Of a stretch of 64,000 bases of DNA, positions 1 to 64,000 are shown piece after piece (the stretch's first letter is position 1; each line of letters opens with the position of its first letter). The translations under genes and the position numbers were made by a program. Below the pieces are notes generated by a model. It worked only from the letters and a program-made list of their open reading frames with translations. It was not told the DNA's origin and did no database searches. Source of the stretch: Vulcanimicrobiota bacterium (lineage in GTDB: Bacteria > Vulcanimicrobiota > Vulcanimicrobiia > Vulcanimicrobiales > Vulcanimicrobiaceae); the NCBI GenBank assembly GCA_963833095.1, contig CAWHWQ010000001.1, positions 800,001 through 864,000 on the forward strand, written 5' to 3'.

Positions 1-1930
1 ATCGGCCAATCTTCCGGCGATCTTGCGAGCTCAAGGCTTTGACTATTACGTCATTGGGCGCGGGATGTTCGCTGATGGAACGATTCCGCCCGGAGCATTC
101 ATCTGGCACTCGCTCGGCGATTCGTCGGTGGTGGGCTACAACAACCCGTTGGCGGGTGGCACTAATGATGCCATCAAGACCGTCGACGAGGCGGCAAAAC
201 TGGGGAATGACCCACTCGTCTGGTTCGGGTTGGGCGATCACGGCGGCGGCCCGACCATGGAATCCGTTGGAGCGCTGACGCAATATCTCAAAACCCCTGG
301 CGCCCCGAAGGCGCAGTTTTCTCGGGTGGAGCCCTATCTGCGCTCGATCGGTTCGCCCCTTACGAATAAGCGCGGCGAGATTGAAGGCGTGTTCCCCGGC
401 GCCTACACGAATTGCTATGACATGAAGCGGTCGGCGATCGACGCGGAACGGTCGCTCATCGATTGCGAGCGCTTCGACGTGCTCGCCACACTATGCGACA
501 TCGATCTCCCCGCGCCCGACCTCGACGACTTGTGGGAGACGCTGCTGCTCAATCAACATCATGATACGATCTCCGCAACGGGGCTTCGTGGGAACATCGA
601 GGCGGCAATAGGGCAAAACCGTTCCGTTGCCGATCGCGCGTCCGACAAATCGCGCGTTTATCTCGAGAGCATCCTCGATCGCATTCCCCATTCCCCAAGT
701 GACGACGCGATGCTTGTGATCTTCAATCCATTGCCGCACGCCGTTCGTACCGTCACTCGTTATCCGTTGTCCGTTCCCCCGGGGAAGGTTCCGAACATCC
801 TCGATAGCAGCGGCGCCGCGGCCGCGACTCAGATCGCCGCGTCCGACCAGACCATCTATCCCAATCAGAGCGCGCCGACGTGCATTACCGTCGACCTGCC
901 GGCGTTTGGATTTGCGGCATATCGCGTGAAGGGGCACGCCGATGCTCCACCCGCCGCGCCGCTACATGTGCCCGGAATGCTTGAATCAAACGCACTGCGT
1001 GTGGAGTTAGATGCTTCTTCCGGCCTTCCGTCGCAGTTGCAGGATGCTCAAGGGACGGTTCTTTTGAGTAGGCCACGTTTCGCCGTCTTCAGCGATCGTG
1101 AAGACACCTGGGGATCGAATGGGCTCGCGACATACCCCGAATTCGGCTCTTTCGATCTGCAATCGCAGCGCGTGCTCGAGTGGGGGCCAGTGCGCATGGT
1201 CGTCGAGGGGACCTACGCATTCCGCGCTTCGCGACTCGTGGTGCGCACAGAGCTGCGGAACGGTGAGCGCGCGGTGCGCCTCATGATTGATGCGGACTGG
1301 AACGAGCCCTTCATGCGCTACGCTTTGGCGGTGGACGTCCCCGGGTCTACCGCCTTCTACGATATTCCGTTCGGCGTAATCGAGCGACCGTCAGCGCCGA
1401 GCATTGCTCCAGGCCTGTCTTTCATAGCTCGCCGTCGTGAACCGCGTGGAATGCTTGCGCTTGTGAGTTGCGGCAGTCACGGATTTTGGGCTTCCGCGAC
1501 CACAATCGGCGTCACGCTCGCGCGCTCGACGCCATACTCGTCCCTTGACTCGGTGGATCCGAGCGCTACCGACTTTCAAGACACCGGCCGGCGCCAAGTT
1601 TCGCTGATGATCTCACTCGGCGATGACGTTGCGGAATTACGCCGCGTCGCCGACGCCTTTGAGCGGACGTTCCCCGTGCTTTGGAATGGCGTGCACGACG
1701 GGCCCGCCAATCCCCGAGCGAGCTTCGCCCGAATTCCCGACGGCGTGACGCTCGCTTCTGCGCGAAGAACAGCTGGGTCGACCGAACTTCGCCTCCACAA
1801 CCTGAGCGCCGACGTCGTCGAGGCGACAGGTCGGGTCGGCTCGGCGGCGTTCGGTCTCACGCTGGACGCCTTTGGAATTCGCACCCTGGGGCTTCGCGGC
1901 GCACGATTTGAAGACGTTACGCAGGGCTAG
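1..1930 (+). CDS. Glycoside hydrolase family 38 (alpha-mannosidase-like), probably 5'-truncated by the window edge
   Basis: ORF 23..1930, frame open to the window start; GH38-type motifs G(L)GDHGGGPT and LLLNQHHD; C-terminal beta domains with YDIPFGVIER. Confidence 0.85.
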   Translation, partial: SANLPAILRAQGFDYYVIGRGMFADGTIPPGAFIWHSLGDSSVVGYNNPLAGGTNDAIKTVDEAAKLGNDPLVWFGLGDHGGGPTMESVGALTQYLKTPGAPKAQFSRVEPYLRSIGSPLTNKRGEIEGVFPGAYTNCYDMKRSAIDAERSLIDCERFDVLATLCDIDLPAPDLDDLWETLLLNQHHDTISATGLRGNIEAAIGQNRSVADRASDKSRVYLESILDRIPHSPSDDAMLVIFNPLPHAVRTVTRYPLSVPPGKVPNILDSSGAAAATQIAASDQTIYPNQSAPTCITVDLPAFGFAAYRVKGHADAPPAAPLHVPGMLESNALRVELDASSGLPSQLQDAQGTVLLSRPRFAVFSDREDTWGSNGLATYPEFGSFDLQSQRVLEWGPVRMVVEGTYAFRASRLVVRTELRNGERAVRLMIDADWNEPFMRYALAVDVPGSTAFYDIPFGVIERPSAPSIAPGLSFIARRREPRGMLALVSCGSHGFWASATTIGVTLARSTPYSSLDSVDPSATDFQDTGRRQVSLMISLGDDVAELRRVADAFERTFPVLWNGVHDGPANPRASFARIPDGVTLASARRTAGSTELRLHNLSADVVEATGRVGSAAFGLTLDAFGIRTLGLRGARFEDVTQG

Positions 1931-4373
1931 AACTGCAGCGTTTGTCGCTGCGCTTCTTGTCCTTGTCTTCGCCGACCGGTTGAATAATATACCCTTGCTC
2001 GCCACTACTCTCGAAATCGTCTCATCGGCGATTTGCCTTGGCTTACTTCTTTTACCCAGTGCGAATGGCCAGCCAGAAAGCACCCGTTTGAACCCGCTCG
2101 CGGCGTCGCTGCTTGGCGCAAGTGGCGCGCTCGCGGGCACACTTGGCTGGCTTGCGGGAACTCCCGCATTCGCGCACGACTGGAAGTGGCCGCTGGATTC
2201 GCTTCAATCGCACGATCAGCTCGCAATGCTCGCATCGATATGGCTACCGTGGGGCTCCGGGGCGCCGGCGATACAGGCGCTTGGAAATTATCCGATCGCG
2301 TTACTTGGATGGGCATTCGGCTATCTACTCCCAAGCAATCTCGCGCTGCTCGCTGTGCTGACGATCATCGGTGGATGCGGCGGTTTGGGAATCGCAGCTC
2401 TCGCAGCGCGAGCAGGCCTCTCGCACCCGTATCAGGCAGTTCTCGCGCTTAGTTTTGCAGCGATGCCGGCGTGGTTCAATCGCCTGGATGCGGGCCATCT
2501 CGAATGGCTGCTTGGATACGCACTCTTTCCGGGCGCGCTTGCGATCGTGCTCTCCAGCATGGATGCTCGCCGAGTCGCGGGCACTCTTGGAGCTCTGTGG
2601 GGCATAGCCGGCGGACAGGCACAGTTTCTGTTCCTCTTTCCGCTGGTGGCACTCCCGCTCGCCGTTCGGTCGCGGCGGCTTGCCGCTGTCGGGGCGGCGC
2701 TGCTGCTCATGGTCGTCATTCAACTACCGGCAATCGTGGCAATGATCTACGCACATAGCCTCGGTGCGTTCGCGTCGCAACAAACTAACCTAACGTGGCA
2801 GATGGCCCAAAGCGATCCTCTTTCACTTTCTCTTCTCTCCGGCGCCGACCCGGCGCATTATTTCGCCCATTGGCAAAGCGCAAGCGCATTTGTGCTATCC
2901 CTCGGCATCGTTGTTTTTGCCGGAATCGGGGTCTTCAGCAGCAGCTTGACCCGAATCCTCGCTGCGGCATGGCTGCTCTGTGCGTTGTGGAGCAGCGGGC
3001 TCGACGGTCCGCTCGCGATTCCGATCGCGTGGTTCTTCACCCACGTCCCTGACGCAGTAGCGTTGCGCGAATTCGCGCATGTCCAAGCCGTTGTCGCACC
3101 ATTGATTGCTGTTTTAGGCGCTCATGGGATCTCGCGACTCGCTACTGCTTTGAAAGTCCGGGCTTGGGTTGGCGCCGCCGGGACGTTTCTCGCGCTGTTA
3201 CCCCTGACTGCGGCATCATTTTCTGGCGCGATCACGCGAATCGACGTTCCCGTGCCGCACTCGGCTTACCTCGAGCGGGTTGCGGCACAGATCGCGGCAA
3301 TGCCCGACGCGGGACAAATTCTTTGGTGGCCTGGAATTGCCCCAATCGCGCTACGAACCGATGCAACGCGCGGCGGTGTCGATAGCGAAGCCTTTGTGAC
3401 CGGAAAGCATGCGCCGTATGCCGAGTATCGTCCGACCGCAGCGCTCGCTCAAGCGCTCCTCGCTCTGCATTCGGGCGATCGTGCCGCCTGCGGATTGCTC
3501 GCAAACCTCGGTGTCCAGGCCGTGATCGTGCGCAACACTACGGAAGTTCCGCCCGGTGCGGCGTTGTCGTCGCTTGTGAACCCAAATCCCGACACCGCAG
3601 CTCACGCAGGCTTGATCGAAATGGCGACTCTTGGACCGTATCACATGTACAAAGTGCCCTGCTATCGCGGGCGCGTCACGATCGCGAACGACGCGCAAAT
3701 AACCGGCGACTGGTCCTCAATCATACCGATCGCGCGTCGCGTCGGCGCCACGGATGAACGGACCGGACCGCCGTCGCCGCCCCCCGGTTGCGTAGCAACA
3801 GCATTTCCCGCGGCTACACGCCAATCGACCGACATCACACGCGACTGGGTTCCACTCTCAGAGTTGGATTCGCATTTCTTGCAATTCGACAATGCGTTCG
3901 GCGACGTGCTGGTAACGCGCGATCGCAGCAGGCTCCTAAAAACGTGGGCGCTCGCAGCGCCGGCGTTTGCTCCGTATACCTGGCTACCGCCCGGGCGCGC
4001 GAACGAGCTCCTCCCCGCGACGATCGCCGTTTGGGAAACAGCACGTTGCCCCATCGGCGCGCAACCGGCGCGAGGCACGGTCGCGAATGCAGCGCCCTCG
4101 AGGTCATTCGAGAATGGGACTTTTTACCTATCGCGTACGAGCCTCGTCGTGGCTCATTACGGGTGGTATGCGGGATGGAGCTTGCTCGCGGACGGAGAAC
4201 CTGACCTCAAACCGACGCTCGCCGATGGTTACGCAACCGGTTGGCTCCTTCACCCTGGCCGGCGGCAGCTGGCGATGGTTGAGGCCGGGCCTCCAATCGG
4301 TCTGCTTTGGACCGGGGTGATTCTCGCCGGGCTCATCTGTTTGTTTATGATCGTCGTTCCTGTCCGCAGGTGA
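1908..4373 (+). CDS. Large multi-TM membrane protein, GT-C-like (AftD/DUF3367/YfhO-like architecture)
   Basis: About 12 hydrophobic segments, HDW motif in first loop, soluble domain, C-terminal ADGYATGW motif plus terminal TM; TTG start at 1908 is inferred. Confidence 0.6.
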   Translation: MKTLRRARTAAFVAALLVLVFADRLNNIPLLATTLEIVSSAICLGLLLLPSANGQPESTRLNPLAASLLGASGALAGTLGWLAGTPAFAHDWKWPLDSLQSHDQLAMLASIWLPWGSGAPAIQALGNYPIALLGWAFGYLLPSNLALLAVLTIIGGCGGLGIAALAARAGLSHPYQAVLALSFAAMPAWFNRLDAGHLEWLLGYALFPGALAIVLSSMDARRVAGTLGALWGIAGGQAQFLFLFPLVALPLAVRSRRLAAVGAALLLMVVIQLPAIVAMIYAHSLGAFASQQTNLTWQMAQSDPLSLSLLSGADPAHYFAHWQSASAFVLSLGIVVFAGIGVFSSSLTRILAAAWLLCALWSSGLDGPLAIPIAWFFTHVPDAVALREFAHVQAVVAPLIAVLGAHGISRLATALKVRAWVGAAGTFLALLPLTAASFSGAITRIDVPVPHSAYLERVAAQIAAMPDAGQILWWPGIAPIALRTDATRGGVDSEAFVTGKHAPYAEYRPTAALAQALLALHSGDRAACGLLANLGVQAVIVRNTTEVPPGAALSSLVNPNPDTAAHAGLIEMATLGPYHMYKVPCYRGRVTIANDAQITGDWSSIIPIARRVGATDERTGPPSPPPGCVATAFPAATRQSTDITRDWVPLSELDSHFLQFDNAFGDVLVTRDRSRLLKTWALAAPAFAPYTWLPPGRANELLPATIAVWETARCPIGAQPARGTVANAAPSRSFENGTFYLSRTSLVVAHYGWYAGWSLLADGEPDLKPTLADGYATGWLLHPGRRQLAMVEAGPPIGLLWTGVILAGLICLFMIVVPVRR

Positions 4374-7300
4374 CGACTAACGAGGTTTTCTTCTTGACGC
4401 GCCGGACGCTCTTTCGTTCAATCTATCGTCATTGGCCGGTCCTTTTACCGGCGATCCTCGCGGTTGCCGTCTTTCACGCGTGGGTGACACCTGGTTTGAT
4501 CCTTGGCGCGGATTGGGTTCGACGAGTGCCGGGAGAACTCAACGCCTTCTTCCCCTGGCCCCCCGCGTGGAACGGCGCGCAGCAACTCGGCGAGACCAAC
4601 GAAGTCTACCTCTTCCAGTTTCCTTTGATGTCGCTCCTAGGGTTGTTTTCGCGACTCGGCGTGTCGTGGAACGTGATCGAACGCGTCTTCTTCTTCTGGC
4701 CTTACCTCGTACTAGGGATTGCGTGTCCCTATGCGCTCGCGCTACGACTTACGCGTTCGCCGGTCGCAAGCTCAGTAGCGGCGTCGATCTGCGTGGTGAA
4801 TACGTGGGTGATCATGGCAACCGAGCGCGGCGCGATTCCGTCGCTGATTGCCGCCGCGCTTATCCCGCTCTTCATGCTGATGACGCTCGATTTCATCGAG
4901 CGTCCCACGCCACGACGAGGTCTCACCATCGGGCTTGTCTTGACCGTTCTTCTTGTCTACGACTTGCGCTATGTCTATATCAGCGTATTCATGTCGTTGA
5001 TATTCGCGGTAGAGCAGCTCTGCAGGGAAAGGTCTCTCGAGCGGCTCCGGCGCGCAGCTCTGCCGCTCGGCGTCGCCGTGCTCACGGCGATTATCGCAAA
5101 TCTCTTTTGGATACTTCCGCAATTTTTTGAGCCCGCGAACAACGGGACCGATTACGGCACGTTGACCGACTACCTTTATAACTCCGCGTTCATGACGCCG
5201 CAGCATGCTTTGTCTAACTTTGCCGTATTCTATCATTGGGTCGCGTCCAACAACCCATTTCTACCGGCAAATCCGGACTGGTGGTTCTTCGCGCTGCCGG
5301 TTTGCGTATTCGTTTCTTTGTTCTTCGTCTGGCGCCGTAAATGGGTTTGGTCGCTCGCTGCCGGCGCCTTCGTCTCCGTGCTTCTGGATTCGGGGCCGTC
5401 GTTTCCGGTCGACAAGATCAATATCTGGATTTTCCTGCACACGCCCGGAATGTCGCTCTTTCGCGATGTCACGAAGTGGATGTCCTTGCTGGAAATAACC
5501 TATGCCGTCATCATAGCGCTTGGAATCGCGCGACTGTTAGCGTGGATTCGGTTGCGCTTTCCAAAGAACATCCAGCTACTCGCGGCGGCCGTTTCCATCG
5601 CGGCGGTCGCGTGTTACGCGATCGTCATGAACGACGCGTTCAACGTCACGCGCTTCCGCGTCTTCGCTACCTATCACATGCACAGCGACGTCTTGGCATT
5701 GGAGACTTTCCTGCAGTCGCGCCCCAACAAAGATCGCACGCTTATCATACCGCGCGACACCGAACCGATGCGTGCCGCGCTCGATCACCCGTTCGTCGAG
5801 GCGATGCAACTCGAGAACGGCTCTCCAAACGACGGCTTCCGCCACTTCAACGTTCATGTCGGGGATCTCTACACGTTTTTTGCCCAGCCTTACGCGCCGG
5901 ATCTACTGCGGCTCATGAACGTTCGTTACATTGTCGTACCTTATGATTACGACAAGGTCGTTTACTCGCCGCAAATTGCGGCGACGGGATACTACGACGC
6001 GCGCGATTTCATGGCGTCTCGTCCCTGGGCGCATTTCTTGAAGCGCATCGGCCGTCAATACGTTTTCGAGGTCGACGATCCACTCGAGGCCCGCGCGTTC
6101 GTCGCACCTTTCCCGTTCGTTTTGAACGGCTCGGCGGCCGGTCTCGCCGCGCTCAGCGGCACGCCACTTGTCAACCCCCGCCTAGCCGCCCTCCTCCCCG
6201 ATCAGCCGCTGCCCGGCATCGCCTCGCGCGTGCCGAATTATGTTGCTGCGGCATGGCCTGTGGACACGCTGGCTAACGGGAAGGCGGCTGCGGCTGCGAT
6301 TCTCTTGCGCGCCAAGCTGTTGGATTCCATGGCGCAACATGGTAAATTTCTATACGCTGCGGCGGCGATCGATACTGCGGGCACATCGAGCACCTGGTTC
6401 ATGCAGGACCGTCCGATACTGATGGGCACGAAGTTCCTTTGGCCAGCGACAGGCACGGCCAGGTATCAGGTCAACACGCTCGACGTGCGCACGCTCAATC
6501 GGTCGCTGCTCCGGAAGAACGCGTTCCCGCGCTCGCTATCGACCCTTCGCATCGATAACCGCGAGGCGAACTTTTTCCTCGACACGCAGACAAGCATTAA
6601 GCAAGCTGGATCGTTAGCCTACGACGCGCGCAGTCGTTCATATCGCGGAACCGTCGAGATCGACAGCAACAACCCCCTTCCGTTCCACGCGCGCCTTCCG
6701 TTAACCGGGTTGACGACGTCGCTGGGGATACCCACGAGCGCAATCACGATCGCCTTCGATGGAAAACGCTTCGCATGCGCTGATCACGCGTGCACGATCG
6801 AGGGCTCATTTGCACCGGGAGCAAACATCGCCCTGTTGACGGTGCCGGCCACGAGTTCGCCTGTGAAGCGTGCATCGTGGGGTCTGCACGACAAATCGAA
6901 CGCCTTCGACGAAAGCGTCGACCCCGGCCGCCGCGTTTTTCCAGTCCGCTGGCTCGCGCGAGGATTGAACATCCGCATGACCACGACGCCGTCACTGCGC
7001 TTTTACTGGACCGGTGACGCCATGTCAGACGATGCTACGGGCTATCTCGTCTACTCCATGCGCTCCGTCAAGGACGGAAGCACGACGCTCTTTCTCGATC
7101 GTGCCGGGCCGTTCTCGCCCGCTTTGCGCGGTGATTTTTCTGATTGGGTAGAGACGATCCTACGCGCCCGCTTCGCGCGGCTTCTGGCCGAACACCAGCA
7201 TAATCCATCGTGGTTGTTCGCCAATCGTCTGCCCCTCGAACCCGACGGCTCCGGGGTCTATACACTAACGGGAATCGGCATGACGATCATCGGGAAGACC

Positions 7301-8513
7301 GACTCGGCAGAACGCGCCTCACTCGAGCAATGGCTTCCCGCCGCGCTCGAAGTGCACGAGACGCCGGAGTCGTTTGAGATCGCCGGTTTTGACGCCGCAG
7401 TCTCGTCCGGCGAACGCGGCCTTCCCCGAGGATTTCCGTGCTCAATCTCCGGGATATCGTATCGAGCAGCGTGAACCCGTCCCGGGCGTGCGCGAGTATA
7501 CGTTTACGAGCGCCGCTGCGCGTGCCCGCCCGATTCGCCTGAGCGACGAAATCGTAGGGGCGGTTGCACCGAGACTCGATTTCGACTTTTATCAAGACGC
7601 CGCGACGGTAGCGAAGCTCACCGCTTTCGCCAAAAACGGACATCTGCTCTTCAGCGAAATGCTACGGATCAACGAGAATGCCGCGTTTGGCGCCGGTGAG
7701 ATACGCGACGAGACCTCGATTCCGTGGCCTACCGACGTTCCTCATTGCGAGCCGGACCCTTGTGGGCCCGTGCCCGTGCCTGCGGGCTTGTGGCGACGCG
7801 TCTCAATGGATATGTCGCATCTCACACCGGATTGGGCGCAGCGGTACACGATAGAGATCACACTCATCCCCTCGGACGACAGGGCCAGAACTATCCGGTT
7901 CGCGATTGCAACACGCGCGACTGCGTTGGCCCTCAAGAACCGGCTCGTCCCCGCTCTCACTCTAGATGGCGCTGCGATGAAGTACATGTCATCGAAGCCC
8001 CTCACCGGAATCGATTACACCTCGCTGCACGGATCGATCGCGCTTACAAAGGGTGCGCATCGCGTCGAATCGTTTCCGGCCTTCCCGATTCGGCCGGTAT
8101 CGGTCGTGTTCGAACCCGGAGCACCGCGCCGGTTCTCGATGGCTGACATTCGCAATGGATCGCAACGAATCGCAACCGAATATGAGGGAACGATCGATTC
8201 TCATGGCGGATTATTGGTCTTCAGTGAAGCGTACGATCCACGCTGGAGCATGGCCCTGGTCCCCCTCAGCTTCCGGGCAAGCGGCTCTGCCGTGCTCGAC
8301 TATTTGCGGGCAAAACCGTACCTGTTGCCCGCGGGCGATCACTATCGCGTCGACGACACGCTTAACGGCTGGTGGATACCGAGCGGTAAACAGCACGTGT
8401 TTATGATCATGACACTCGACCCGGTCTTGCAGCTATCGGCAATCGTATGGTTCCTTGCCACGGTTGCTTGGATCGCGGTAGTCGTGTTGCGTACGAGGCG
8501 CTTCGCGCAATGA
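4370..8513 (+). CDS. Giant GT-C-like membrane protein (about 1380 aa if joined), split by one frameshift near 7380-7420
   Basis: GTG at 4370 overlaps upstream stop; N-terminal multi-TM domain (GADW loop, LFRDVTKW); ORF 7374..8513 supplies LVFSEAYDPRW...NGWWI plus terminal TM, paralleling the C-terminus of the upstream gene. Confidence 0.6.
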
Positions 8514-8884
8514 CGAGCGCTATGCGCGGGCTTCGCCCGGCTCTTGCACTCGCCGCTATGGCCGTGGGTGCATGGGTGGTTTCAGAACTGCCCGTTCTCA
8601 ACGGGCCCGAAATATGGCAGTTCGTCATGCTCATGGCGCTGCCGCTCATCGCGGCCGTCATGCTTGCTCCGCGAACGATTCGCTTCGCATTCCTAGCCGG
8701 CGCGTGCTATGCCGTCCTTGCCGGACTGCGTCGCCTCTGGGCCTCGGAAGGCAATGCTACGGCTGCTGAACAACTAAGCACGGCCGCGATCGTTGCGCTC
8801 TTGGTTCCGATCGTTTGGGAATTCTGGCGTTGGACCGGAGCACGCCTCGTGCGCGCCCTCGCTAAGAGGTTGTACTCAAAATAA
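8510..8884 (+). CDS. Small 4-TM hypothetical membrane protein
   Basis: ATGA overlap with upstream stop; 124 aa, four hydrophobic stretches. Confidence 0.65.
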   Translation: MTSAMRGLRPALALAAMAVGAWVVSELPVLNGPEIWQFVMLMALPLIAAVMLAPRTIRFAFLAGACYAVLAGLRRLWASEGNATAAEQLSTAAIVALLVPIVWEFWRWTGARLVRALAKRLYSK

Positions 8885-8886
8885 CC

Positions 8887-9906
8887 GTGTCGGACTTACC
8901 AAGATTCTCGTTTATTGTCCCGGTTCGAAATGAAAGCCGCCGAATCGATGCGTGTTTGCGGTCGATTCGATCGCAAAATTATCCGCAAGAGCTCGTCGAC
9001 ATCATCCTGCCGGATCAGGCGTCGGAAGACGATACGCGCGAGCGAGCAGCGCGTTACGACGTGCTGATAATGCGCAATCCCGCGCAGCGGGCGATCCACA
9101 GCTTGCCGGCTGCGTTCGGCGAGGCCAAGGGCGACCTAATCGCGGGCATCGCTGCCGACAATCCCGTGCATCCGGAATACTGCAACCGCATGGCTGCGGC
9201 GTTTAGCGACGCACGCGTTAGTTATGCTCTCCCATACGTTACCTGCAACAACGCCGACTATCCGCTCGCAGTTCGCTACATCAATCGCTTTACCGATCCA
9301 TTTAACCATTTTGTATACGGCGACGCGTCGAATCCACGCGACCTCCCACGCGTCTACGCGCCGGTCGCGCGCGGCGACGGGTTTTCGCTGTACAGCTTTC
9401 CGCCAGAGTTTCCACCGCTTTTAGCGTTTGCTCAAGGCGCGGTGTTGCGTGGGCCTTTTCAAATGCAAGAGGGGTATGCCGACGATGTCGCCATCATCTT
9501 TCAGCTCTTGGAATCCGGTAGTCTGGTTGCTATAGTAGAAGCACCGCTGGTCGATCATTACACGGCGACGAGTCTCGGCGATGTTATGCGAAAGTTCCGG
9601 GGAATAATCGCGAAAAACCTCAAGAAGACGTCGTCGTTGCGTTGGCGCGACCAATACGTGCCGGAAGTTCGCATTGCTCGCCGGCGTTTGTGGCCTTTGT
9701 ATGCAGCAAGTGTTGTTGCGCCGTGCGCCGTCGGACTCTACCGCGCAATTCGCGATCAGGACCGCCTATGGCTCTATCATCCGGTAATGACGCTCGCCTT
9801 TGCCTGGATAGCGGCGAGTGAGGCGACGCGCAATCTGCCGGATGCAATCGATCTAATATTACGCGGCCGCAACCGGCTTGATTCTTCGAAAACGTCAAAA
9901 GAATAA
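8887..9906 (+). CDS. Glycosyltransferase family 2
   Basis: N-terminal FSFIVPVRNE, ASEDDT; C-terminal TM helices; the DXD position reads AAD. Confidence 0.85.
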   Translation: MSDLPRFSFIVPVRNESRRIDACLRSIRSQNYPQELVDIILPDQASEDDTRERAARYDVLIMRNPAQRAIHSLPAAFGEAKGDLIAGIAADNPVHPEYCNRMAAAFSDARVSYALPYVTCNNADYPLAVRYINRFTDPFNHFVYGDASNPRDLPRVYAPVARGDGFSLYSFPPEFPPLLAFAQGAVLRGPFQMQEGYADDVAIIFQLLESGSLVAIVEAPLVDHYTATSLGDVMRKFRGIIAKNLKKTSSLRWRDQYVPEVRIARRRLWPLYAASVVAPCAVGLYRAIRDQDRLWLYHPVMTLAFAWIAASEATRNLPDAIDLILRGRNRLDSSKTSKE

Positions 9907-9912
9907 GCCTAA

Positions 9913-11019
9913 ATGAACATCCTATGGATGAACTGGCGCGACATCAAACACCCGCGAAAGGGTGGCGCCGAAGTTCTCACCTTCGGTATTTTCAAGAGGC
10001 TTGTCCAACGAGGACACCGCGTGACGTGGTTCACCGGTGCTTTTCCGGGCGGAGAAGATAACGAGGTCATCGACGGCGTCAGTATCGTTCGCCGAGGCAC
10101 CGCACTCACGGTACGTGCACATGCGTACACCTATTATCGCAAGGCAAGCGATCTCGACGTTGTCGTCGACGAGGTAAACACACTCCCGTTCATGACGCCG
10201 GTGTATTCGCACACGCCCGTCGTAGCGTGTATTCACCAACTCGCGCGCGAGATCTGGTTTTACGAAGCGTCGCCCGGTGTCGCACAGATTGGGTACGCAA
10301 TGGAGCCGCTGTACCTTCGTCCTTATCGACAGGTACCAACATTAACGCTGTCGGCGTCATCCGAAGAGTCGCTCCGCAAAGAGATGGGCTTCACGGGCAG
10401 AATCGGCATCATGCCGCTAGCGATCGACCAATACCCCGCACCGACGCCACTTTCACTCCCGGAGCGCGACGACACGATCGTTTCCCTAGGACGTGTGACG
10501 CGCTCGAAACGGCTCGACCAGCAGATCCACGCGCTAGCGTTGCTACGTACACCACCATACGACCGCCTTCGCCTCCAGATCATCGGCGGCGGCACGAGCG
10601 ACATGCGCGAATCACTGCGCGCCCTCGCGCAACGCCTCGGCGTCGAAGGTCGCGTCGAATGGCCCGGCTTCGTAAGCGAAACGGAAAAGCGCCGCTTGCT
10701 AGCAACGGCCAAGCTGCTTGTGATGACCTCGGTGCGCGAGGGTTGGGGACTCGCCGTAAGTGAGGCCAACCTTGCGGGCACACCGGCCGTCGGCTATGGC
10801 ATTTTGGGACTAAAGGACTCCATTAAGAACGGCTTAACCGGCCTTTTGACCGAGGAATCACCATCCGCACTCGCGCAAGGAGTCCAGACCATGCTCGATG
10901 ATGACATGCGCTATTCGCGCATAGCGCTGGCCGCTCAAGATGATGCGCGGACACTGACGTGGGAGGGCACGACCTCCTTTGTCGAGCGATTTCTCCGAGA
11001 CAGCACGGACGGCCGGTGA
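9913..11019 (+). CDS. Glycosyltransferase family 4
   Basis: NWRDIKHPRKGGAE N-terminus and REGWGLAVSEA (EX7E) motif. Confidence 0.92.
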   Translation: MNILWMNWRDIKHPRKGGAEVLTFGIFKRLVQRGHRVTWFTGAFPGGEDNEVIDGVSIVRRGTALTVRAHAYTYYRKASDLDVVVDEVNTLPFMTPVYSHTPVVACIHQLAREIWFYEASPGVAQIGYAMEPLYLRPYRQVPTLTLSASSEESLRKEMGFTGRIGIMPLAIDQYPAPTPLSLPERDDTIVSLGRVTRSKRLDQQIHALALLRTPPYDRLRLQIIGGGTSDMRESLRALAQRLGVEGRVEWPGFVSETEKRRLLATAKLLVMTSVREGWGLAVSEANLAGTPAVGYGILGLKDSIKNGLTGLLTEESPSALAQGVQTMLDDDMRYSRIALAAQDDARTLTWEGTTSFVERFLRDSTDGR

Positions 11020-11861
11020 TGAGTGAGCGTGGCGTTCTAGCACGCCCCAAGCTTTCGGTCGTGATGCCCGCATATAACGAGGCGTCGCACATCGTCGAGA
11101 ATATGCTCGAGACGATCGAAACCTTGTCGGAGTTCTGCCCAAGCTTCGAAATTGTTGTCGTCGATGACGGCAGCCCGGATGGCACATATCTTCCCGCGAT
11201 CCGCGCACTCGCCGAACTCGACGAAAACATACGCGTCGTGCGCTACCAGCGCAACGAAGGCAAAGGCAACGCTCTGATCTGCGGCTTCAATCACTCGAGC
11301 GGAGAGATCATCGCATTCCTTGACGCCGACATGGATCTCCACCCGGCGCAAATTCGCGGGATGCTCGAGATCATGGACTCCCGAAGCGCCGACGTCGTGA
11401 TCGGCAGCAAGTGGCATCGCGATTCGCGTATCAATTATCCGTTCGTTCGCAGGCTGTGGAGCATCGGTTACTACATGCTCGTGCGCTTGCTCTTTGGTCT
11501 GCCGTTGCGCGACACGCAAACCGGTCTCAAGCTCTTTCGGGCGGAAGTTCTGCGCCGCGTCTTTCCGCGGATCTTGGCTAAGCGCTATGCCTTTGACGTT
11601 GAAGTTCTGGTGAACGCGCACCGCTTAGGCTACAAGATTGCAGACGCCCCGGTCACGTTGCAGTTCACGCGCAGCTCCGGCCGCGTTGCACTCGGGGACG
11701 TCTGGACGGTCTTCTTGGATACACTCGCGATCTTCTATCGCGCTCGCCTAATTAAGTATTACGACACCATGGATCCGGTTTCGCGCGACTATCTCAATCT
11801 CGAGGTTCACGTTGGCAGCAAATCGGTCGAATCCGCGACGGAGACTATCCCGACTCGATGA
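11019..11861 (+). CDS. Glycosyltransferase family 2, polyprenol-phosphate glycosyltransferase (DPM1-like)
   Basis: SVVMPAYNE, VDDGSPD, NEGKG, FLDAD, DTQTGLKLF, FDVEVL. Confidence 0.9.
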   Translation: MSERGVLARPKLSVVMPAYNEASHIVENMLETIETLSEFCPSFEIVVVDDGSPDGTYLPAIRALAELDENIRVVRYQRNEGKGNALICGFNHSSGEIIAFLDADMDLHPAQIRGMLEIMDSRSADVVIGSKWHRDSRINYPFVRRLWSIGYYMLVRLLFGLPLRDTQTGLKLFRAEVLRRVFPRILAKRYAFDVEVLVNAHRLGYKIADAPVTLQFTRSSGRVALGDVWTVFLDTLAIFYRARLIKYYDTMDPVSRDYLNLEVHVGSKSVESATETIPTR

Positions 11862-13294
11862 AGCCCCGCGTGTTTATTCTCGGTCTCGACGGCGCAGACG
11901 ACTCGAGCGTCGGCGCGGCGCTCTCAAAAGGGAAAATGCCGAACCTCCAGCGCTTGATTAAGAACACGCTGGTTCCCCTACGCTCCACGCCGCTCCCGAT
12001 CACCCCGGCGGCATGGACGTCAGCCTACACCGGCTACAATCCGGGTAAAACGGGCGTGTTGACCTTTCAGCGCCGCGTACCCAACACATATCGCGGGCGC
12101 ATCGTCAATTCGGCCGATGTTGGCGACAGTGGATTCCATACACGCCTCGCCGCTGCTGGAAAGACCGTCGTCAGCGTTGGTTTTCCGATGATGTCGCCAC
12201 CACCGCAGGTTACCGGTTCGGTGATCGTCTCCGGGTGGGATGCACCGCCCTCTGCTCCACTCGCGAATACCGCGCGGGCTGCATCGATCATTGCGAGCCT
12301 TGGATATCGCATCGACGACGAGTTTTCCAGCGATGCCGCCATCCTCGACAGCGGTATAGTCACGCGCTTTTCAATTATCCGCGAGCTAATGAAGGATGCC
12401 GATTGGGATTGCGCGATGCTTTACCTAGGGTTCATTGACGGATTAGGGCATCGTTTGGGTTATGGAAATCAGCCTACGCAAGTATTGCTCGAACGGACCG
12501 ATGCGGAGCTTGGAACGCTGGCCGCTACGCTGCCTGACAATACTTCGTTTATCGTCTGCTCGGACCACGGCTTCGGCTCGTTCGAACGTAGTTTTTCCGT
12601 GACGCAGTGGCTCGAGGAAAAAGGCTACCTCGTGTTGCGCTCACGAGCGTTCCGGAACAGTGCATCGGGGGGGATTCCGGGCATCGAATTTATGGATTTG
12701 AGTGACGGCGTGATCGATTGGTCGAAAACGCGCGCCTTCTGTTGGGATGCCGTCGGGCGCCATGCGGCAATCGCCTTGAATACGCGGGGGCAATATCCCG
12801 CCGGCATCGTCGATCCGCGCGAGGCCTTTGGACTTGCCGGCACAATCATCGATGAGCTGCGCGCAACCAGGGATGCGGGGAAGCCCGTCGTTACCGATGC
12901 GCAGCGTCGAGAGCAACTGTTCTGGGGCCCCTACACCAACGAGTTCCCCGAGATTTTTCTGGAGACGGCTCCCGACATCACGGCGTATATTGCCAAGCGC
13001 CGGCGCACCGAAGATGGATTCGAAATCGAGCCGGGTATCGTGCATGCCGGCACGTTCAACTCCCATCAGGATGATGGGCTATGGGGTTCGTCCTTTACGA
13101 CCGAGGGCACTGGGCTGCGCGTCGAGGATCTCGCGACCACCATCTACGCACTGCTCGATGTACCGATTCCCCCCGACGCTGATGGTATCAATCGCTCGCC
13201 AAGTAAGACAGTTGTGGCTGCCGGCGCCCCGGCATATTCTGCCGAGGAAGAGGCAATCGTTCGGAAACGGCTCGAGGATCTAGGTTATCTCTGA
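11858..13294 (+). CDS. Alkaline phosphatase superfamily, type I phosphodiesterase/nucleotide pyrophosphatase-like
   Basis: ILGLDGA, STPLPITPAAWTS...TG.NPG, SDHGFG, IDWSKTRA, C-terminal RLEDLGYL. Confidence 0.85.
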   Translation: MKPRVFILGLDGADDSSVGAALSKGKMPNLQRLIKNTLVPLRSTPLPITPAAWTSAYTGYNPGKTGVLTFQRRVPNTYRGRIVNSADVGDSGFHTRLAAAGKTVVSVGFPMMSPPPQVTGSVIVSGWDAPPSAPLANTARAASIIASLGYRIDDEFSSDAAILDSGIVTRFSIIRELMKDADWDCAMLYLGFIDGLGHRLGYGNQPTQVLLERTDAELGTLAATLPDNTSFIVCSDHGFGSFERSFSVTQWLEEKGYLVLRSRAFRNSASGGIPGIEFMDLSDGVIDWSKTRAFCWDAVGRHAAIALNTRGQYPAGIVDPREAFGLAGTIIDELRATRDAGKPVVTDAQRREQLFWGPYTNEFPEIFLETAPDITAYIAKRRRTEDGFEIEPGIVHAGTFNSHQDDGLWGSSFTTEGTGLRVEDLATTIYALLDVPIPPDADGINRSPSKTVVAAGAPAYSAEEEAIVRKRLEDLGYL

Positions 13295-13299
13295 TCGTC

Positions 13300-14073
13300 T
13301 TATTCGACGACGAAATAGCTCGGCTGTCCCGAAAACTGCGGAGATCTCTTGATGCGAATTGAGTTGAGCGGATAGACCTCTCGCAGTGCGATCGTTTCAC
13401 CGGGAGATTTGAAGAAGCCAAGCTCATCGAATGCAAGCACGCTGCCCTTTGTAAGGTACGGCTTCAATAATTCCAAACAGGCTTTCGTAGGCTCATAAAG
13501 ATCGAAATCAAAGTATGCGAGCGCGACGATAGTTTCAGGATGTTCGTCGAGATATTGCTTGAGCTGCTCGCTTCCTTCGCCTCGGCGTATTTCGAAGCGT
13601 TTGAGTTCAGGCAAAGGGTCCAACTGCTGCCGGAGCGACATGATTTCAGAGATTTGTGAATAGTAATCTGGAGCAGTCGTCAAACCTCCAACCACAAGCA
13701 TGGGGTCCGTACCGTCTTTTTCATCGATTGATGGGAAGCCCTCAAAGGTATCGAAGCCGATGATCTTTCGGGAAATGTTGAACGGCTCGTAGATCGTGCG
13801 CAGGCTGTCGAAAATCGCAAGATCTCGCCCCCATCGGACGCCAAATTGGATGATGATGCCGTGAACCGGCAGCGCCTCGCAGTAAAGGTGATTCAAGAAC
13901 ATCAGCCGTTTCAGCGAACGCGGAGGCATAAAAAGCCCCAGGTTTTGACACAGCTCCGCGTTCGGAATAGGAGCATTACGCGCAATTTCAGACAGTTGCG
14001 TTTCCGCATCTTGATTTCTAGCGGCTACTATTCGCTCAGACGTGCGAATCGTGTCTGACATTTGCTTACCCAA
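13300..14073 (-). CDS. TylF/MycF-like O-methyltransferase family protein
   Basis: FGVRWG, IIGFDTFEGFP, YFDFDLYEPT, GSVLAFDE motifs. Confidence 0.8.
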   Translation of the reverse strand: MGKQMSDTIRTSERIVAARNQDAETQLSEIARNAPIPNAELCQNLGLFMPPRSLKRLMFLNHLYCEALPVHGIIIQFGVRWGRDLAIFDSLRTIYEPFNISRKIIGFDTFEGFPSIDEKDGTDPMLVVGGLTTAPDYYSQISEIMSLRQQLDPLPELKRFEIRRGEGSEQLKQYLDEHPETIVALAYFDFDLYEPTKACLELLKPYLTKGSVLAFDELGFFKSPGETIALREVYPLNSIRIKRSPQFSGQPSYFVVE

Positions 14074-14093
14074 TCCTTAGACGCACATGCAGA

Positions 14094-15467
14094 TCAGCGA
14101 GCATGCGCTGGAACCGCAACTCCCGCCGCGTTCATGAAACGTGAGGCCATATCGAGAATGTCCCAATCTTCGATCAAACCGCGCCCCTGCTCGCGGGCGA
14201 GCGCCTCGATGAATATCCCGTGCTGAGCGTGATTCGCATCGTCGGGACCGGTATCGTTTTCGTACGTATAGATACCGTCGTAGCCGACCGTTCCCACGGC
14301 GCGCCAGAGCAGATCATCGAAATAGACCATGAGATCGGGCGCGACACCGCGCACCGTTCGATAGATCTCCTCCGGACGGAAGATCTGCGTCGCCATCGGC
14401 GATCCGTCGGGCCGCGGAATTGTTCGGATCTTCTGCGAGAGCTCGGCGATGAACGACTCAACTTCGGAGGGCGCAATAGTCCCTTGCGGTTCGCGCCCCG
14501 CGATGTTTAGGAAAACGCGTGAATAGTATCCGCCTTCAGCCCACACCGAGGTCCTCGCCCAATCGATTTCGAGCTTGTTGAGCGGCGTGATCCGGTCAGG
14601 ATAGTTTTTGACAGCGAGATAGCCCTCCTGAATGAGCCACTGCGCAATCGCCACGCCGCCGTCCATTCGCTTCGCTCCGTGGTCGGAAACGACGTAGATA
14701 TTCGTGTGAGCCTGGTCGACCTTCTCGAGCAATTGCGCGAGCATGACGTCGAGATCCTCATAGTATTTTTGGATGGCTCCTTCGAAACGATTCCCCGCTT
14801 CGTACGCGCGGTGCTTCGGGTCGAAGAATTTCCAGAATCCATGATGCAAGCGGTCGGTACCGATCTCGACGAACATAAAGAAGTCCCACGGCTTCTTCTC
14901 AATCCAGTCGTTAAGGACCGCGAAGCGCCGCTCGGTCATGTCGTAAATTTGCCGGAGAAGGTCGTCCTTGTCTTCGGTTCTGAAGTTCATGCAATCGGTA
15001 AGGTATTCACGCCCGTGCAGTAACTGCGCGATCTCTTCGCGCGCGTTCAGAGGGTACGTGTAGTCGCTTTTCGCGCTCGGCGTCAGGAAGCAGCCGACTT
15101 GGATGCCGTTGACCGGCTTCGGCGGAAATGACGGCGGCACGCCCACCGTAATTACATTTTTTCCGGCGCGGCTGAGATGATCCCATACCGCCGGCTCCCT
15201 GACCGATAGCGAGGTCGTTAGCGCGAGCCCCGAGTACGTGTGGTCTGTACGATTCCGAAAACCGTAGATCCCGAGTTCTCCCGGGTCCTTGCCGGTGACC
15301 ATGCAGGCCCAGGCGGGGATCGTGATCGCCGGCATGACCGTTTGGAGACGGCCGTAGGAGCCGCGCGCCATAAGGCCGCGCAGCGTCGGTAATTGCCAGT
15401 CGGTTCGTTCAAAGATCAACTCGCCTGCCGCGCAGTCGAGTCCAATAACAAGTAGGCGGGGATCCAC
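14094..15467 (-). CDS. Alkaline phosphatase superfamily, type I phosphodiesterase/nucleotide pyrophosphatase-like
   Basis: VIGLDCA, PAITIPAW..MVTGKDPG, DRLHH, VSDHG, GPDDANH; GTG start with AAGGAG upstream. Confidence 0.87.
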   Translation of the reverse strand: MDPRLLVIGLDCAAGELIFERTDWQLPTLRGLMARGSYGRLQTVMPAITIPAWACMVTGKDPGELGIYGFRNRTDHTYSGLALTTSLSVREPAVWDHLSRAGKNVITVGVPPSFPPKPVNGIQVGCFLTPSAKSDYTYPLNAREEIAQLLHGREYLTDCMNFRTEDKDDLLRQIYDMTERRFAVLNDWIEKKPWDFFMFVEIGTDRLHHGFWKFFDPKHRAYEAGNRFEGAIQKYYEDLDVMLAQLLEKVDQAHTNIYVVSDHGAKRMDGGVAIAQWLIQEGYLAVKNYPDRITPLNKLEIDWARTSVWAEGGYYSRVFLNIAGREPQGTIAPSEVESFIAELSQKIRTIPRPDGSPMATQIFRPEEIYRTVRGVAPDLMVYFDDLLWRAVGTVGYDGIYTYENDTGPDDANHAQHGIFIEALAREQGRGLIEDWDILDMASRFMNAAGVAVPAHAR

Positions 15468-15576
15468 GCTTGAAAGATTCTCCTTAACTGTCAAGCGTCT
15501 TCGACTCAAGCGGTTCGTTTCGCCTTCTCCGCGTTCCGAGGGCTTGCGCGAGAAAGCAGCTAATGAACCGGCCGAT

Positions 15577-16593
15577 ATGGTAGCCATCGAGGAACTTTCA
15601 GCTTCAGACGCGCGGTGGGTTAGCTTTTGCGCGCAGACCTCGGACACGACACTATTCCAATCGCCCGAGTGGTCGGAGACTATTCGCGAGACGTACGACT
15701 TTTCTCTTAGAGTCCTTCTTGCCAGGCAGAACGAGACGGTTGTTGGCGGCCTGCCCTTCGCGCACATTGAAGACTTTCGCGGCACACGGCGCGTGGCGCT
15801 TGCATTCGCCGACAACATCGAGCCGCTGCCTGCGAACCTCTGGCCTGAGTTCGAACGGTATCTTGCGGCAGACAGCTTGCCCTGGGCGATCCGCACGCTT
15901 TGCAAACCCTCCGACGCCTCGCATTCCAGCAAGGTCGTCGCGCAGCATCACGCGGTCCACTTACCTGCAACGTTTGCCGAAGCAGAAGCGGCCTTTAACA
16001 TCAAACACAAACAGAAATGGCGGCAATCCATGCGTGCCGGCGTCACGCATCGAGTCGATACGTCACTCGACGGCCTGCGGGTTTTCTACGAGCTGCACGC
16101 CGAAACGCGAAAATTCAAACACGGGCTGATGCCGCAGCCGCTCGCATTCTTTGAGACGATCCACCGCCGCTTCTTCCCCGAAAATGGGTTCCTCCTGATC
16201 GCCGAGCACGAGGGATCACCGATCGCCGCGATGTTTTTTCTCTCGTACGGCTCGACGATTTATTATAAGTTCAGCGCGTCGTCGCTGTCTTCGCTCTCGC
16301 TACGGCCTAATAATCTCTTGATTTCCAAGGTTATCGAGATGGCGATCGAGCGCGGATGCAAAAAATTGGACCTCGGTATCTCAGATACCGAGGGGCTCAT
16401 CGGTTTCAAGGAACGTATCGGCGGCCGCGCATCAGACGTGTACCATGCGATCTATAACCCGCGCGAAAAGACCCCCGCGGTTACCGAGGTCGAACGTGCC
16501 TTCGGCGAGATTACAACGCTGCTGACGGCGGAAAACGCGCCGCTAGCCTACGCGAAGCGAGGTGGCGAGATTCTCTATCGATTCTTTACGTAG
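15577..16593 (+). CDS. GNAT-family (FemAB/CelD-like) acyltransferase
   Basis: TLFQSPEW, PQPLAFFE, YYKFSAS, RPNNLL, LDLG.S...GL..FKER.G. Confidence 0.8.
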   Translation: MVAIEELSASDARWVSFCAQTSDTTLFQSPEWSETIRETYDFSLRVLLARQNETVVGGLPFAHIEDFRGTRRVALAFADNIEPLPANLWPEFERYLAADSLPWAIRTLCKPSDASHSSKVVAQHHAVHLPATFAEAEAAFNIKHKQKWRQSMRAGVTHRVDTSLDGLRVFYELHAETRKFKHGLMPQPLAFFETIHRRFFPENGFLLIAEHEGSPIAAMFFLSYGSTIYYKFSASSLSSLSLRPNNLLISKVIEMAIERGCKKLDLGISDTEGLIGFKERIGGRASDVYHAIYNPREKTPAVTEVERAFGEITTLLTAENAPLAYAKRGGEILYRFFT

Positions 16594-16594
16594 A

Positions 16595-17287
16595 TTAGAA
16601 GGTGCGTGCGCCTGGATCTTGCGGCGAAGCGGGCCATGCAACCGGCGGGGGCGCGAACGGTAGCGGCTTAGGTTTGTCATACACGAAAAGCGTGAATTCC
16701 CACGGATAATACGAGTGACGAATCTCGCTGAAGCGCGAGAGTTCCCTCTGCGCAAAATCAAAAACTCGTCCCGGTTCCTGATAATATCCCAGCTCGCGCT
16801 TGAAATCGACATAGCTTGTCAAAAAGTTGCTCGCGATGCCTCTTTGAGCTATTCCGAACGCCGCCCTGAGCATCGCCTTAACGAACGTGAACCACCTCTC
16901 GTCGTCGTTCGACATGCGAAGGTTGAACAAACCGGAAATCACCACGTAGTCGTAGCGCAGCTCCGGCGGGTTAACCAGAATATCGCGCTGCTCAACTTTC
17001 GCAGCCGCGTTTCGCGCCTTGGCTCTGTCGACCATTTCCGGCATTAGGTCGCTGCCACTGTACGTTGCTAGCGGATAGTGTTCGGAAAGAAACTCTCCCA
17101 GAGTCGCAAAGCCGCAGCCGACCTCGTACACCGAGAATGGGGCCGTTTCGTGCGCGAAAACTTGTGACACGGCTGCAAAATTCCGTCGAGCAACATCCTG
17201 ATCACGCCACGAACAGGCTCGCGCCGGATCGGCGTATTGTTCGATTTGACGCCGATAGTGCTCTTTGATTGGCTCGAGGTTAGTCAT
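16595..17287 (-). CDS. Class I SAM-dependent methyltransferase
   Basis: VYEVGCG, YSGSD, YDYVVISGLFN; start overlaps upstream stop. Confidence 0.85.
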   Translation of the reverse strand: MTNLEPIKEHYRRQIEQYADPARACSWRDQDVARRNFAAVSQVFAHETAPFSVYEVGCGFATLGEFLSEHYPLATYSGSDLMPEMVDRAKARNAAAKVEQRDILVNPPELRYDYVVISGLFNLRMSNDDERWFTFVKAMLRAAFGIAQRGIASNFLTSYVDFKRELGYYQEPGRVFDFAQRELSRFSEIRHSYYPWEFTLFVYDKPKPLPFAPPPVAWPASPQDPGARTF

Positions 17288-18330
17288 TGGCCCACGGTGG
17301 CCGGAGTATCGACGTTGATCGGACGGCCTTGCTGATTCATCGACGTTGTAATGGCTTCCAGCGTGCGCACGATGCGCAATCCGCATTCTCCATCGACGAC
17401 TTCCGCCCGATCGCCGCGCAGAACATCGACGATGCCTTCCACTTCTGCGCGAAGCGCTTCGGTGTTGGGTAGTTTTGGAGCGAACATATCGCCGTCGCGG
17501 TACTCCACCAGCTTCTGATACACGTCTTCGCTGTTGGTGACACGCACGCCGCGATCGTAAATCCTGACCTTTTCCTGCACTGTATGTTCGTCGTAGACCA
17601 TCATCTGCTTGTCGCCGCAGAGGAGAATCTGGCGTATTTTCACCGGCGCAAGCCAGTTCACGTTGATGTGTGCGATAAAGCCATTTGGGTAATACAGGGT
17701 GACGTAGGCCAAATCCGCGAGATCGCCATAGTGCGCGACACCCGTACACGATACGCTCGACGGCACCATCCCGCTGAGCAGAAAATCGAGAATCGAGAGA
17801 TCGTGCGGAACCAGATCCCAGACGACGTCCACGTCGTGCTGAAAAATTCCAAGATTAATTCGAGTCGAATCGTAGTAAAGCAGCTCTCCCATGCTACCTG
17901 TTTGCACAAGTTCGCGCATTTTACGAACCGCCGGCGTAAAAACGAACGTATGGTCGACAAAGAGATTACGCCCTACCGAGCGCGCGAGGTTCACGAGTTT
18001 TTCTGCTTCCGCGACGCTCCCTGCGAGCGGCTTCTCCACAAGGACGTGCTTACCAACGTTGAGCGCCTTCTCTGCCAGCGCAAAATGCGAAGTAACCGGC
18101 GTCGCGATGGCGATGAGATCGATCTCAGGGTCCCGAAGCATAACGTCGTAGTCGGCGGTCACTCCGATCGATGGGTAAATTCGCGACACACCGGCGAGGC
18201 GTTCGGCACGCGCGTCGCATACCAATTTCACCCGCGCCTTATCGGACGCTAACGCCATGAAGTTGCGTACAAGATTGGGGCCCCAATATCCGTAACCAAC
18301 TATACCGACATTGATGAGTCGCCCACTCAT
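17284..18330 (-). CDS. Gfo/Idh/MocA family NAD(P)-dependent oxidoreductase
   Basis: GYGYWGPNLVRNF, HVLVEKP, WDLVPHD. Confidence 0.92.
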   Translation of the reverse strand: MSGRLINVGIVGYGYWGPNLVRNFMALASDKARVKLVCDARAERLAGVSRIYPSIGVTADYDVMLRDPEIDLIAIATPVTSHFALAEKALNVGKHVLVEKPLAGSVAEAEKLVNLARSVGRNLFVDHTFVFTPAVRKMRELVQTGSMGELLYYDSTRINLGIFQHDVDVVWDLVPHDLSILDFLLSGMVPSSVSCTGVAHYGDLADLAYVTLYYPNGFIAHINVNWLAPVKIRQILLCGDKQMMVYDEHTVQEKVRIYDRGVRVTNSEDVYQKLVEYRDGDMFAPKLPNTEALRAEVEGIVDVLRGDRAEVVDGECGLRIVRTLEAITTSMNQQGRPINVDTPATVGQ

Positions 18331-19424
18331 TATGCGACCGCCTGGATTAGGTGCGCGGCAACATATTCCACCTGATCATCCGTCATTTCCGGGAAGATCG
18401 GGAGCGAGAGCTCTTCGCGCGCCACTCGTTCGGATTGCGGGAACGCCCCTTCGGAATAGCCCAACCCGGCGTACCCAGGCTGCAAGTGACATGGAATAGG
18501 GTAGTGGACGTTCGTTTCAATGCCGGCTTCAGAAAGCTTGACTCGGGCGGCGTCACGATTTTTCACGAGCACCGGATAGATGTGGTACGCAGATTCCGTA
18601 TCGCTAAGAAGCGTGGGCCGCTCGATCATCTCCAAGAGGGCATCGTACTGCGCTGCGACGCGACGCCGCTCGTTCGTCCAACCCTCGAGGTACCGCGTCT
18701 TGATATCGAGCACGGCTCCTTGGATACCCTCTAGTCGAAAGTTGAATCCGAGAACGTCATGCCGGTATTTCTCCCTGCTACCATGGTTACGGAGCAACCG
18801 CAATTGATCAGCAATTGCACCGTCGTCGGTGACAATCCCTCCGCCCTCGCCGCATGCGCCGAGATTTTTTCCTGGGTAAAAACTAAACGTAGCTGTTCCA
18901 CTTGCTCCGATCTTAGGGCTTCAGGTATCGCGCACCGTGAGCCTGCGAGGCGTCCTCGATAAGCACGAGATCGTGCTTTTTCGCAATCGCGCGAAGGGCA
19001 TCGAGATCGCACGGCTGCCCAAAGAGGTGCACGGGCAGAATCGCCTTCGTCCGTGGGGTGATCGCGGCTTCGACCGCGCGAACGTCAATCGTGTATGACG
19101 GCGCAGTTACGTCTAACGAAAACCGGCCTGCGCTCCCGTATACATGATCGCCGCTACTGTCGCGATGAACGTGTCGGCTTGAGTGATGACTTCGTCGCCC
19201 GAACCGACACCATAGGCAAGCAACGCCAAATGCAGCGCAGCCGTTCCGGTGTTCACTGCCACGCAATGCTCGGCACCACAAAATTCAGCGAAGTGACGTT
19301 CGAAAGCATCGACGCCCGGGCCAAGGACGAACGCATTTTTGTCGATAATAGCGCCGATCGCATCCATCAATTCGTCCCTTATCGCAGCATGCTGTGCGCT
19401 CAGGTCAACATAGGGGATACGCAT
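18330..19424 (-). CDS. DegT/DnrJ/EryC1/StrS PLP aminotransferase (two frameshifts, near 19125 and 18915)
   Basis: IPYVDL, AVNTGTAALHLAL, PVHLFGQ, IEDASQAHGA, FSFYPGKNLGACGEGG, HYPIPCHLQ recovered across three frames. Confidence 0.88.
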
Positions 19425-19483
19425 TGAGGTGGGCGCGGCGGGCAATGTTGAGCCATATTTAACCTTTACCATAGGGGGAGCTG

Positions 19484-21057
19484 TTATGCGATCGGCACAT
19501 CGCGATTCTCCGGCGGAGCAATGATGTGCTTTTCGAACTTTGCGATGATGGTGCGCCAAGCAAGATCCAATTCCTCTACGCCGATGGCGCGCGACACGGC
19601 AATGAAAACCGCGCCGCCGATCGCGATCTGACCGAACAGGTACCACGCTCGCGACGAGAGCGTGGGTTCGGTATGAACGCCCAGTGCGTCGATCCAATGC
19701 AGCGAGGCATACATCGCAAGCGAAGCGACGAGCACTTTTGCCATCGACGTGAAAAGTGCGCCCCAGTCGATCCCGCGAACCAGTCGCGCCACTAGCCCGA
19801 GCAACAGCACGGCCTGGAGCATCTGACTCAGGCTATTGGCAAGAGCAGCCCTTTCGCTCCCAATGTCGGCAGCCATAGCATAGAGAGCATGACGTTAACG
19901 AGGACAGTAATGATCGAGATTGCCACCGGAATCGCCGTCTCGCGACATGCAAAGCAGCAGCGCGTCAAAACCACGTTCGCTGCCAGGGCAACAAGTCCAA
20001 TCGCCGCATATGGAAGCAGACTCGATGTGAGGTCGGTGGCCGCCGGTCCGAATGTGCCGCGTTCGAACAACGTCTGAACCATCGGGTGCCCGAGCACGAT
20101 CAGTGCACAGACCGACGGGATCGTAATGAAATTGACAAGCCTTAAGCCCGTAACGGCGCTACGGGCGACGCCATGCCGGTTCTCGCGCGCAAATTGCGCC
20201 GCCAATAGTGGAAAGATCACCGTAGCGATCGCCGCTGCGAAGATCTGCTGCGGAAAATTCACCAGCTTGGTGACATAGTTGATCCCAGCCATGTAGCCTG
20301 GCTGCAGCGTGGAAGCGAAAAAGCGATCGAAGAGCAGGGCAAGCTGTCCGGCGGCGCTCCCAATCACGATCGGGCCAAGCAAGGTCCACATCTTCGCGAG
20401 GCCCGGATGGTGCAGGTCGATTTTAAACCGGTATTTGCCAATCGCGAGGAACGACGGTAACTGCACCAGCATCTGCGCGAGCAGCCCCCAGAACGTCCCG
20501 AAAACGAGGGCGAAGATCCCGTACTTTGCATTGAGCGCCACAACACATACAATCGTCACCACGTTGAGCGCAATGCCCGTCAGCGCCGCGGAGCGAAAGC
20601 GATGATACGCATTGAGCATGGCCGAGAACACACCGGAGAGACTGACTGCGATGATGCTTGGCATCAACGTGCGCGTCATGTGAATAGCCACACCCATCTG
20701 CGGAGCCGGAAACCCGTGGGCGATGATCGGCACGTACCAGGGTGCAGCAAGGTAGCCTATGACAGCGGCCAACGTCAACACGATGGCTAGACTATTGACG
20801 ATTGTGTTGCCAAGCGCCCAGGCATCGTCCTCGTGTCCGTGCGTGATGTACTCGGAAAAGGTCGGCACGAGCGCACTCACAAGCGCGCCATTAAAGACCC
20901 CAAACAGGATCGTTGGGATGGTTGCCGCCGCGAGAAACGTGTCCATCTCCCAACGCGTCCCGTAGAATTGCGCGTTGACCACCTCGCGAAAGAACCCCAG
21001 GATCGTCGACGCGAGCGTGGCACCCATGACAAAAAGCGTCGAAAGCGCGACGGACAT
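19484..21057 (-). CDS. murJ: MurJ/MviN lipid II flippase (frameshift near 19840)
   Basis: LGFFREVVNAQFYG, ALVSALVPTF, DRFFAS, LFERGTF; C-terminus continues in ORF 19484..19876. Confidence 0.88.
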
Positions 21058-21100
21058 GCGCGGATGACGCTGCGGGCGTGGAACGACGCGAAGGCGCGAA

Positions 21101-21742
21101 TTAATGCGCGCCGTCCTTGCGCAAGACAGCCGGAATGGTTCGCACTACTATTGCGAGATCACTCAGCGGAGTCCACGTGTCAACGTAATGGTTATCGAGC
21201 TGCATCCAGTGCTCGAACGACACATCACTGCGCCCGTTGATCTGCCACAGACATGTGACGCCTTGTGGAACGAGGAGCCGCCGGCGCGCCGCGTTGTCAT
21301 AGTGCTCGATTTCGCATGGCAGCGCCGGCCGCGGCCCGACCAACGAGATGTCACCAAGGACAACGTTGATCAGATTCGGGAGCTCGTCGATGCTCGTGCG
21401 GCGCAGCAGCCCTCCCAGCGGATGTAGACGCGGATCCTTGCGAATCTTGAAGACGGGTCCGTCGACTTCATTGAGATGCATCAACTGATCGCGCAGCTCG
21501 TGCGCGTTTTTTACCATCGTGCGCAGCTTGAAAATCTTGAAGCGGCGGCCGTGTTGCCCCACGCGCTCCTGCGCGAAGACCGGCGAACCGCCCGTGACCA
21601 GAACGATGCCGAACGCCGCGATTGCGATGAACGGCGTCGCTAGCAGCAGCAGCACCAGGCCGAGAACGAGGTCGATTGCGCGCTTGAGCGTCCACCACCA
21701 CTTCGGTACCGCACGTTCCGAGACGCGAATTGCAGCTTGCAT
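21101..21742 (-). CDS. Bacterial sugar transferase (priming phosphoglycosyltransferase)
   Basis: KRAIDL, FKIFKLRTM, KDPR, SIDELPNL, SLVGPRP, TCLWQINGRS. Confidence 0.92.
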   Translation of the reverse strand: MQAAIRVSERAVPKWWWTLKRAIDLVLGLVLLLLATPFIAIAAFGIVLVTGGSPVFAQERVGQHGRRFKIFKLRTMVKNAHELRDQLMHLNEVDGPVFKIRKDPRLHPLGGLLRRTSIDELPNLINVVLGDISLVGPRPALPCEIEHYDNAARRRLLVPQGVTCLWQINGRSDVSFEHWMQLDNHYVDTWTPLSDLAIVVRTIPAVLRKDGAH

Positions 21743-21747
21743 TCGCG

Positions 21748-22864
21748 CTATACCCCGAACGCGTCGAGCACGGTCTTGCCGACGGTGTCGAGCCCTTCGA
21801 GCTCACCAAGAATCGCGCCCGGCTGCGGTCCGAGATGGACGAACGGAACGTACTCACGGGTATGGTCGCTTCCCGGCGCCGTTGGATCGCAGCCGTGATC
21901 GGCGGTAAAAATCACTTGGTCTTCGGGCCCCATGAGTTGTTCCAGCCGCGGCAAAAGCGCATCGAGCGACTCGAGTGCATCGGCATAGCCGCGTACGTTG
22001 CGACGGTGCCCGTACTTTGAATCGAAATCGTTGAGGTTCGTGAAGATGAATCCATGGTCGACTCGCTCGAGCAGATCGAAGGTCTTCTCCATCGCATCGC
22101 GATTGTCGCTCACCCTTACCGACGATGTGATGCCGTGCCCACAGTAGATATCGCAGATTTTCCCGACGGCGTGCACTTCGACACCGGCGGCGGACAGCCG
22201 ATCGAGGACGCTGGGCGGCGGTTCGATCGCATAGTCGCGCCGATTCGGCGTTCGCGTGAAGGCACCCGGCTTGCCCACGAACGGCCGAGCGATCACTCGG
22301 TTCACGTTGTTCGGCTCAATCAGCATTGCGCGCGCCCGTTCGCACCACTCGTACAGCGTCGTCAGAGGGATCACCTCTTCGTGGGCGGCGACCTGAAACA
22401 CCGAGTCGGCCGAGGTGTAGAGTATCGGCCGCCCTGTCGCGATATGCTCGGGTCCGAGCCGATCGATGATCTCGGTCCCGGATGCGGGCAAGTTTCCTAG
22501 CGGCGCCTTTCCGGTAATTCGCGTAAACGCCTCAATGACGTCGATCCGGAAAGCCGTCAGGATAGGTGGGAAATGGCACGACGGTAATGATTCCCGCCAT
22601 CTCCCAATGACCGGTGATCGTGTCTTTCCCCCGGCTGCGTTCGCGCAGTCGCGCCACGCGTGCCGTGGGGCGCTGCACCGGCGCCACGCCCACCATCGGC
22701 GTGAGGTGACCCAGACCCAGCCGTTCGAACGAAGGCAACGCTAGGCCGCCGACACGCCGGGCAACATTTCCAAGCGTATTCGCACCAGCCGCATCCCCGT
22801 ACTCCGTGAAGTCCGGAAGCGCTCCCACGCCGCCGGAGTCCAAAACAATGGTTACAATTCGCAT
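21748..22864 (-). CDS. deoB: Phosphopentomutase (frameshift near 22540)
   Basis: IVLDSGGVG, GKDTITGHWE, YTSADSVFQ, RVIARPF, TADHGCDPT, HTREYVP. Confidence 0.93.
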
Positions 22865-22954
22865 ATAAGCCAAAAACGGCGTTTCGGCTTACCGGAAACG
22901 CAGTCTTTCCTCAAAAGTATAGGTAGAAACGCCCAATGCATACGTTATACAAGG

Positions 22955-24781
22955 ATGAGAGTCCGCGGGAACTGCGAAAACGGGGTACGCTTGCGATATC
23001 TACCGTTCCTTATTGTTGCCTTAATTCTGTTCGCGCCCACGCCGGGCATTGCGCAGACGAAACCGGCGCCCTCACCGGCGCCAAGGGCGACACCGGCACC
23101 TCCGGCAACCGTGGTCCGGCTACGCGCGGATCACATCGAGTTCTACTACGATCGCTACCTAATCGAGGCGGACGGGCACGTGCAGGTGCAAACAAGCAAC
23201 GGCATGGCCATTAGTGGCGACACCTTTTCGATGGATCTGAAGCTCAATCGCTTCCTTGTGGCGAGCCACGTGCATCTTCGAAGCCGCGGCGGGAACCTCG
23301 ACGGCGCTGCGATCGCCGATCTACTGGATTTCAACCGCATCTATTTCGTGCCCGTCATCAGCAAGCCCGACCGCTGGACCTACGAGAACAGCGACTTCAC
23401 CGACCCGCTCAAAGGCCGGCAGATGCCCGGCGACGTTTTCTACTTTCCCGACGTCAGCAAGACGACCGTGAGCCTCTCGGCAAAGTCGGCGACGATAGAA
23501 GCCAAACAGTTCGTTCGCTTCGCCGGTGTACGCACGTACTTCTTTCATCAAGACGTACCACTTCCGTCTTACTACGTCTACTTCGGCCTAAGCCAAAATC
23601 TCGCACAAAACTCTCTCTCGGGCGCGAATCTTGACGCAACCTGGAACGCGACCGGCAACGCCTACTCGGTGACCGCATTTCACTTGCGGTACGATGCCTT
23701 TAACCATGCCTATGTCGCCTTCGAACAACACCTCGGCGGACTTGGCCAGCACGAGTATGCCGTGTTTTCGATTAACCCGCTTACGAAGGACGACAAATAC
23801 TGGAATCTCGTTACCGGCGAGCATATAGGATCAAAGTTCGAGATATCCACGTTCACGCAGCTCTATACGTACCAGCATTGGTTTTCCGATCCCAGCGCAT
23901 CCGCGCAGACGACCTACGTTACCATGACACAAGCGCTTAACCGGTCATATCTGCAAGCCTACTTCAACCAAACGAACTACAACATGATCGGCCCGAAAGC
24001 TGCGGCCTCTCCAAATCACCCGAATTCGCTGCAACTCAGCGCCAACTCATACAATGATCAGATATTCAAAACGCCGCTGTATTTTCAGACTAGCTTTGGG
24101 CTTGGCTTCAATCATGACGCCTATGGGCTTCAGAACTACAACGGGGTTCTCTACACCACCATCTGGAATCAGGTCGTAGGCGTCACCGTGTCGCTGCCCA
24201 ATGTCAAAATTGGGGACCGCGACAAGCCCTATGATCTCTACTACGTTAATGCATCCATCAATTCGTCGCGTACGTGGAACAGCGTTCCCCATCACATCAA
24301 CTCCCAGAACACGACCATAAGCCTCAGCCGCCAATTCTCGAAGTTCGTGAACAGCTATCTTGCTTACAATATCCAAAACACGAGCGACCTGTACTTGCAA
24401 GGCGGGTACGAATCGTCGGCACCGCTTCTGCCAGACGGCACGCCGTATACGCCGTTCGAATCGTTTCGCGGCGCGGCTACACAGCGCACCCTCGCACTTG
24501 GCACCACGTACTCGGCCTCACCCAATTTGGTGACGACTGTGACCTTTGGACATCACGACGATTTTCCGGCGGCCTACCCCGGATTATTCGCTCCCCCTCC
24601 CACAAACGCGATCGGCCAATACACGTACACGAACTACCTCGGGCAGCCGCCGTGGCAACTCAACGCCGAGGTGCGGGTACGGATCGAACCTCATCTCGTG
24701 CTCGATTTGCAGCGCACATATTACTTCCACTTCGGAAGCCAGATTTGGAGCCCGACCTTCGTGGTACAGTTGAGCGGATGA
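22955..24781 (+). CDS. Putative LptD/OstA-like outer-membrane beta-barrel protein
   Basis: Signal peptide, Pro/Ala/Thr linker, OstA-like segment (LRADHIEF...IEADGHVQV), then Tyr/Asn/Ser-rich amphipathic strands; start may be TTG 22991. Confidence 0.5.
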   Translation: MRVRGNCENGVRLRYLPFLIVALILFAPTPGIAQTKPAPSPAPRATPAPPATVVRLRADHIEFYYDRYLIEADGHVQVQTSNGMAISGDTFSMDLKLNRFLVASHVHLRSRGGNLDGAAIADLLDFNRIYFVPVISKPDRWTYENSDFTDPLKGRQMPGDVFYFPDVSKTTVSLSAKSATIEAKQFVRFAGVRTYFFHQDVPLPSYYVYFGLSQNLAQNSLSGANLDATWNATGNAYSVTAFHLRYDAFNHAYVAFEQHLGGLGQHEYAVFSINPLTKDDKYWNLVTGEHIGSKFEISTFTQLYTYQHWFSDPSASAQTTYVTMTQALNRSYLQAYFNQTNYNMIGPKAAASPNHPNSLQLSANSYNDQIFKTPLYFQTSFGLGFNHDAYGLQNYNGVLYTTIWNQVVGVTVSLPNVKIGDRDKPYDLYYVNASINSSRTWNSVPHHINSQNTTISLSRQFSKFVNSYLAYNIQNTSDLYLQGGYESSAPLLPDGTPYTPFESFRGAATQRTLALGTTYSASPNLVTTVTFGHHDDFPAAYPGLFAPPPTNAIGQYTYTNYLGQPPWQLNAEVRVRIEPHLVLDLQRTYYFHFGSQIWSPTFVVQLSG

Positions 24782-25593
24782 TGAGGATGCGCCATCGTCT
24801 GAGTTCCCTTCTGTGCATACTGATTCTCATCGCGGCTGCTGCCCCCGTTACGATTACCGGGCAACTGCTCGCCTATCAGGACGGATTCGTCTTTTTCACG
24901 ACCGGCGACGGCTTTCGTCTTGCGCCCGACGTCACTATTCTCGACGACCGGACGAAGCAGCCCGCAAAGCGCGCTCCAAAGCCGCGCGACTACGCGCGCG
25001 CCGTCTTTAACGATGCGGGCCAAGTCGTGGAGATCGATCTCGCCGAAAAGCCATATCCCGTCGGGCCGTTGCCGGACGACGCGCAAGCCTTTGCCGTCAC
25101 GGCGTCGTCGCCGTATCCGAATCCCGAGCTGGCCGGACCTCCGCGCACCACCTCGAACGGTGTACCCGAGACGTTCAGCGGAAAGCTCGTGCTGGTCAAG
25201 TTCGAGGTGCAAGTACCGCCGACCACGCCGATCAACGCCGAGATCTTCATCGCGACGGACCAATCCGGCTGGAATCCACAGGCGATCCAAATGCAACGCA
25301 TTGACGCATTGCACTTCGTGGTTGTCCGGGAAATGGCGTCGGGTACGATTCTCCATTATCTGTATACGCGTGGAACGCTGCAAACCGAGGAGACGGGGCC
25401 CAACGGACTTTCGCTTCGGCCGCGCGCGTTGTCTGTCAACGATTCCGACACCAACTCGACCAACAGCATCGTAGCGTCGTGGGCCGACGCGAATGCAAAC
25501 AATATCCTCCAACAGCCCTCGGTCTTCCCGACGCCCTATAATCCGGCACCGTTCCCGAACCTCCCGAACGGAACGCGGACCCCTCACCCCTAG
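24778..25593 (+). CDS. Secreted hypothetical protein with CBM20-like domain
   Basis: Signal peptide; VKFEVQVPPTTP..IFI...GWNP....M.R...HYLYTRG resembles the CBM20 pattern. Confidence 0.55.
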   Translation: MMRMRHRLSSLLCILILIAAAAPVTITGQLLAYQDGFVFFTTGDGFRLAPDVTILDDRTKQPAKRAPKPRDYARAVFNDAGQVVEIDLAEKPYPVGPLPDDAQAFAVTASSPYPNPELAGPPRTTSNGVPETFSGKLVLVKFEVQVPPTTPINAEIFIATDQSGWNPQAIQMQRIDALHFVVVREMASGTILHYLYTRGTLQTEETGPNGLSLRPRALSVNDSDTNSTNSIVASWADANANNILQQPSVFPTPYNPAPFPNLPNGTRTPHP

Positions 25594-25599
25594 AACCAT

Positions 25600-26136
25600 C
25601 TACTGCACGGTAATTGGGATCACGCGCTCGACGGCTACGCCGGCGGTGTTGCGCGCCACCAGCGTCATCGGATACGTGCCACGCACGAAGAACGGAACGT
25701 TCGGCACAACGTAGTTGAGGGCAAAACGGCCGACCCCGACCTTCGGCACGCTGATGGAAAACGTTGCGATTCGAGCTTCGACGCTTGCGACGTTCGAAGA
25801 GGTCACGACCGTGCCGGAAATCGTATCGCCTGAATGCACGGTCTGGTTGTTGATGTGCACCGCCACGATGAGCGGTGCCGCATTTGGCGACGCCGTAACA
25901 ATGGGTTCGAGCGAGGGCGTCGGCGACGGTTGGGGCGACGGCGTTACGGCAATGCGCGTCGGGGCGGCGCTCGGCGCGCCGGCGGGCGGCGCGGGCGTAC
26001 GCTGTGTGGCGTGTAGTGGCGTTGGTGTGACTGCCGGGCCCGCAGTGAGCGCCGCGCGTGGGGCCGGCGCATGGTTCGCGCATGCCGCGAGCGCCACAAG
26101 AAAGGCTGCGGCTGCTAATGCCGAGAGTCGCTTCAT
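25600..26136 (-). CDS. Lipoprotein with Pro/Thr/Ala-rich linker
   Basis: MKRLS...LAAC lipobox; long PTPA/SPTPS tract followed by a small beta domain. Confidence 0.75.
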   Translation of the reverse strand: MKRLSALAAAAFLVALAACANHAPAPRAALTAGPAVTPTPLHATQRTPAPPAGAPSAAPTRIAVTPSPQPSPTPSLEPIVTASPNAAPLIVAVHINNQTVHSGDTISGTVVTSSNVASVEARIATFSISVPKVGVGRFALNYVVPNVPFFVRGTYPMTLVARNTAGVAVERVIPITVQ

Positions 26137-26175
26137 TTTAGAGGTGATTCTCGCTCGCGTCGAACCTCTCCGGTC

Positions 26176-27117
26176 ATGCCGGTTCTCAGCATCGTCGTTC
26201 CGCTGTACAACGAGGAAGGCAACGTTGCCCCTCTCGTCGAGCGCATCATTGCGATTGCCGAGCGTTTGGAAGGCGGTCCTTCCTATGAGATCGTCCTGGT
26301 AAACGACGGCAGCACCGATCGCACGCTCGAACGCATTCGCGATGAGTTGGCGCGACGCGAGCATATCGTCATGGTCAACCTCTCGCGCAATTTCGGTCAT
26401 CAGCTCGCGGCCTCGGCGGGCATGGACATCGCTGCCGGCGACGCGGTGATCTTGATGGACGGCGATCTCCAAGACCCACCCGAGCTTATCGCGGAGTTTG
26501 TCGCGAAATGGCGCGAAGGCTACGACGTCGTGTACGCCGTTCGGCGCACGCGCAAGGGTGAGAGCCCTTTCAAGTTGTTTACGGCCCGGCTCTTCTACCG
26601 GGTCATCAAACGCCTCACCAAAGTTTCGATTCCGGTCGACACGGGCGATTTTCGTCTCATGAGCCGGCGCGTGGTCGAGGCGCTCAAGCGATCGCCCGAA
26701 CGTCACCGATTCCTTCGCGGCATGGTGAGCTGGGTTGGTTACAATCAAGTCGGCATCGACTACGACCGCGATGAGCGCCACTCGGGCAGTACGAAGTATC
26801 CCGTAACGAAGATGCTGCGCTTTGCCATCGACGGCATCACGTCGTTTTCGGATGTGCCGCTGCGCTTTGCATCGTATCTCGGTTTTATCTCCAGCGCCGT
26901 CGCATTTCTGTATGCGCTGGTCGTCATCGCCTACAAGCTTTTTAGCCTCAATCCCCCGGGCTACACGCCGGGTTGGGCGTCAACGATCGTTGCCGTCCTG
27001 TTCTTGGGCGGCGTGCAGTTGATCAGCTTGGGAATTCTGGGCGAATATATCGGGCGCATCTACGACGAAGTCAAAGGTCGCCCACTGTATCTGATCAGCG
27101 ACGTCGAGCGCAGTTAA
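26176..27117 (+). CDS. GT2 bactoprenol glycosyltransferase (GtrB/YkoT-like)
   Basis: LSRNFGHQ, MDGDLQDPPE, GDFRLMSR, two C-terminal TMs, GEYIGRIYDEVKGRP. Confidence 0.93.
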   Translation: MPVLSIVVPLYNEEGNVAPLVERIIAIAERLEGGPSYEIVLVNDGSTDRTLERIRDELARREHIVMVNLSRNFGHQLAASAGMDIAAGDAVILMDGDLQDPPELIAEFVAKWREGYDVVYAVRRTRKGESPFKLFTARLFYRVIKRLTKVSIPVDTGDFRLMSRRVVEALKRSPERHRFLRGMVSWVGYNQVGIDYDRDERHSGSTKYPVTKMLRFAIDGITSFSDVPLRFASYLGFISSAVAFLYALVVIAYKLFSLNPPGYTPGWASTIVAVLFLGGVQLISLGILGEYIGRIYDEVKGRPLYLISDVERS

Positions 27118-28322
27118 GCGATATCAAACGCCCCAACAACCGACGCCGCGTCGACGCCGTCACCAAAGACCTCGGCTAGCACGTCATTGTTCGCCACGTG
27201 GTCGCCTATTCGCGCATGCAGGCGTAAGCCGGCCCGCGAATTTACGGCGGTCAGCCTGCGCGCGATGTGTCCCAAGTGCACCGCATCGATGGCGCGCACG
27301 ACGCCGCCTGCCCGAGCGCGCACGAGTTCCACGCGTGAATCGGGCGCAAGCGCCTCAAGTGCAGCACGACTTCCGCCCTGCGCTTCGATCATCTCGACGA
27401 ATTTCGCATAGGCGCTTCCATCCTCGAGCGCACGCGGGGCTTGCGCTTGCGCGTCAGCAACGCCGCCTAGCTCGAGCATCGCAGCGGCGATCTGGAGGCA
27501 ACCCGCGCGTGCACGCTCGTCGCCCGCGCCGCCACGCAACATGTCCCGCGCTTCTGCGACCTCGATTCCGGTGCCGATACACTGCGCCAGCGGTTCGTTC
27601 ATATCACTCACGATCGCGCGAGCCTTACGTCCAAACTGTTCGGAGATTCCGACCAGCATCTGCGCCAGCGCCTGCGCTTGCTCCAAATCGCGCATAAACG
27701 CCGCACTTCCGCATTTCACGTCGAAGACGAACGCATTCGCGCCGCCGGCAACCTTTTTGGAAACGATCGAAGCGGCAATCAAGCCGATGCTGGGCACGGT
27801 AGCGGTGCGATCGCGCAGATGGTAGAGCCGCTTATCGGCTGGAACGAACGCGTCGCTTTGGGCCGCGATCGCGCAGCCGACGCGCTCGACTTGGCGAACG
27901 AAATCGTCCATCGAGGGCGTAGCGTTGAATCCGTCGATCGCTTCGAGCTTATCGATCGTGCCGCCGGTGTGTCCCAAGGCGCGCCCTGAGAGCTTGGCGA
28001 CGCGCACACCGCAGGCCGCGACAAGCGGCACGGCAACCAACGAGACGATGTCGCTCACCCCGCCGCTGGAATGTTTGTCCACGACGAACATGCCGTCGGG
28101 ATAGCGCAGCGTCGCGCCGCTTCCCACCATCGCGCGCGTCAACGCGGCGGACTCGTTTTCATCCAAACCGCGCCACACGCAGGCCATGGCGAGCGCCGCC
28201 ATCTGCGCATCGTCGACATCACCGCTCACATAGGCGGCGATGATGCCTTCCCAAACGGAAGCTTCTAACGTCGCGCCATCGCGTTTGCGCTCGATGGCCC
28301 GCCGCATAGAGAGTTCATCCAT
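27114..28322 (-). CDS. pdp: Pyrimidine-nucleoside/thymidine phosphorylase
   Basis: DKHSSGGV, KLSGRALGHTGGTIDKLE, LRDRTATV, SIVSKK. Confidence 0.93.
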   Translation of the reverse strand: MDELSMRRAIERKRDGATLEASVWEGIIAAYVSGDVDDAQMAALAMACVWRGLDENESAALTRAMVGSGATLRYPDGMFVVDKHSSGGVSDIVSLVAVPLVAACGVRVAKLSGRALGHTGGTIDKLEAIDGFNATPSMDDFVRQVERVGCAIAAQSDAFVPADKRLYHLRDRTATVPSIGLIAASIVSKKVAGGANAFVFDVKCGSAAFMRDLEQAQALAQMLVGISEQFGRKARAIVSDMNEPLAQCIGTGIEVAEARDMLRGGAGDERARAGCLQIAAAMLELGGVADAQAQAPRALEDGSAYAKFVEMIEAQGGSRAALEALAPDSRVELVRARAGGVVRAIDAVHLGHIARRLTAVNSRAGLRLHARIGDHVANNDVLAEVFGDGVDAASVVGAFDIA

Positions 28323-28359
28323 TGCAGTGGCTCTTCGCTGTCGCCGCGAAAAGCGCTGC

Positions 28360-29652
28360 GTGCCATATCAACCCGTCGTCGAGCATTTCGCGGCCGTACC
28401 TGCGCTCGATCCGCCATGGCTCATCCTCTTTACCGTACTTTTTGCGGGATGTGCGCTGCTCACACTTCGGCGCCCAGGTTTTGGCGCGGCGCTCCTGGTC
28501 TTTATGACACCGTTTGCTGGCGCGCACGCGATCTGGGGAACCACGGTCACCGCGCCAAAGGTCGCGCTCATCGGCGTCATCGTAGGGCTGCTGAGCGCTC
28601 CCGGCGCCTGGAACGCTCTGCGGCGTAAGCCGGTCGCCCCCGTCGCGCTCGCATTCTGCGCGATAATCTTTGCGAATGCGTTGACACTCCCGGTTGCCAT
28701 GCATCGTCTCGAGGTCGTACGGGAAACCTTGAAGTGGACCGAATACCTTGGTCTCTTTTGCGCGGTGTTCATCGCCTACGCACTCGACCCGTTGCCGCGA
28801 ACTGTCCGCAGCGCGCTCTTTATTTCCTTTGCAGTCGCAGCCTGCAGCGCGTTTCTCGAACTTGCGACGGGCGCCGCATCGGGGCTCGCGCTCGGCGCGA
28901 CCGTCGTTCCACGAATCGCCGGAGTGCTCGAAGGTCCCAATCAATTCGGCGGCTACCTCGAAGCGGCTATCGCCGCCATCGGCGCGTGGCAGATACGAGC
29001 CTCGCAACGGACCCGCATGCTTCTGCTCGCGCTCGCGGGGGTGGCGCTCGCGCTCACGTTTTCGCGCGCGGCGTTCATTGGCGCCCTGCTCATCGTCGTG
29101 GTCTTCGCGATTATCGAGCGCAAGCGCGCGTTCGCGCTCTGGCCGCTCGGGCTCGGATTGGCCGCCGGCTATGGCAACGACATTGCGTGGGCGCTGCGCG
29201 CACATGTGCCATGGGAAAACATCTTTACGCGCGAGAGCGATGTGGATGCCGCGGTTTCGGGCGGCGTCGGTGATCGCAGCGAGTTGTGGCGCGCCGCGCG
29301 ATTCTTTTTCTTTCATCATCCGATCCTGGGAATCGGCGCGGGCAACTATGAGCTCGAACTGACGCAAGCCGGGCTGCCCGGCGTGCGTACACAGGCTAAC
29401 AATTGGTATCTTCAGGCGGCTGCTGAAGGCGGCGTGGTCCTGCTCGGTGCAACGATCGCGTGGATCGTAACCGTCGTGGGCGCGCTCGTCACCCGGGTGC
29501 GCCGTTCCCCATGGGCGCTCGCGGCCTTGGGCGCATCAGTGGCTTTCATCGTCCACGGATTCTTCGACGATCTGGTCTTCTATCCAAAGGTTGCCGAAGC
29601 GTGGATCGCGCTTATCGCGTTGGGCATCGCCGATTCGGGCGCGCGCGATTGA
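28360..29652 (+). CDS. O-antigen ligase/Wzy_C family membrane protein
   Basis: Multi-TM; GPNQFGG, LTFSRA, HPILGIGAGNY, ANNWYLQ..AEGG. Confidence 0.8.
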   Translation: MPYQPVVEHFAAVPALDPPWLILFTVLFAGCALLTLRRPGFGAALLVFMTPFAGAHAIWGTTVTAPKVALIGVIVGLLSAPGAWNALRRKPVAPVALAFCAIIFANALTLPVAMHRLEVVRETLKWTEYLGLFCAVFIAYALDPLPRTVRSALFISFAVAACSAFLELATGAASGLALGATVVPRIAGVLEGPNQFGGYLEAAIAAIGAWQIRASQRTRMLLLALAGVALALTFSRAAFIGALLIVVVFAIIERKRAFALWPLGLGLAAGYGNDIAWALRAHVPWENIFTRESDVDAAVSGGVGDRSELWRAARFFFFHHPILGIGAGNYELELTQAGLPGVRTQANNWYLQAAAEGGVVLLGATIAWIVTVVGALVTRVRRSPWALAALGASVAFIVHGFFDDLVFYPKVAEAWIALIALGIADSGARD

Positions 29653-30905
29653 AAACACTCGGCCTTGCGCTGATCGTCGCCGCCGGCGCGATCGTTTCGC
29701 GGGTTGTGCTTGCGCATGTACCCGCGCGCTTCGCCGTCGACCTCGCGCAGCCGCTGCCGATCGCGACGAACTGGGGCATCGACGGCGCCTGGCTTTGGCT
29801 CGTTCTGGCCGCGACACTCGGCGCCGTGTTTATCGTGTACCTGGCGCAACTACGAGCGCCGCTTTCGCTCGCTCGCACGCTGCTCGCCTCGTCGCTCGCG
29901 CTGCTGGCCGGACTGTTGTGGCTTCCGCTCTTTTCGAGCGATGTCTATGCGTATGCCGCCTACGGTGAGATGGCGCGCCTGGATTTGAATCCCTACATTC
30001 ATCACGCGCATCTCGCAGCGGGCGGCGACGCCTTGATCGCCGCGGCAAATTGGCAGTGGCGACCGGTGCTCGTCCCGATCTGCGTTTACGGCGAAACGTT
30101 TGTCGCGCTTGCGCGCCTGCTGGTAACCGTGCTGCACGGATTCGACACCGTCGCGGTGCTGACGAGTTTTCGCGTCCTTTCGTGCACGGCGCTGGTGCTG
30201 TGCGGGTATCTCGCCGGACTTTTGGGAGGGGCTCGCGCGGCAACCTTCATCGCGTGCAATCCGGTCGCGCTGTTCGCCGCAATCGAAGGACACAACGATA
30301 CGTTGATGGCGGCCGCTGTGCTGTTCGGTATCGTGGTCGCGCGTCGCGCGCCCGCAATCGGCGCAACGATCGTCGCGCTGGCAGCGTCGATCAAACTGCC
30401 CGCGCTGGCCGCTTCGGTCGCGCTTGCATTCGATCGGATCCTCGAGCGACGCGACGCGCGAGCCGTTCTCGGCGGAACGGTCGTCGGCTTGGCGATCGTC
30501 GCGGCCGCATCGCGCGCGCTTATCGAGGGCGTCCGCTCGGATCTGGCGCCACACGGTCAGTACGCCGCGTTCGCATCCATTCAAGAACTCGGCATCCCAG
30601 TCGCGGCGCTTGCCGCCCTGTTCGTGCTGACCCGCGTGCGCGCGATGACGACGCCGATCGACCGTTGGTGCATGCTTGCCTTGGCAGCCTGGATTGCAAT
30701 TCCCAACCCGTACCCGTGGTACGCGCTATGGTTGCTCCCGTTGGCTGCATTCGCTCACGACCGGCGCGTCGACGACGACGTACTGACCGTAACGGGCGCG
30801 GCCTTGCTTCGCTATCTGCCCGACGCGGCCGCGGTTCCCATCGGTGCCGAGTCGTTCGCGCTCGGCGCTCTTGCGCTAACCGCATACGCACCGCTCGTGT
30901 TATAA
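29649..30905 (+). CDS. Polyprenol-phosphomannose-dependent mannosyltransferase-like GT-C (MptA/MptB-like)
   Basis: PLFSSDVYAYAAYG...NPY, CNPV...EGHND, K.P, PYPWY motifs; multi-TM. Confidence 0.7.
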   Translation: MKTLGLALIVAAGAIVSRVVLAHVPARFAVDLAQPLPIATNWGIDGAWLWLVLAATLGAVFIVYLAQLRAPLSLARTLLASSLALLAGLLWLPLFSSDVYAYAAYGEMARLDLNPYIHHAHLAAGGDALIAAANWQWRPVLVPICVYGETFVALARLLVTVLHGFDTVAVLTSFRVLSCTALVLCGYLAGLLGGARAATFIACNPVALFAAIEGHNDTLMAAAVLFGIVVARRAPAIGATIVALAASIKLPALAASVALAFDRILERRDARAVLGGTVVGLAIVAAASRALIEGVRSDLAPHGQYAAFASIQELGIPVAALAALFVLTRVRAMTTPIDRWCMLALAAWIAIPNPYPWYALWLLPLAAFAHDRRVDDDVLTVTGAALLRYLPDAAAVPIGAESFALGALALTAYAPLVL

Positions 30906-30906
30906 T
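30898..30906 (+). promoter_or_regulatory. Extended -10 element TGnTATAAT upstream of mfd
   Basis: Exact TGTTATAAT ending 9 nt before the GTG start; no Shine-Dalgarno in between. Confidence 0.6.
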
Positions 30907-30915
30907 CAGCGGCCC

Positions 30916-33900
30916 GTGACCCAAACCGCTACGCCCGGCCTCGCATCACACGACGCGCTGCTTCGCGCGCTTGCGACGTCGCACCGTGCCCTCGCGCCGA
31001 TCCTCGACGCGTTGCGAACCGGCCATGGCACCTATGCGGTGCACGAAACGATCGCTGCCGCGCGTCCCGCTCTGCTCGCCTCGCTCTACCGCGCGATCGA
31101 GAAGCCGATGCTGGTCGTCATGCCCACGCCCGACGTCGCCGAACGCGCCTTCGCCGACCTTCTTTACTATCTGGGTGAAGAGGAGCCGCAACACGTCGCG
31201 CTGCTGCGCTCGCGCGACGAAGCGCTCGGCGCAATCGAGAGCCCCTCGGAACGCAGCGCGCGCATGACGCTTCTGGCCGATCTTGCCGCAGGACGCAGCC
31301 GCCTCGTGCTGGCGCCGGTCGCCGCTTTACGTCAGTACGTAATGCCGCGCACGCTGTTCGATGCCTTGCGCATGCCGCTGCGCGTGGGTGACGAGCCGGG
31401 CTTCGAACGCTTGCAAGAGCGTCTCTACACGCTAGGCTACGAGCGCACAGACGTCGTCAGCGCCGTCGGCGAATACGCCGTGCGCGGCGGAATTCTCGAT
31501 CTCTTTGCCGCCAGTGAAGACGCGCCGACGCGCATCGAGTTCTTCGGTGACGAGATCGAGAGCATGCGTCCCTTCGATCTCGCAACGCAGCGCAGCGAGG
31601 GCGAGCTTACCGCAATTGAAATCGCGCCGTGGAGCGAGATTCCGCGCGAAGCGCACTATCGCGCGCGGATCCTCGAACGTTTCGAAGGTCCCGACGCCGT
31701 CCGCAGCTCGCTTACCGCATATATCGAAAGCGGGAACGAGGTCCCAGCGTCGTGGCTTCCGCTTGCGTACGACGAACGCGCGACGCTGCTGAACTACTTA
31801 CGCGATGACGCGATCCTCGTGCTCGACGAGCCCGGCATGCTTGCCACCATCGAGCGCGCGCTTGAAGAGGAACGCTCGCGCGAGCAGAGCGTGCTCCTTG
31901 CCGGCGTTGAGTCGGGCGAATTTTCGGTCAGTGATTCCGAAGTCGACGACGCATTGCTCGCCGAGATCGCCGCGCCGCATCCGCGTCTGGACGAACTTTC
32001 GACCAAGATGCGCATGCATCCGATCCTGATCTTTCCCGGAGCGATCGAGCGCCACGACGATATGGAGTGGGTGCCGCGTCCCAATGCTTCGCGCGTGCTC
32101 GAGTGCCGGCCGGTCGAGCACTTCAATCGGCAAATCGAACTTTTTTCACAAAGCGTGCGCGAGTGGATCGCCGCCGGTGAGTCGTTGCACATCGTCAGCA
32201 GCGCCGTGTCGCGCACAGCCGACCTGCTGCGCGCGGCGGGCATCGCCCAGGATCGGGTCGACGTCGTTCACGGATCGATCGAGGCTGGGTTTGCCATTCC
32301 CGATCTGCGTCTGCGCGTGCTGGGAGATCGCGAGATCTTCGGCGCCCCGCCCAAGCGCGTCAAACTACGCGCCGTCAAAGAGGGCGTTCCGGTTACGCTG
32401 GCCGACCTTCGGGTGGGCGATTACGTGGTGCACGCCGTGCACGGGATCGGTCAATACTTGGGTTTGCGCACCGAAACGATTTTGGGCGCGACGCAAGACT
32501 ATCTCGATCTGGCCTACGCGGGTTCCGATCGCATGCTGGTCCCGGTCACGCAAATGCACCAGGTCACCAAATACTCATCGACCGAGGGGCAGCAGCCGCG
32601 TCTTTCCAAGATGGGCGGTGCCGATTGGGCGCGCACCAAGTCCCGCGTCTCCGAGTCACTGGCAAAGATCGCCGACGGTCTCGTACATCTGTACGCCGAG
32701 CGTGAGTTGAGCCGTGGTTTTCAATTCGGTCCCGACACGCCGTGGCAAGCCGAGATGGAAGAGGCGTTTCCGTACGAGCCGACACCCGATCAGGGCAAAG
32801 CGATCGACGCGGTCAAGGGCGACATGGAAAAGGCCCAGCCGATGGATCGTCTGGTGTGCGGCGACGTCGGCTACGGCAAGACCGAAGTTGCGATGCGCGC
32901 GGCGTTCAAAGCCGTCGCCGAAAAAAAGCAAGTCGCGGTGCTCGTGCCAACCACCCTGCTGGCCGATCAGCACTACCGCAATTTCAGCGCGCGCTTCGCG
33001 GGTTTTCCGCTGCGCATCGAAGAGCTCTCGCGTTTTAAGACCAAGGCTGAAGCGCGCGCAATTCTAGCCGATTTGGCGCTCGGAAAAGTCGACGTCGTCA
33101 TCGGCACGCACCGTCTCTTGCAAAAAGACGTCGCCTTCGCCGACCTCGGCCTCATCGTCATCGACGAAGAGCAGCGCTTCGGCGTCATGCACAAGGAGCG
33201 CCTCAAGGAATATAAGACCTCGGTCGACGTGCTCACCCTCTCGGCGACGCCGATCCCGCGCACGCTGCATATGTCGCTGATGGGTGTGCGCGATCTCTCG
33301 TTAATCCAAACCGCGCCGAAGAACCGCATGTCGGTCAAGACGGTGGTCGTACCGGCCAGCGATGCGATCGTCCAGCGCGCGATCACCGCCGAACTCGACC
33401 GCGGCGGTCAGGTCTACTATCTGCACAATCGCGTCGAATCGATTTTCGCGGTGAAGAACGCGCTCGAGCGGCTCGTCCCGCGCGCGCGCATCGCCGTCGG
33501 ACACGGGCAGATGCACGAGAACGAGCTCGAACCCGTGATGCAATCCTTCATCGACGGCGAGACCGACGTGCTGGTTGCGACCACGATCATCGAGAACGGC
33601 ATCGATATTCCCAATGTCAACACGATGATCGTGAGCGACGCGGATAAATTCGGCCTCGCGCAACTCTATCAACTGCGCGGACGTGTCGGTCGCTCGAATC
33701 ATCAGGCGTATTGTTATCTGCTCTACCAGGGGCACAAGGCGTTGACCGAAGAGGCCAAAGCGCGGCTCGAGGCGATTCGCGAATTCACTCACCTCGGATC
33801 GGGACTGCAGATTGCAATGCGCGATCTCGAGATTCGCGGTGCGGGCAACTTGCTGGGCGCTGCGCAGTCGGGATTCATCGGCTCGGTCGGCTTCGACACC

Positions 33901-34410
33901 TACTGCCAGCTCTTGGCCGACGCGATCGCCGAACGCCGCGGGATGGCTGCCTCGCTGGATGACCGCCGCGAGGCGGTGATCGACGTCAAGATCAGCGCCT
34001 TCATTCCAAACGATTACATCCCCCAGGTCTCGCAAAAGATCGCAGTCTATCAGCAGCTCGCCAAAGCCCGCTCGCAAATGGCAGTCGAGGAGATAGCCGC
34101 TGGGGTGCGGGATCGCTTTGGACCTCTGCCGCTACCGCTCGAGCGACTGGTGGAACTAACCAAGCTGCGGGCGATCGCTCTAGAGCGTCGGGTTACGCGC
34201 GTGGTCGTCGACGAGCGGCGCCTGACCCTAGGCGTAGGCACCGGGTTCGAGCTCGACCCGGCGGCTATTCCCAAGCTCCAATCGCTGACCAAGAACCGCT
34301 TTCGCTTCGCCGAGGGCAAGATCGTGGTCGACTTGCCCGCGCTGCCGGCCGCCGAGGCGCCCGAGACGACGTGGATGCCGTTGCTCAGAAAGCTCCTCGA
34401 AGCTCTTTGA
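30916..34410 (+). CDS. mfd: Transcription-repair coupling factor
   Basis: UvrB-like N-terminus, CarD-like RID, CGDVGYGKT, DEEQRFG, QLRGRVGR, TRG motif. Confidence 0.98.
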   Translation: MTQTATPGLASHDALLRALATSHRALAPILDALRTGHGTYAVHETIAAARPALLASLYRAIEKPMLVVMPTPDVAERAFADLLYYLGEEEPQHVALLRSRDEALGAIESPSERSARMTLLADLAAGRSRLVLAPVAALRQYVMPRTLFDALRMPLRVGDEPGFERLQERLYTLGYERTDVVSAVGEYAVRGGILDLFAASEDAPTRIEFFGDEIESMRPFDLATQRSEGELTAIEIAPWSEIPREAHYRARILERFEGPDAVRSSLTAYIESGNEVPASWLPLAYDERATLLNYLRDDAILVLDEPGMLATIERALEEERSREQSVLLAGVESGEFSVSDSEVDDALLAEIAAPHPRLDELSTKMRMHPILIFPGAIERHDDMEWVPRPNASRVLECRPVEHFNRQIELFSQSVREWIAAGESLHIVSSAVSRTADLLRAAGIAQDRVDVVHGSIEAGFAIPDLRLRVLGDREIFGAPPKRVKLRAVKEGVPVTLADLRVGDYVVHAVHGIGQYLGLRTETILGATQDYLDLAYAGSDRMLVPVTQMHQVTKYSSTEGQQPRLSKMGGADWARTKSRVSESLAKIADGLVHLYAERELSRGFQFGPDTPWQAEMEEAFPYEPTPDQGKAIDAVKGDMEKAQPMDRLVCGDVGYGKTEVAMRAAFKAVAEKKQVAVLVPTTLLADQHYRNFSARFAGFPLRIEELSRFKTKAEARAILADLALGKVDVVIGTHRLLQKDVAFADLGLIVIDEEQRFGVMHKERLKEYKTSVDVLTLSATPIPRTLHMSLMGVRDLSLIQTAPKNRMSVKTVVVPASDAIVQRAITAELDRGGQVYYLHNRVESIFAVKNALERLVPRARIAVGHGQMHENELEPVMQSFIDGETDVLVATTIIENGIDIPNVNTMIVSDADKFGLAQLYQLRGRVGRSNHQAYCYLLYQGHKALTEEAKARLEAIREFTHLGSGLQIAMRDLEIRGAGNLLGAAQSGFIGSVGFDTYCQLLADAIAERRGMAASLDDRREAVIDVKISAFIPNDYIPQVSQKIAVYQQLAKARSQMAVEEIAAGVRDRFGPLPLPLERLVELTKLRAIALERRVTRVVVDERRLTLGVGTGFELDPAAIPKLQSLTKNRFRFAEGKIVVDLPALPAAEAPETTWMPLLRKLLEAL

Positions 34411-34465
34411 ACCACCCCTCTCTAGAGGGCCTGGCTCGAGGCCGAACGAACCCCAGGCCCCATCG

Positions 34466-34491
34466 GCGGAGCCCAAAATGCTCCGCTTTCC
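34466..34491 (+). terminator. Possible intrinsic terminator after mfd
   Basis: GCGGAGC-7nt-GCTCCGC hairpin followed by TTTCC; a second stem GGGCCTGG/CCAGGCCC at 34427-34460. Confidence 0.3.
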
Positions 34492-34523
34492 TACGCACCG
34501 ACCTTTCCTAGTCTGGAGTGATC

Positions 34524-35515
34524 ATGTCGAACCTCTCCCGCGTCGCCGCGGGTCTAGCCACGCTGCTCTTGGCCATTGCGGTCACCGCTTGTTCGAGCGG
34601 CGGCACGCTGGCGACCGTCAACGGGCAGGCCATCAGCACCTCGGAATTCGATAACAAACTCGAGGCGAGCCCGACCGCGATCTCGACGCTGCAGCAGATG
34701 GTCCGCGAAATTCTGCTCGAACAATACGCGCAGAAGAACAATATCACTGTGAGCGATGCCGACATCGCCGCGCGCGAGGATCAGATCAAAGCAAACTTCC
34801 CGCCGGGATCGTGGAGCGACATGCTCAAGTCGCGCGGCCTGACCGAAGACGACGTGCATAAGCTCCTACGCGATCAAATCATCATCGACAAGGCCGTCGG
34901 CAAGAACGTCAAGGTCTCCGACGCGCAGATCGCGGCATATTTCGCGAAGAACCACGCCTCGTTCGATAAGCCCGCGCAGGTGCAGGCGCGCCACATCTTG
35001 GTCGCCGATCTCAAGACCGCGCAGAAAGTCGAAACTGACCTCAAGGGCGGCGCGAACTTCGCGACCGAGGCGCAGAAATATTCGATCGATCCGGGCAGCA
35101 AAGACAAAGGCGGCGAGCTCGGTCAGATCCGCCACGGGCAGATGGTGCCAGCTTTGACGCAGCCGTGTTCTCACTGCCGGTGGGCGTGATTAGCGCACCG
35201 GTCAAATCGCCGTTCGGCTACCACATCATTCAGGTTGAAAGCCGTACGCCGGGCACGACCGCGACGCTAGCAAACACGAAGGACAAGATCGCCGACATGT
35301 TGCGTCAGCAACAGGAAGCGCCGTTGATTCAGCCGTTCCTTACGGATCTGCAGAGCAAGGCGAACATCCAGATCAACGATCCGCGGTTCCAGGCAGCCTT
35401 CCCGACGCCCGAACCGACGCGCCGGGCGGGCACCGGCCGCCGCCGCGCCCAACGGTGCAGCGCCCAACGGCGCGGTATCGCCGGCAGCGACCGCCACCCC
35501 GTAACTGCCGTGTAA
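34524..35515 (+). CDS. prsA: PrsA-like parvulin peptidyl-prolyl isomerase lipoprotein (frameshift near 35150, probably another near 35420)
   Basis: VTAC lipobox, ARHILV, YSIDPGSKDKGGELG, PVKSPFGYHII; true stop may be 35504. Confidence 0.85.
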
Positions 35516-35520
35516 AGGTA

Positions 35521-35545
35521 GGGCCCCCGAATGGGGGCCTTCGCT
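35521..35545 (+). terminator. GC-rich hairpin after prsA
   Basis: GGCCCCC-GAAT-GGGGGCC stem with weak T tail. Confidence 0.45.
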
Positions 35546-35566
35546 CTATCTCGAACCAGATTTCGC

Positions 35567-36760
35567 ATGCTCGTTCGTATCGTTGGACTTGGACCCGGTG
35601 ACCCCGGATACCTGACGGTCGGAAGCCTCGACGCTTTGCGCGAGTGCTCGCGAGTGGTTGCGCTGCTCGCGCCCCCGGACTTGGTGAAGGCGCTCGAATC
35701 GAACGGCATTCCTGTCGATCGCGCGCTGATCCCCGACGCAACCTCGCTCGCGCACGGCAGTGCTGACGCAATCGCCCAGTTCGTCGCCGCGCTGAGTTCG
35801 CTGCCGATCGAAGCCCTCGGTCTTGGTGTCCTCGGTAATCCACTCTCCGATCTGCCCGGACTTCCGCCGCTCTTACGCGCACTCGAAGCGCAGGGTCATA
35901 CGACGCGCATCACCCCGGGGATGCCGCACGCAACGCTCTCCGCGGCGATCGCCATGCCGCTCGTCCCGTTGCCGCCGCAGTCGCAACATTATTCGTGGGA
36001 CGATCTCGTCGAGATCATGGCCCGTCTGCGTGACGGATGCCCCTGGGATCGCGAGCAAACGCATCGCACGCTGGTACCCTATCTGATCGAAGAGACCTAC
36101 GAAGTCGTCGAAGCCATCGAGGCCGAGGATCTGGGGGCGCTCTGCGAAGAGCTGGGCGATCTCTTGCTGCAGATCGTTTTCCACGCGCAACTCGGCTCGG
36201 AGACCGGCAAGTTCACCGTTGCCGACGTCGTCGACGCACTTTCCAACAAGATGGTCCGCCGTCATCCGCATGTCTTCGGCGACGCTGTGATCGAGGATGT
36301 CGATTCACAGTGGCGCAGTTGGGAGACGCTCAAAGCCCAAGAAGCCACCGGACAAAAGCGCAAGAGCCGGCTGGAAGGCATTCCTAAGTACATGGGCGCG
36401 CTGCAGCGCGGGCAGCGCATGCAAGAGAAAGCCTCGCGCGTTGGATTCGATTGGCCGAACATCGGCGGCGTGCTCGACAAACTGCACGAAGAACTTACGG
36501 AACTCACCGAGGCGCGGCGCCTCAAAGCCGATGATCCGCACGTGCGCGAGGAGCTGGGCGACGTGCTCTTTACGGTCGTCAATCTCTCGCGCGCGCTCGG
36601 CATCGACGCCGAGACCGCGATGCGTGAAGCCAACGAGAAATTCTACCGGCGGTTCGCCTTCATGGAAGAGCGCGCCGCCGCAAACGGCAAGACGCTTTCC
36701 GATCTCTCGCTCGACGAACTCGAGGAACTGTGGCAACTGGCAAAGACCCAAGCAGCATAA
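35567..36760 (+). CDS. mazG: Nucleoside triphosphate pyrophosphohydrolase MazG (YabN-type, tetrapyrrole-methylase-like N-terminus)
   Basis: IVGLGPGD N-terminus; [29 protein letters not shown]. Confidence 0.95.
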
Positions 36761-37137
36761 CCGCGTTCATTCGTCTGCGGATGAGCGCGCACGACGCGCA
36801 TTACGGCGGAAACCTCGTCGACGGCGCGCGAATGCTCGCCCTCTTCGGCGACGTCGCGACCGAGCTGCTTATTCGTCTCGACGGCGACGAGGGGCTGTTT
36901 GTCGCCTACGACAAGGTGGAATTTCTCGCACCGGTCTACGCCGGCGACTACATCGAAGCGCATGGCCGCATCACCGGCGTCGGCAACACCTCGCGCGCAA
37001 TGGAATTCGAAGCGCGTAAAGTGATCGCGGCACGAAGCGACGTGGGCGCGAGCGCCGCGGACTATTTGAGCGAGCCGATAGTCGTTTGCCGCGCGAGCGG
37101 CACCTGCGTCACGCCGAAAGATAAAAAACGCAAATAA
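36730..37137 (+). CDS. kal: 3-aminobutyryl-CoA ammonia-lyase-like hotdog-fold protein
   Basis: [17 protein letters not shown]...FGDVATEL...DGDEGLF..Y..VEFLAPV.AGD; GAGGA before the GTG start. Confidence 0.85.
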
Positions 37138-37139
37138 CC

Positions 37140-37376
37140 CTTGTCATCCCGAGCGTAGGGAACGTAGTGACCGTAGTCGAGGGACCACAACTACCTACTG
37201 CCCTCGAAGACGCTCGTCGCATCACATCCTGTGCCGCTCCTGCTGCGCGAGTTTTGCGCCACAACCAAAGGAAGTTCGCATCCTGCGAATGGCGCAAAAC
37301 TTCGAGCCTTCTCCGGCCGCAGGTAGTTGTGCTTCCCTCGACTACGGCGCTTCGCGCCTACGCTCGGGATGACAAG
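37140..37376. repeat. 237-bp palindromic (REP/RPE/MITE-like) element
   Basis: Perfect 20-bp terminal inverted repeat CTTGTCATCCCGAGCGTAGG plus inner matching blocks CCGTAGTCGAGGGA and CACAACTACCT. Confidence 0.9.
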
Positions 37377-37377
37377 A

Positions 37378-38768
37378 TCAAACCAGACGTGCGTGCGTTT
37401 TCTTCTTCCAGAAGAACTCGTAGTATGTAAACTGCGCGCACAGCATGAAGCAATAGTACGCCGGGTATCCGGCCCACACTCCGGGAAGACCGAAATGTTT
37501 CATGCAGAAATACGCCACGGGGACCTCGATCGCCCAGATGCCGACCAGGCCGTTGAGCGTGGGAACGAGCACCGTACCGCTACTGCGCATCACGCCGCTG
37601 ATAATCGCACTGTTTCCGAAGATCAAATACGACCAGAGCGTAATCATCAGCAGTTCATGCGCGATTTGTACCGTCGGCGGGTCGGTGATAAAGAGCTCCA
37701 ACAGCGGAGTAGCGAGCAGATAGCAAAGTGTCACTAGAATTCCGCCGACCGCATAGTTCAGGGTGACCGCCGAACGAATGACGCTGCCCAACTTATCCTC
37801 GCGGCGCGCGCCAATGCACTGCGCGCCAAAAATCGACGCGGCAATGCCGATGGAGATCGCGGGGAACTGCACGTAGTTGACGATCTGGTTGACCGCACCG
37901 TATGCGGCGGTTGCGTGGGGGCCATAGTGATTCACGAAGCTGATGATTGCGATCTCGGCAAGTGAGACCATGATGACCTGAATGCCCGTCGCGACGCCGA
38001 TCCGAATGACATTCCACAAGATATGCGGGTCGATGATCATGTCGCGGGCCATCTCGAGGTCGAATTTCAGCGGGCTCTTTCGACGCGCGAGCAAGACCAA
38101 GAGTCCGACAAGGCCGACGAAGTTCGCGATAATGCCCGAAACCGCGGCACTGACGACGCCGAGATGCGGCAGACCGAACCATCCTTGGATGAATGCCGGC
38201 GTAAAGAAGACCGCGAGCACGGAGCTTACGATCAGGAAGTAGAGCGGTGTCTGCGAGTCGCCGACACCGCGCAGAAACGTCGTATAGACCAGATAGGGAA
38301 AGATGATCGGCGCCGTGAGGAAGATCACGCGCGTGTAGTGGTCGGAATCCTGCAGAATGGCCGCAGGCGTGCCGAGTACCTGCAACATCCATGGCGAAAT
38401 CAGCGGGCCAACGATCGCGATGGCAATCGCAAAGAGCATCGTCGCGCCCAGAACGGTGCCCGCAATTTTCTTCACCTTGTGTTCGTCGCGCGCACCGAAG
38501 GCCTGGCCGATCAGGACGGTGCTGCCGCTGGCGATGCCGATCAGAAACGAGAACAGCAAAAAGACGACGGGGAATACTGCCGACACCGCGGCCAACGCGT
38601 TGACACCGATCATCCGTCCGAGAAAGATCGCGGCGAACGTCTGCGAAGCCGATTGCAAAATATTGCTGATCATCAGCGGCACAAGAAGATCAACAAAAGC
38701 TGCCACATCGGCTTGCTCTCGTCGAAAATGTTGACGCCCATGCGCCGGGCCGGGGTCGCTTGTGCCAT
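37378..38768 (-). CDS. MATE family efflux transporter (frameshift near 38683)
   Basis: About 12 TMs, LIGQAFGA, LRGVGDS.TPL; N-terminus MAQATPARRMGVNIFDESKPMW lies in another frame. Confidence 0.9.
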
Positions 38769-38857
38769 AAGCCCTACTCGTTGGCACGCGGGCGAGAAAC
38801 TCCCGGGACCCATAGCGCTGTTTTCTTAATCGTGCCGTGGTAAGCTAGGGCATTGCA

Positions 38858-39133
38858 ATGCGGTTGGATAAGTTCATGAAGATATCCCGTCTTTCGAAAC
38901 GGCGCAGCGAAGCGCACGAGGCGCTGGAACACGGCCGGATCACGAAAGACGGCAAGCCGCTCAAGCCCGCATACAATGTCAAGCCCGGCGACGTGCTCGA
39001 GATTCACTACGCGACCCGCTTCGTCACCGTGCGCGTGCTCGACGTGCCGCTGCGCATGACGCCCGGCGTCAAAGCCGCCGAGCTCTACGAAATCGTCGAG
39101 ACGCGCAAAGACGAACCGGCCGAATGGGTGTAA
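38858..39133 (+). CDS. S4-domain RNA-binding protein (YabO/Hsp15-like)
   Basis: MRLDKFMKISRL.KRRS.A...GRI...KPA..VK.GD. Confidence 0.9.
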   Translation: MRLDKFMKISRLSKRRSEAHEALEHGRITKDGKPLKPAYNVKPGDVLEIHYATRFVTVRVLDVPLRMTPGVKAAELYEIVETRKDEPAEWV

Positions 39134-40014
39134 GTCCGGATGAGTGCGTCTCGATCTCCGCAGACACCAAGGACGCGCTGGCACGCGACATGCCGCAGGC
39201 GGCGCACTGCCGATCGGCGCTGCTCGCCGGGCTTGCGCTCTACGGCGCAACGCTGCTCGCACCGTCTTCGTCACGCATCGCAACGTCGATTGCGCGTCTC
39301 TTTTGGTCGCTGCTCGACGATCGAAAGTCGCATCCGATCGAGAGCGCGCGCGGCAACGCGCCTTGCGCGCCTGCCGACGTTCGCGATCGCGCTGCCCGCG
39401 CGGCTGCGCGCGCATCCGCCGAAGCCAACGCTCAAGTGCGACCGCTTGATGGAGATTCGCGCGGCTTTCCTGGCCTGCGGTTCGCTCGCCGCCGGAGCGC
39501 ACGGCTACCACTTGGAGTTCGTGCTGGCCGACGCCCGATCTCGCCGCGCGTCTGGCATGGATGCTCCGCAGCACCGGACGCGCGCCAAAACAGACGCTGC
39601 GTAAAGCGCCGCGACGTGCTCTACTACAAGGACTTCGAAGCGATCGTCGAGCGTGCTGACGCTGATCGGCGCGTTCGCCGCCGTGCTGCATCTCGAAGAC
39701 GTCCGCGCGTTGCGCGAGACCAAGAACCGCATCCATCGCTGGTCAATACCGAGGCCGCCAATATGGAGCGCGCCGCCGCCGCCGCCGCCGATGCAGCGGC
39801 GGACCATCGAATACGTGGCCAACGCCTACGGCTCTGCGAGCTTTCGCCGGCGCTGCGCGAGATCGCGGAGCTGCGGCTGGCCCATCCCGACGAGTCCCTG
39901 GCGGAGCTTGGGGCGCCGTTGCAATCCGCCGATCGCCAAGCCCACGGTCAGCAGCCGCTTGAGCGCGCTGAGCCGGCTGGCCGGCGCGCCTGCGCAGCGG
40001 CAGGGGCGCGCTAA
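39124..40014 (+). CDS. whiA: DNA-binding protein WhiA (multiple frameshifts)
   Basis: [47 protein letters not shown] fragments in shifting frames. Confidence 0.82.
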
Positions 40015-40042
40015 CCACGGCCCGGTATGGTTGCGCAGGGCT

Positions 40043-41061
40043 ATGCGCATCGGGATCAACGGCTTCGGCCGCATCGGCCGGAATTTTGCCAAGGCGCTGC
40101 TGCGAGCGCCATCCGCAACGTCGAGATCGTCGCCGTCAACGACCTCACCAGCGCCGCCGAATGCGCGCACCTCTTCAAGTACGACAGCAACTACGGGACG
40201 TTCGCGGCAGCGTCAGCGTCGACGGCGACACGATCGTCGATCGACGGCAAGCGCATCAAAGTGCTGGCCGAGCGCGACCCGGCAAGCTGCCGTGGAAGGA
40301 TCTCGGCGTCGACGTCGTCATCGAATCGACCGGCCTCTTCACCGATGCCGACAAAGCGCGCGCGCACATCGACGGCGGCGGCGCCAAAAAAGTGATCATC
40401 TCCGCGCCGGCCAAAGGCGAGGACATCACGATCGTGCTCGGCGTCAACGAGAACACTACGATCCCGCCAAGCACAACGTGATCTCGAACGCCTCGTGCAC
40501 GACGAACTGCTTGGCGACCGGCGGTAAAGCCGATGGTCGATCATCTCGGCTGGGTCAAGGGGTTCATGACGACGATTCACTCGTACACCAACGATCAAGA
40601 ACATCCTCGACGCGCCGCACAAGGACATGCGCCGCGCGCGCAACGCCGCGACCAACATCATGCCGACGCTCGACCGGCGCCGCGAAAGCGCTCTACCTGA
40701 CGATTCCCGAAGTCAAAGGCACGTTCGACGGCTTCGCGCTGCGCGTGCCGACGCCGACCGTCTCGATGATCTATCTCGTCGCGCACGTCAAGAAGGCGAC
40801 GACCCGAGACGAGCTCAACGCGATTCTCCGCGCCGAAGCCGAAGGCCCGCTCAAGAAGTACGTCCAGTACACCGAGGAAGAGCTCGTCTCGAGCGACTTC
40901 AAGCGCATCCCCACAGCTCGATCATCGACGCAAAGCTGACCAACGCCAACGGCGACCTGATCCAGATCGGCGCGTGGTACGACAACGAGTGGGGCTACTC
41001 GTGCCGCCTCGCCGATCTCACGGCGATGGTGCTCGCAAAGCTTCCGAGCAGAGCGTGTTGA
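40043..41061 (+). CDS. gap: Type I glyceraldehyde-3-phosphate dehydrogenase (multiple frameshifts)
   Basis: [39 protein letters not shown]. Confidence 0.95.
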
Positions 41062-42272
41062 ACTTTCGCACTCTCGACGACCTCGACGTGCGCGGCAAGC
41101 GCGTGCTCGTTCGCGAAGATCTCAACGTTCCGCATGGAGGACGGGAAGGTCGCCGACGACACGCGCATCGACGCGGCGCTGCCGACGCTGCGCTGGCTGC
41201 ACGAACGCGGTGCGCGCGACGATCGTGCTGTCGCACCTCGGCCGGCCCGAGGCCCGAAGCCCCTCCGGGGCACCTCAGGGTGACATGCTCAAGTATTCGC
41301 TGCGACCGGTCGCGGCCGCGCTTGCGCAGCGGCTCGGCAGCCGGTCGCGTTCGCCGACGACTGCGTCGGTCCGACGCTGCGGGAGCGCGGTCGCACGCTG
41401 TCACGACGGCGACGTGCTGCTGCTCGAGAACGTGCGCTTTCACGCCGGGGAGGAGCGCAACGATCCGGCGTTCGCTGCCGAGCTCGCCGAGCTCGGCGAC
41501 CTCTACGTCAACGACGCGTTCGGTACCGCGCATCGCGCGCACGCCTCGACCGAAGGCGTCGCGCACCTGCTGCCAAACGCGGCCGGACTCTTGATGGAAG
41601 CCGAACTCGCCGCGCTCGCGCGGCTGACCGACGATCCGGTCAAGCCGTTCGTGTGCGTGATCGGCGGCGCGAAGGTCAAGGACAAAATCGGCGTGTTCAC
41701 GCACTTGATGAACAAGCGTCGACGCGTTCTGTATCGGCGGCGGCATGGCGAACACGTTTCTCGCCGCGCTCGGCATCAACGTCGGGAAGTCGCTGCGCGA
41801 CGACGATCTCGAGCCGGCGCGGCGATTCTCGACGCTGCCGCGCACAGCGGCGTCGCGCTGCACCTGCCGACCGACGCGGTCGTCGCGACCTGCGTTCGAT
41901 GCCGATGATCGGGCGCACACCGTCGCGATCGACGCCGTCGGCGACGCGATGATCCTCGACATCGGGCCCGCGACCGCCGCAGGCGTATGCGGCGGTATCA
42001 GCGCGCGCAAGACGATCGTCTTCAACGGCCCGATGGGCGTCTACGAGAAAGCCGCCGTATCGAGACGGCACGAAGGTCGTCGGCGAAGCGATCGCGCGCG
42101 CGACAAGCGCGCGGCGCGACCAGCGTCGTCGGCGGCGGCGATGCGGCGGCGGCCGCGCACGTGCTGGGCTTCGCCGCGGCGATGACGCACGTCTCGACCG
42201 GCGGCGGCGCGACGCTCGAGTTTCTGGAGGGCAAGACGCTGCCCGGCGTCGCGGCGCTCGGAACGAAGCTGA
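41058..42272 (+). CDS. pgk: Phosphoglycerate kinase (multiple frameshifts)
   Basis: [53 protein letters not shown]. Confidence 0.95.
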
Positions 42273-43024
42273 TGCCGCGCACGATCGTCGCCGGCAACTG
42301 GAAGATGCACAAGACCGCCGCGGAGACGCGCGCGTTCTTCGATGCCTTTCTTCCGCTGCCGCCGAGCTTCCCGAGCGCATCGACATCGTCGATCGCTCCG
42401 CCGTTTACCGCGCTCGCCACGGCGCCGAGATCTTGCGCTCGGCACCCGCGCATCGCGCTCGGCGCGCAAACGATGCACTGGGAACTGCAAGGCGCGTTCA
42501 CCGGCGAGATCAGCGCGCCGATGCTGCTCGAGTTCGGCGTGCGCTACGTGATCCTCGGCCATTCGGAGCGGCGCGCGTACTGCGGCGAGACCGATCGCAC
42601 CGTCAACTTGAAAGTGCAAACGCGCGCTCGCGCACGGCCTCACGCCGATCGTTGCGGTCGGCGAGACGCTCGAGGAACGCCAAGCGGGGCATACGGACGA
42701 GCGCGTCATCGCGCAGACCGCGCGGCCTTCGACGGCGTCTTGCCCGCCGACGAGCTCGCGCGCGTCGTTGTCGCCTACGAGCCGATCTGGGCGATCGGCA
42801 CCGGGGCGAATTGCGAACCGTCGAAGCCGATCGCGTGATGGGCGCAATTCGCAGCTGCGTCGCCGGGCTCGAGCGACGCGCCAATGCTCTACGGCGGCAG
42901 CATGAAGCCCGACAACATTGCCGTCGTACGCTGCGCAGCCCAACATCAACGGCGCGCTGGTCGGCGGCGCAGCGCTCGATCCGCAACGCGTTCGCGATGC
43001 TGATCGAAACGCCGCGCGACGATG
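42272..43024 (+). CDS. tpiA: Triosephosphate isomerase (multiple frameshifts; end approximate)
   Basis: [41 protein letters not shown]. Confidence 0.95.
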
Positions 43025-44559
43025 CATACGACCGCTCGTGCTCGCGGTGCTCGACGGCTGGGGCTGCAGCGACGGCGTACGGCAACGCGATCGCAGCCGC
43101 CAAACTGCCGCACTGGCGACGCCTTCTTCGAACGCTATCCATGGACGACGCTCGAAGCGTCCGGCGAAGCGGTCGGACTGCCCAAAGGCATCATGGGCAA
43201 CAGCGAAGTCGGCCACATGAACATCGGCAGCGGCCGCGTCGTGCCGCAAGGCGTCGTCCGTGATCGACGCCGACATCGCCGCCGGCGCGTTCGCAAGCAA
43301 CGCGACGCTGCGTCGCAATGCATCGAGCACGTCAAGCGCGCGGGCGACGCTGCACCTCATGGGCTTGCTCTCCGACGGGCAAGTGCACAGCTCGATCGAC
43401 GCATCTCTTCGCGCTGATCGACGCGGCGGTCGAAGCGGCCGTGCCGCTCGCCATCCACGCCTTTCTCGACGGCCGCGACGCGCCGCCGCGCTCGGCGCAC
43501 GTCTATATCGAAGCGCTCGAAGGCAAGCTCGACGCTTGGGCGCGCCGGGCTCGATCGCCACGATCTGCGGCCGCTTTTACGCGATGGATCGCGACCAGCG
43601 CTGGGAACGCACCGAGGCCGCCTACGACTCTGCTGGCTGCGCGGCCAAGCCGCGTATCACGAACCGACGCGCTTGCCGGCCTCGACGCCGCGTACGCGCG
43701 CGATGAGAACGACGAGTTCGTCCTGCCGACGATCGTCGGACCCACGCGAACGGTGCGCGACGGCGACGCGTGTATCTTCTTCAACTTCCGCCCCGATCGC
43801 GCGCGAATGACGAGCCTTCGACGCCAGCGCATTCAACGACGTTCAGCATCCTGGCGCAACGGCGATCTTCTGCGACCATGACGCAGTACGAGGAGAAGTT
43901 CCCCAATCCGGTGCTGTTCGGTCCGCGCCCGCAGTACGACACGTTCGGCGAGATCGTCGTCGCGCGCCGGCCTCTCGCAGCTGCGCCTGGCCGAGACCGA
44001 AAAGTACGCGCACGTCACGTACTTCTTCAACGGCGGCCGCGAGGAGGTGTTTCCGGGCGAGGATCGCGAGCTCATCCCCTCCGATCGTTCGGTGGCGACC
44101 TACGATCTCGCGCCGGCGATGCGCGCGCGCGAGATCACCGACATCGCCGTGCACGATATCGAACACCACGAGCACGACGTGATCGTCATGAACTACGCCA
44201 ACGCCGACATGGTCGGGCACACCGGCAAGTGGGAGCCGACGGTCGAAGCGGTCGAGATCCTCGACGGCTGCCTGCAGCGTCTCGCCGACGCCGTGCTCGC
44301 CGCCGGCGGGCTGCTCGCGATCACCGCCGATCACGGCAACGCCGAAGAGAAACTCGATGCGGACGGCAATCCGCTCACCGCGCACACGACCAATCCCGTG
44401 CCGTTCATCCTCATCTCGAGCGACATTCGCGGCGCGCTCGCGTCCGGCGGTAAGCTGGGCGATATTGCACCGACATTACTCGCGTTGGCCGGACTGCCGG
44501 TTCCCGCTGCTATGACTGGAAAGAATTTGTATGATCGATCGCCGATCCCCCAACGATAA
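43022..44559 (+). CDS. gpmI: 2,3-bisphosphoglycerate-independent phosphoglycerate mutase (multiple frameshifts)
   Basis: [52 protein letters not shown]. Confidence 0.95.
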
Positions 44560-45343
44560 ACTTCTCTCGGTCGATGCTTCGCGGATCGAAGAGACCGCCG
44601 GTGGTCCGATCGATCTCGCGATCATATTGGGAAGCGGCCTCTCTTCTGCGTTGCGCGAGGCATTCGCGCACGTCTCGATTCCCTACGATACGTTGCTCGG
44701 GATGCCGGTTGCGACCCTACGCGGTCACGCGGGCGAAGTGCTCGTGGGAACCTGGCAGGGCAAACGCGTCGCGGCATTCGCCGGACGCGTGCATCTCTAT
44801 CAGGGCTTTTCAGCCGTGCAAGTGACGACCAACGTGCGGCTTGCGCATGCTGCGGGCGCGCGCATTATCATCCTCACCAACGCCGCCGGCTCGCTGTCGG
44901 AAAAACTGCAGCCAGGTGACATCATGATGATCAGCGACCACCTCAACCTCACGGGACGCAACCCGCTCGTCGGGTGGCCGCACGACAATCCGTTCGTTGA
45001 CATGGCCGATGCGTATTCGTCGCGATTGCGCGCAATCGTTCATGCCGCCGCGAAGCCCGAACACCGGTTGCGGGAGGGCGTGTACGCGGGGCTGCTGGGA
45101 CCCAATTACGAGACGCCGGCGGAAGCCCACTACTTGCGCACGATCGGCGCCGACGCGGTCGGGATGTCGACCGTGCTCGAGACGATCTTCGCACGTTTCC
45201 TGAGCATGGGCGTGCTGGGCTTTAGCATGATTACCAACATGGTCGCGGCGGTGGGGACCAGTCACGGCGACGTGACCGAGCAAGGCGCCCATACCGGGCC
45301 GCTCCTGGCCGATCTCATCGGCGCCTTTCTCAAGAAGATTTAA
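44531..45343 (+). CDS. punA: Purine-nucleoside phosphorylase (trimeric type)
   Basis: [40 protein letters not shown]. Confidence 0.92.
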
Positions 45344-45465
45344 TCTGGGTCAAGGACCCTATCAGGAAGCCGCGTCATACTCGTGCGTGACGCAGGATGC
45401 GGAAGAAGGTCCGGAGCGCAGGATGCGGGGCCGCCTTTAGGCGGTCGGACCATCGGGAGTGGCAC

Positions 45466-45585
45466 ATGTTCAAAAATTTGCGAACCGCGTCCGATGAAAT
45501 GATCCTGGCCGAGGCCCTGATCTACTTCGTGTTTATTGGGACGCTGACGCTGGCTGCCACCCTCGCGTCACAATTGATCAAATAG
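45466..45585 (+). CDS. 39-aa single-TM small protein
   Basis: GGGAG SD 6 nt upstream of ATG; MFKNLRTASDEMILAEALIYFVFIGTLTLAATLASQLIK; stop abuts the convergent gene. Confidence 0.55.
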   Translation: MFKNLRTASDEMILAEALIYFVFIGTLTLAATLASQLIK

Positions 45586-45586
45586 A

Positions 45587-47098
45587 TCACCCACGCCAGC
45601 TAGGCAACCATAAGCGTTGCAGCCACGCGCTTTGCGAAATCGTCATCGACGAGAGGATCGGGAAAAAGTAGATGAACGCGAGCGCCACCAGACCCAGATA
45701 GCCGGCCACGATCCAGCGAGCCGCCTTGGGATCGAAGCTACCCATTTTCTCTAGAATATACTGCATCATCACCGTGTTGCAGATCGCGATCAACGGAATA
45801 TCGACGTAGAAGTGATACAGGAACGCGATGCGCGGCGAGAACATCCACGGCAGCCATTGCAGCAGATACGCCAGTACCACCAAGGCGTAGCCCCGATTGC
45901 GCCGCAGGAACGCGAGCACGCCCACGAGCGGAACCGAAATGAGCCCTGGCCAGAGCAGCAGCGGGTTGGGAAATGAGTAGATCATCGCGGCTGTCGTTGC
46001 GTCCTGATTTCCCGTACCGCCGTACTGCGCGCTGTAGAGCAAGGGGCGCAGATCAAGTGGCCACGTCCACCACGACGATGCGTAGGGATGCGTCGCGCGC
46101 AGGTGATCGTGATATAAGAATGCGTTGACCTGCATCGCAACCACGTCGCTTACCGTATATGGTCGCGGTGGAAGCGTCTGAAGATCGCGCAGGCCAATGA
46201 AGTGTGGAATGTACGCAAGCGCATAAACGATGCCCACGCTGCCGATCACGGTCGCCGCAACCAGATCGATCGGGAAAGGCGAAGCCCGCCGCGCAGTCCA
46301 GGCGCGAATCGCGGCGTAACCGACGACCACGGCCGCGACCCCGTACGCCATCACGCCATACCATTTGCTCGCGACGAGCAACGCAGCCGCAAACGCAAAG
46401 GTCAACAGCCACGCCGCACCAGGCGGACGCTCGCGCCACAGCCGGTACGCAGCATAGAAACAGGTGGAAAAAATGACGAGAAGCACGATGCGTGCCGCCA
46501 ATGTTTCGTGACCGAAGCGCGCCAAGACGATGATGACGCCAAGCGCGAGGCTTGCGATTCCCTCGAGCCCTCGTTCTTTCCAACCACGATGGCCGATGGG
46601 TTGTTCGGGCGCCTCCACCACCGCGTCCCAGTAACGGCAAAACGCGTAGAGCGTCAGCATCGAAAAGCAGACGACGAACGCTTCGGGGGTAGCGATGCGC
46701 GACTGCGCGTAGTGCATCCCGTCGAGACCGAACAGGACGGCGGCGTACGCGCCGAAAAGGGTCGAGCGTGTGATACGCTTGGCTAGGTAGAAGCAGATCA
46801 CGACGGCGAGTGCGCCGGCAACGACGTTCAAGAAACGCCAGCCGTACGACGTGTCGCCGTTCGGCAATCCGCCGAACATGATGACCGAGAGCGTGATCAA
46901 CAGTTTGGTCACCGGCGGGTGCGTGTTCTCGTAAATGTAACGCCGTTGGAGATACTCCTCAGCGGCCCGCGCGAAGTAGACTTCGTCGAAAATCTTCCCG
47001 GGCGGCACCCAATAGCGAATGAAGAGCAGGATGAACGAGGCGATGCCGAGTGCCGCAGCGACCGCAGCATCACGGAGGCGTTGAGCGCGCGCGATCAC
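45587..47098 (-). CDS. Protein O-mannosyltransferase (GT39/Pmt family)
   Basis: IFDEVYF, ENTHPP..K, GWRF, SRIA, ASKW.G, HPYASSWWTWP, FLYH. Confidence 0.85.
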   Translation of the reverse strand: MIARAQRLRDAAVAAALGIASFILLFIRYWVPPGKIFDEVYFARAAEEYLQRRYIYENTHPPVTKLLITLSVIMFGGLPNGDTSYGWRFLNVVAGALAVVICFYLAKRITRSTLFGAYAAVLFGLDGMHYAQSRIATPEAFVVCFSMLTLYAFCRYWDAVVEAPEQPIGHRGWKERGLEGIASLALGVIIVLARFGHETLAARIVLLVIFSTCFYAAYRLWRERPPGAAWLLTFAFAAALLVASKWYGVMAYGVAAVVVGYAAIRAWTARRASPFPIDLVAATVIGSVGIVYALAYIPHFIGLRDLQTLPPRPYTVSDVVAMQVNAFLYHDHLRATHPYASSWWTWPLDLRPLLYSAQYGGTGNQDATTAAMIYSFPNPLLLWPGLISVPLVGVLAFLRRNRGYALVVLAYLLQWLPWMFSPRIAFLYHFYVDIPLIAICNTVMMQYILEKMGSFDPKAARWIVAGYLGLVALAFIYFFPILSSMTISQSAWLQRLWLPSWRG

Positions 47099-47349
47099 GT
47101 GGCGAGCGGTACGGGGGCAGGGGCGGGTATCGCGGCGATGCTCGCAGGCGGGGCCGTGACCGTCCCGTATCCGCCGGCAACGATCGCGAGCGTTGCGACG
47201 AAGGCAGCCGCCGCCAGCATCGATCGCGCGCGCCGCCGCTCGCGACCACGCGCTTGCGCGACCGCTCGTGCTCGCACGCCTTGCGCAGCAAAGGGCGGAA
47301 TCGTAACGTCGAGCGCGCCACGCAGGGCGGCGCGCAGGTCAACCGGCAT
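47095..47349 (-). CDS. Small single-TM putative anti-sigma factor
   Basis: Overlaps the ECF sigma stop; short basic cytoplasmic part then one TM. Confidence 0.5.
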   Translation of the reverse strand: MPVDLRAALRGALDVTIPPFAAQGVRARAVAQARGRERRRARSMLAAAAFVATLAIVAGGYGTVTAPPASIAAIPAPAPVPLAT

Positions 47350-47911
47350 CGAAGAGAACCTCGGCAAGGGGAGAGGAGGAGCGATGCGTCGAGAGCAGCG
47401 CTTCCAGGCGCCGACGCGCGAGGGCAAGATGATAGCGAACCGTGCCGTCGGGCATCCCGACGATCGCGGCAATTTCCCGGCTATTCAAATCTCCGTAGTA
47501 ATGCAGCGCGATGAGCGCGCGTTGAGCCGGCGGCAACTTCCCAAGGGCGCGCAACACGTCAACGCGGATCAGTACGTCGGTCAGCGGTGAGGCTGAGGCG
47601 AGCATTCGAGAATCGAGCGAATCGTGAACGCGCGTCCGTCGCTCGATAGCAAGCGCTTCGCGCACTACCAACCGGTAGAACCACACACCGAAAGCTGCGG
47701 GCGAACGCAGACCCGCAATCGCGCGCACCATGCGCGCGCAGGCTTCTTGCGCCGCGTCTTCAGCGGCCATGGGATGCCGCAAGATCGACAACGCGATGCG
47801 GTACGCGTGCGGCCAGGTTGCCGACAGCAGCGCGTCGACCGCAGCCTCGTCGCCCGATCGCGCAGCATTGATTGCCTCCGCGTGCTGATCCCACTGTTGC
47901 ATGCTGGCCAT
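47339..47911 (-). CDS. ECF sigma-70 factor
   Basis: AEDAAQE, FGVWFYRL, LP..QR.LI.L.Y...L...EIA..VG...GTV. Confidence 0.9.
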   Translation of the reverse strand: MASMQQWDQHAEAINAARSGDEAAVDALLSATWPHAYRIALSILRHPMAAEDAAQEACARMVRAIAGLRSPAAFGVWFYRLVVREALAIERRTRVHDSLDSRMLASASPLTDVLIRVDVLRALGKLPPAQRALIALHYYGDLNSREIAAIVGMPDGTVRYHLALARRRLEALLSTHRSSSPLAEVLFDAG

Positions 47912-47950
47912 CTCTTCATACTAGAGGCGCCAACTCCCCCAAAGTGTTGG

Positions 47951-48259
47951 CTACTCGGCGCGATAGCTGCCGCTGGGATCGATCGAGACGCGGCTTGTGC
48001 CGATGAAGGCGCTGCGAACGCGGTGGTCCCAAAAGGTGAGAATCTTCACGACGACGGGCCGCAGGCGCGCAATGATCTCGCGCGCGCGCTGTGAGACGGT
48101 GACCGCGTCGCGCGCCCACTTGGGATGATCTCGCGGGAGCAGCGTCGACTCGGCGTCGCTCTCGTCAACCGGCGTAACCGCCTGCTCGGGCGCTGCGGCG
48201 CCCGCGTACGACTGGGGCGCCTGCGCGCGGCCCTCGTCGCCGTCAAGGCGCCGTAGCAT
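47951..48259 (-). CDS. Hypothetical protein
   Basis: 102-aa ORF overlapping the end of fliA, same strand, fills the gap. Confidence 0.5.
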   Translation of the reverse strand: MLRRLDGDEGRAQAPQSYAGAAAPEQAVTPVDESDAESTLLPRDHPKWARDAVTVSQRAREIIARLRPVVVKILTFWDHRVRSAFIGTSRVSIDPSGSYRAE

Positions 48260-48914
48260 GCAGACTCCGGCGGAGTTTTTTCATGGCAGCGATATGCAAC
48301 TGCGAGGCTCGCTGGGGCGAAATGCGCAGGCGCCGCCCCACCTGACGCAGGGACCATTCACCGTAGTAATGATCGCGAATCACTTGGCGCTGGCGCGGCG
48401 GAAGCGCGTCGACGGCGCAAGCGATCGTTTCGCGGTCGCAACGCTCTTCGAGGAGGAGGGCGGGATCGTTGCTCCAGTCACTGCAGATGCGCTCGCCCTC
48501 GGGAAGCGGACGATCAAGCGAGAGCGGCACGCCCTGCGCGACGGCAAGTGTTGCACGAAGAAATCCGGGGCGCCGCTGCTCCATCTCCGTAAGTGTCGGC
48601 ACGCTACCGCGCTCCCCGGCAATCGCAAAGCGTTCGATCTCGCCGTCGCGCATCGCGCGGCGCGTTCGCTCGGCGACGGGATCCATGCGCCGAATCCCGT
48701 TGAGCATCGCGCCCGAAATCAGGTGGCGCGCATAGTGCTCCAGCGATGTCCCGCGCGCGGGATCGTAGTTGTCGACCGCGCGGATCAATCCGATGCTTCC
48801 GTCGCCGACGAGATCGTCGTAGTCGCACGGCACCAGGCGGCTAATCCGCCGGGCGATTCGCTTGACCAGCGGCAGCAGCGCGCGTATTTGCGCCTCGCGC
48901 TCGAGTTCACTCAT
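48243..48914 (-). CDS. fliA: FliA/WhiG-family sigma factor (sigma-28-like)
   Basis: PLVKRIA, DDL...G.IGLI.AVD.YDP.RG, R.MD, LSLD, S..RASQLH. Confidence 0.8.
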   Translation of the reverse strand: MSELEREAQIRALLPLVKRIARRISRLVPCDYDDLVGDGSIGLIRAVDNYDPARGTSLEHYARHLISGAMLNGIRRMDPVAERTRRAMRDGEIERFAIAGERGSVPTLTEMEQRRPGFLRATLAVAQGVPLSLDRPLPEGERICSDWSNDPALLLEERCDRETIACAVDALPPRQRQVIRDHYYGEWSLRQVGRRLRISPQRASQLHIAAMKKLRRSLHATAP

Positions 48915-49101
48915 GACCTTCCAGCCGCGCAGCGATCAACGATCCGAAACCGTGGGCGTCGCGTTGTGCGATCGATTGCGCCAGCGCGCCGACGCCGTAG
49001 TCGCCAAGGGCATCGAAGCCCGCCGCGAGCGGCTTGAGCGTCGTCGCCAAAAAGAGCGCTTCCAGCGTCATGCCGACGCGCTGCGCGGAGAGACTATCCA
49101 C
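48907..49101 (-). CDS. Small protein, possibly a minimal FlgJ-like rod-binding protein
   Basis: 64 aa directly after flgG; LEALFL..TLK...LAQSIA...GFG pattern and position resemble FlgJ N-domain. Confidence 0.4.
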   Translation of the reverse strand: MDSLSAQRVGMTLEALFLATTLKPLAAGFDALGDYGVGALAQSIAQRDAHGFGSLIAARLEGHE

Positions 49102-49819
49102 GTTGCAAGTTGTTGGCGATGCGCAGCATTTCATCGGCCGCCTGTATGCCTTTGGCATTGGCCTCGTAGGCTCGCTGCGCGGTGAGAATCTGCATCATCG
49201 ACTCGACGATCGAGACGTTGGATTGTTCGAGCATACCAAAGCGCAGCTTGGGGCCGTTCTCGTTGCCGGGCGTGATCCAGCGCGGCGACCCCGACTGGCG
49301 CGTCTGCGTGAACAGCGCACCGTCAGCGCTCTGCAGCTTCTCGGGTGCCGGAAACTGCGCGAGCTGCAGGTGCGCGACGGTTTTCACTCCGTCTACGGCG
49401 GTAATCGTCACCGCGCCGTCTTCCCTAACGCTTGCCGAAAGCGCGTCCGCGGGAATATGTACGCCGGCAAGCTGCCATCCTTGCGCGTTGCGCAATGTGC
49501 CGTCGGCGGCGCGCGCGAACTCGCCCGCGCGCGTATAGGCGCGACGCGAGCCGTCGGTCACGAGGAAAAACCCCTCGCCGTCGATCGCGACGTCAAACGG
49601 TCCATTGCTGCGCTCGAGCTTTCCGGCTTTGAAGAGCGGATGCTCGCCGCTACGCACGGTCCCCGCGCCCGATTCTCCCGGTGCGGCAAGCGCGGTGAAT
49701 TCGTCCTGCGAGCCCTTGAAGCCGACGACGTCGGCGTTGGCGAGATTGTTGGCAATCGTGTCGAGGTTCTGCTGCTGGGCCGCCATGCCGGTCGCGGCGG
49801 CGAAAAGCGCGCGGTCCAT
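49094..49819 (-). CDS. flgG: Flagellar basal-body rod protein FlgG
   Basis: ATGM.AQQ.NLD.IANNLAN, DVAIDGEGFF, YTRAG.F, LEQSNV, AQRAYEAN.K. Confidence 0.88.
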   Translation of the reverse strand: MDRALFAAATGMAAQQQNLDTIANNLANADVVGFKGSQDEFTALAAPGESGAGTVRSGEHPLFKAGKLERSNGPFDVAIDGEGFFLVTDGSRRAYTRAGEFARAADGTLRNAQGWQLAGVHIPADALSASVREDGAVTITAVDGVKTVAHLQLAQFPAPEKLQSADGALFTQTRQSGSPRWITPGNENGPKLRFGMLEQSNVSIVESMMQILTAQRAYEANAKGIQAADEMLRIANNLQRG

Positions 49820-50422
49820 CTACTTGATCCTCGCCACGTCGTTGCTGCTTTTTTGGCGCACGCCGTCGATAGCGGCCACGACCTTCTGCGCGCTCTCGAA
49901 CGAGCGCTGGGAGGTGAGCACGCCGATCATCTCTCCGATAGCGTCGACGTTGGCGGTCTCGATGAAGCCGCCGCGCAGCGTGGCATCTCGTCCAACGACG
50001 ATACGATCGATCAGCTTACCCGCGAGCAACACGCGCCCGCGCTCATCGATCGTTGCCCCAAGCGGGACGCGAAGCGGCCCGCGCAATCCAAGCAGCGCGC
50101 GCCCTTGCTCGTCGCGCAGCGCGCCGAACCGATCGCGCTCGAATGCTCCATTGCGCGTGGCGCTTACCGCGCCGCCGGGATATTGCACGCGGAACGCGCC
50201 TGGGCCAACGATTGCAAAATCGAAAGGCCGGCCGGTGTGCCGGTACGCGCCGTGACCCGGTGCGCTCGCCCGCGTAATCTCGACGCCGCGGTCGGTCAGG
50301 CGTCCCCGCGCCACGGCAGCATGAAAGCCGTCGCTCGAGACGTTGGCCAAATTTTCGGTTGCAATATCGAGTCTGCTCCGCGCCGCAACCATGGCGCTCG
50401 ACGCCCACGCGATTCCATCCAT
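49820..50422 (-). CDS. Flagellar hook-basal body rod protein (FlgF-like)
   Basis: LDIATENLAN, TGRPFDFAI.G.G.F, TRNG.F, ETANV...EM...QRSFE. Confidence 0.8.
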   Translation of the reverse strand: MDGIAWASSAMVAARSRLDIATENLANVSSDGFHAAVARGRLTDRGVEITRASAPGHGAYRHTGRPFDFAIVGPGAFRVQYPGGAVSATRNGAFERDRFGALRDEQGRALLGLRGPLRVPLGATIDERGRVLLAGKLIDRIVVGRDATLRGGFIETANVDAIGEMIGVLTSQRSFESAQKVVAAIDGVRQKSSNDVARIK

Positions 50423-50466
50423 GCGCGCATGGTAGACGGCGTCTATGGCCGAATCGTGAACGCCAT

Positions 50467-50832
50467 ATGGCAAACCTATGGTTGCGCGCAGGCCTCGGGT
50501 TGACACTTCTGCTCGGCGCGGCGTGCGCGCCGCATCCGACCGCGCAAGAGCAAATCGACGCGACGGAAACGACGGCGCTCGCGCCCCTCAAAGCTAAGTA
50601 TCCCGACATCGTCGTAGCGTTCGACCCCAAAGGGACGCGCCTGGATATTTCGATCGATGCGAACGGCTACATATCGATCAGTGACGACGACGTCGAGCGG
50701 TTCAAGGCCGGCGCGTCACGCGACTGGCTCGCAGCTTGGACCCTGGCGCATCCGCATCAGCATGCGCAGCTCACCGTGCGACTGGTGGATTTCATGGGAC
50801 GCGTCTGGGTGACCGAGCACACGAAGGCTTGA
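50467..50832 (+). CDS. Hypothetical lipoprotein
   Basis: LLLGAAC lipobox-like signal. Confidence 0.65.
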   Translation: MANLWLRAGLGLTLLLGAACAPHPTAQEQIDATETTALAPLKAKYPDIVVAFDPKGTRLDISIDANGYISISDDDVERFKAGASRDWLAAWTLAHPHQHAQLTVRLVDFMGRVWVTEHTKA

Positions 50833-50891
50833 GGCTTCTTAATATGGGCGTTCGGCCCCCAGGGGGTTCGACGTGCTATCATCGACCCAGA

Positions 50892-51221
50892 ATGAAAACA
50901 CTTTTCTTCGCGCTATCGGCGGCGGTCGTGCTTCTCCTAACGACTGTACCTTCGACGGCGCTTGCGGAAAACGATATCACCATTACGAATCGAAGTTCAC
51001 GGGTGATCCAGTTCATCTACATATCGCCCTCGGGTGAAAAGAACTGGGGCGAGGACTGGCTCGCTGCAGCAAAGTACGGTGTTATCGTGCCGGGCGATCA
51101 TGCCATGTTCAGAATCGATCAGGGTTGCATGGAGGACATCAAGGTCACGTTTACGGACTTCAGTTCGAAGGTGTGGTATAACTTAGACACGTGTAAAAAC
51201 GATATTGCGGTAACTGACTAA
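50892..51221 (+). CDS. Small secreted protein with two Cys
   Basis: Signal peptide; ITN.S...I..IYISP....WGEDWL. Confidence 0.7.
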   Translation: MKTLFFALSAAVVLLLTTVPSTALAENDITITNRSSRVIQFIYISPSGEKNWGEDWLAAAKYGVIVPGDHAMFRIDQGCMEDIKVTFTDFSSKVWYNLDTCKNDIAVTD

Positions 51222-51226
51222 AGGTC

Positions 51227-52216
51227 TTAAAAGAGCGCCACACAGCCCGAGGAGACGAGACCGCCGCCGAAGCCCATGATCAGCACCCGATCCCCGGGCT
51301 TCACGCGGCCATCGCGCAGCGCCGGAATCAGCGCCAGCGGAATACTCACCGCCGAGGTGTTCCCGAACTCGGTGACCGAGAGCAGCGTTCTCTCGATCGG
51401 AAAACCGATACGCTTGCACAACGCTTCGATCATGCGCTCGTTCGCGCTGTGCGGCACAAACCAATCGATGTCGTCGAGCGTCAAACCCGAGCGTTTGAGT
51501 ATCCGCTCGATGTCGCCCGGAATGTTTTCCAGCACCCAGCGGTAGACTTCGCGGCCATTTTGCCGCAGTTGCTGCGATTCGTCGACTTTACCATTGATCT
51601 CGCGCCGCACGCCGGTTCGATAGAGAAACCGGCCGCCGGTTCCATCCGAGCCGTGGCTCATGCCGAAAATCTGCGGTTGGTCGCTTCGCTCGATCAGCGC
51701 CACTCCGGCGCCGTCGCCGAAGAGCACCGCCGTCGAGCGATCGCCGTAATCGACACTGCGCGTGAGCGCTTCGGCGGCAATGGCCAGCACGCGATCGCAC
51801 TCGCCGCTAGCAATCAGTCCGCACGCGAGATTGATTCCGTAGGCAAAGCCCGCGCAGGCGGTTGCAATGTCGAGTGCGCCAACCGTCTTGGGCAGATCGT
51901 AGTGCGCCTGCAGCATTGCCGAGAGGCTGGGGTAGGCATAATCCGGTGTGGTCGAGGCCACGATCAAGTAGTCGACGTCGCGCAGCACAACCTGCGGATG
52001 ATGCGCGAGCAGATCGTCGATCGCGCCGACCGCGAGGTGACTCGAATATTCGCCCTCGCTCACCACGTGACGCACACGAATGCCGGTGCGCTGGACGATC
52101 CACTCGTCGGTCGTCTCGAACATCTTCTCGAAATCTGCGTTCGTAAGAACGCGCTGCGGCACGTACATGCCGGTTGCGCCGATGCGCGCGGGCGCGCTGA
52201 CGAAGTGGTCGCGCAA
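51227..52216 (-). CDS. fabH: Beta-ketoacyl-ACP synthase III
   Basis: ACAGF, LFGDGAG, FVPHSAN, FGNTSAVS, GFGGGL; start approximate. Confidence 0.93.
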   Translation of the reverse strand: MRDHFVSAPARIGATGMYVPQRVLTNADFEKMFETTDEWIVQRTGIRVRHVVSEGEYSSHLAVGAIDDLLAHHPQVVLRDVDYLIVASTTPDYAYPSLSAMLQAHYDLPKTVGALDIATACAGFAYGINLACGLIASGECDRVLAIAAEALTRSVDYGDRSTAVLFGDGAGVALIERSDQPQIFGMSHGSDGTGGRFLYRTGVRREINGKVDESQQLRQNGREVYRWVLENIPGDIERILKRSGLTLDDIDWFVPHSANERMIEALCKRIGFPIERTLLSVTEFGNTSAVSIPLALIPALRDGRVKPGDRVLIMGFGGGLVSSGCVALF

Positions 52217-52217
52217 C

Positions 52218-53291
52218 CTAGAGTCCCGCGAGGACCGCGTCGGTAAAGGCGATGGTGGACAGTGCCGGCGCGCCGGCGGCGACGTCGGCCGTGCGCTTTC
52301 CCGCCGCATAGGCGGCTTCGACCGCGCGTTCGATGCGGGCCGCGCTGCGCTCGTCATCCAGGCTCATGCGCAGCAGCATTGCCGCAGACAGAATCGATGC
52401 CGTTGGATTGGCGATGCCTTTTCCAGTGATGTCGGGCGCCGTGCCGCCGATCGGCTCGTACATCCCGAATTGCCGGCCAGGCGTGCCTCGTTCTCCTAAG
52501 CTCGCGCTCGGCAACGTGCCGATGGAGCCGGTCACGATCGCCGCTTCGTCGGAGAGGATGTCGCCGAACATGTTCTCGGTTACGATCACGTCGAAATCGG
52601 CCGGGCGCCGCACGAGCTGCATCGCTGCGTTGTCCACCAGCAAATGCTCCAGACGAACGTCGACGTACTCCGGCGCAATGCGCTCGACGACGCGTCGCCA
52701 CAGGCGTGAGGTATCGAGCACGTTTTGCTTATCGACCGAGGTAAGATGTTTACGCCTCCTGCGCGCGAGTTCGAAGCCGGTGCGCACGATGCGCTCGATC
52801 TCAGGCGCGCGATAGATCATCGTGTCGGTCGCAACTTCGACGCCGTTCTCGATGCGCGTCTCCTTAGCCCCGAAGTAGATCCCTCCGGTCAACTCGCGTA
52901 CGACGATCAAATCGAGACCGCGCACCAGCTCGGGTCGCAGCGAAGATGCGTCTTCGAGACCCGGAAAAACTCGAACTGGGCGCAGGTTGGCATAGAGCTT
53001 GAAGCCGCTACGCAACGCAAAAAGCGCGGCTTCCGGACGCTGGGCCATCGGCTTATCATCGTATTGCGGCAGACCGACGCTGCCGAACAAAATTGCATCG
53101 CTGCGCTCGCACAGCGCGCGCGTTTCTTCTGGAAGTGGAGGCAACCCGCGTTCCAGGGCGGCGCCGCCGACAGGCGCTTCGATATAAGTAATGTCGGGCC
53201 GAAGCCGCGCGAGCACGCGTAGGGCTTCGCGCGTGACTTCGGGGCCGATCCCGTCGCCGGGAAGCACCGCGATGGTTGGCGTTTGGTTCAC
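52218..53291 (-). CDS. leuB: 3-isopropylmalate dehydrogenase
   Basis: PGDGIGPE, VRELTGGIYFG, ENMFGDILSDEA, GTAPDI.GK..ANP. Confidence 0.95.
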   Translation of the reverse strand: MNQTPTIAVLPGDGIGPEVTREALRVLARLRPDITYIEAPVGGAALERGLPPLPEETRALCERSDAILFGSVGLPQYDDKPMAQRPEAALFALRSGFKLYANLRPVRVFPGLEDASSLRPELVRGLDLIVVRELTGGIYFGAKETRIENGVEVATDTMIYRAPEIERIVRTGFELARRRRKHLTSVDKQNVLDTSRLWRRVVERIAPEYVDVRLEHLLVDNAAMQLVRRPADFDVIVTENMFGDILSDEAAIVTGSIGTLPSASLGERGTPGRQFGMYEPIGGTAPDITGKGIANPTASILSAAMLLRMSLDDERSAARIERAVEAAYAAGKRTADVAAGAPALSTIAFTDAVLAGL

Positions 53292-53296
53292 AGTTG

Positions 53297-53833
53297 CTAG
53301 TGGACTTCGATGCGCGTCGTGTCGGTGTTGGGTGGCGCTTCGGCAGGCGCGGCCGACTGCGCAGCGAGCTGCGCTTGTTGCAGCTGATTGTGCGTGCCGT
53401 CAAGGAGCGCGAGGTGCGTTGTCAGCAGGTTACGTAGCTCGCTCTTTGCCTTTTCGCAGGCCTCGACGGCGCGTTGATGCTCGCGCCGCACATCGCCGAT
53501 GGCATCGTTGTACGAGGCCATCTCACGATCGGCGGCGAGGCGAGCCTGCTCGCGGATCAGGTCGGCCTCTTTATGCGCGGACGCCTTGACCTCGTCGGCC
53601 GTGCGTTGCGCCAGCACGAGCGTGTTGTGCAGCGATTCTTCCATCGCCTTAAAATGGCTAATGCGCTCTTTGAGATCGGCGATCTCCGCATCGAGCGCAG
53701 CGCGATGCTGCGCGTCGTCTTCGAGCGTCTCGATCACGTCATCGAGGAATTGATCGACTTCGGCGCGATCGTAGCCTTGCAACGCCTTTTTGAAGGTCTT
53801 GTGCTGGATGTCGACTGGTGTAATTTTTTCCAT
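53297..53833 (-). CDS. divIVA: DivIVA-domain protein
   Basis: ITPVDIQHKTF...GY...EVDQFLD followed by coiled coil. Confidence 0.92.
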   Translation of the reverse strand: MEKITPVDIQHKTFKKALQGYDRAEVDQFLDDVIETLEDDAQHRAALDAEIADLKERISHFKAMEESLHNTLVLAQRTADEVKASAHKEADLIREQARLAADREMASYNDAIGDVRREHQRAVEACEKAKSELRNLLTTHLALLDGTHNQLQQAQLAAQSAAPAEAPPNTDTTRIEVH

Positions 53834-53842
53834 CGATATCGA

Positions 53843-54259
53843 TCAACCGCGTCCCGACATGAAATCGAGGGTCGAGTCGCCCATCATGGTATCGCGCAAG
53901 CCTGCGGCGTTGACCACGACACCCGCCGGAACCACCAAATAGATCGCTTCGGCAAGCTTTTGAATTTTGCCGTCGATCGTGTACGCGACACCCGAAGTAA
54001 AATCGACCACACGTTGCAGCAGCGTGCGATCTGCATTTTGCAGATTGACGATCACGACTTGCCGATTCCGCAATGCGTCGGCGATTTCAACCACGTCCTG
54101 AAAGCTGCGCGGCGAATAGACGCTCACTTCGGTGCCGGCACGACGCCCTGCATTCGAGAGTGGAACGACGCGCCCCGACGGCGCCGGCTCGTCCTCGTAG
54201 AGGTCCTCGTCCTCATCGCGTATCGAGAAGAACGATCCGAGTTTGCTAAACATGCTCAT
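53843..54259 (-). CDS. sepF: Cell division protein SepF
   Basis: PRSF.D..EIAD.L.....VIVNL, RVVDF.SG..Y..DG. Confidence 0.93.
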   Translation of the reverse strand: MSMFSKLGSFFSIRDEDEDLYEDEPAPSGRVVPLSNAGRRAGTEVSVYSPRSFQDVVEIADALRNRQVVIVNLQNADRTLLQRVVDFTSGVAYTIDGKIQKLAEAIYLVVPAGVVVNAAGLRDTMMGDSTLDFMSGRG

Positions 54260-54939
54260 TGTGCCATGCGCTCCCCAAAAAGGGCGGTGCCGATGCGCAC
54301 CATCGTGGAGCCGGCGCGAACCGCCTCGCGCCAGTCTCCCGACATGCCGATTGAGAGCGTACTTCCACCTATGGCAGCAAACGTCTTGGCGGCTAGCTCG
54401 AAGGCGCGAGCGATTTCATCCGGCCCCGCGCCCAGGGGCCCGATCGCCATCACGCCTTCCAGGCGCAGGCCCGCTTCGGCCGCGACGCGCTCGGCCAGCT
54501 CGGGCGCTTGCGCCGGCGGGCACCCGAAGCGCTCGGCGGGCGAGATATTGACCTGGAGCAGCACCGGGAGGACCAAGCCCAACCGCAGCGCCGCTGCACC
54601 AAGCGCGCGCGCCGCGTCGGCGCGATCGACGCTTTGCACCACATCGAACAGCTCCACGATCGTTTTGGCCTTATTGGTCTGGATGTGGCCGATAAAATGC
54701 TTCTCGAGAGGTACTCCGGCGAGCACGGGGTCGGCGAATTTTGCTGCCGCCTCCTGCACGTAGTTTTCCCCGATTGCCTCGAGGCCGGCCAACGCGGCAT
54801 CGGCAATCAACGCAGCCGGCTGTTTCTTGCTGACACCGAGGATGCGCACCGCGCCGGGCGGACGGCCGCACGCGCGCGCCTCCTCGTCGATCTGCGCGCG
54901 CAGCGAACTAAGCCGCTGCTGTATCAGTTGGGGTGACAT
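54256..54939 (-). CDS. yggS: YggS-family PLP homeostasis protein
   Basis: VSK, GENYVQE, HFIGHIQTNK, LSIGMSGD, VRIGTALFG. Confidence 0.95.
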   Translation of the reverse strand: MSPQLIQQRLSSLRAQIDEEARACGRPPGAVRILGVSKKQPAALIADAALAGLEAIGENYVQEAAAKFADPVLAGVPLEKHFIGHIQTNKAKTIVELFDVVQSVDRADAARALGAAALRLGLVLPVLLQVNISPAERFGCPPAQAPELAERVAAEAGLRLEGVMAIGPLGAGPDEIARAFELAAKTFAAIGGSTLSIGMSGDWREAVRAGSTMVRIGTALFGERMAQ

Positions 54940-55777
54940 CGGTGGGCGTGACGTCGGTGCGACGCCCGCGTTTGATGCAGTACCAGAGTCCGATGATCCC
55001 GATCGGAATCATCGGCAGCGCGTAGAGTTGACCACCGGTGAACGGGCCGAGCTGGAAATCGGCGTGGCGCCAGATTTCAGCGATGCTGCGGGTGATGCCA
55101 TACATCAAAAACCAGCTCCAGCCCACCACGCCGTCGGGCGGACGGCGCCGATAGATCAGGAGAAGAATCGGCAGCGTTATGAGGTCGAGTACCGCTTCGT
55201 AGAGTTGAGCGGGATGGCGAGCGTACGGACCCCAGATGTCGATGTCGCCCGGACGGTTGGGCGTCATGCACCAGGGACGATCTGGATTACAAATGTCACC
55301 CCACAATTCGTCATTGATGAAATTGACGATGCGGGTGAGCGTGATGCCGATCGGCAGCAGCACGACGACTTCGTCACCGAGCACGGTGTATTTGAGCTGC
55401 GGATGTTTTCGTACGAAGAGCCAAATGGCGATGAGCACGCCGACCATGCCGCCGTGGAACGCCATCCCGCCCTGCCACACCGCAATGATATTGAGCGGAT
55501 TGCTCGTGTAGTACGAGAGATCGTGCTTGGAGATGATGTCGTTGATGACGAAAAACGTCCGGCCGCCAACCAAAACGCCGATCAATGCGTAGAAGAGGAA
55601 GTCCTGGATTTGGTCGCGCGTAAGACCAAGCCGCCGCCGGCCCGCCGGGCGGCTCATCCACAGGTAGACGGCGATGAAGCCGGCGAGATACGCGATTCCG
55701 TACCAGTGGACGCCGATGAATCCGAGGCGGATCGCTATCGGGTCGACATTTGTCGGATAGTTAAACCAATGCGACAT
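54908..55777 (-). CDS. lgt: Prolipoprotein diacylglyceryl transferase
   Basis: VHWYG, GGR, W.GGMAFHGG, R..NFIN.ELWG, RHPAQLYE. Confidence 0.95.
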   Translation of the reverse strand: MSHWFNYPTNVDPIAIRLGFIGVHWYGIAYLAGFIAVYLWMSRPAGRRRLGLTRDQIQDFLFYALIGVLVGGRTFFVINDIISKHDLSYYTSNPLNIIAVWQGGMAFHGGMVGVLIAIWLFVRKHPQLKYTVLGDEVVVLLPIGITLTRIVNFINDELWGDICNPDRPWCMTPNRPGDIDIWGPYARHPAQLYEAVLDLITLPILLLIYRRRPPDGVVGWSWFLMYGITRSIAEIWRHADFQLGPFTGGQLYALPMIPIGIIGLWYCIKRGRRTDVTPTDVTPTDTAAA

Positions 55778-55794
55778 CACGAACATTCTCTAGC

Positions 55795-56529
55795 ATGACG
55801 TCACCGGCGCACATTTCGGTAGGTATTGCATTTCTAGCCGGGCTCGTTTCCTTCGTCTCTCCGTGCGTCCTCCCGCTGGTTCCGGCGTATCTCTCGCTCC
55901 TCACCGGAAGCAGCCTGGAAGAACTCCAAGGGAAGGAAGACAGCGGCGCGTTGCGAGCGCTTGCAATCGGGCACGCCATTGCCTTCATCATCGGATTTAC
56001 GCTGGTTTTCGTCACGCTGGGTCTGACCGCTAGCGCCCTCGGCGGGGCGCTCAATGCCCATCGCATGCTCGTCGCGCAAATTGGGGGTGTGATCGTGGTC
56101 ATTCTGGGCCTGCACATGATGGGGATGCTGCGCCTTCCGGTGTTGATGCGCGACACGCGGGTCCACGTCCAACACGAACGCCGCACCTACTGGACCTCGG
56201 GCCTGGTCGGGATCGCCTTCGCGGCTGGTTGGTCGCCCTGCATCGGGCCGATTTTAGCGGGAATTCTTGCGATTGCGTCGCAGCAGCACAACGCCGAGGC
56301 GGCGCTGCTGCTCTTGGTCTACTCTCTGGGATTGGCCGTGCCGTTCTTGCTGACCGCAGTGGCGATTGGCGCGGTACTGCCGGTGCTTAACCGGATCAAG
56401 CGCTTCCTTCCGGCAATTGAATTCTGCGCCGGGCTTTTCTTGGTAGCGGTCGGGCTCGTTCTGGTCAACAATGCTTTCTACACCGTCGCAGGGTGGTTCT
56501 ATCAATTTGTCCCGGCTCCGAACCTTTAA
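55795..56529 (+). CDS. ccdA: Cytochrome c biogenesis protein CcdA
   Basis: SFVSPCVLPL and GWSPCIGP. Confidence 0.92.
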   Translation: MTSPAHISVGIAFLAGLVSFVSPCVLPLVPAYLSLLTGSSLEELQGKEDSGALRALAIGHAIAFIIGFTLVFVTLGLTASALGGALNAHRMLVAQIGGVIVVILGLHMMGMLRLPVLMRDTRVHVQHERRTYWTSGLVGIAFAAGWSPCIGPILAGILAIASQQHNAEAALLLLVYSLGLAVPFLLTAVAIGAVLPVLNRIKRFLPAIEFCAGLFLVAVGLVLVNNAFYTVAGWFYQFVPAPNL

Positions 56530-56987
56530 CGCAAGCCTGCTGATCGCGGTCACCGCGATCGTCGCATTCGCGCTCGACCAATGGTCGAAGCATCTGATTA
56601 CAACCAAACTCTACTTCGACGCGCGCTGCATGCCGTGGTGCGGACATAAGGTCCTTATCCCCGGGTGGCTCGAGCTCGCCCCGATTCCCAATACGCACGG
56701 CGCGTTCGGGATGTTCGGCAGCAGCAAACCGATGCTCGTCGTGCTTGCGATTATCGTGCTCTTCATCTTCTGGTGGAGTTTTCGTGAAGCGGCAGCGCGC
56801 TCGCGATTGGTCTGCGTTGCCTTCGGGCTGATCGTCGGCGGCGCGCTCGGCAACATCGTCGACCGCCTGCATTACGGCTACGTGATCGACTTCATCGACT
56901 TCTATCGCTTTCCGCAGATTTGGCGCTTCACGTTCAACGTGGGCGACTCGTGCATTACGATCGGCGTCATTCTGCTGCTGATCTCCA

Positions 56988-57016
<29 letters not shown>
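56507..57016 (+). CDS. lspA: Signal peptidase II
   Basis: DQWSK, N.HGAFG, GALGNIVDR, VIDFI, FNVGD. Confidence 0.95.
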
Positions 57017-57896
<880 letters not shown>

Positions 57897-58947
57897 CGCG
57901 CGGCGCGGTTCGCTGCGCCTCACCCACGGCGTGGTCGAAACGCCGACCTTCATGCCGGTCGGGACGGCGGCGACGGTCAAGGCGCTCACGCCGGACGAAG
58001 TCCGCAGCGCGCACAGCCAAATCATTTTGGCAAACACCTACCATCTGTGGCTTCGCCCGGGAAGAGACACGATCGTCGAGGCGGGCGGACTGCATCGCTT
58101 CATGGCGTGGGACGGTCCGATCCTCACCGATTCCGGCGGCTTCCAAGTCTTCAGCCTGCAAGAGCGGCGCAAGCTCGACGACGACGGCGTGACGTTCCAA
58201 TCGCACATCGACGGCAGCACCCACCGCTTTACGCCCGAAACGGTGATCGCCTTCGAAGAAGAGCTCGGCGTGGACATCGCGATGGTGCTCGACGTCTGCG
58301 TCAAGCTCCCGGCGACGCGCGAGCATCTGGCGGCGTCGGTGCGGATGACGACCGACTGGGCGCGGCGCTCGCGCGGCAGCGTGGCAGAACGACAAGACCG
58401 CAGTGTTCGCCATCATGCAGGGCGGCCTCGATCTCGAACTGCGCGAGCAAAGCGCGCGCGAACTCGTGCCGCTCGATTTTCCCGGCTACGCGATCGGCGG
58501 CCTTTCCGTCGGCGAGACCCGCGAAGAGATGTATGCGATGGCGCGCGCAGCGGCGTCGTTTCTACCCGTAGAAAAGCCGCGTTATCTGATGGGAGTCGGT
58601 ACGGTGCGCGACATCATCATGGCGGTCGACTGCGGGATCGACATGTTCGACTGCGTCTATCCGACGCGCTGCGGGCGCAACGCGCGCGCGATGACGCGCG
58701 GGGGCGAGTACAATATTCGCAACGCTACCTACGCGCGCGACTTCACGCCGGTCGACCCGTCCTGCGATTGCTACTGTCTGCACGACCTATACACGCGCGT
58801 ATCTGCATCATCTCTTCCGCGCCAACGAAATGCTCGCCCCGCGCCTGCTTTCGTATCACAACGTCTACGTGCTCAACGATCTGATGCGCGGCGCGCGCGA
58901 CGCCATCGAACGCAGCGAGTGGTCAGCCTATCGCGACAAGGTGCTTA

Positions 58948-59007
58948 CCTTGTCATCCCGAGCGTAGCGAAGCGTAGCGCTACGCGCCTACGCTCAGGAG
59001 GACAAGG
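58948..59007. repeat. 60-bp palindromic copy of the repeat family overlapping the tgt and ileS stop codons
   Basis: Arms CCTTGTCATCCCGAGCGTAG and CTACGCTCAGGAGGACAAGG (2 mismatches). Confidence 0.88.
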
Positions 59008-61811
59008 AATTTACGACCGCGGCGCAGTCGGCGCAGATCGACGGATGCGCCGGGTCGGTGCCAAGCTCGCGGAATTTCCAGCAGCGCGCGCATTTTTCGC
59101 CATGGCGCTCGAGATGAGATCGCAAGCCCGGGATCGTCACCGCCGGAGTTCGTGGCTCAAGGTCAAGCTGCGATGACAACCAGCGCGTCACGCAAGTTGT
59201 CGCCTAATGCGTACGCAAGCGCGTCGTAGTGCGCTGCAGGCGCCGCAAGCTCGACACGTACATCGAAATCGCGGATCTTGGAGACGCGGCAACGTCGCGA
59301 GCGCAGATCGCGAAGCGAGTCTGCCCACAGATCTCGCAGGCTCGCCATATCGGTTTCTCGACGCCGACGCCTGTGGGCGCCGAATGCCGAATCGAAGACG
59401 CTACGTTCGTCGCCGCGTAAGGCCTCGGGAATTTCTTGCCAGGCTTCTTCTGCGGTAAATGAAAGAATCGGGGCGATCGCGGTTAGCATCCGCTTGAGCG
59501 CATAGAGCAGCGCCGACTGCGCGCTGCGCCGGCGGTGGCTGTTCTCGGCCAGCGAATAGAGCGGGTCCTTGAGCGCGTCGAAATAGAAGCTCGACATTGC
59601 GCTTTCGAATGCCACTATGCGCAGATATGCATCATGGATTGCGAAGCCCTCGTAGAGCGCCTTCACGTCGGCTACGAAGGTGTCGGTGATCGCGCAGGCG
59701 AGGCGATCGAGCGGCTCGAGCTCTTCGCGCGGGAGAACGTCTTGCGCCCCGAGGTCGTCGAGATTCCCAAGCATGAAGCGAATGCGGTTGCGGATGTTGC
59801 GATAGACGCGGCCGACTTGCTCGACCACATTGGGCCCGAAGCGCACGTCGTCGACGAACTCAACCGAGGCAGACCACAAGCGCAGGACGTCCGCGCCCCA
59901 TTTGTTCATCGCCTCAACCGCGTCGATGCCGGTTCCGCGCGATTTGGACATCGGGCGGCCTTGCTCGTCGTTGACCCAGCCGTTCTTGACCACACGTTTG
60001 TAGGGCGCTGCGCCCTTGATCGCAACGCCGGTCAGAAGCGAACTCCGGAACCAGCCGCGGAACTGATCCCCGCCCTCCAAATACATGTCGCACGGCCACG
60101 GCACGCCGTCGTGCCCGAGCACGGCTAGATGCGTCACCCCCGATTCGAACCAGATGTCGACGATATTCTTCTCTTTGTCGAACGCGGTGCCGCGACACTT
60201 CGGGCAGTGGAAGCCGGCCGGCAGATAGGTTTGCACCGGGTCGACCCACCATGATCCGGCGCCTACCTCGGCAAAGCGTTTCGCTACGTTGCGCGCGACG
60301 TGCGGATCGAGAATCGATTCATTGCAGGCGGTGCAGATAATCGCGGGAATCGGCGTGCCCCAAATGCGCTGACGCGAGACGCACCATTCCGGATGCGTCT
60401 CGATCATCTGGCGCTGACGCACGCGGCCCCATTCCGGGACATAGTCGACGCCGTCAACAGCTTCGATCGCGCGAGCGCGCAACCGGTTTTGATCCATCGC
60501 GATGAACCATTGCGCCGTGGCGCGAAAAATCACCGGATTGTGACAACGCCAGCAGTGCGGATACGAGTGCTCGTAATCTTGCGCTGCAAACAGCGCGCCG
60601 CTGGAGCGCAAATCCTCGACGATCTGCTTGTTGGCTTTGAAGATGAACTGCCCGGCGTAGGGACCGGCTTCTTGGGTGAAGTGACCGGCAGCATCGACCG
60701 GATTGAGAATCGGCAATCCGTATTTCACGCCGGTCTCGAAGTCGTCGGCGCCGTGCCCCGGTGCCGTATGCACCGCGCCCGTTCCCGTTTCGAGATCGAC
60801 GTAATCGGCGAGCACGACCAGCGAGTCGCGATCCATGAACGGATGACGCACGCTGGTTCCGTCGAGGCGTTCGCCCGGAACGCTCGCGAGCAACTCCGCG
60901 TCGACGAATCGTTCGCCGAGCGCCTTGGGCGCAAGCGCGGTCGCCAGAATCAGTAGCTCATCGCCAAGGCGATACAGTCCATAGGTCGCGTCGGCCCGCA
61001 GCGCGATCGCGACGTTGGCCGGCAGCGTCCACGGCGTCGTCGTCCAAATTAAGATCGAGGTTTCCTCGGTCCCTCGACTACGCGGCTCCGCCGCTACGCT
61101 CGGGATGACAAAGGCGGACAGGATCTTTTCGCGCTGTTCATCATTTGCCGCGAAGCGGACGTAGACCGAGGGCGAGACTTTCGGCTCGTATTCGATCTCG
61201 GCTTCGGCTAGCGCCGTCTCGTCGTGCACGCACCACAGCGTCGAACGCAAGCCCTTGTACAACTGCTCTTTCTCCGCCAGATCCGCGAGCGCGTTGACGA
61301 TCGTGGCTTCGAACGACGGGTCGATCGTTCGATACGGACGGTCGAAATGCCCGAAGACGCCCATGCGTTGACGCGCATCGCTTTGGCGCCCAAGCCAAAA
61401 GAGCGCGCGCTCCTTGCACTTCTCGCGTAGTTCCAGCGGATCGATCCCGTGAAAATCCTTGATGCCCAAGAACTTGAGCGTCTCGAGTTCGATCGGCAAG
61501 CCGTGCATATCCCAGCCGGGAACGAAATCCGCCCACTTCCCGTCAAGCAACGCGATCTTCACGAACACGTCCTTCAACACCATGTTCAGGAAGTGGCCCA
61601 TGTGCAGCTCGCCGTTTGCATACGGCGGCCCGTCGTGCAGAATCCAGGGTCCGTTCTTCCGATTGGCATCCAGGCGGCGCTGGTAGATGCCTTGCGTGTG
61701 CCACCACGCGATGCGATCAGGCTCGCGCTTGGGCAGCTCCGCCTTCATCGGAAAGGCGGTCTTGGGTAAACGCAAGGTCTCGCGATAATCGCGTTCGACA
61801 GTTTCGCTCAT
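58994..61811 (-). CDS. ileS: Isoleucine--tRNA ligase (frameshift(s) near the C-terminus)
   Basis: [35 protein letters not shown]-terminal KCARCW...C.DC zinc finger in ORF 58994..59191. Confidence 0.97.
61068..61111 (-). repeat. Single arm of the repeat family inserted in frame in ileS
   Basis: TTGTCATCCCGAGCGTAG-CGGCGGAGCCG-CGTAGTCGAGGGACC matches 37141-37186 apart from the central loop. Confidence 0.9.
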
Positions 61812-62890
61812 GGGTCGCGCATCAGTTCGCCGAGCACGTCGAAATTTCGTGCTGCGGCGGCGCGAATCTCGTCGACTTTGTCTCGCAGCTCTGCCGCGAG
61901 CATGTCGCGCTGCGACATCAGTCGGTCGACAAGCGCATCCACGGCCGGATCCGAGGGCACCGGCTTGCCCGGCGTCCAGAGTGGATCCAGCGGATAGCCC
62001 AGGTCGTCGCAGAGGGCCGCAACCTTGGGGTCGTAGGGGATGGCGAGAAACGGTACGCCGAAACGCGCCGCCAAGATCAGCGCGTGCAGGCGCATGCCGA
62101 TCACAACGCGCGCACCGCGCAGAATCGCCGCCGCTCGTACGAGCGGACACTCCGGCAAGAGCATCGGCGCACTCTTGCACAAACGAATGATCGTGGTCGA
62201 AACTTCGGCATCGCTCACTCCGCCCAGGGGGAGGAATGCCACGCGCACGCCGTGCGTCTGCGCCAGCCGATCGACCGCACGGGCGATCGCGTGTTGACCG
62301 TCTTTGAGATTCGATACCTTTCGTACGCTTACCACGGCGTACGGCTCGCTTCCGAGTCCCTCCGACGAAAGATCGACGTCTTCTATCGGGGCGTCGTACA
62401 AGAAGACCGGATCGGCCGTTTGCTCGACCGGCGTTTCGGGAACCAGCGATTGTAACAAGCGTAGAGAGCGCGCGTCGCGCACCGTTGCGCAATCGAGACC
62501 GCGGCAAAAGCTGCGCACCACAACTCGACCGAGCAAGTCGAGCGGACCGATCGATTGCGCGAAAATCATCGATTTGCGCCGCTGGCGAATCGCTTCACGC
62601 AAGATCCCGGCATAGTACACGATGCTGCGCGCGCTGGTCGCCGTCTGCAAGAGGCCGCCGCCACCCGAGAGCACGACGTCAGCGCGCCCAATCGCTTCGC
62701 GCACGCTGCGCATGCTCCAGCGCGGCGTCGCCTCGACGCCATACTCCTTCGCCGTTGCCTGCGGCGTTGCCGAGAGGACGTCGAGCTGCATCGAGGGATA
62801 GCGCGCCCGCAATTGCGTCACGATCACCTCGAGCAACGCCTCGTCGCCGAGATTACCGAACCCGTAATAGCCCGAAAGCAATACACGCAC
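61808..62890 (-). CDS. csaB: Polysaccharide pyruvyl transferase CsaB
   Basis: LSGYYGFGNLGDEA, SGGGGLLQ, AQSIGPL, TVRD..S, GMRLHALI, YDPKV. Confidence 0.92.
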   Translation of the reverse strand: MRVLLSGYYGFGNLGDEALLEVIVTQLRARYPSMQLDVLSATPQATAKEYGVEATPRWSMRSVREAIGRADVVLSGGGGLLQTATSARSIVYYAGILREAIRQRRKSMIFAQSIGPLDLLGRVVVRSFCRGLDCATVRDARSLRLLQSLVPETPVEQTADPVFLYDAPIEDVDLSSEGLGSEPYAVVSVRKVSNLKDGQHAIARAVDRLAQTHGVRVAFLPLGGVSDAEVSTTIIRLCKSAPMLLPECPLVRAAAILRGARVVIGMRLHALILAARFGVPFLAIPYDPKVAALCDDLGYPLDPLWTPGKPVPSDPAVDALVDRLMSQRDMLAAELRDKVDEIRAAAARNFDVLGELMRDP

Positions 62891-64000
62891 GGCGGTAAAT
62901 CCAGATCGCGAGGATGCCGATGATCGCACCGATCACCAAACCGTTGCCGGTTCGCTGAAGCGAGATCGTGATCGGCGTGTGCAAATGCGAATAGGTGTCG
63001 AGCACGTCGCCGATGCCGACTCCGGCGCCAAGCGCCAAGAGCCATCCCGCCATGCGTCGATGCGCAAGCGTGAGCGCAGGCAAGAGCATCAGCGCGGGGA
63101 AGCCGATGAGAAACTCCTTGAATCGCGGGCGAACGCTGAGTATGACGGTCAAGACGTGCCGCAACGCCAACTCGAAGTGCGACGGAGCGATGTCGCTGTC
63201 ATTCCCGCTGCGCATGAGCAGCAACACACCGGCAGCCACGATCGCAATACCAATGAAGAGCTGATAGACGCGTATCGGAGCGGCTAGCACGTCCGAGGGC
63301 CGTTCGATGCCGGAGTTGAAACGCCGGTCGAAGAGATAGAGCACAAGCGCGATGAGCGGGGGCAACGCGAGCACGAGGCGCACGCCGCGGAAACGTTCGA
63401 TTTCTTCCATCGTCAGCGGCGAGCTCATCACCCCAACGATGACTAGCGCGCCGACCAGCGTTACGCCCAGCGCGAGCAGCGTCCAGCCTAAACTCCGCAC
63501 CAGCTGATCCGAAAAGCGCGGCGCCGGTTCTTCGCTACAGGCCTTGGCGATCGAAAGAAACGCCGCGGTAGCAAAGAGCAGCGCGCCCACGAGCGCGATC
63601 ACCGATCTTGCAAAGATGTCGTGGTGACTGAGGACTCCGGCCAGATAGAGGAGCACCGTTGCGCCGTAGGCGGCCGTTGCGAGCCACAGACGATACCATC
63701 CAAACACTCCAAGGAGCAGGACGAAGATCGAGGGGACCGCGAGCGCCGCAATGCCGACCAGGATGCGATTGTTCCCGCGATATTGCGGAATAGGCGTCGC
63801 GCGGCCCAGCTTAAACCCGTGGCCTTTGAGTTGGTCGGCGATCTCCTTGACCATCTCGACGTTCGTCGCTTCGATCGAAAGACTGCCGTCTTGATGCGCC
63901 CATGGCCGCAGATACACCACGCGAATGTTTCGTTCGCGCACACCGAGCACGTAGCGCGCCACCACGTCGTCAAGCGTAATCTTATCGAGTTCGGTTTTGG
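62853..64000 (-). CDS. DUF5693-like membrane protein (5' end beyond the window)
   Basis: ERNIRVVYLRP, FRGV, RSGN, VRPRFKEFLIG.P, HLHTP; adjacent to csaB. Confidence 0.75.
   Translation of the reverse strand, partial: KTELDKITLDDVVARYVLGVRERNIRVVYLRPWAHQDGSLSIEATNVEMVKEIADQLKGHGFKLGRATPIPQYRGNNRILVGIAALAVPSIFVLLLGVFGWYRLWLATAAYGATVLLYLAGVLSHHDIFARSVIALVGALLFATAAFLSIAKACSEEPAPRFSDQLVRSLGWTLLALGVTLVGALVIVGVMSSPLTMEEIERFRGVRLVLALPPLIALVLYLFDRRFNSGIERPSDVLAAPIRVYQLFIGIAIVAAGVLLLMRSGNDSDIAPSHFELALRHVLTVILSVRPRFKEFLIGFPALMLLPALTLAHRRMAGWLLALGAGVGIGDVLDTYSHLHTPITISLQRTGNGLVIGAIIGILAIWIYRRACIAFGLLRVR

Follow-up and report, generated by a model that had tools for sequence, protein, structure and literature searches.

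The window analysed here, a stretch of 64,000 nucleotides, comes from the metagenome-assembled genome (MAG) of a member of the Eremiobacterota (Vulcanimicrobiota), designated G000, which is 80.7% complete. It raises the question of how the gene for an essential enzyme, isoleucyl-tRNA synthetase (IleRS), comes to carry among its codons a copy of a short repeat, and whether that copy does anything there. Very probably, the 45 nt in question are a tolerated selfish solo unit, translated as a loop of IleRS and with no function of its own.

A 45-nt repeat unit lies in frame within ileS

The host gene was delineated by Pfam, by a match to a PDB structure and by comparison with the ortholog in the related genome G002.

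58994..61781, minus strand: ileS, isoleucyl-tRNA synthetase of bacterial type 1

The open reading frame (ORF) extends over positions 59163-62507 of the minus strand, with the true Met at 61781. Its product matches the tRNA-synt_1 (E 9e-106) and Anticodon_1 (E 8e-17) families, has a structural match in PDB 1ffy (E 3.9e-114), and contains the HMGH, WTTTPWT, and MSKS motifs. These are the traits of a bacterial type 1 IleRS; the window has the zinc motif as well, although in a different frame. Within the gene, we placed the unit by sequence comparison, using the ends of metagenome contigs for its borders, and its inner hairpin by folding.

61067..61111, minus strand: solo repeat unit, in frame in ileS
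61082..61094, minus strand: inner mini-hairpin of this unit, with a 5-bp stem (GCGGC/GCCGC) and a GGA loop

The unit consists, in this order, of a left arm (TTGTCATCCCGAGCGTAG), the inner hairpin, and a right arm (CGTAGTCGAGGGACC), and it codes for a 14-residue peptide of the VIPS type, preceded by Phe, which ends 8 residues ahead of the WTTTPWT motif of the editing domain. Both the reading frame and the 95 copies of a 16-mer from the left arm bear out the initial annotation, which had placed a repeat in frame in ileS, encoding 14 residues close before the CP1 editing motif. The borders it gave (61068..61111) are correct to within 1-2 nt, repeat-only metagenome contigs diverging at 61067-61070 and at 61111. 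Its description of the element as a clean palindrome arm has to be abandoned, since the unit is made of two conserved, non-complementary arms around a small 5-bp hairpin with a GNA loop and GTAG on either side. Exceptional stability of the unit is not supported, as it folds no better than shuffled sequence (z 0.0 as DNA, -0.59 as RNA). Three of the six reading frames of the unit are free of stops, namely the forward VIPS frame and two antisense frames.

A short-read contig (X2 record 14), from a run that is possibly that of the window's own sample, covers 60975-61300 with no differences, and the insert is therefore no assembly artefact. Alignment of orthologs reveals that native codons are missing at the site, which means that the insertion was not a clean addition and is not reconstructable base by base. 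No direct repeat indicative of a target-site duplication was seen at the junctions of the inserts in ileS or dnaE.

The unit belongs to an interspersed repeat family

The 16-mer occurs in 95 exact copies in G000, while a reversed-pattern control gives none. Matches to the full unit number 101 and reduce to 90 non-overlapping units, among which there are 17 convergent, 13 tandem, and no divergent pairs. The 17 inverted pairs account for 34 of the 90 units, the other 56 being solo units of 26-66 nt. The design is constant, with conserved arms of 15-18 nt enclosing a GTAG-flanked hairpin of variable length. The inner segment is absent from 8 units, measures 11 nt with a 2-bp core stem in 29, 17 nt with mostly a 5-bp stem in 23, and 30-32 nt with stems of up to 14 bp in 14. 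Across units, inner stems have 0, 2, 5, or 11-14 bp, with compensatory changes. The inner variant seen in ileS is found in two of the 90 units only, the other being in a gene for an OdhA-like enzyme. As for a possible replication-strand bias, 33 solo units in skew-negative regions lie on the plus strand and 20 on the minus strand, the GC skew being negative on nearly all contigs.

Related copies are present elsewhere in the window, at 37334-37375 (88% identical) and 58964-59005, the former within a composite formed by two units.

37143..37373, no strand: MITE-like intergenic composite of about 230 nt, two inverted units with their left arms outward

The sequence between its two units is conserved, and the composite in dnaE is of the same class. 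Composites formed by inverted pairs measure 89-373 nt and resemble small transposons. The 11 composites that were aligned (180-280 nt) have units at both ends and internal sequences of two classes, in either orientation. They display the terminal inverted repeats on a short, multicopy, non-coding element that characterize MITEs. Searching the window against Rfam at gathering scores gave no match, nor did the composite region 37050-37450 match anything at E<=1.

Other housekeeping genes carry in-frame copies

The units are mostly intergenic, 7 of the 90 falling in six Pfam-supported ORFs of G000. Besides IleRS, these encode DnaE, an OdhA-like E2-E1 fusion, a PMT_2 glycosyltransferase, a HIRAN-DEAD helicase, and a BNR/sortilin protein. 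In DnaE of G000, an entire composite is read through as 78 aa. The DnaE segment concerned is 53 aa long in 7 of 15 species and 130 aa long in G000 and G012, and it contains other inserts or remnants in six more of the 15, all ORFs being open. Similarly, the OdhA linker contains the VIPSV... peptide in 8 of 16 aligned sequences. Both sites are thus repeatedly occupied across species, and all of their inserts are multiples of 3 nt without stops. The solo intragenic copies in IleRS, DnaE, and OdhA, from about 15 species, are all in sense orientation, and in both ileS and dnaE the 5' end of the unit sits on a native YTTG.

IleRS inserts are confined to genomes holding the repeat

The repeat is present in 16 of 17 genomes of one genus (g1) and in one genome (G020) of a second genus (g4), and in none of 23 other genomes; the G008 genome alone holds 232 copies of the 16-mer, G013 none. 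Four MAGs titled Candidatus Acidoferrum or Acidiferrales that match the repeat are no sign of spread across phyla, as they are G004, G005, G008, and G016, members of the same genus as G000, under other names, with identical match positions and counts.

Among 26 IleRS orthologs, eight have a recognisable repeat-derived insert in the loop, that is, 7 of 14 full-length orthologs in g1 plus that of G020. Two reading frames are used, the VIPS frame in G000, G002, G001, and G004, and a CHPER-type frame in G015, G008, G005, and G020. The loop spans 78-84 nt in nine insert-free orthologs and 99-144 nt in nine with an insert, eight of which are recognisably repeat-derived, and it spans 81-96 nt in repeat-free genomes. 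The excess length is always a multiple of 3 nt, and stop-free. Because this applies to every insert, we infer from sequence that the inserts are translated into protein.

The initial annotation had predicted a lineage-specific insertion, and the ortholog alignment agrees, with inserts solely in the repeat-holding genera g1 and g4. The reading would have been in trouble had orthologs from repeat-free genomes contained the same peptide, which is the case for none of the 13 full-length orthologs from such genomes (G018, G019, and G021-G029, with 0 copies). The companion peptide CHPER that it had singled out turned up in IleRS of G020 and in DnaE of G002.

In the tree, G000 and G002 are sisters (support 93/90), the insert-free G009 is sister to both (98/96), and this group sits among four further insert-free species. 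G009 has kept the ancestral loop. More generally, the insert-free loops retain 'G-V/I-S' residues common to other genera, which indicates that they are ancestral rather than products of deletion. Homing to the loop by likeness of the native sequence to the unit was dismissed, 15 of 17 insert-free loops scoring within the background of the same gene. The remaining two are slightly above it (G022, 12 versus a maximum of 9; G014, 11 versus 10), and, judged by these scores, they might hold old remnants of the repeat.

These patterns could also be read as the outcome of a single old insertion in an ancestor of the genus, not of repeated independent hits. Turnover would have followed, in which copies were converted by other copies, hairpins changed in length, units multiplied in tandem, decayed, or were deleted, or species exchanged their ileS alleles. 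We regard this as the less probable history, although one to be taken seriously. The unit starts at the identical nucleotide, after a Phe codon, in four species, G000 and G002 share the site with a 6-nt difference in hairpin length, and footprints in DnaE (3 additional aa in G006, a remnant in G008) as well as a collapsed form (G004) resemble decay, all on a genus tree whose backbone is unresolved, with eight open forks. However, the IleRS inserts are read in two frames and begin at no fewer than three positions (VIPS after Phe; RHPE after FA or FAAS; CHPER after AREDGSP in genus g4), and the insert-free loops surrounding G000 and G002 have the ancestral residues, which deletion would not restore.

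Candidate mobilising enzymes do not track the repeat

Since no transposase partner was found, mobility of the repeat is deduced from its copy number and distribution only. RAYT (Y1, PF01797) was rejected as mobiliser, being absent from all six genomes searched (G000, G002, G006, G008, G001, and G020; G000 is 80.7% complete and the other five 93-96%), while the positive control detected it in 6 of 14 reference genomes. Other transposases did no better. The TnpB domain (Cas12f1-like_TNB) is present in three of five genomes, the IS110 domain Transposase_20 in two of five, and DDE_Tnp_1 is above cut-off in two of five, none of them tracking the repeat; G008 has neither TnpB nor IS110 domains despite its many copies. 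A search for an autonomous parent gave no convergent pair of units 400-5000 nt apart around an evident transposase gene. A 318-aa ORF at C1:576863-577816 has no Pfam match.

A bolder view is that the repeat represents a new kind of mobile module, an adjustable, GTAG-flanked hairpin between fixed arms that uses neither RAYT nor any recognisable transposase and inserts in a target- and strand-specific manner, so that repeated colonisation of the same loops would reflect mechanism and not just the scarcity of permissive sites. We consider this doubtful.

The peptide is predicted to form a flexible surface loop

In the AlphaFold model of IleRS, a helix (residues 214-223) is followed by a coil (224-239) and a strand (240-247). 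The pLDDT is below 50 at residues 230-237, against 93 and 85 in the flanking blocks, within a model that is poor as a whole (mean pLDDT 57.9). The peptide is thus modelled as coil of low confidence, with a confident helix on one side and a confident strand on the other. IleRS of Staphylococcus aureus (1ffy) has a gap at the position of the insert. The insert is predicted to be, most likely, a flexible surface loop of IleRS.

A loop so placed could have been co-opted, tuning editing, tRNA binding, or contact with a partner, and be kept by selection. It is located only 8 residues ahead of a Thr-rich motif, and conserved insert places occur in three essential enzymes of several species. Yet its sequence, length, and reading frame vary from species to species, close relatives do without it, the model has it as low-confidence coil, and the repeat is mostly intergenic. 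Co-option is thus very improbable.

The window copy of ileS could be damaged near its 3' end

A 1-nt frameshift near 59174 makes the main frame of ileS end at a stop at 59163-59165. The zinc-binding part at the C-terminus (CARCW...CADC) is read on in a different frame up to a stop at 58994-58996, where the repeat is encountered again.

58950..59007, no strand: two inverted repeat arms in the gap between ileS and the upstream gene, whose 3' ends converge

The zinc-finger frame takes its final codons (LSS) and its TGA stop from the right arm. IleRS of G006 likewise ends within a unit (...NSLSSRA-stop), in accordance with the earlier suggestion that LSSRA is a companion peptide, while those of G002 and G010 end on native sequence.

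Compared with the intact, repeat-bearing G002 ortholog (924 aa), the window copy also has an indel-rich patch and, with the 3' frameshift, could be damaged. If it were a decaying pseudogene, the repeat would be just one lesion among several, and a second ileS could be missing from the incomplete assembly. There is little to recommend this reading. G000 contains a single strong IleRS match, the repeat-bearing orthologs of all species have open frames of 919-1279 aa, and two short-read contigs (X1 record 1 and X3 record 16) are without the shift-causing base at 59174. The G000 assembly, in eight contigs, was probably made from long reads, and long-read assemblies are prone to single-base indels. 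Finally, removal of the element by RNA excision or protein splicing, so that it would be absent from the mature enzyme, is suggested by nothing other than the hairpin-forming nature of the unit and has next to no likelihood, because inserts that are multiples of 3 nt and stop-free (nine in IleRS and all in DnaE and OdhA) would be needless if excised as RNA, there is no Rfam match, and 45 nt is far below the size of inteins or known self-splicing introns.

A tolerated selfish unit as the preferred reading

We thus favour a tolerated selfish unit. The 45 nt at 61067-61111 would be a solo unit of a short interspersed repeat family at the level of the genus, whose units double as terminal inverted repeats of MITE-like composites of about 90-370 nt. 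Within ileS, this unit would have inserted where a variable loop is encoded, between a lineage-specific helix and the first CP1 strand, and would have taken the place of approximately 4-5 native codons for a net gain of nine residues. Of the frames in sense orientation, it would have hit the only one reliably free of stops, because of which ileS would have stayed open and the unit would be read as part of IleRS. It would persist, as Rickettsia palindromic elements (RPEs) and intragenic REPs do, as selfish DNA that is tolerated without function. Neutrality of the insert and mobility by an enzyme are what we infer from these patterns.

If so, selfish DNA inside coding genes would extend from the obligate intracellular Rickettsia and a few REP-bearing proteobacteria to a soil phylum that is free-living and has hardly been studied. 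The process can be seen at work within one genus, in the same loops of IleRS, DnaE, and the OdhA-like enzyme, in varied versions and frames, with tandem expansions and remnants. This offers a naturally made map of the sites at which the three enzymes permit insertions, and a set of closely related genomes in which entry, growth, and loss of elements can be studied. It is also a warning for annotation and alignment, as proteins of Eremiobacterota will contain repeat-derived VIPSV...SRGT or CHPER... peptides or C-terminal ...LSSRA.

Comparison with known systems

The initial annotation had proposed a peptide-donating family outside Rickettsia. That stands for the family itself, on which we found no paper; the phenomenon, however, had already been described outside Rickettsia (PMC3733652).

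Bacterial MITEs that make in-frame fusions include ERIC, BOX, and the MITEs of Anabaena (PMC10969869). The composites described here (90-373 nt) resemble them in being bounded by terminal inverted repeats and in coding for nothing themselves (PMC10969869), and the one in dnaE, read through as 78 aa, is such a fusion. They differ in that neither a target-site duplication nor an autonomous parent with the same ends was identified, and in that solo terminal units are about as common as complete composites (56 solo, 34 paired).

REPs of the GTAG/CGTC type are known within genes, some of them in tRNA synthetase genes and in dnaE of R. conorii, and in recB of Xanthomonas different REPs occupy one site in related species (Di Nocera, De Gregorio & Rocco 2013, PMC3733652). 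The likeness to the GTAG REPs of that paper (PMC3733652) is extensive. It includes a GTAG immediately 5' to a short hairpin whose loop has 3 nt, subfamilies defined by compensatory changes in the stem, single units, inverted dimers, and tandem clusters lying mostly between convergent genes, GTAG-derived TAG stops for adjoining ORFs, and some copies in frame in replication, repair, and tRNA synthetase genes. The unpaired GTAG at the end of the stem-loop is found here too, all 95 copies of the 16-mer in G000 ending in GTAG with the hairpin directly after, as are dimers and clusters (17 convergent and 13 tandem pairs among 90 units). The second GTAG behind the hairpin is a difference, which the REP definition does not require. 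That definition asks for a palindromic unit of 20-40 bp with a stem of 6-13 bp, or 5 bp in one family (PMC3733652), and here 8 of 90 units have no hairpin, 29 have a 2-bp stem only, 23 have mostly a 5-bp stem, and 14 have stems of up to 14 bp. Moreover, our hairpin sits between a pair of conserved 15-18-nt arms, which the definitions given there do not include (PMC3733652), dimers here span 89-373 nt, mostly 150-260, with a conserved interior, as opposed to spacings of 1-100 bp in REPs (PMC3733652), and the association with RAYT is lacking in the six genomes searched.

RPEs are elements of about 100-150 bp, nearly half of them intragenic (Ogata et al. 2000, as summarised in PMC10969869), and are interpreted in the latter source as selfish DNA tolerated in surface loops. 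In contrast to these Rickettsia elements, those described here inhabit free-living soil Eremiobacterota with genomes of 2.8-3.4 Mb and 62% GC, are shorter (solo units of 26-66 nt), have non-complementary conserved arms around a GTAG-flanked variable hairpin, and are much less often intragenic, with about 7 of 90 units in Pfam-supported ORFs (RPE values from PMC10969869). What the two share, as far as PMC10969869 describes RPEs, is that a high-copy non-coding repeat also occurs in frame in unrelated housekeeping genes, to which it donates a conserved peptide while leaving the host ORF intact. In-frame insertion of a family-specific peptide into intact housekeeping ORFs is indeed what we find in IleRS, DnaE, the OdhA-like enzyme, the PMT_2 protein, the helicase, and the BNR protein. 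By analogy, and with no claim to membership in an RPE family, the element appears to work like an RPE, the likeness being one of behaviour.

A repeat-encoded peptide in IleRS

The ileS gene and its associated repeat DNA lie in the window as follows.

59163-62507, minus strand: long ORF of ileS, with tRNA-synt_1 (E 9e-106) and anticodon-binding domains in Pfam
61067-61111, minus strand: peptide-encoding repeat DNA in ileS, from translation and from repeat copies in the window
58950-59007: repeat pair lying between ileS and the upstream gene, whose 3' ends converge

The true start of ileS is the Met at 61781, and the best solved relative of its product is S. aureus IleRS (1ffy, E 3.9e-114). The initial annotation, made from sequence only, had placed a repeat arm in frame in ileS at 61068..61111. 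Translation of the minus-strand ORF bears out a repeat-derived peptide in frame, and the segment is indeed repetitive, with further copies in the genome and two related ones in the window at 37334-37375 (88% identical) and 58964-59005. One metagenomic (Logan) contig, X2 record 14, spans the ileS repeat and both its flanks with no differences. In the same contig data, read depth is 2- to 4-fold higher over the unit, as expected because the sequence is multi-copy. The four runs with matching contigs are all from one study, and the source sample may be among them.

As for the 3' part of ileS (59105-59380), comparison with the intact 924-aa protein of G002, another species of the genus, reveals a 1-nt frameshift (...VVIAA-stop vs ...VVSQLDL...) and an indel-rich patch, and the zinc-binding end runs on in another frame. 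Base 59174 and nine others within 59105-59213, where depth is low (4-6), are missing from two short-read Logan contigs of different runs (X1 record 1 and X3 record 16), which also replace 59277-59377 with 78 other letters. The frameshift at ~59174 and the indel patch probably reflect strain variation or a fault in long-read assembly rather than death of the gene. The repeat also gives IleRS its final residues and stop, ..NSLSS-stop in the source genome (G000) and ..NSLSSRA-stop in G006 (L008); IleRS of G002 and G010 ends on native sequence instead.

Architecture and distribution of the repeat family

The source genome (2.8 Mb, 8 contigs, 62% GC), in which the window is C1:800001-864000, contains 95 copies of a left-arm 16-mer (64 forward, 31 reverse) and none of a reversed-pattern control. 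When one mismatch per arm was tolerated, 101 full units were found, 90 of them non-overlapping, each with an inner segment set between a left arm (TTGTCATCCCGAGCGTAG) and a right arm (CGTAGTCGAGGGACC). This segment measures 1 nt in 8 units, 11 nt with a GCGNAGC core in 29, 17 nt (mostly a 5-bp stem and a GNA loop) in 23, and 30-32 nt with stems of up to 14 bp in 14. Compensatory changes separate the stem sequences of different units, while the loop and flanking GTAGs are constant. The left and right arms are not complementary, and the whole ileS unit folds no better than shuffled sequence.

Among the 90 units, 34 form 17 convergent pairs of 89-373 nt with left arms outward, none forms a divergent pair, and 13 have tandem neighbours. 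Eleven convergent pairs of 180-280 nt can be aligned, and these show two classes of common internal sequence. On account of this pairing and shared sequence, we conclude that units also bound MITE-like composites as their terminal inverted repeats, and one such composite is in the window.

37143-37373: MITE-like composite

Three of the six frames of the unit are stop-free, namely the sense frame named VIPS after its peptide and two antisense frames. TAG stops formed within the GTAG tags interrupt the LSSRA and CHPER sense frames, and a TGA interrupts the remaining antisense frame.

Tandem arrays of the left half-unit are found in the source genome at C1:575934-576200 and C4:196704-197078 (periods of 24 and 30 nt, ~10 copies), each terminating in one complete unit; ileS of G004 holds a similar array, in frame and with four copies. 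There is also a second, related family, with a left arm ending in ...CCTGAGGTGC and peptides of the RHPEV...EPRR type. It occurs in frame in the ileS loop of G015 (L010) and G005 (L009) and in the second OdhA linker of G009, G010 and G004, and its arm copies adjoin units in the source genome (e.g., C4:197078 and C7:28141).

The family is confined to two genera. Across 41 genomes, a tally that includes the unpublished G036, the 16-mer is present in 16 of 17 from the window's genus (9 to 232 copies) and in G020, sole representative of another genus (50 copies). It is absent from all 23 others, drawn from six more genera of the same family, from a second family, and from a third group at class level. 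Exact 34-mer matches fall in records titled Candidatus Eremiobacteraeota or Vulcanimicrobiota, and some Candidatus Aquilonibacter. Spread across phyla is without support, since four MAGs titled Candidatus Acidoferrum/Acidiferrales are identical in counts and match positions to G004, G005, G008 and G016. Their titles (loci L040, L043, L061, L076, L077, L091, L109 and L116) conflict with placement in the window's own Eremiobacterota genus. The remaining member of that genus, G013, has no 16-mer copies; its ileS match is fragmented, its DnaE loop holds a long palindrome of unrelated sequence, and it may carry a different repeat family.

Probable repeated insertion into the IleRS loop

We compared 26 IleRS orthologs covering the whole 460-aa query (14 from the window's genus, 7 from elsewhere in its family and 5 from a second family); four further genomes of the genus, with fragments only, were excluded. 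Between the conserved YVRF and WTTTPW motifs, nine orthologs without an insert have 78-84 nt of DNA (G009, G017, G007, G010, G006, G014, G024, G023 and G022) and nine others have 99-144 nt, with the repeat visible in eight of the latter. Inserts in the VIPS frame begin directly after the Phe codon (G000, G002, G001 and, as four tandem half-units, G004), and those in a CHPER-type frame have other start points (G015, G008, G020 and, degenerate, G005). The ninth, G003, has a 39-nt insert unrelated to the repeat. All excess lengths are divisible by three, and stops are absent from the ORFs. All eight repeat-bearing orthologs are from genomes containing the repeat, and none from a repeat-free genome has the peptide, an occurrence that the initial annotation would have counted against its own reading.

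In a maximum-likelihood tree of the flanking IleRS protein, the source genome and G002 are sisters (93/90), the insert-free G009 is sister to both (98/96), and this trio groups with four more insert-free species. Insert-free loops retain the initial G-V/I-S of repeat-free genera and are therefore ancestral, which makes the insert of G000 and G002 the derived state. Because frames and start points vary among the inserts, at least three separate insertion events at this loop are likely. As the tree does not resolve the backbone of the genus, one older insertion that later turned over, or the passing of alleles from species to species, is a less likely but plausible account of the VIPS inserts.

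The 460 N-terminal residues were modelled in AlphaFold with the 26-sequence alignment as input. The model is poor overall (mean pLDDT 57.9), with confident blocks (80-94) in the editing domain. It predicts a helix at 214-223, coil at 224-239 (pLDDT <50 at 230-237) and then the strand SILIWTTT. The peptide stretch lies opposite a gap in the 1ffy alignment and is the sole run of non-consensus columns among the orthologs. Model and alignments thus fit a flexible, permissive loop.

Other proteins carrying the repeat

Of the ten long frames that read through a unit in the source genome, six have Pfam matches, namely IleRS, DnaE, an OdhA-like E2-E1 fusion, a PMT_2 glycosyltransferase, a HIRAN-DEAD helicase (degenerate copy) and a BNR/sortilin protein. 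The DnaE and OdhA-like copies, both outside the window, are placed as follows.

G000:C1:139647-139871 (L032/L157): complete composite (234 nt, 78 aa when read through) in the part of DnaE that joins the NTPase and finger domains
G000:C2:266725-266763 (L036/L182): unit in the linker that precedes the E3-binding domain of the OdhA-like fusion, with the same 14-residue peptide as IleRS

Among 15 species of the genus, this DnaE segment is 53 aa in seven and has inserts, a collapsed unit or footprints in eight. It reaches 130 aa in G000 and G012, 135 aa in G015 and 113 aa in G002, which has a different composite read in the CHPER frame. A collapsed unit is present in G004 (69 aa), footprints of older inserts in G006 (56 aa) and G008 (63 aa), and the unrelated palindrome in G013 (102 aa). 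The ORFs are open in all species compared. The OdhA-like fusion comprises two lipoyl domains followed by E3-binding, acyltransferase and E1 domains; VIPSV... occupies two positions in its linker across 8 of the 16 sequences aligned, and its unit is the only other copy in the source genome of the ileS inner-hairpin variant. LSSRA and CHPER peptides, which the initial annotation had expected in the proteome, are also found, the former ending IleRS of G006 and the latter in DnaE of G002. Solo intragenic units (IleRS, DnaE, OdhA, PMT_2, helicase and BNR) are all in sense orientation despite the two stop-free antisense frames, the events not being independent. The unit's 5' end overlaps a native YTTG in ileS as well as in dnaE.

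Mobility and comparison with known repeats

The repeat is a multi-copy family, some copies of which lie in frame and free of stops where essential enzymes have loops or linkers; sister species keep empty ancestral sites, and decay products are also seen. Its copies presumably came by transposition, and those within genes are probably translated and tolerated instead of useful. No Y1/RAYT was found in the six genomes searched, and no autonomous parent element was seen in the source genome. TnpB, IS110 and DDE_Tnp_1 were rejected as mobilisers, their domains being patchy and not tracking copy number.

A literature search returned no mention of the repeat, its peptide or Eremiobacterota repeats, in keeping with the initial annotation, which did not recognise the repeat as described. 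Ortholog and distribution data also uphold its interpretation of a peptide-donating repeat analogous to Rickettsia palindromic elements in another lineage, and the behavior of the repeat is that of these elements as reviewed in PMC10969869. The intragenic GTAG-tagged REPs of Di Nocera et al. 2013 (PMC3733652) are a closer match. Their paper reports REPs within tRNA synthetase genes and R. conorii dnaE, stop codons derived from GTAG, and different REPs at one recB site in two Xanthomonas species. Of the features of the GTAG REP superfamily given there, our repeat has the tag, copy number and dimer arrangement, but not, in the six genomes, the RAYT association, so that it fits the superfamily only in part. 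Stems range from none to 14 bp among its units, against 6-13 bp (5 bp in one family) in the superfamily. The finding is real, a new family in a new phylum displaying a kind of phenomenon already known, to which it adds that, within one genus, three essential enzymes have had the same loops colonized repeatedly.
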